20,000 nt of DNA from an uncultured virus (IMG/VR IMGVR_UViG_3300034073_004395) (lineage: Duplodnaviria; Heunggongvirae; Uroviricota; Caudoviricetes), in IMG/VR virus record IMGVR_UViG_3300034073_004395. One strand, given 5' to 3'. The notes under the pieces were generated by a model that saw nothing but the letters and a program-made list of their open reading frames with translations, was not told the origin of the DNA and did not search any database. Made by a program: the position numbers and the translations under genes. Position 1 is the first letter of the stretch. Each line of letters begins with the position of its first letter. Positions 1 through 20,000 of this stretch are shown here, piece by piece.

Positions 1-328
1 AATGGCAGGCGCCCATAGGCTCTAGCACGGCATGCCTGTTGGTCCTGTCAAGCAGAATTTGCAGGGCCTGGCGTTTCCGTTTTGTAAGGTCAGGCTCTGG
101 CTCTTCAATGCCAACGCGGGCATAATCCGCCAGCTCAGACAAATCGTCTAACGAATTGGTGGTGATGACGAAATGGCGTCCACGATGCTGAGCTTTGTTC
201 CATGCAGGGTGGATGTTTTCTGCTGCTAGAGCTTTGGCATCTTCCTGAAGCTCAGGAGGAAGCACAATGTGAACTGTGGGCGCCAATGGCGTGCCTTCAA
301 CAATAAAGGAAGGCTGATGCGTGTCCAT
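1..328 (-). CDS. Hypothetical phage protein, runs off the left edge
   Basis: Manual translation from ATG 328 (MDTHQPSFIVEGTPLAPTVHIVLPPELQEDAKALAAENIHPAW...) stays open to position 1. It lies directly after the upstream small ORFs. Confidence 0.6.
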   Translation of the reverse strand, partial: MDTHQPSFIVEGTPLAPTVHIVLPPELQEDAKALAAENIHPAWNKAQHRGRHFVITTNSLDDLSELADYARVGIEEPEPDLTKRKRQALQILLDRTNRHAVLEPMGACH

Positions 329-334
329 GAAGAA

Positions 335-502
335 TCAATGGAAAAGGAATTCACGGCTTTTGAAGATAACAAGCACATTGCCCCACCTGCGATGTGGAGC
401 AAAGGCATAAGAGCCCATGCTGTTTTGCCAACTGATAGAAAGCGGGCCGAACCATGCAGTGCCCCAATCGCTTGTGCAAATTAGTCCAATGAAATCATTC
501 AT
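335..502 (-). CDS. Small hypothetical protein (55 aa)
   Basis: Manual translation MNDFIGLICTSDWGTAWFGPLSISWQ...EFLFH*. Its ATG overlaps the stop of the 499-675 ORF (ATGA coupling). Confidence 0.5.
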   Translation of the reverse strand: MNDFIGLICTSDWGTAWFGPLSISWQNSMGSYAFAPHRRWGNVLVIFKSREFLFH

Positions 503-675
503 CGCAATTGTTCTGGAAGACTCTCTGGAAGAGGCTTGATTTCTTCAATCAAAGCAATCTTAATATCAGGGCGTATTGCAAGCATAAAATGTTCAGCCTG
601 CTTAGCAGAAATAGCCCCCAATGCAATAGTTTTACCTTCGGAAGTAGTTATCTTCCAAGTGCGACAAGGAGTCAT
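499..675 (-). CDS. Small hypothetical protein (58 aa)
   Basis: Manual translation MTPCRTWKITTSEGKTIALGAISAKQAEHF...EQLR*. It has ATGA overlaps with both neighbours. Confidence 0.55.
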   Translation of the reverse strand: MTPCRTWKITTSEGKTIALGAISAKQAEHFMLAIRPDIKIALIEEIKPLPESLPEQLR

Positions 676-1127
676 AAGTCTTCCTCAATGTGCTCAAGAA
701 TGGCTTGAGAGAGTTCTTTCTCCAGCATAATTTTCCAATCTTGATCACCGCCGAGGCTTCCCACTTCGTAAATGAGATGAAGGCTGTCTGAAATGCGCGT
801 GGCATCCATCATGCAAGCCACTGCCTCTGGCATTTGACCAGTGGCAAACAGATCTTCTGCAGCTTCCGTATGGGCTTCAAACCACTTGCCAAGGGCGAAC
901 AGCGCCACTTGCCGGTAGGTCTCATCGCCATAGCTCTCCAGGAGCCTCTCAATGCTCTTATGGAGCTTTGGCGGAATGCCTACAGTGCCATGGTCGGCAA
1001 GATGAGGAGCAATGGAAGCGGAGATCGCATCACGCTTGCTTTGCTTGGCTGCAGCAGCCTCTCGCAGAAAGGCTTCGGCAGTGGAGAAGCTGAAGGGATG
1101 ATCGCTGTGACCTGGAGAGACAGACAA
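672..1127 (-). CDS. Hypothetical phage protein
   Basis: 151-aa ORF with helical, acidic composition, in a tightly packed minus-strand run. The TTG start is uncertain. Confidence 0.65.
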   Translation of the reverse strand: MSVSPGHSDHPFSFSTAEAFLREAAAAKQSKRDAISASIAPHLADHGTVGIPPKLHKSIERLLESYGDETYRQVALFALGKWFEAHTEAAEDLFATGQMPEAVACMMDATRISDSLHLIYEVGSLGGDQDWKIMLEKELSQAILEHIEEDL

Positions 1128-1172
1128 GAGAGGAGCGCAACAATGACAGTGTGCCTACGCTAGCGGCGCTTG

Positions 1173-1922
1173 TCAATAGTCGTCTTTATTAATTGTTTGT
1201 AAAGGAATGGCTTCAGGCCATTCCTCTTTCTCTGGTTCTGCATCGAAGCTCACTTCCGCCGATGCTGGTAAAGAATTCTTCCTGCGTTCTTCAGTGGCAT
1301 TGGCTTCTTTTTCTTTTGCAATCGTGGTGGAAAGGTCTTTAAGGAATTTCCTATAGGAATTGTCTTGTTGTGATTCTTGTTTGATTTCATTAAGACCAAG
1401 CAGCTTGGCTTGTTCGACAAGAGAGTTCTTTGCCACATTGAGAAACGATGCATCGCCAGCACTTTCTTCAATCTTGATCATTTCCTTGCTTCCATCGTCA
1501 CCACCTTCCATCATTGTTATCACGCGCTTCCTTTTGCTCTTCTCAAAGCTATCCAGAGCCAGGTCTTTCAAGTCCATTTGCTCCTTCAAAAGACGTGCTC
1601 GATGCACGTCTTGGTTTTTGAGAATTTCTTCAGTATATAGCTGCCTATTAAAGTGTCTATCTCCGTTAACTGTTTCCTTGCTTAGCTTTAGAACATTTGC
1701 TATTTGACGATTACTCATCTTTGCAGCAAGAAGCTCTTGCACCATCCATCGCCTAAGACCAAGCATTTCTTTGGAATAGCCAGCGGCGCCAGTGCCGCCA
1801 TTAACTTTTGTTTCCCTTACTGCCTCAAACTGCGTCAAGCTTACGCCTGCTTTTTTCAATGCATTAGCAGCATATTCAAGCTCTTCTTCTGGCGATGTAA
1901 ATTCAATCTCAGGCTTAGCCAT
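1173..1922 (-). CDS. HTH protein, putative terminase small subunit
   Basis: HTH segment MSNRQIANVLKLSKETVNGD, a coiled coil, and a GDASFL...EQAKLLGL segment of the kind seen in phage TerS-like proteins. No TerL is adjacent in this window. Confidence 0.55.
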   Translation of the reverse strand: MAKPEIEFTSPEEELEYAANALKKAGVSLTQFEAVRETKVNGGTGAAGYSKEMLGLRRWMVQELLAAKMSNRQIANVLKLSKETVNGDRHFNRQLYTEEILKNQDVHRARLLKEQMDLKDLALDSFEKSKRKRVITMMEGGDDGSKEMIKIEESAGDASFLNVAKNSLVEQAKLLGLNEIKQESQQDNSYRKFLKDLSTTIAKEKEANATEERRKNSLPASAEVSFDAEPEKEEWPEAIPLQTINKDDY

Positions 1923-1938
1923 TACGCAGTTCTATTCT

Positions 1939-2115
1939 CTAACGAATTGTATCTCCTTTTCCATGGAGAGAACGAACAAATAGTTCCGTGAAACGTTCCA
2001 TTTTGGCAGTAGCAATGCTTGCTGGATAGCCATCAATGGCTTCTTTCAAGCTGCATAGTTCCTGCCATTCTTCTTGCGAAAGCTCTTCTTCTGACGATGC
2101 AGGGAAAATAGTCAT
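1939..2115 (-). CDS. Small hypothetical protein
   Basis: ATG at 2115 (MTIFPASSEEELSQEEWQEL...) within the listed 1939-2133 ORF. Confidence 0.55.
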   Translation of the reverse strand: MTIFPASSEEELSQEEWQELCSLKEAIDGYPASIATAKMERFTELFVRSLHGKGDTIR

Positions 2116-2118
2116 AGC

Positions 2119-2141
2119 AAAAGGGGCGCCCAAAGCGCCCC
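2119..2141 (-). terminator. Putative intrinsic terminator
   Basis: GGGGCGC/GCGCCCC stem (2123-2141) followed on the minus strand by TTTT. Confidence 0.5.
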
Positions 2142-2152
2142 GTTCTAGAAGA

Positions 2153-2389
2153 TCAATGATACTGCCAAAAGACTTGATCCATCAAGGCATCTAGCTCAAC
2201 CAAGCGCTTAGGGCAATACTTCCTTACAAACTCCTCCATCTCTCCATGGAAGGAACTGATGATTTCTGCATAGGCAGCGTCAAGCCCTGCAGGAATTAGC
2301 TCTTCGTCTGTTTCACGTCGATAAGCAACTGCCATGCAAGACTTAGGGCTCTCGCAGTATTCGTTTTTCATGGCCCTTTCATTCTGCAT
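2153..2389 (-). CDS. Hypothetical protein
   Basis: Likely ATG at 2389 (MQNERAMKNEY...), overlapping the end of the upstream ORF. Confidence 0.55.
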   Translation of the reverse strand: MQNERAMKNEYCESPKSCMAVAYRRETDEELIPAGLDAAYAEIISSFHGEMEEFVRKYCPKRLVELDALMDQVFWQYH

Positions 2390-2618
2390 CGCTCTGCTCC
2401 TGAGCGGCAAAGCCACTATCAATTAGCTTTTCAATTTCATGCAGGCTAGAGCGCCAATGGCGCTCTCCATTATTATCCCGTGCTCCGTAAAGCGTACGGG
2501 CCGCTGGTTGCGGCCCTTTCCTAGGAGAAGAAAAGCCATAGTGAACAATAGGCAAAATTTCAGTGCCGTTATGTTCAAGCAGAGGCAAGTGGTCAACTGC
2601 TCGTGGAGCGTTAAGCAT
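2379..2618 (-). CDS. Hypothetical protein (79 aa)
   Basis: ATG-started ORF collinear with the leftward gene run. Confidence 0.6.
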   Translation of the reverse strand: MLNAPRAVDHLPLLEHNGTEILPIVHYGFSSPRKGPQPAARTLYGARDNNGERHWRSSLHEIEKLIDSGFAAQEQSDAE

Positions 2619-2687
2619 TGTTCAGGAAAATTCCTTCGCAATACTAAAGAGAATTCTGTTCAATGAAGGCTTCATTGCCTTGTGTCT

Positions 2688-2826
2688 TGAACGTTTCGCC
2701 CTTGGGGGCTCCACTTTGGCTTGAGCGGCATTGCGGAGGTTTTTGGTCTTGTACAGGCTCTTGTTCTTTTAGGGAATCTTGGCCTACTGGACTGAACGCT
2801 CCGCCCGTGGGGGCTCCGCTCTGGCT
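2688..2826. repeat. Imperfect 34-bp direct repeat (2688-2721, 2793-2826)
   Basis: TGAACGTTTCGCCCTTGGGGGCTCCACTTTGGCT vs TGAACGCTCCGCCCGTGGGGGCTCCGCTCTGGCT: 29/34 identical, starts 105 nt apart. Confidence 0.8.
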
Positions 2827-3014
2827 GGTGGCCATGCCTGAGCGTAGTGAGGCAACGGTGAAGCTCTTGCTGGTGAGGCAAGGCTTGTCTGGCTTTAGGG
2901 TAAAGGGATTTTGGCAAAAGTCAATACGGGGCTGGGCAGCTTTTCTTACTGGCACAACGCTTTCCCCGAGATGCCGCGTTCGGCTTCAGTATGACCTTGT
3001 TCTCCATCCTCTCT

Positions 3015-3239
3015 ATGGGACACCCGCTCTTCTCCGATCCATCGCAGGACTTAGGAGCAGCCAATCCGGTATTCACTGACGAATGGCTCGCAGCCAACGG
3101 CCATGATCGCCAATGGCTACAGGAATGGTTCATGAAGCATGAAACTGATTCTTTCGCAATGCAGGAATGGGTAGTGCACCACAAGTACAACAAACACAGC
3201 GATCCGCGCCTGCTACGCACACCTCGCCAAGCCTTTTGA
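3015..3239 (+). CDS. Hypothetical protein
   Basis: ATG at 3015 (or 2991), MGHPLFSDPSQDLG...; followed 5 nt later by the next ORF. Confidence 0.5.
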   Translation: MGHPLFSDPSQDLGAANPVFTDEWLAANGHDRQWLQEWFMKHETDSFAMQEWVVHHKYNKHSDPRLLRTPRQAF

Positions 3240-3244
3240 CAATC

Positions 3245-3403
3245 ATGGACACTTCCAATTTCAAAGTAATTAAGCTGCCTGCCAACGGACCCAAACCTGG
3301 GCAAAGCATGGACGCCTGGCTCTACGGCAAAGACAAGGACACTGAGCGCACACGCAAAATTCTTGAGCAGCGCGAGTTCAACGGGAAACGCGCTCCCAAG
3401 TAA
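3245..3403 (+). CDS. Small basic hypothetical protein (52 aa)
   Basis: MDTSNFKVIKLPANGPKPGQSMDAWLYGK..., ending just before a terminator. Confidence 0.55.
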   Translation: MDTSNFKVIKLPANGPKPGQSMDAWLYGKDKDTERTRKILEQREFNGKRAPK

Positions 3404-3406
3404 AGC

Positions 3407-3438
3407 AAAAGAAAGGCGGCTCAAGGGCCGCCTTTTTC
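3407..3438. terminator. Bidirectional intrinsic terminator
   Basis: AAAGGCGGC-TCAAGG-GCCGCCTTT with flanking A- and T-tracts, between convergent ORFs. Confidence 0.75.
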
Positions 3439-3574
3439 ATTCTTCATCGTCATCTTCAAAATCTGGTTGAGCCTTGAACCAATCTTCTGCAAGTTCAACA
3501 AGCTTCTTTTGTGCTTCAGGCGAAAGCGGCGCCACAAGCGCCGCGCTCTCACTGTTGTCCCAAATAATTTTCAC
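3437..3574 (-). CDS. Small acidic-tailed protein (45 aa from GTG; possibly frameshifted from ATG 3599)
   Basis: VKIIWDNSESAALVAPLSPEAQKKLVELAEDWFKAQPDFEDDDEE*, ending at the terminator. Confidence 0.45.
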   Translation of the reverse strand: MKIIWDNSESAALVAPLSPEAQKKLVELAEDWFKAQPDFEDDDEE

Positions 3575-3706
3575 TTTTTCATCGCGATGGAATTTTCATG
3601 GTAATTGAAAACTATCGCCTGCTGAAAAAGCTAGACTATTCAAGCTGCTCGCGACGGTAAGCAGCGGGGAGGCTAGCAATAGAGCCTCCCTCCTATTGCG
3701 AGAGAG

Positions 3707-5743
3707 CTAGAACCAATCCTCCTGGTCTTCCTTTTCGGGAAGATTTTCATTGAGAACCATGGAAACAGGCGGAGCAGTTTGCAGTTCTTCCTGGTCGGGA
3801 GCAATATTTTGCTCTTCATTGGGAGAACTGAAATTCAGATCGGGGCCTTGGTAGTCCCATGAGTGGTACATGCGGGTGCGTTCGTCATGCGGGCCAACAA
3901 TGAAACTGCTAGTAATAAGCCCTTGACGACGGGCCATCTCTAGCAGCTTGCCAGTGGTGACATTCTCATTCATGCCAGTTCCCAGTGACACCTGCTGTTT
4001 GCTGAAACGCTCGTGCGGACGCATGTTCACATAGTTGGCCACACGATCCAGCTCAGCAATGGAATTACCAAGCGGACCGGCATAGTCCCATCCATAATTC
4101 ACGGCATTGCGCTTTAAGACGTGTTTACCAGCTAAGCCACTCCTGCTCTTCACCCATTCCAAGATAAACTGATTTTGATCGTAGTTGCCCTCTTGGCGAT
4201 AGAGCTTCACCACTTCACTCACATTGTCAACAAAGCTAGAACTGTCACGAAGTCCACCTTGCCGGTTTAAGTGGTGGAGAATGACGATGGAGCATTTGTA
4301 GACATTAGCCATGTCCCGCAATGCATAGAGAGAATCACCCGCATTACTTTTAATGAGATCAACGTTCATGCCAGCGAAACAAGCCGTGAGCGAGTCGATC
4401 ACGACAAACACTGGACGATGCTTCTTGATGAAGCGCTCAAGCTGTTGCATATGAGCAAAGCGCCAGGTTTCCCAGAAGGAAATCATGCCAGGCTGAATGT
4501 TGGCTTCTTGATAGCCGATGATGGAAAGCTTTTCTTTGGTGTCTGACAATGGTTCGTCAGCAGAGATGAGGAGGCATTTGCCAGGCAGACAACGCCTGCC
4601 GCTCCACGATGAGCCAGTGGCCACGCCCAAGGCCCAGTTGTAAACCAAACTTGTCTTTCCTGTTCCCCCCTGCGCAGCAAGGAGAGTGACGCTACCAAGC
4701 GGAACGATGCCAGCAATCAACCACTCACGAACGGAATCATCATCAATAAGCTGCAGCACGTCAATGGTTTCTATTTCTTCTTTGCCAAATAAGCGAGAAC
4801 GAGCCTCGTCAATCATCTTGTCAATATTTGCTTGCGGCATCTTCACGCCATGAGCTTCTAGCCATTTAGAAGCTTCAAACGCCACGCGAGCATCATTATC
4901 GAATAGTCCGACCATGCGCTCGAAGGTGCCAATGATTTCCTCATAGGAAGGAAGACCGTCTTTGCCTTCGTGGCGATCTTTTGAAACAATGGAGGAAAGG
5001 ATTAGCTCTTGGTCTGCACCATCGTCAAGCCAATCAGCTAGGTCATAGCCGCCGTTCTGAGGAAGACTGTCCCATTCAAAATTGCCAGGATCGGCGTAAA
5101 GCCATTGCGCTCCGGGATTGTCTGAAGCCACTTCTCGCATGAGAGCAATGCCAGGCTCATCACGATCAGGACATAGAACAATCTTTTTGCCGCGAAACAG
5201 CAAGGAATAGTCGCCATTTGCGCGATACTGGCCACTTCCGCCAAGAAAAGTGACCGAGGGAATCCCGGTCTCCCATAGCCTGTCACAAGTGAGTTCCCCT
5301 TCAACAATAAAGATGGGAAGTCCCGTCACTTGTGAAGCAGTGAGGGCTTCATCAAAGCGATAGGGAAGAATGGTGCTCCTTATTTCATCAATATACGCCT
5401 TGCGTTGATGCGCACCTTGTGGCACTGACGGATAGCTTTGCTTGATTGTTTTCTTGCCACTTGCGTCATCGCGATGCACGTTAATAGTAGTTTCACCTTG
5501 CCTATTTTTGTAGGGGAAAGTGTAAGACTGTGGTTCACGAAGAGGGCGCTCCCAGCGATCAAGTGGAGCAAGGATGTTGCGAATTTCGGCGCGGTGCTTT
5601 GCTGAATCATCATTGAAACAGTTGTAGGCACCATTGTTGGTGTTGATGGAGAGGTCGTTGCCTCCGCATGCCGGACAGATGTATTTCCCTGGATGATCGC
5701 TTGTCTCAAGCTTCTCAATGTGGTCCAGGATGGAGAATGCCAT
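3707..5743 (-). CDS. DNA primase-helicase (Zn finger + TOPRIM + SF4/AAA_25-type helicase)
   Basis: CPAC...CFN zinc site, TOPRIM motifs IFIVEGE and PDRDEPG, Walker A AQGGTGKT, Walker B VVIDS, and ILHH. Likely start is ATG 5743. Confidence 0.9.
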   Translation of the reverse strand: MAFSILDHIEKLETSDHPGKYICPACGGNDLSINTNNGAYNCFNDDSAKHRAEIRNILAPLDRWERPLREPQSYTFPYKNRQGETTINVHRDDASGKKTIKQSYPSVPQGAHQRKAYIDEIRSTILPYRFDEALTASQVTGLPIFIVEGELTCDRLWETGIPSVTFLGGSGQYRANGDYSLLFRGKKIVLCPDRDEPGIALMREVASDNPGAQWLYADPGNFEWDSLPQNGGYDLADWLDDGADQELILSSIVSKDRHEGKDGLPSYEEIIGTFERMVGLFDNDARVAFEASKWLEAHGVKMPQANIDKMIDEARSRLFGKEEIETIDVLQLIDDDSVREWLIAGIVPLGSVTLLAAQGGTGKTSLVYNWALGVATGSSWSGRRCLPGKCLLISADEPLSDTKEKLSIIGYQEANIQPGMISFWETWRFAHMQQLERFIKKHRPVFVVIDSLTACFAGMNVDLIKSNAGDSLYALRDMANVYKCSIVILHHLNRQGGLRDSSSFVDNVSEVVKLYRQEGNYDQNQFILEWVKSRSGLAGKHVLKRNAVNYGWDYAGPLGNSIAELDRVANYVNMRPHERFSKQQVSLGTGMNENVTTGKLLEMARRQGLITSSFIVGPHDERTRMYHSWDYQGPDLNFSSPNEEQNIAPDQEELQTAPPVSMVLNENLPEKEDQEDWF

Positions 5744-5911
5744 GGAGGGGAGTGGGAATGCCTCCGTTGTAGCAAGGAATTCAAGGGGCAACAGCCCCAT
5801 AAATTAAAGTGATGCGAGATACGGCAATCGATAACTCATTGCAATACGTGCTCTGGTTGGCAGCTTTGAAAACTATGGCTAGTCTGGCCATGTTCCCGAT
5901 GCCTCTCACCC

Positions 5912-5986
5912 ATGGAACTTTGGCTGGCCGCCATTATCGGCTTTTCAGTCGGCTATCTGCTTGGCCCCTTGTTTTATGACAAATAG
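5912..5986 (+). CDS. Putative 24-aa membrane peptide
   Basis: MELWLAAIIGFSVGYLLGPLFYDK*. It lies after a TAGTCT -10-like box (5880-5885) and overlaps the next start. Confidence 0.45.
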   Translation: MELWLAAIIGFSVGYLLGPLFYDK

Positions 5987-6218
5987 CAACAAAGAACTGA
6001 AAAAGGGCCGCCATTTCAGCTTAACTGATACTGCCTACGCCCATCTCGGCAACATCGCCCATGAAGCTCGATTGAGCCTCAGCGAAACCCTAGAGCGGCT
6101 TGTACGCTCCACGCCCATCTGGGAAGGCAGTGCCACCTTGGCAAATGGCGCCTTCGATCTCATCGAAGACTATTCCACGTCCCTTGAAACTGATTTCAAT
6201 GAAAGTTTCCCAGCTTAA
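5976..6218 (+). CDS. Ribbon-helix-helix (CopG/Arc-like) DNA-binding protein
   Basis: Beta-alpha-alpha pattern KKGRHFSLTDTAYAHLGNIAHEARLSLSETLERLVR. Confidence 0.6.
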   Translation: MTNSNKELKKGRHFSLTDTAYAHLGNIAHEARLSLSETLERLVRSTPIWEGSATLANGAFDLIEDYSTSLETDFNESFPA

Positions 6219-6462
6219 ACTTGCCTGCGAAGAATTTCTTCTTGACCATGGCGATCAAGACGTAAAGCTTCTATGGGAGCAAGGCGTTATAGATGAAGGA
6301 TTCGACTCAAAATACTACGAGCTTCCTACTGACATTCGCGCGGTTGCCGATTGGCCACTGCCTGGCAAGAGCATTATCACCAAGAACGAAGGTTCTGAGA
6401 TGAGCGTTGATTTCGTCATTATGTATGGCGAATACATGAGCTTGCCGCAGTCGAAGCAGTGA
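6199..6462 (+). CDS. Hypothetical protein
   Basis: ATG 6199, MKVSQLKLACEEFLLDHGDQDV...; overlaps both neighbours. Confidence 0.6.
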   Translation: MKVSQLKLACEEFLLDHGDQDVKLLWEQGVIDEGFDSKYYELPTDIRAVADWPLPGKSIITKNEGSEMSVDFVIMYGEYMSLPQSKQ

Positions 6463-7421
6463 ACCATTCCTTTATGCTCTACTCCCCGTCTGATTTTTCC
6501 TCCATGGACCCCGCCCAACAAGCCGCAATGGATCGTTATAACGGCATTTTCTCTCCGCTGGAGATTAGTGCTGAAGCCTTTAAAGCTGCCTACGACACGC
6601 CCGACATTGGCCCTCATATTGAGAAGGACTACAAGGGCTTGTCCTATTTGTCTTGGCCTTTTGCCTATCGCTATCTGAAGGAGCATTTCCCCACCTATTT
6701 TGTGGCCTTTGAAGAAAAGGCCATTGGGGAAGTGGTGTTTGGCACGCCAGGTGCTTACTATCTTCGCCCCTACCTCACTGATGGTTGCCGCCGTACTGTT
6801 GCATTGATCTTCCCGATCATGGACAGGAAGCACAATTCCATCAAAGAGCTTGATGGTCGTGCCATTTCTGACAACTGCCAGCGTGCTGCAGTAAAAGCTA
6901 TTGCCACTTTTACTGGCCTTGGTCTGCGTCTCTATGCAGGAGAGGACATTCCTAAAGAAGATGAAAAAGGACCGGCCAAACTCCCGCTCCAACAGGAAGC
7001 TCCGAAGCAAGCTACGCGGACAAGCAAGGCGCCAACGGGAGCTAAAGCTCCTTCTGAGCCTGCTGGAGAAGGAGGGAATACTCCCGCCGCCGTGGCAGGG
7101 ACCAGTGGAGAAGTGTTTGATGCTAAAACTGCCCTGACCACTATTTGCAAGGCCAATCCGTTTGGTTATGCCGATGAAAAGGCAAGTATGGCTCTTGGCA
7201 AGGCTGCCCTAGAAGCCATTGGCTTGTCCCGTGCCACTGAAGTGAAGACGTGGCAGCAGTTCGGCAATGTGGCAGCAGCCATGATGACCGTATGGGCAAA
7301 GGAAGAACAAATGGTCATCACCAAAACGGAGATGACCAAAGAAATTGATCTTGTTCGTGCCTGTGACACTACAGAAGCAATGGTTGAAGCAATGAAAGCT
7401 TTCGTTGCAAAAAAGCCATAG
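6459..7421 (+). CDS. Single-strand annealing protein, DUF1071/Sak3-like
   Basis: Motifs HIEKDYKGLSYLSWPFAY and QRAAVKAIATFTGLGLRLYAGED match DUF1071-type proteins. A low-complexity linker and a C-terminal domain follow. Confidence 0.8.
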   Translation: MNHSFMLYSPSDFSSMDPAQQAAMDRYNGIFSPLEISAEAFKAAYDTPDIGPHIEKDYKGLSYLSWPFAYRYLKEHFPTYFVAFEEKAIGEVVFGTPGAYYLRPYLTDGCRRTVALIFPIMDRKHNSIKELDGRAISDNCQRAAVKAIATFTGLGLRLYAGEDIPKEDEKGPAKLPLQQEAPKQATRTSKAPTGAKAPSEPAGEGGNTPAAVAGTSGEVFDAKTALTTICKANPFGYADEKASMALGKAALEAIGLSRATEVKTWQQFGNVAAAMMTVWAKEEQMVITKTEMTKEIDLVRACDTTEAMVEAMKAFVAKKP

Positions 7422-7481
7422 ATCTAGCAGCGGCCCGCTTTGCGCGGGCCTTTGCTGGAACCATTTGCATCAATGAAGACC

Positions 7482-7613
7482 ATGCTCCAATTGACAGCGT
7501 TCCTCCCAGCCTCTTTAGCTGACGATCCTCTTGGCTTGTTTCTGTTAGTTGCTTTTGCCTCTACAGCTCTAGCCTTGCTCATTCTGTTCCTTGCAAGTTT
7601 AGTTCTACCGTGA
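7482..7613 (+). CDS. Small membrane protein (43 aa)
   Basis: MLQLTAFLPASLADDPLGLFLLVAFASTALALLILFLASLVLP*; GTGA overlap with the next gene. Confidence 0.5.
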   Translation: MLQLTAFLPASLADDPLGLFLLVAFASTALALLILFLASLVLP

Positions 7614-7861
7614 ACGACCCTTCTCTTTCTCCATGGAAACATTCATGGAAGCATTCAATTACCAATCGCTATGGCGACCCAAGTTTTGACATTGAAGTGG
7701 TGAGCTACAAGGCAACTATATACGAAGTTGTCGAGGACTTTGCCTGCTATTTGATGGGCTGTGGCTATTCCCGTTCTCTCATTGTTGATGCCTTCAATGT
7801 ACAAGCAGAAGAATTTGCAGACTTGTTGAAAGATGCTGACAAACAGACGGACGCTGATTGA
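7610..7861 (+). CDS. Hypothetical protein
   Basis: 83-aa ORF within the operon-like run. Confidence 0.6.
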   Translation: MNDPSLSPWKHSWKHSITNRYGDPSFDIEVVSYKATIYEVVEDFACYLMGCGYSRSLIVDAFNVQAEEFADLLKDADKQTDAD

Positions 7862-8156
7862 TGCTTGCCATGAAGCATTCTGGAGCTTTCCTGAAGATAC
7901 GCTTAGCAGCGATAAACGCATTGCTGCAATGCTGCTTGCTATTGCTGAATGCCCTGCCGCTGATCGAACTTTTCTTTTTCAAACTGCACGGACTATTCTC
8001 ATGCCCGATATTGCAATGTGCAAGGGCAACAAATGCCCTGTCAAGGAAGATTGCTGGCGTTACATGGCGCCCTCTGATCGCTTCCAAAGTTATTTTGCGA
8101 CGCCGCCTTACACGGAAGAGGGCTGCGACTATTTCTGGGACATGAATGAAAAATGA
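7833..8156 (+). CDS. Hypothetical protein with Cys-rich C-terminal domain
   Basis: MPDIAMCKGNKCPVKEDCWRY...CDYFW, a possible metal-binding module. Confidence 0.6.
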   Translation: MLTNRRTLIDACHEAFWSFPEDTLSSDKRIAAMLLAIAECPAADRTFLFQTARTILMPDIAMCKGNKCPVKEDCWRYMAPSDRFQSYFATPPYTEEGCDYFWDMNEK

Positions 8157-8626
8157 AACCCTTTATCATTGCCTCATTTGGTGGTGGTCCCCAATTCAAC
8201 AAAAAATGGTTGGTGCCGCATGAATCGTTTAATCGTTTCAAGAGTCGCTACGAACTTGGTGATGTAGAGGGGTTTGGAGCTTCTTCCAAAGAATGGGACT
8301 TTCCATTTTTTGTTAACGCTTTAGCGTCTACTGGCTTTAGTCCCCAAAAGCGCCTCCATTACTCATCTTTTGACTTTACTTTTGTCAATCAATCAGTAAG
8401 TTGGCACAAGGATGATGGTTGTGGAATTTTAGTCGCGACATTAGTTGCACAATCTGAAAGCAAAGACCGCTGCGTGGGATCACGTCATGCGCTAATCACA
8501 AAACACGGAGAACTGCCTTTACAGCTAGGAGATATGTTTGTATTTAATGCATCATTACATCATGCTTGGATTTCTTACGAAGCATGCGTATTAGCTTGTA
8601 TAACAGTCAAGCGTAAGCGCAAATAA
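8153..8626 (+). CDS. Putative 2OG-Fe(II) oxygenase / cupin-fold protein
   Basis: HxD (WHKD), GDMFVFNA and a distal His (HHAW) in a beta-rich C-terminal half. Confidence 0.5.
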   Translation: MKPFIIASFGGGPQFNKKWLVPHESFNRFKSRYELGDVEGFGASSKEWDFPFFVNALASTGFSPQKRLHYSSFDFTFVNQSVSWHKDDGCGILVATLVAQSESKDRCVGSRHALITKHGELPLQLGDMFVFNASLHHAWISYEACVLACITVKRKRK

Positions 8627-9426
8627 TGCCCTGTTACGATCTATGTCTCGACGCCCTTTCGATGCCTTCTCTCGCCCGCTACGAACCCAATCGGCTTCAG
8701 ATCAACAACCGTCGTTACTATTGCTTGCAAAATTTTCCAAATGCCCCAGAAGGCATTGTTTTGCCCTCTGTGACGACTATTGCGAGCGCGTGTTCGCCGC
8801 CTGGCAAGATTGCAGCGCTCATGAACTGGCGCAAGAAAGTAGGCAATGAAGAAGCCAATCGTCGTACACGCTCTGCTGTAGAACGTGGCAATTGGCTTCA
8901 TGGCGTGCTAGAAGATTTCTGGAACGGCGAGGACATCAACTGTCATCTTGACTCCCATCCATTGTTTGTTCCTTATTTCGACAGCATTGCCAACTTCCTA
9001 ACTAGCGTGGCCAGTCCATTGTTGGTGGAAAGTGCCATTGCTTGGTATTGCCCCTCCACTGAAACTGGCTATTCGGGCACGTTTGACATGCTTGCGACCA
9101 TGGGCAACGGTAATATCGCCTTGCTCGATTGGAAGACAAGCTACAAGCAAAAGCCTGATACGCAGTTAGGCGACTACCGCATGCAGCTCGGAGCTTATTC
9201 CCAAGCCATTGAGCAGATGTATGGCATCGAAATCAACGAGGCGCATTGCGCTATCGCCATTTACGATCCCGATACGGGCAAAGGACAGGAGGCTCAAATC
9301 GTGAGCCTTGATGGCACTGATCTTGCCATGCAGGCAGGGATCATGGCTCAGAAGACGCAACAGTACTTTTTCGAGCACTACCCTGGCGGACGCCCCTTAA
9401 CCATTTCTATGGACCGTGGAGCTTGA
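8626..9426 (+). CDS. PD-(D/E)XK exonuclease
   Basis: LPSVTTI, RGNWLH, YSGTFD, LLDWKTS and QLGAY motifs typical of phage Cas4/RecB-like exonucleases. Confidence 0.85.
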   Translation: MPCYDLCLDALSMPSLARYEPNRLQINNRRYYCLQNFPNAPEGIVLPSVTTIASACSPPGKIAALMNWRKKVGNEEANRRTRSAVERGNWLHGVLEDFWNGEDINCHLDSHPLFVPYFDSIANFLTSVASPLLVESAIAWYCPSTETGYSGTFDMLATMGNGNIALLDWKTSYKQKPDTQLGDYRMQLGAYSQAIEQMYGIEINEAHCAIAIYDPDTGKGQEAQIVSLDGTDLAMQAGIMAQKTQQYFFEHYPGGRPLTISMDRGA

Positions 9427-9450
9427 CTCCCCGTCTGCACCAGCTATGCT
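9423..9450 (+). promoter_or_regulatory. Putative sigma70 promoter
   Basis: TTGACT (9423-9428), 16-nt spacer, TATGCT (9445-9450). Confidence 0.5.
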
Positions 9451-9497
9451 TCTAGAGCCCCTCCAGGGCCGACCACTCTCCTTCTGAGGAACACTAC

Positions 9498-9782
9498 ATG
9501 CCCTCTGGCAATCTCCCCGTTTTCAGCGGTACTGTCGATCTCACCCCCGACATTCTGAATGCAGCCAAAAAGGCTGGTCCCAATGCACAAGGAAACTACA
9601 GCTTCCGCGTGGCACTGTGGAACAACGACAAGCGTGACAAGGACACAGCTCCTCATTTCAAAGGGCAAGTGACTGTCAACAAGATGGAAAATAGCCCTAA
9701 AGCTTATTCTTCCTTCTGGCAGAACGGCGAAAGCGCAGGTAGCAGCTTCGCATCATCTTCGTCTAACGACGATCTGTTCTGA
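9498..9782 (+). CDS. Putative ssDNA-binding protein (DUF736-like)
   Basis: VALWNNDKRDKDTAPHFKGQV and an acidic DDLF C-terminus; GAGG RBS; lies next to the exonuclease. Confidence 0.6.
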   Translation: MPSGNLPVFSGTVDLTPDILNAAKKAGPNAQGNYSFRVALWNNDKRDKDTAPHFKGQVTVNKMENSPKAYSSFWQNGESAGSSFASSSSNDDLF

Positions 9783-9982
9783 TGACGAAACGCTCCGAAC
9801 CCACTGACTGGCCTGTCTATCTTTTGGCATTGGTCATTGCCTTGGGACTTAGTTTTGGAGCGGCATGTGTAGGGGCATGGGCGGTCCAGTCAATCTGGCC
9901 GTCTGTGCCCTTTTGGCCTGCCGCAATTTTGATTTGGCTCGTCATGGGCTTGTTTTCTCGCTCTTCAAAAAGTGCTTCTTAA
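9782..9982 (+). CDS. Small membrane protein
   Basis: Two hydrophobic segments. Confidence 0.6.
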   Translation: MTKRSEPTDWPVYLLALVIALGLSFGAACVGAWAVQSIWPSVPFWPAAILIWLVMGLFSRSSKSAS

Positions 9983-10559
9983 CGACAAGCAAATTAGCAT
10001 TCTTGCTGAAAACGACATCATCTTTCCTTTCACTGGAGAGAAGCGTCGTGAATTAGACAATGGTACGAAAGCATTGTCTTACGGACTGTCTCACGCTGGT
10101 TATGACCTGCGCCTTTCTCCTGAAGGCTTTATGGTCATTGATAACAGCGTAAGTAAGGACTTCCCTCTGGATGTGAAAAGCTTCGACACGGAGCTGATGG
10201 AAGAGCAGACGCCTCGGCAAGAAAATGGCAGCACGTTCTTTGTGCTTCCGCCTTTTTCCTACGCTCTTGGCGTTAGCCTTGAACGCATCTCGATGCCTAA
10301 CAATGTGATGGGCATCACGGATGGGAAGTCAACGTATGCTCGTCAAGGGACCATTCTTAACGTCTGCCCAATTGAGCCTGGCTGGTCTGGTCATCTTACT
10401 ATTTGTATTATCAACCCCCTGGCTTTTCCAGTTCGCATTTATGCCAATGAAGGCATTGTCCAAGTAATGTTTTTGCAGATGGAAAGTGAAGCTGCGAAGG
10501 CTTACGGCGAAGGCAAGTATCAGAATCAAGGCAGTCGCCCAGCTTTTGCAACCGTTTAA
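9972..10559 (+). CDS. dcd: dCTP deaminase
   Basis: LSYGLSHAGYDLRL, GKSTYARQG, PIEPGWSGHLT, IYANEGIVQ and GKYQNQ motifs. Confidence 0.92.
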   Translation: MLLNDKQISILAENDIIFPFTGEKRRELDNGTKALSYGLSHAGYDLRLSPEGFMVIDNSVSKDFPLDVKSFDTELMEEQTPRQENGSTFFVLPPFSYALGVSLERISMPNNVMGITDGKSTYARQGTILNVCPIEPGWSGHLTICIINPLAFPVRIYANEGIVQVMFLQMESEAAKAYGEGKYQNQGSRPAFATV

Positions 10560-10569
10560 CTCAAAGTCT

Positions 10570-10578
10570 TGCTAAGCT
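10570..10578 (+). promoter_or_regulatory. Putative extended -10 promoter
   Basis: TGcTAAGCT; the predicted start (~10584) coincides with the start of the pentamer tract. Confidence 0.45.
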
Positions 10579-10583
10579 GTTTT

Positions 10584-10656
10584 TGCTCGGCGGGTTTCGG
10601 CATCGCGGGGTGTGCTACGGCTTGGCATAACATGGCGAGGAGGGCGCAAGCCCTCC
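10584..10656 (+). ncRNA. Solitary GGY-NN pentamer-repeat unit with 3' GNRA hairpin (putative guide RNA)
   Basis: TGC-TC GGC-GG GTT-TC GGC-AT CGC-GG GGT-GT GCT-AC GGC-TT GGC-AT AAC-AT GGC-GA, then GGAGGGC-GCAA-GCCCTCC. Confidence 0.65.
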
Positions 10657-10674
10657 TTCTCATTATCTGCACTC

Positions 10675-11094
10675 ATGAAAAAGCCAGCCACTGATTACTA
10701 CAGCCGATACATGCTCTCCGAAACTTGGGCCGAAAAACGGCTAGAGAGGCTTGACGTTGATGGGTATTGCTGCCAAACTTGTGGTAGTCGCGAAGACCTG
10801 GAGGTCCACCACAAATACGGCGGACCGCCAGACTACCACTACCCCAAGCCATTGGGGCGAGAGTCACTTTCCGACTTGATCACACTCTGCAAGCACTGCC
10901 ACGAAGCCATCACAGACAGCGTTCGCCGTCGTAAGCATGAGCTTCAAGGAGTCCCTGCAATTATTGATCACAAGACCACACGACCCTCATTGTCTTTTAA
11001 CAATGGCTCAACAGCAGTACACCTTCAAGATCACGGGGATTGCCCCGTTGATCGTCCACAACGGCGAATTGGCCGACCCATTTTACGCTTTTAG
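10675..11094 (+). CDS. HNH endonuclease
   Basis: CQTCG...LEVHH...DLITLCKHCHEAI. Likely start is ATG 10675; the GTG extension runs through the repeat unit. The 3' end overlaps the next gene by 92 nt. Confidence 0.85.
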   Translation: MKKPATDYYSRYMLSETWAEKRLERLDVDGYCCQTCGSREDLEVHHKYGGPPDYHYPKPLGRESLSDLITLCKHCHEAITDSVRRRKHELQGVPAIIDHKTTRPSLSFNNGSTAVHLQDHGDCPVDRPQRRIGRPILRF

Positions 11095-11602
11095 CCAAGA
11101 AATCAAAAAGATTTCGGGCAAGCGCAAGAAAACTGAAGCCGATCATGAGATGATGGCCAAGCTTGAATGGCGTGGCGGTCTCTATGTGAACGAAGGCAAG
11201 TTGATTGTTCCTTCAGACTGCTTTGAAGCATCACTCGTGGGGGCGGCTAAGCTTTCTCGCCTTGGCAAGGATGCGGCTCGCGGCTTGTTTGTGGAAGACC
11301 ACTTGCTGATTTGTGGAGACGGCATTCCTGATTCCGTGGATGAAGAGGCTCTTGACGCTATGTACGAAAGCGGCAAGTTCACCTTCCGCAAGGGAGTTCG
11401 CGTAGGCACTGCGAAGGTCATGCGCACTCGTCCCATCTTTGGGCTTGGATGGTGGTCACAAGCCACTATTGTCTTTAACGACGCCGTTTTCAATAAACAG
11501 CAAATTGAAGATTTAGCCGAAGCCGCTGGCTCTCAGATTGGACTTTGTGAATGGCGGCCTCGCTTCGGTCGGTTTGCAGTGAGCGAAGGGCAATTCTCTT
11601 GA
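11003..11602 (+). CDS. Stand-alone RAMP/Cas7-like protein (199 aa), putative effector of the adjacent repeat-RNA array
   Basis: N-terminal strand FKITGIAPLIVHNG, LIVPSDCFEASL (cf. RAMP IPGSSLKG) and C-terminal Gly-rich loop GSQIGLCEWRPRFGRF. Fold assignment is by motif resemblance only. Confidence 0.65.
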   Translation: MAQQQYTFKITGIAPLIVHNGELADPFYAFSQEIKKISGKRKKTEADHEMMAKLEWRGGLYVNEGKLIVPSDCFEASLVGAAKLSRLGKDAARGLFVEDHLLICGDGIPDSVDEEALDAMYESGKFTFRKGVRVGTAKVMRTRPIFGLGWWSQATIVFNDAVFNKQQIEDLAEAAGSQIGLCEWRPRFGRFAVSEGQFS

Positions 11603-11627
11603 CAGCTAGGCGTTAAGGGTTTATGAT
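11599..11627 (+). promoter_or_regulatory. sigma70 promoter driving the array
   Basis: TTGACA (11599-11604, overlapping the stop codon), 17-nt spacer, TATGAT (11622-11627). Confidence 0.8.
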
Positions 11628-11628
11628 T

Positions 11629-11659
11629 AAGGCTCCCACTCAAGGGAGCCTTTTCTTTT
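11629..11659 (+). terminator. Intrinsic terminator after the RAMP-like gene
   Basis: GGCTCCC-ACTCAA-GGGAGCC followed by TTTTCTTTT. Confidence 0.7.
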
Positions 11660-12066
11660 GGTCGGGGGCTGGGTCCGCTGCGGCGGGGCGGGGCTGAGCA
11701 CGGCGAGGCAAGGTTTGGTGGTGCTTGGGCACGAAGAGTGCAACATTTTTTTTTGGCCGGAGGTCCGGCTCGGAACGCTTGGACAAGGCGAGGCGTGGCC
11801 TGGCGGGTCGAGGGCACGAGAAGTGCAAATGCCTTGGTCGGGGGCCGGGCAAGGCGGGGTGGGCAATGGTGTAGCAAGGTAGTTTACGGGCACGAGAAGT
11901 GCGCATTGAGGTCAGTGGCGAGGCGGGGTTCGGAACGGTTCGCTGGGGCAGTGTTCGCCCAGGAAAGCCAGGGGCATGAGGAATGCAATTACTGGGCCAG
12001 AGGTTTGGTGCTGCGTGCTTGGATGAGGCGTGAAAGGCAAGGGTAAGCCACGGGCGCGAGAAGCGC
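11660..12066 (+). ncRNA. Array of five GGY-NN pentamer-repeat RNA units (putative guide RNAs)
   Basis: Units at 11660-11741, 11755-11826, 11836-11902, 11910-11986 and 11995-12066. Each has a GGYCRGN leader, then 12/10/9/11/10 in-phase pentamers, then GG plus a GCRY-GARRA-RYGC hairpin. Confidence 0.85.
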
Positions 12067-12080
12067 GTTAATATTTGCCT

Positions 12081-12455
12081 ATGAGCGCTCTTGAAGACAA
12101 CTTCCTTAAAGCATGGCTGCTCATTGCGCCAGACCTTTCTCTTGAGCGCGAATATTCAGCTATTGAATCATGGGAGCAAGACTTCCAACAGCGCTACGCC
12201 AAAAGCAAACGCAGCAAACGCTATCGAGCTGACTTTGCTCACATTGAAGCAAAAATCATTGTCGAAGTGCAGGGAGGAACATGGAATCGCGGACGCCATG
12301 TTCAAGCATCAGGCTATGCCAGAGATGCCAGAAAGTTCAATCTTGCGCAATTCTCTGATTGGCAAGTGTTTCTCCTCGTTTCAGAAACGGCAACAGACCA
12401 AGCAGTGCTACAGCAAATCGCTCAACACATTCGTCATCGCCTACTACAAAAATAG
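12081..12455 (+). CDS. Vsr/DUF559-like PD-(D/E)XK endonuclease
   Basis: SALE..., YRADFA, IIVEVQGGTWNRGRH, YARDARKFNLAQ...WQVF. Confidence 0.8.
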   Translation: MSALEDNFLKAWLLIAPDLSLEREYSAIESWEQDFQQRYAKSKRSKRYRADFAHIEAKIIVEVQGGTWNRGRHVQASGYARDARKFNLAQFSDWQVFLLVSETATDQAVLQQIAQHIRHRLLQK

Positions 12456-12456
12456 C

Positions 12457-12834
12457 TTACTTCCCAAACGGCCAAAGAAATCGCCTGGCTTGAGAAGATT
12501 GCTGCTGTTCTGAGAATGCCTTAATGGTTTCACCGGCTTCCCCAAGTAAGGCATCTGCTGCTTCTAAGTCCATTTGCTGGATTTGCATGGCTTGACGCAG
12601 CTCAAGATTCTCCTTAACGAGCGAAGCCGTAGCATCTTGCATGTTGCTCCAGCCTTGCATCATGTTCCATGCCACTTCTTTAATTTTTGCAATATCGTTA
12701 CATTCGTCCAATGCTTTTTTATTGGCAACAAGGGCAAAGTCCCTTTCCATGCTCCGTTCAAAAGGCCCCATTTCAGTAATGTAGTCACGTCCGTTGTAGC
12801 TTAATGCTACTGGAACACTGAAAAGCCTTGACAT
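12457..12834 (-). CDS. Hypothetical coiled-coil protein
   Basis: 125-aa ATG ORF filling the gap between plus-strand genes. Confidence 0.65.
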   Translation of the reverse strand: MSRLFSVPVALSYNGRDYITEMGPFERSMERDFALVANKKALDECNDIAKIKEVAWNMMQGWSNMQDATASLVKENLELRQAMQIQQMDLEAADALLGEAGETIKAFSEQQQSSQARRFLWPFGK

Positions 12835-12864
12835 TGATCCCTAGTCGTTTGCTTTAGCCTAGCG

Positions 12865-13200
12865 ATGCAGAGAAATGGCAGGCAGTTTGTTTACCCAGTG
12901 GACGATGGAAGGAAAGCCGAAAAGCTTGGTACGGCTTCCTTCAGAGCCCTCCCGAAAACGCCAGTGTCCCACACTTGGGAAGTTGGGCAAACCGTCGTGT
13001 ACGTACAATATACGGCCGCTGGTTGGATGCCTACTAGTTTGATCGGCACCATTGCCGCCATCGTGAAAGACGGAAGACAAAGCAAAGCTCGCATTGTCTG
13101 GCACTCTGAAACGAAGCTGGCGCCTATCATTGGCTTCCAGAGGCTCCACCCCTTCCTCTTGATTCATGACTTTATCTCCAACTCACGACGATCCCCTTGA
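12865..13200 (+). CDS. Hypothetical protein
   Basis: 111-aa ORF with a beta-rich, SH3-like pattern (WEVGQTVVYV). Confidence 0.6.
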   Translation: MQRNGRQFVYPVDDGRKAEKLGTASFRALPKTPVSHTWEVGQTVVYVQYTAAGWMPTSLIGTIAAIVKDGRQSKARIVWHSETKLAPIIGFQRLHPFLLIHDFISNSRRSP

Positions 13201-13384
13201 GACTATTAGCAAGGGCATTGCTGAAATCCTTGTCGCTTTTGGCTTGATTTGCCTGCGGTCATGGTTGCTAAGTATTTGCGTGGGATGGATTTTCCCTGCA
13301 TTTACGCTTGGTTTTTGGCAGTGGGTGCTAATTGCCATTACTATTCGCATGCTCATTTGGCCTACCAACAAAATCAACAAATGA
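13166..13384 (+). CDS. Small membrane protein
   Basis: Hydrophobic segments; ATGA overlap with thyX. Confidence 0.6.
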   Translation: MTLSPTHDDPLETISKGIAEILVAFGLICLRSWLLSICVGWIFPAFTLGFWQWVLIAITIRMLIWPTNKINK

Positions 13385-14100
13385 CTTCTTCTCCTCTTCA
13401 AACAATTGATCCCCTCTGTGACGGTATTAGCTTTGTCAGGCTCATTGATTGGATGGGAACTTCGCTTGACATCGTTTGTGATGCGCGGCAAAGTTTCGAT
13501 CAAGCCTCTTTTGAATGGACTGATAAGGATCAGAAGCTTCTTAACTATTTGGTGAAGCATCAGCACACCAGCCCCTTCAGGGGAGTTGTTACGAAATGGC
13601 AAGTAAAAGCTCCGCTCTTTATTTGTCGTCAATGGTGGAAGCATGTCATTGGTGGTACATTTGCCAATGATCAACTTGGCTGGAATGAAAAGAGCTTTCG
13701 TTATTGCGAAGCAGATGATGACGTGTATTACATGCCTCGTCAGTTCAGGCAGCAAAGCGCCAGTAACAAGCAAGCCTCTGCCGGCCCTCTAGAGCCCTCT
13801 ATGAACCAAATGGCGATGATTGAATATGCCAAGGCGCTAGAGCAGGCCAAGCAGGCTTACAAGGCCCTTTTGACGCTGGGCGTGAGCAAGGAGCAGGCTC
13901 GTGGCATCATGCCAATGAGTGCATATTCTTCCTTTACGTGGACCTGTAGTTTGCAAGCCCTTCTGCATTTCCTTTCATTGCGCGATAAGCCTGATGCGCA
14001 AGGCGAAATCCAATGCTACGCTCAAGCCTTGGCCACATTGGCCCGCCCTCTCTTTAAAGAAGCTTTCCAAGCATTCGAGGAAAATGGCAATGCCTTTTGA
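13381..14100 (+). CDS. thyX: FAD-dependent thymidylate synthase
   Basis: DARQSF, KLLNYLVKHQHTSPF, APLFICRQWWKH, WNEKSFRY, GVSKEQARGIMP, LLHFLSLR...AQGEIQ. Start is ATG 13381. Confidence 0.92.
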   Translation: MTSSPLQTIDPLCDGISFVRLIDWMGTSLDIVCDARQSFDQASFEWTDKDQKLLNYLVKHQHTSPFRGVVTKWQVKAPLFICRQWWKHVIGGTFANDQLGWNEKSFRYCEADDDVYYMPRQFRQQSASNKQASAGPLEPSMNQMAMIEYAKALEQAKQAYKALLTLGVSKEQARGIMPMSAYSSFTWTCSLQALLHFLSLRDKPDAQGEIQCYAQALATLARPLFKEAFQAFEENGNAF

Positions 14101-14467
14101 ACAAGCTCCCGTTGTTTCTCATCCCGTGCATCATCCCTCTCACTACAATAATGGCGGTATTGAAGCCATTGAGGGCATTGAGGCAAGCATGAGCCCTGAA
14201 GCCTATCACGGCTTTTGCAAGGGCAATGTGATCAAATACGTTTGGCGCTACGAAAAGAAAGGCGGCCTTGAAGATCTGCAAAAGGCAAATTGGTATCTCA
14301 ATCAAATTATTTTTGCCCTTGAAACTGATCAAGAACGCGAAGCTCTTGCGGCCATTGAAAATAATATTGACAATGGCTGCAAAGATGGCGTGTGCCCTAT
14401 TCCTGGTATTCGTTTCGATCTTCCCCCAAAAGAAGGCGATCTATTCGCGCCAGTAGATAAAGCCTAA
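14084..14467 (+). CDS. DUF3310 protein (T7 gp1.7-like nucleotide kinase family)
   Basis: VHHPSHY...IEAIE...GFCKGNVIKYVWRYEKKGGLEDLQKANWYL. Confidence 0.85.
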   Translation: MAMPFEQAPVVSHPVHHPSHYNNGGIEAIEGIEASMSPEAYHGFCKGNVIKYVWRYEKKGGLEDLQKANWYLNQIIFALETDQEREALAAIENNIDNGCKDGVCPIPGIRFDLPPKEGDLFAPVDKA

Positions 14468-14946
14468 GCTGCCTGCCATTCTGTATAGCAAAAGCCCCCA
14501 GAAATGGGGGCTTCTTCTTTTGACGGTGGAATGTAATAATCACGCTCCTCCGCAAATGCTTCAATATCCTGCAATGAAGTGTGGGCGCTAACAAAACTAT
14601 TGTGATGCACCCATGCCAACAAAATCTCTTCTCGCTTTTCAGTCCAGAAGCGCTGCGGACGCCACCATTCAAAAATAGGCTCCGCCCCTTTCAGTAAATT
14701 ACATGCTTGACAACTTGGCACTAAATTATATTTTGCAAAATGAGGCCCGCCTTTGCTTTTGGGCACAATGTGATCAATAGTTAGCTTCTGATCCCATCGC
14801 CCACAATACGCACAGGCGCATTGTCCAAGCGGCCCTCGCAGCGGATAATCTTCAAAAATACTCTTACGGAATCTCCTTCTAGCGTCTCCAGGGCGAAGTT
14901 CAATGAGAGAGTAAAGCAGCTCATCGGGACCATTCGCTCTTGGCAT
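14464..14946 (-). CDS. HNH endonuclease
   Basis: CAYCG...LTIDHIVPKSKGG...NLVPSCQACNLLKG. Likely ATG at 14946. Confidence 0.9.
   Translation of the reverse strand: MPRANGPDELLYSLIELRPGDARRRFRKSIFEDYPLRGPLGQCACAYCGRWDQKLTIDHIVPKSKGGPHFAKYNLVPSCQACNLLKGAEPIFEWWRPQRFWTEKREEILLAWVHHNSFVSAHTSLQDIEAFAEERDYYIPPSKEEAPISGGFCYTEWQAA
14492..14521 (+). terminator. Intrinsic terminator
   Basis: AAGCCCCCA-GAAA-TGGGGGCTT then CTTCTTTT, inside the 3' end of the convergent HNH gene. Confidence 0.65.
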
Positions 14947-15033
14947 GGCACTATTTACTTTTTCTGCAAACAATCTAACGGGCAACAAGCAAATAATGCG
15001 TTTTAGCTAATATAAAAATTGCAGGGAATCTCC

Positions 15034-15243
15034 ATGGAACCATTCAAAGAGGGCATGGCCAATTTTGTGGCCACTATCACGGCTGGCATGCTTCTTTCCA
15101 CTGGAGCCATGCTTATCACTGTTGGCAATCAACAAGCAAGAGTGGCAGTACAAATTGAAAGCGTCACTGAAAAACTTAGCGCTCTGACGGACAAAATGAG
15201 CGATATTGAAACAAGAGTGCGCAGCCTTGAGATTAAACGCTAG
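15034..15243 (+). CDS. Membrane-anchored coiled-coil protein (lysis-associated?)
   Basis: One hydrophobic helix followed by a coiled coil; upstream of the endolysin. Confidence 0.6.
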   Translation: MEPFKEGMANFVATITAGMLLSTGAMLITVGNQQARVAVQIESVTEKLSALTDKMSDIETRVRSLEIKR

Positions 15244-15277
15244 GCTTTAAGAACATTCATCTTCTAGGAGAATCATC

Positions 15278-15421
15278 ATGACTGGCGTCGAATGGTTCGT
15301 TGTTGGTGGCATCATTGTTGCTGCTCTTGATCAAATTATTGAGCGCACCCCTTACAAAGAAAATAATATCCTGCAACTGATCTTGACTGGCCTTAAGGCT
15401 ATCTTCCGCGTGAAGGACTGA
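15278..15421 (+). CDS. Putative holin-like small membrane protein (47 aa)
   Basis: MTGVEWFVVGGIIVAALDQIIERTPYKENNILQLILTGLKAIFRVKD*; AGGAG RBS; ends 4 nt before the endolysin start. Confidence 0.6.
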   Translation: MTGVEWFVVGGIIVAALDQIIERTPYKENNILQLILTGLKAIFRVKD

Positions 15422-15425
15422 AGCC

Positions 15426-16373
15426 ATGTCGGCTTCTAATAGGGCATTCTGGGACTCGTGCCAAACCATTGCGCGAAAATGTGGTGCCCGCTATCCAGAG
15501 CTTGTTGCTGCGCAATGCTGCCTAGAAAGCGGCTTTGGCAAGCACACGTCTGGTAGGCATAATTACATCGGCGCAAAGGGCGAGGGTACAACTACTACCA
15601 CTCAAGAATTTTACGATGGCCAATGGGTGACAATCAAAGCAGGCTTTCTTGACTTTCCAAGTCTTGCTGCTTGCATTGAATATCTAGTGACGCGCTGGTA
15701 TAAAGACTATCGTCATTTCAAAGGCGTCAATAATGCGCCTAATCGTTACGCTGCAGCCCGCATGCTAAAAGAGCAAAGCTATGCAACGGATCCAGAGTAT
15801 CCTGCAAAGCTTTCTAAGCTCATGAAAGAATATGCTCCTGAATCTACGAAAATTACTATGATTGGCCCCAAGAAACGCCCGCATGATTTCGGCTTTAAGC
15901 CAGGCGACTATCATCTTGTCGTGAACGATGCAGTGGAAACCATGAAAGCTTTTTCCTATGAAGGAAAGCTTTTATGGGAAATTCCTTGTCTTGCTCGTGG
16001 GCAATATAGTGATTTTGAATGGCGCATCCAAAATAGCGATACGCCAGTAGGTGTGTACAAAGTAGGTACTATTTATCGAGATTATGACAGAGTGGGGGGC
16101 AAGCCTGCCTATGATCGCACGCTAATGTCTTACGGCTGGTACAGCTTTGACATGATTGATCTTGAGGGTCAAGAACGCAATAATGGCAGGGCGGGAATTA
16201 TGCTGCATGGCGGAGGTTCGGCGAATGGTTGGCCAGGTGCATGGGCTCCAAGGCAGCCTTTAGTGCCAACTCACGGTTGTTGCCGTGCGTTTAACATTGA
16301 TCTCCGCGACAAAGTTTTGCCGCTAGCAAATAAAGGATCTCTCTTCATTAGTGTCTATCAAGAAAGTCAGTGA
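15426..16373 (+). CDS. Endolysin: GH73 glucosaminidase fused to a YkuD/L,D-transpeptidase-like domain
   Basis: AQCCLESGFG, HNYIGAK and YATDPEYPAKL (GH73/FlgJ); SDTPVGVY, GIMLHGG and THGCCR (YkuD-like HxxxC motif). Confidence 0.8.
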   Translation: MSASNRAFWDSCQTIARKCGARYPELVAAQCCLESGFGKHTSGRHNYIGAKGEGTTTTTQEFYDGQWVTIKAGFLDFPSLAACIEYLVTRWYKDYRHFKGVNNAPNRYAAARMLKEQSYATDPEYPAKLSKLMKEYAPESTKITMIGPKKRPHDFGFKPGDYHLVVNDAVETMKAFSYEGKLLWEIPCLARGQYSDFEWRIQNSDTPVGVYKVGTIYRDYDRVGGKPAYDRTLMSYGWYSFDMIDLEGQERNNGRAGIMLHGGGSANGWPGAWAPRQPLVPTHGCCRAFNIDLRDKVLPLANKGSLFISVYQESQ

Positions 16374-16774
16374 CGCGCGAAAGCTGGTTATATGCTCTCT
16401 GCTATGAAGCGGGACTATGGGCCGTCACACGATGGCCCTCTCTTGCTTTTAATCCATGGTTCAAACGACTGATGAAGCATTGTCGTCCTGACTGGGCCGA
16501 ATGGAAAACCAAAATTGTCATGGAAACCGTTGACAAGCAAACGGCTTCGTTAGTGGCGCAATGGGAGCAAGAGGAAAGAGAAAACAAAGCCAACGCCCTC
16601 GCGTGGGAAGCTCACAAGCTTTTCCCTAAAGCAAAAATTACGTCCCTCCCCGATGCCATTGTTCCGTCTGTCCTCATTGAAACAGCCCCACCAGCGGGCG
16701 CCAGCGAGGCTGTAAAGGCGCTTGGAGGAGAGCTAAGGATTACATATCAGCTTCCCAATTCAGAAGCGCCCTAA
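16370..16774 (+). CDS. Hypothetical protein
   Basis: GTGA overlap with the endolysin stop. Confidence 0.6.
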   Translation: MTRESWLYALCYEAGLWAVTRWPSLAFNPWFKRLMKHCRPDWAEWKTKIVMETVDKQTASLVAQWEQEERENKANALAWEAHKLFPKAKITSLPDAIVPSVLIETAPPAGASEAVKALGGELRITYQLPNSEAP

Positions 16775-16943
16775 GGCGCTTCCATTTAGCAAGTTCCTTT
16801 TCGTGATAGTCTTCCCAGCTAGCAATAGCTTCGCTTAGTCCTTTAATGGCAACAGCAGGATCATCGTCAACGAGAAGCTCTTGGAGAGCGTCAGAAATGT
16901 GATCCACTTGCTGTTGATACCATTGATCCTTGAAGGAGTCCAT
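16740..16943 (-). CDS. Hypothetical protein (67 aa)
   Basis: ATG ORF, helical, downstream of a TAAACT -10-like box. Confidence 0.55.
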   Translation of the reverse strand: MDSFKDQWYQQQVDHISDALQELLVDDDPAVAIKGLSEAIASWEDYHEKELAKWKRLRALLNWEADM

Positions 16944-16978
16944 GAGAAAGGAAAAATGTCTTGCTTAGTTTAGGGCTA

Positions 16979-17839
16979 TCAAGCCCCTTCCAACGCTGCC
17001 ACCCTCGCCTCTAGAAGCGTTAGCCGATCAGTTGGCTCCCACCTGCCAGCACTGCTGCTCCATCCCAGCACGTCTCCATTATCTTTGCTGCCATTAGCCT
17101 CCACGTCATGCAAGTCTTGCAGGCGCCTACCGGTGTCCCAGCGAACAAAAATTACGCCATTATTCCCGGAGCTAATTACTGCAGCTACTGCCAGTTTTAA
17201 ATTAGGGGCATACGGCTCAACCTTGGTAAACCCACCAGGCACAGAAGGAGAGCACCAAAGAATGTCGCCTTCCAAATAAGCGCTCGTGTTGATTCCACGA
17301 ATCTTGCCAAATACAGTGACATAACCATCACTTGCTCCAGCAATTGCTTGGTCTGTTACGCCAAAAAATACATAACCTGGCAAACTCCCATCAGCTACCA
17401 TCGGAGCCACTTTTAATCTGCCACTTGCACCCAGCGTGCCAGCAAATCTAACAGCAGTTCCCTTGGGAATGGCCACTGTATTGCTCGCATTGCGGCATAG
17501 CACCATGGTCTCTTGACCAAGATAATTGCTCACTCCATTTTTGCCTAGCTCAAGAGTGCCTTCATCTACATTCCACGTAAGCTCGCCTTCTGCTGCTCCG
17601 TCTTCCGCAGCAGCAAGATCAAAGCGAAGCTTGTCAACAATGGGCTCGTCAGTCCATTCACTGTCATAATCTTGATCTGAGCTTTTAATAAGCACATCGT
17701 TTGTTTTGCCGCCAGGTGCCATGCCTGGTTGCCAAATTTCTAGCTTTGTCGGAGACAATGGAGAAGGAACAACAACTGCTCCGTCTTCTTCTTGAATTAC
17801 AACGTGCGATTGCTGCACGCTCACTGTCACTTGTGTCAT
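16979..17839 (-). CDS. Putative tail/structural protein
   Basis: Gly-rich beta protein (GELTWN...GTLEL, LQDLHDV...GDVLGW) in the tail gene block. Confidence 0.6.
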   Translation of the reverse strand: MTQVTVSVQQSHVVIQEEDGAVVVPSPLSPTKLEIWQPGMAPGGKTNDVLIKSSDQDYDSEWTDEPIVDKLRFDLAAAEDGAAEGELTWNVDEGTLELGKNGVSNYLGQETMVLCRNASNTVAIPKGTAVRFAGTLGASGRLKVAPMVADGSLPGYVFFGVTDQAIAGASDGYVTVFGKIRGINTSAYLEGDILWCSPSVPGGFTKVEPYAPNLKLAVAAVISSGNNGVIFVRWDTGRRLQDLHDVEANGSKDNGDVLGWSSSAGRWEPTDRLTLLEARVAALEGA

Positions 17840-18174
17840 CGTCCTGTCAGCCCAAGATTTAGAAAGGCATTGCCTTCAAGAAGATAAAACTTATCACCAC
17901 TTGGTTCTGTAATCAAAATATCGTATTGCCCCTGCTCACTAAGGCCGCTTGTCACGCTTGCTTCTAAACGCATTTTGAACATACCACTAGCTTGTGCTGT
18001 CCAAGGAAGATCAAAAGCAGCAAGCTTTGCAGTGCCCGTACGGTTCCACAACGTGCCACTGGCCGTGTAGCCGCTCATGTTTACTGGGGCGCCCGTGCTG
18101 TCTTTGTATTGCAAAGGCAGTTCAAAAGTGGCCCCTTGATGAATTGTGATATCGTATTTTCCTGGCTCTATCAT
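17836..18174 (-). CDS. Putative tail/baseplate-associated Ig-like protein
   Basis: YDITIHQGATF...G.PVNMSGYTA...YDIL...LLEG, a common phage tail-block pattern. ATG at 18174. Confidence 0.65.
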   Translation of the reverse strand: MIEPGKYDITIHQGATFELPLQYKDSTGAPVNMSGYTASGTLWNRTGTAKLAAFDLPWTAQASGMFKMRLEASVTSGLSEQGQYDILITEPSGDKFYLLEGNAFLNLGLTGR

Positions 18175-18205
18175 TTTGATAATGCTTTCTTCCCATTGTA
18201 AGCGC

Positions 18206-18231
18206 AAAAAGAAAGGGCCTTTCGGCCCTTT
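18206..18231 (-). terminator. Intrinsic terminator
   Basis: Minus strand reads AAAGGGCC-GAAA-GGCCCTTT-CTTTTT. Confidence 0.75.
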
Positions 18232-18233
18232 GC

Positions 18234-18371
18234 TTATTTGCCTTGTCCTTTGCGGAGCTTACGCCCGTGACTAGCCTTGCTGTTTTTGCCATTGCCCTGG
18301 CGAGTCGTTTTAGGCTTACCAGGCGTGAACAGTTTTTGTCCGCTGATGCCAATCTTTGATTTTGCCGCCAT
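18234..18371 (-). CDS. Small, highly basic protein (45 aa)
   Basis: MAAKSKIGISGQKLFTPGKPKTTRQGNGKNSKASHGRKLRKGQGK*; has its own -10-like box and terminator. Confidence 0.6.
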   Translation of the reverse strand: MAAKSKIGISGQKLFTPGKPKTTRQGNGKNSKASHGRKLRKGQGK

Positions 18372-18394
18372 GGAAGGACGATGAAAATAAAAGC

Positions 18395-18709
18395 TTAGCT
18401 AGCCCAAGGCAGACCAGTGCCAGTGGTGGGAGTTTTCTGCTGATCAATTTGTGCCTGGAGAGCGTCGCAAATTTCTTGCACCTTCTCCTCGCCAAACTTT
18501 TCCTTCACCCAATCAATGACAATTTCGGGCGTGAGGTCTGCATACGGAATCATTTCATCTTCATCGGGAGCCTCAAGTCCGAGACTACCATATGCCGACG
18601 AACGATAAGTACCATCAAAAGCTTCAATGGTATAGTGAACAGTATATACCGTACCGTCAGAAAGCTGACGTTCGAGCTGGGCAACGCCCCAAGTGAATTC
18701 AGTGGCCAT
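18395..18709 (-). CDS. Putative tail-fibre-associated/assembly protein
   Basis: FTWGVAQLER...VYTVHY...IPYADLT...VIDWV...GLPW, directly downstream of the tail fibre gene. Confidence 0.65.
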   Translation of the reverse strand: MATEFTWGVAQLERQLSDGTVYTVHYTIEAFDGTYRSSAYGSLGLEAPDEDEMIPYADLTPEIVIDWVKEKFGEEKVQEICDALQAQIDQQKTPTTGTGLPWAS

Positions 18710-18744
18710 GATCAATCAATTAGTCTTAGTTAGTTTAAGCGATG

Positions 18745-18777
18745 AAAAAGAAAAGGGACGGTGGAATGCCGCCCCTT
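18745..18777 (-). terminator. Intrinsic terminator
   Basis: Minus strand reads AAGGGGCGG-CATTCCA-CCGTCCCTT-TTCTTTTT. Confidence 0.6.
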
Positions 18778-18798
18778 GTTTTTAGTGAGTAGGACTAA

Positions 18799-20000
18799 TC
18801 AGCAAGCCATCAGAACGCAAGGCACGCAGTAGCTGCCATCCTCGTAAGTGCAGGTGACATGAGTTGAAGTCACTTTGGCGATGGTCTTGCTCCGCACGAT
18901 GTCATCGTCTTGGGGCTTGGCAGTGCCGTCACCAGCAGACATCAGCAGATCACCGCGCTGGACCGTGACGCCTTCGGCAATGCGGATGATGAAGTCACCT
19001 GTCATCGCGCAATAGAAGTCGTCGGTGTACGTGTCGTCATCATCGTCCCAGCCCTGGAAGACGCCCGATACGTTCGGGTCGCCTTCAACGTCGCTCACTT
19101 TCATGCGGTTGAGCTGTTCGTTATCTTCATCGCCCCAAACGCACATCTCATCGATGTTGCTGAGCACAGTGCCGCGCAGGATCTCAGTACGCTCATCACC
19201 ACCAGGGAGCTGAGACCAACGGGACAGGTGAGCACCATTGTAGCTGACGGCGGTACCGGAGACAGAGATACTACCTTCTTGAGTTCCGGCTTGCCGGAAG
19301 CTGACTAAATCACCGTCATCAGTGGTTCTATTTACATACAAACATGCAGAGGAATCTACGGATGTGTGGATAATGCCATTACTACCCAAGCCAAACCCAT
19401 TTGTTGTATTGTTAACTCCAACATTGGTTCGCGTTGTTTGACCAAACCACAGTGATCCATCGGCATTGATCCTCATCCGCTCTGTTGGGCTGCTCGCTCC
19501 GTCAGCGGTCGTCGAAAAGACAAGCCTGCCCGGCATGTCGTTGGTGCCGGGGGTCCCGTCTACTTGGCAAATAATTCTTGCCGCTGAAGTTGCGTAATCC
19601 GTGCCATCATCAGCAGCAAAATCGACAATGCCGATATTGTCGTTGTTTTGAACAATGGCAAACGAGCCAAGAGATGTCGATCTTGTTTTGGCTAAAGTTA
19701 ATGTTGCCGGATTGGTGTCATTGGTTGGTCTTATCGCAGAAATTCCTGCTGTCGCTGCTTGGATAGCCCAACTTGAAGATGAGCCGATTGTGTATGCACT
19801 AGACGTGCCAACTAACAACCTGCCGGAGCTGTCGATGCGGGCGTACTCGCTAGAGGCGCCTTTGAAGATTGCTCCTCCAGTAGATTCAATCCTAAATGCT
19901 TCAAAGTCAGAGCTAAAACGTCTTACATGGAATCCCAACGCAGTTGGCCAAGAAGAAGATTGGTCACTTTCAGCTATGGATCTAATTCGAGCGACAGTCC
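18799..20000 (-). CDS. Tail fibre protein, C-terminal part (5' end outside the window)
   Basis: The frame is open to the window edge. It has repeated RIDSSGRLLVGT / ERMRINADG fibre motifs and a C-terminal chaperone-like domain (GDLLMSAGDG). Confidence 0.8.
   Translation of the reverse strand, partial: TVARIRSIAESDQSSSWPTALGFHVRRFSSDFEAFRIESTGGAIFKGASSEYARIDSSGRLLVGTSSAYTIGSSSSWAIQAATAGISAIRPTNDTNPATLTLAKTRSTSLGSFAIVQNNDNIGIVDFAADDGTDYATSAARIICQVDGTPGTNDMPGRLVFSTTADGASSPTERMRINADGSLWFGQTTRTNVGVNNTTNGFGLGSNGIIHTSVDSSACLYVNRTTDDGDLVSFRQAGTQEGSISVSGTAVSYNGAHLSRWSQLPGGDERTEILRGTVLSNIDEMCVWGDEDNEQLNRMKVSDVEGDPNVSGVFQGWDDDDDTYTDDFYCAMTGDFIIRIAEGVTVQRGDLLMSAGDGTAKPQDDDIVRSKTIAKVTSTHVTCTYEDGSYCVPCVLMAC

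What the first reader, a model, noticed from the sequence alone, without database searches (positions are those of the whole stretch)
11727..12066. Terminal hairpin of every unit shows compensatory base changes
Seen: GCAC-GAAGA-GTGC (11729-11741), GCAC-GAGAA-GTGC (11814-11826 and 11890-11902), GCAT-GAGGA-ATGC (11974-11986) and GCGC-GAGAA-GCGC (12054-12066). Two independent double substitutions preserve pairing. The purine pentaloop resembles GNRA-like boxB loops. Short linkers of 7-13 nt follow. Inference: selection acts on RNA structure, as a processing signal, 3' protection, or a cap or nucleation site for the protein filament.
Basis: partly seen in the sequence, partly recalled or inferred. 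Interest (0 to 1): 0.75.

Follow-up and report, generated by a model that had tools for sequence, protein, structure and literature searches.

The report
Phage guide RNAs aim next door
The small hairpins are the conserved ends of five guide RNAs of a CRISPR-like phage system (VIPR), whose outermost guides match the two genes flanking its own insertion site in sister phages that lack it, which suggests a gene cassette that spreads by RNA-guided cutting.

Summary
Observation confirmed. The hairpins are 3' tails of five vrRNAs of a VIPR system in an S-CBS4-like cyanophage: GGY/NN tracts precede them and the upstream gene is a SUSP1 Vipr homolog (E 1.6e-25). In 7 lineages 33 of 33 stems pair, with U-G 8 times and never C-A, so selection on plus-strand RNA structure is well supported. 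Structured tails are known for VIPR; this 13-nt GARRA form is not in the texts I read. It looks like a cap, not the processing signal: orphan single guides keep it, whereas a 5' motif GGYCRGN marks 33 of 33 array units and 0 of 9 single guides. The boxB likeness is clade-specific. The larger result: the cassette carries an HNH gene (155 of 159 loci) and sits between dcd and a PD-(D/E)XK gene, which abut in 73 of 75 siblings. The last guide matches that gene in siblings at up to 20/20, own allele 16/20; the upstream guide matches dcd 19/20, own 16/20. The pattern recurs at a portal gene. Best reading: RNA-guided homing (inferred, about 0.55; no cutting shown).

The parts
9972..10559 (+). dcd (dCTP deaminase), left flank of the cassette; own allele of the solo guide's target at 10350-10378 (16/20)
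10589..10656 (+). solo upstream vrRNA: 10 NN (10589-10638) and a different 7-bp hairpin with a GCAA loop (10639-10656); matches dcd of cassette-free siblings at 19/20
10675..11094 (+). HNH nuclease gene (candidate Vap), two CxxC, H45-H46/D67/H76; overlaps the vipr start; codons 10801-10832 are matched by an orphan guide of a vipr-less sibling
11003..11602 (+). vipr gene, 199 aa, RAMP/Cas7-like
   Evidence: SUSP1 Vipr, PDB 36pp, E 1.6e-25; phrog_4652
11599..11627 (+). sigma70-type promoter (11 of 12 consensus) overlapping the vipr stop; likely array promoter
   Evidence: both hexamers recognisable in 7 of 7 lineages by eye
11629..11659 (+). terminator-like hairpin and U-tract between vipr and the array
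11660..11741 (+). vrRNA unit 1: head GGYCRGN, 12 NN, hairpin 11729-11741; target not found
11755..11826 (+). vrRNA unit 2: 10 NN, hairpin 11814-11826; one 19/20 candidate in another viral contig, uncertain
11836..11902 (+). vrRNA unit 3: 9 NN, hairpin 11890-11902; target not found
11910..11986 (+). vrRNA unit 4: 11 NN, hairpin 11974-11986; target not established
11995..12066 (+). vrRNA unit 5 (last): 10 NN, hairpin 12054-12066; matches the PD-(D/E)XK gene of cassette-free siblings at up to 20/20
12081..12455 (+). PD-(D/E)XK-type gene (phrog_503; weak DUF559), right flank, part of the phage backbone; own allele of the unit-5 target at 12366-12394 (16/20)

Best explanation
The hairpin is the 3' tail of a VIPR guide RNA. 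The array is transcribed from the promoter at the vipr stop (inferred) and cut in the A/U-rich linkers or at the GGYCRGN head (inferred). Vipr subunits coat the GGY/NN tract, one per repeat (shown for SUSP1, inferred here by homology). The last GG plus the 4-bp GARRA hairpin ends the filament and shields the 3' end (inferred; 0.65 among hairpin roles; that it is a selected vrRNA tail structure at all, 0.93). The cassette (solo guide, HNH, vipr, array) is an insertion between dcd and a PD-(D/E)XK gene (shown). Its two outer guides read, by the 1-nt-skip code, the alleles of those two genes in cassette-free sister phages, about 210 nt left and 175-285 nt right of the empty site, while the carrier's alleles carry amino-acid changes at those codons (shown). 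Most likely, in a co-infected cell the HNH protein nicks or cuts at the Vipr-bound sites and repair from the carrier copies in the cassette with its resistant flanks, as in intronless homing but with RNA setting the site (inferred, 0.55). Inner guides are cargo aimed at other competitors (inferred; targets mostly not found).
For: Vipr homology with H17, K33, R39, K82, G87, K88, R138, W178, R179 of SUSP1 kept and D177 as E (alignment; roles). Covariation with U-G but no C-A. Hairpin pairing 0.05-1.0 in naked RNA but 0.80-1.0 when the tract is blocked, as if coated. Same-position GG-G..GC stem in 139 of 369 distant tracts against 3-8 in shifted registers. Orphan single guides in 2 vipr-less siblings keep the hairpin. 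0 of 79 siblings have vipr; dcd and PD-(D/E)XK abut in 73 of 75 and in S-CBS4. Unit 5: 20/20 in 6 and 19/20 in 42 of 79, shuffled maximum 16, other skip lengths 15. Last guides of 7 of 7 lineages hit that gene, at three or four sites. Solo guide 19/20 in 70 of 79; one lineage (L005) switched to another dcd site and is least matched there (14/20 against 17-20 in the other carriers) while matching the others' site at 18-19/20. Distant loci: last guides beat 60 shuffles on their own locus in 14 of 97 (13 downstream), first 2 of 81, middle 4 of 118. 10 of 313 distant guides hit 67 cassette-free portal loci; all 10 are last guides of arrays 60-73 nt before a portal gene, own allele lower in 8 of 8 scorable. 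HNH upstream of vipr in 155 of 159 loci, H/D/H kept in 95-100%; an H-D-H triad is catalytic in DinG-HNH (PMC10910872). A rival's orphan guide matches the HNH active-site codons (19-20/22, shuffled maximum 17).
Against: No RNA ends, binding or cleavage were observed. Own alleles still match at 59-83% (16/20 in the window; 15/18 in L004), at or near the 80% cut-off used for targets in the discovery paper, so self-immunity is assumed. All characterised VIPRs silence; the discovery paper assigns nucleases to host-defence types. The 79 siblings were retrieved by likeness to the L008 allele of the PD-(D/E)XK gene (best 80 of 169), which favours one allele type there (not at dcd). Loci are related, so counts overstate independence. 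83 of 97 distant last guides show no clear own-flank match, only 17 distant upstream guides were found, and no guide hit upstream of the portal. 230 of 369 distant tracts lack the stem by my test. The upstream solo guide lacks the GARRA hairpin. The HNH fold matches all have E above 0.001.
Confidence: 0.65

Rival explanations
1. Silencing only: Vipr represses dcd and the nuclease gene of sister phages to win co-infections; the HNH is a binding helper or acts independently.
For: Repression is the only activity shown for VIPR; orphan and anti-relative guides are described for SUSP1 relatives.
Against: It does not explain why the targets are the two genes touching the insertion site, in matching order, and the portal gene where the cassette sits before a portal. 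The carrier's own dcd would supply the product in trans (inference). Catalytic residues are kept.
Confidence: 0.2
2. Local acquisition: new guides are copied from DNA next to the cassette, so outer guides record flanking genes without serving spread; the own allele then drifts or is selected to avoid self-silencing.
For: How vrRNA guides arise is not described in the texts I read; partial self matches are seen.
Against: A self-silencing guide would more easily be lost than kept; instead flank-matching guides persist and were replaced by new flank-matching guides in 7 of 7 lineages, with nonsynonymous changes in columns about 90% or more conserved among siblings.
Confidence: 0.12
3. The hairpin is the processing signal (Cas6-like or host RNase site), or a boxB-like protein-binding loop that recruits a factor such as the HNH or an antiterminator.
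For: G, A and the last A of the loop are invariant in 33 of 33; GNRA-like pentaloops bind proteins in boxB and crRNA complexes (PMC12550061, passages); A/U-rich linkers follow, 17 of 22 with the A..U spacing of cyanobacterial RNase E sites against 12.4 shuffled (PMC8682795, abstract).
Against: Single orphan guides keep it; arrays L029 and L049 have the GGYCRGN junction with no such hairpin between units; loops differ in distant arrays. A part in positioning the cut is not excluded.
Confidence: 0.25
4. The paired changes come from DNA template switching at short palindromes or from gene conversion among units, not from selection on RNA.
For: Such mutagenesis makes double changes in one step (recalled); units clearly recombine (L165, L169).
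Against: T-G persists in 8 of 33 and C-A in none; a DNA process would repair both and be strand-symmetric. Six combinations need at least five pair changes.
Confidence: 0.05

Closest known systems
VIPR type II of Escherichia phage SUSP1 (10.64898/2026.04.26.720920, .720927, 2026.10.15.759431)
   Same: Phage-borne; Vipr homolog; one guide upstream and an array downstream; GGY/NN tracts of 9-13 repeats; 1-nt-skip targets; structured 3' tail; orphan guides in vipr-less relatives.
   Different: Tail is a 13-nt hairpin rather than a 40-nt pseudoknot; units have a GGYCRGN head; the accessory gene is an HNH upstream of and overlapping vipr, not a DNA-binding vap1; outer guides match genes flanking the insertion site rather than a satellite.
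Nuclease-bearing VIPR types III-V (same discovery paper; an HNH Vap is named in the legend of fig. S21)
   Same: Predicted nuclease beside vipr.
   Different: Described as defence-island systems against viruses; here viral contigs with multi-guide arrays. I could not see the type figures, so the type is unassigned.
Free-standing homing endonucleases: T4 MobE (HNH) and SegF, intronless homing (PMC2790892, PMC13565253, passages)
   Same: Intergenic insertion; target in a neighbouring conserved gene within 2 kb; own allele differs; HNH nuclease.
   Different: Those recognise DNA by protein; here the site would be set by a reprogrammable RNA, on both sides, with cargo guides. Cutting and biased inheritance are untested here.
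Type I-E Cas5-HNH and I-F Cas8-HNH Cascades (PMC10910872, passages)
   Same: RAMP filament with an HNH nuclease; the HNH model matches Cas5-HNH at 1.6-1.7 A over 64-70 columns (E 0.017).
   Different: There the HNH is fused and guides are contiguous crRNAs; no fusion was found here (weak evidence).
Lambdoid boxB hairpins
   Same: Purine pentaloop starting with G and ending with A.
   Different: 4-bp stem, one per guide, loop not kept in distant arrays; no antitermination context was identified.

Membership tests
VIPR | Vipr (RAMP-like) protein | tested here: met
   phmmer to SUSP1 Vipr E 1.6e-25 over residues 7-194; functional residues kept
VIPR | vrRNAs of alternating GGY/NN next to vipr | tested here: met
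   9-13 NN per unit; 62% of 315 triplets exact GGY in 29 clade units
VIPR | Targets follow the 1-nt-skip rule with the skip at wobble positions | tested here: met
   20/20 and 19/20 at skip 1, 14-15 at skips 0, 2, 3; codon-aligned; met for 2 of 6 window guides, the other 4 have no firm target
VIPR | Structured conserved 3' tail | tested here: met
VIPR | Discrete vrRNAs expressed and bound by Vipr | not testable with these tools
   only assembled contigs were available
VIPR type II (SUSP1 clade) | About 40-nt pseudoknot tail and DNA-binding vap1 | tested here: not met
   13-nt hairpin then 6-13-nt linker; HNH accessory gene
VIPR types III-V | Placement in the published Vipr tree and vap class | not testable with these tools
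   figures and data S3/S4 are not held as text
Free-standing homing endonuclease | Optional intergenic insertion with an empty site in relatives | tested here: met
   73 of 75 siblings and S-CBS4
Free-standing homing endonuclease | Target in a neighbouring conserved gene, own allele different | tested here: met
   (sequence level only)
Free-standing homing endonuclease | Nuclease with intact catalytic residues | tested here: met
   H45/H46 98%, D67 95%, H76 100% of 123 unique proteins
Free-standing homing endonuclease | Site-specific cutting and biased inheritance in mixed infection | not testable with these tools
   needs bench work
boxB/nut site | GNRA-like purine pentaloop | tested here: inconclusive
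   sequence fits in 33 of 33; fold not tested; lambda loop consensus recalled
boxB/nut site | boxA element and an N-type arginine-rich partner | not tested
   no search was made
Known Rfam RNA family | Match to a curated model | tested here: not met
   0 matches in the window; 1 sub-threshold match in 10 loci

The most novel reading that the evidence does not exclude
HNH-VIPR cassettes are RNA-guided homing elements: a Cas7-like filament and a free HNH nuclease, steered by the first and last guides to the genes on either side of the empty site, copy the whole cassette into sister phages. After landing at a new site (dcd/PD-(D/E)XK, portal, head-tail genes) the element retargets by rewriting its last guide, and rivals answer with hairpin-tailed orphan guides against the HNH and vipr genes. 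This would be a programmable gene drive among phages and a selfish origin for RAMP-based RNA guidance.
Probability: 0.55. Interest if true: 0.92.

Novelty: new variant of a known kind. Interest (0 to 1): 0.8.

Why it matters
The hairpin alone is a compact variant of a known vrRNA feature; it is useful because it defines a guide of about 70 nt with a 13-nt cap and separates cap from probable processing motif. The targeting pattern matters more. It suggests why a minimal RNA-guided RAMP would persist in phages (self-spread), gives a phage-borne VIPR with a likely nuclease of 340 aa total coding, and makes guide acquisition testable, because the last guide must be rewritten at each new site.

Tried and rejected
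RNA evidence: 3 runs were listed and laid, all as contigs; one 157-nt contig covers 11671-11827 in two runs of equal size, probably one data set; it shows no ends, strand or level, so it is not used. HNH-Vipr complex prediction gave no verdict (score 0.00), which is no evidence either way. HNH-Vipr fusion search among longer proteins: none of 2,719 candidates (weak). Single-sequence HNH fold was poor (pLDDT 43); with alignment 74. Inner guides 1-4: 0 of 18 sibling records each at 2-3 mismatches, and no hit above shuffles in 11 assembled sequences or 79 loci. Unit 2 core pattern: 31 viral loci, best 19/20 in one (L185), about what a 15-base pattern can give by chance; its antisense reading resembles a tail-fibre repeat (recalled, untested). 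Unit 4 core: 6 loci, best 19/22, inconclusive. Host genomes were not searched for targets. Whole-unit MFE folds show the hairpin only in units 1 and 2 of 5, z -0.01 to -2.5, so folding energy is not support. Rfam negative. The PD-(D/E)XK gene was rejected as part of the cassette because S-CBS4 and the siblings have it. The overlapping ORFs across the array were not pursued. Five of 15 hits of the hairpin-plus-head pattern (L164, L166, L172, L173, L178) looked like chance and were dropped. The L285 orphan guide matches vipr at 18/22 against a shuffled maximum of 17, marginal.

Full report
Observation. The five hairpins are exactly as described. Each is preceded by GG and by a tract in which GGY triplets recur every five bases, and followed by an A/U-rich linker. 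A lone 4-bp hairpin is common (136 of 19,987 positions), so I tested covariation on relatives.

What the array is. The gene upstream (11003-11602) matches SUSP1 Vipr at E 1.6e-25 and keeps the residues that the cryo-EM paper ties to RNA and DNA contacts (10.64898/2026.04.26.720927, parts 1-2 of 6 and passages). The discovery paper (10.64898/2026.04.26.720920, all six parts read as text, figures unseen) defines VIPR by this protein, GGY/NN guides, a 1-nt-skip code and a structured 3' tail. The window is a relative of Synechococcus phage S-CBS4 (exonuclease 70.8%, syntenic), so a cyanobacterial host is inferred.

The hairpin. Close relatives (Vipr 90-100% identical) gave 7 lineages and 33 hairpins. 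All pair; pair 3 is A-U or G-C, pair 4 is C-G, U-G or U-A; all six combinations occur; C-A never does. The wobble asymmetry points to plus-strand RNA, not DNA palindrome repair. In naked RNA the stems of units 4 and 5 lose to other folds (0.05-0.07), but with the guide tract blocked all five form (0.80-1.0). Distant arrays (Vipr 41-48%; best 80 of 251 and best 80 of 569 loci kept) have a stem at the same place in 139 of 369 tracts against 3-8 in shifted registers and 13.5 after shuffling (the closing G-C is required by the test), and 0 of 140 have the GARRA loop. Two single orphan guides keep the hairpin; the upstream solo guide uses another one. A 5' motif GGYCRGN is in 33 of 33 array units, 0 of 7 solo and 0 of 2 orphan guides, and is the junction in arrays without hairpins. 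I read the hairpin as the cap of the mature guide and the head plus linker as the likelier cut signal. A host RNase E cut is plausible but weakly supported (17 of 22 linkers against 12.4; PMC8682795, abstract only). None of this was observed on RNA.

Where the guides point. An HNH gene lies upstream of vipr in 155 of 159 loci with room to see it, with H45-H46, D67 and H76 conserved. In S-CBS4 and in 73 of 75 scorable siblings dcd abuts the PD-(D/E)XK gene; 0 of 79 siblings have vipr (80 kept of 169 found, one dropped as a carrier's own record). Unit 5 matches the PD-(D/E)XK gene at 20/20 in 6 and 19/20 in 42 of 79; shuffles reach 16, other skips 15; the own allele scores 16 through three amino-acid changes. 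The last guides of all 7 lineages hit this gene at 174-285 nt from its start; own alleles score 13-17 of 18-22 and are within one of the lowest among eight alleles. The solo guide matches dcd at 19/20 in 70 of 79 (71), own 16. Lineage L005 uses a different dcd site; there it scores 14/20 and other carriers 17-20, while at the common site it scores 18-19 and the others 15-16.

Replication elsewhere. In 114 distant loci, 14 of 97 last guides beat 60 shuffles on their own locus, 13 of them downstream, against 2 of 81 first and 4 of 118 middle guides; both hits among 17 upstream guides lie upstream. Against 67 cassette-free portal loci (of 80 kept), 10 of 313 guides hit; all are last guides of arrays lying 60-73 nt before a portal gene, at about five to seven sites, and the own allele is below the sibling median in 8 of 8 scorable, 2 being cut off. 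These loci are related, and most last guides (83 of 97) show no clear signal on their own locus.

Mechanism. This is the sequence signature of intronless homing: optional intergenic element, nuclease, target in the neighbouring conserved gene, altered own allele (PMC2790892 and PMC13565253, passages). Silencing alone would gain little, as the carrier supplies the same products in trans, and does not explain why the target follows the insertion site. A rival's orphan guide aimed at the HNH active-site codons suggests that the HNH matters in this conflict. Against: no cutting is shown, own alleles match up to 83%, and inner guides have no firm targets.

Novelty. VIPR, structured tails, HNH Vaps and orphan guides are published. 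Searches for VIPR with homing or HNH and term searches in the three VIPR papers (homing 0 in the discovery and competition papers) found no flank targeting or homing. I could not see figures, data S3/S4 or bioRxiv supplements, which may already hold this type and tail; the PMC supplement was searched by terms only. Also consulted: 10.64898/2026.10.15.759431 (part 3 of 8 and passages), 10.64898/2026.10.21.760802, PMC12550061 and PMC10910872 (passages).

Verdict. Real feature; a new compact tail variant of a known RNA class, within a cassette whose targeting pattern suggests RNA-guided homing. Interest 0.8.

Noticed in passing
L165:1150-1240 and L169:2430-2515: Two records of a near-identical phage lost HNH, vipr and units 1-2 by a deletion joining the solo guide to unit 3 at an 8-nt microhomology, leaving a chimaeric guide and an orphan array.
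   Followed up: partly
L269:3990-4925 and L285:1-815: vipr-less siblings carry a different HNH gene and one orphan vrRNA with the same hairpin at the same site; the L269 guide matches the VIPR HNH active-site codons (19-20/22), the L285 guide weakly matches vipr.
   Followed up: yes
window 11660, 11755, 11836, 11910, 11995; L029:3197-4206; L049:2022-2409: GGYCRGN-GGY motif shifts the 5-nt register by 2; it heads every array unit here and is the junction in hairpin-less arrays (6 of 6 and 9 of 10 spacings); candidate processing signal.
   Followed up: partly
window 11599-11659: The array promoter's start site falls inside the left arm of the terminator-like hairpin, so array transcripts could escape a terminator that stops vipr mRNA; layout kept in 7 lineages.
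   Followed up: no
window 10937-11094: The HNH frame runs 30-270 nt (mostly 90-150) into vipr in all 163 loci scored, always in the same frame offset; translational coupling or a frameshift product is possible.
   Followed up: partly
L033:3230-3660, L021, L023 and others: Distant arrays have longer multi-stem spacers after the first hairpin, with no Rfam match.
   Followed up: no
L322:5913-6340: An unrelated 420-nt insert at the same dcd/PD-(D/E)XK site, suggesting an insertion hot spot.
   Followed up: no
window 14464-14988 (minus strand): A second HNH-type ORF by its motifs, syntenic with S-CBS4 gp066; not part of the cassette.
   Followed up: no
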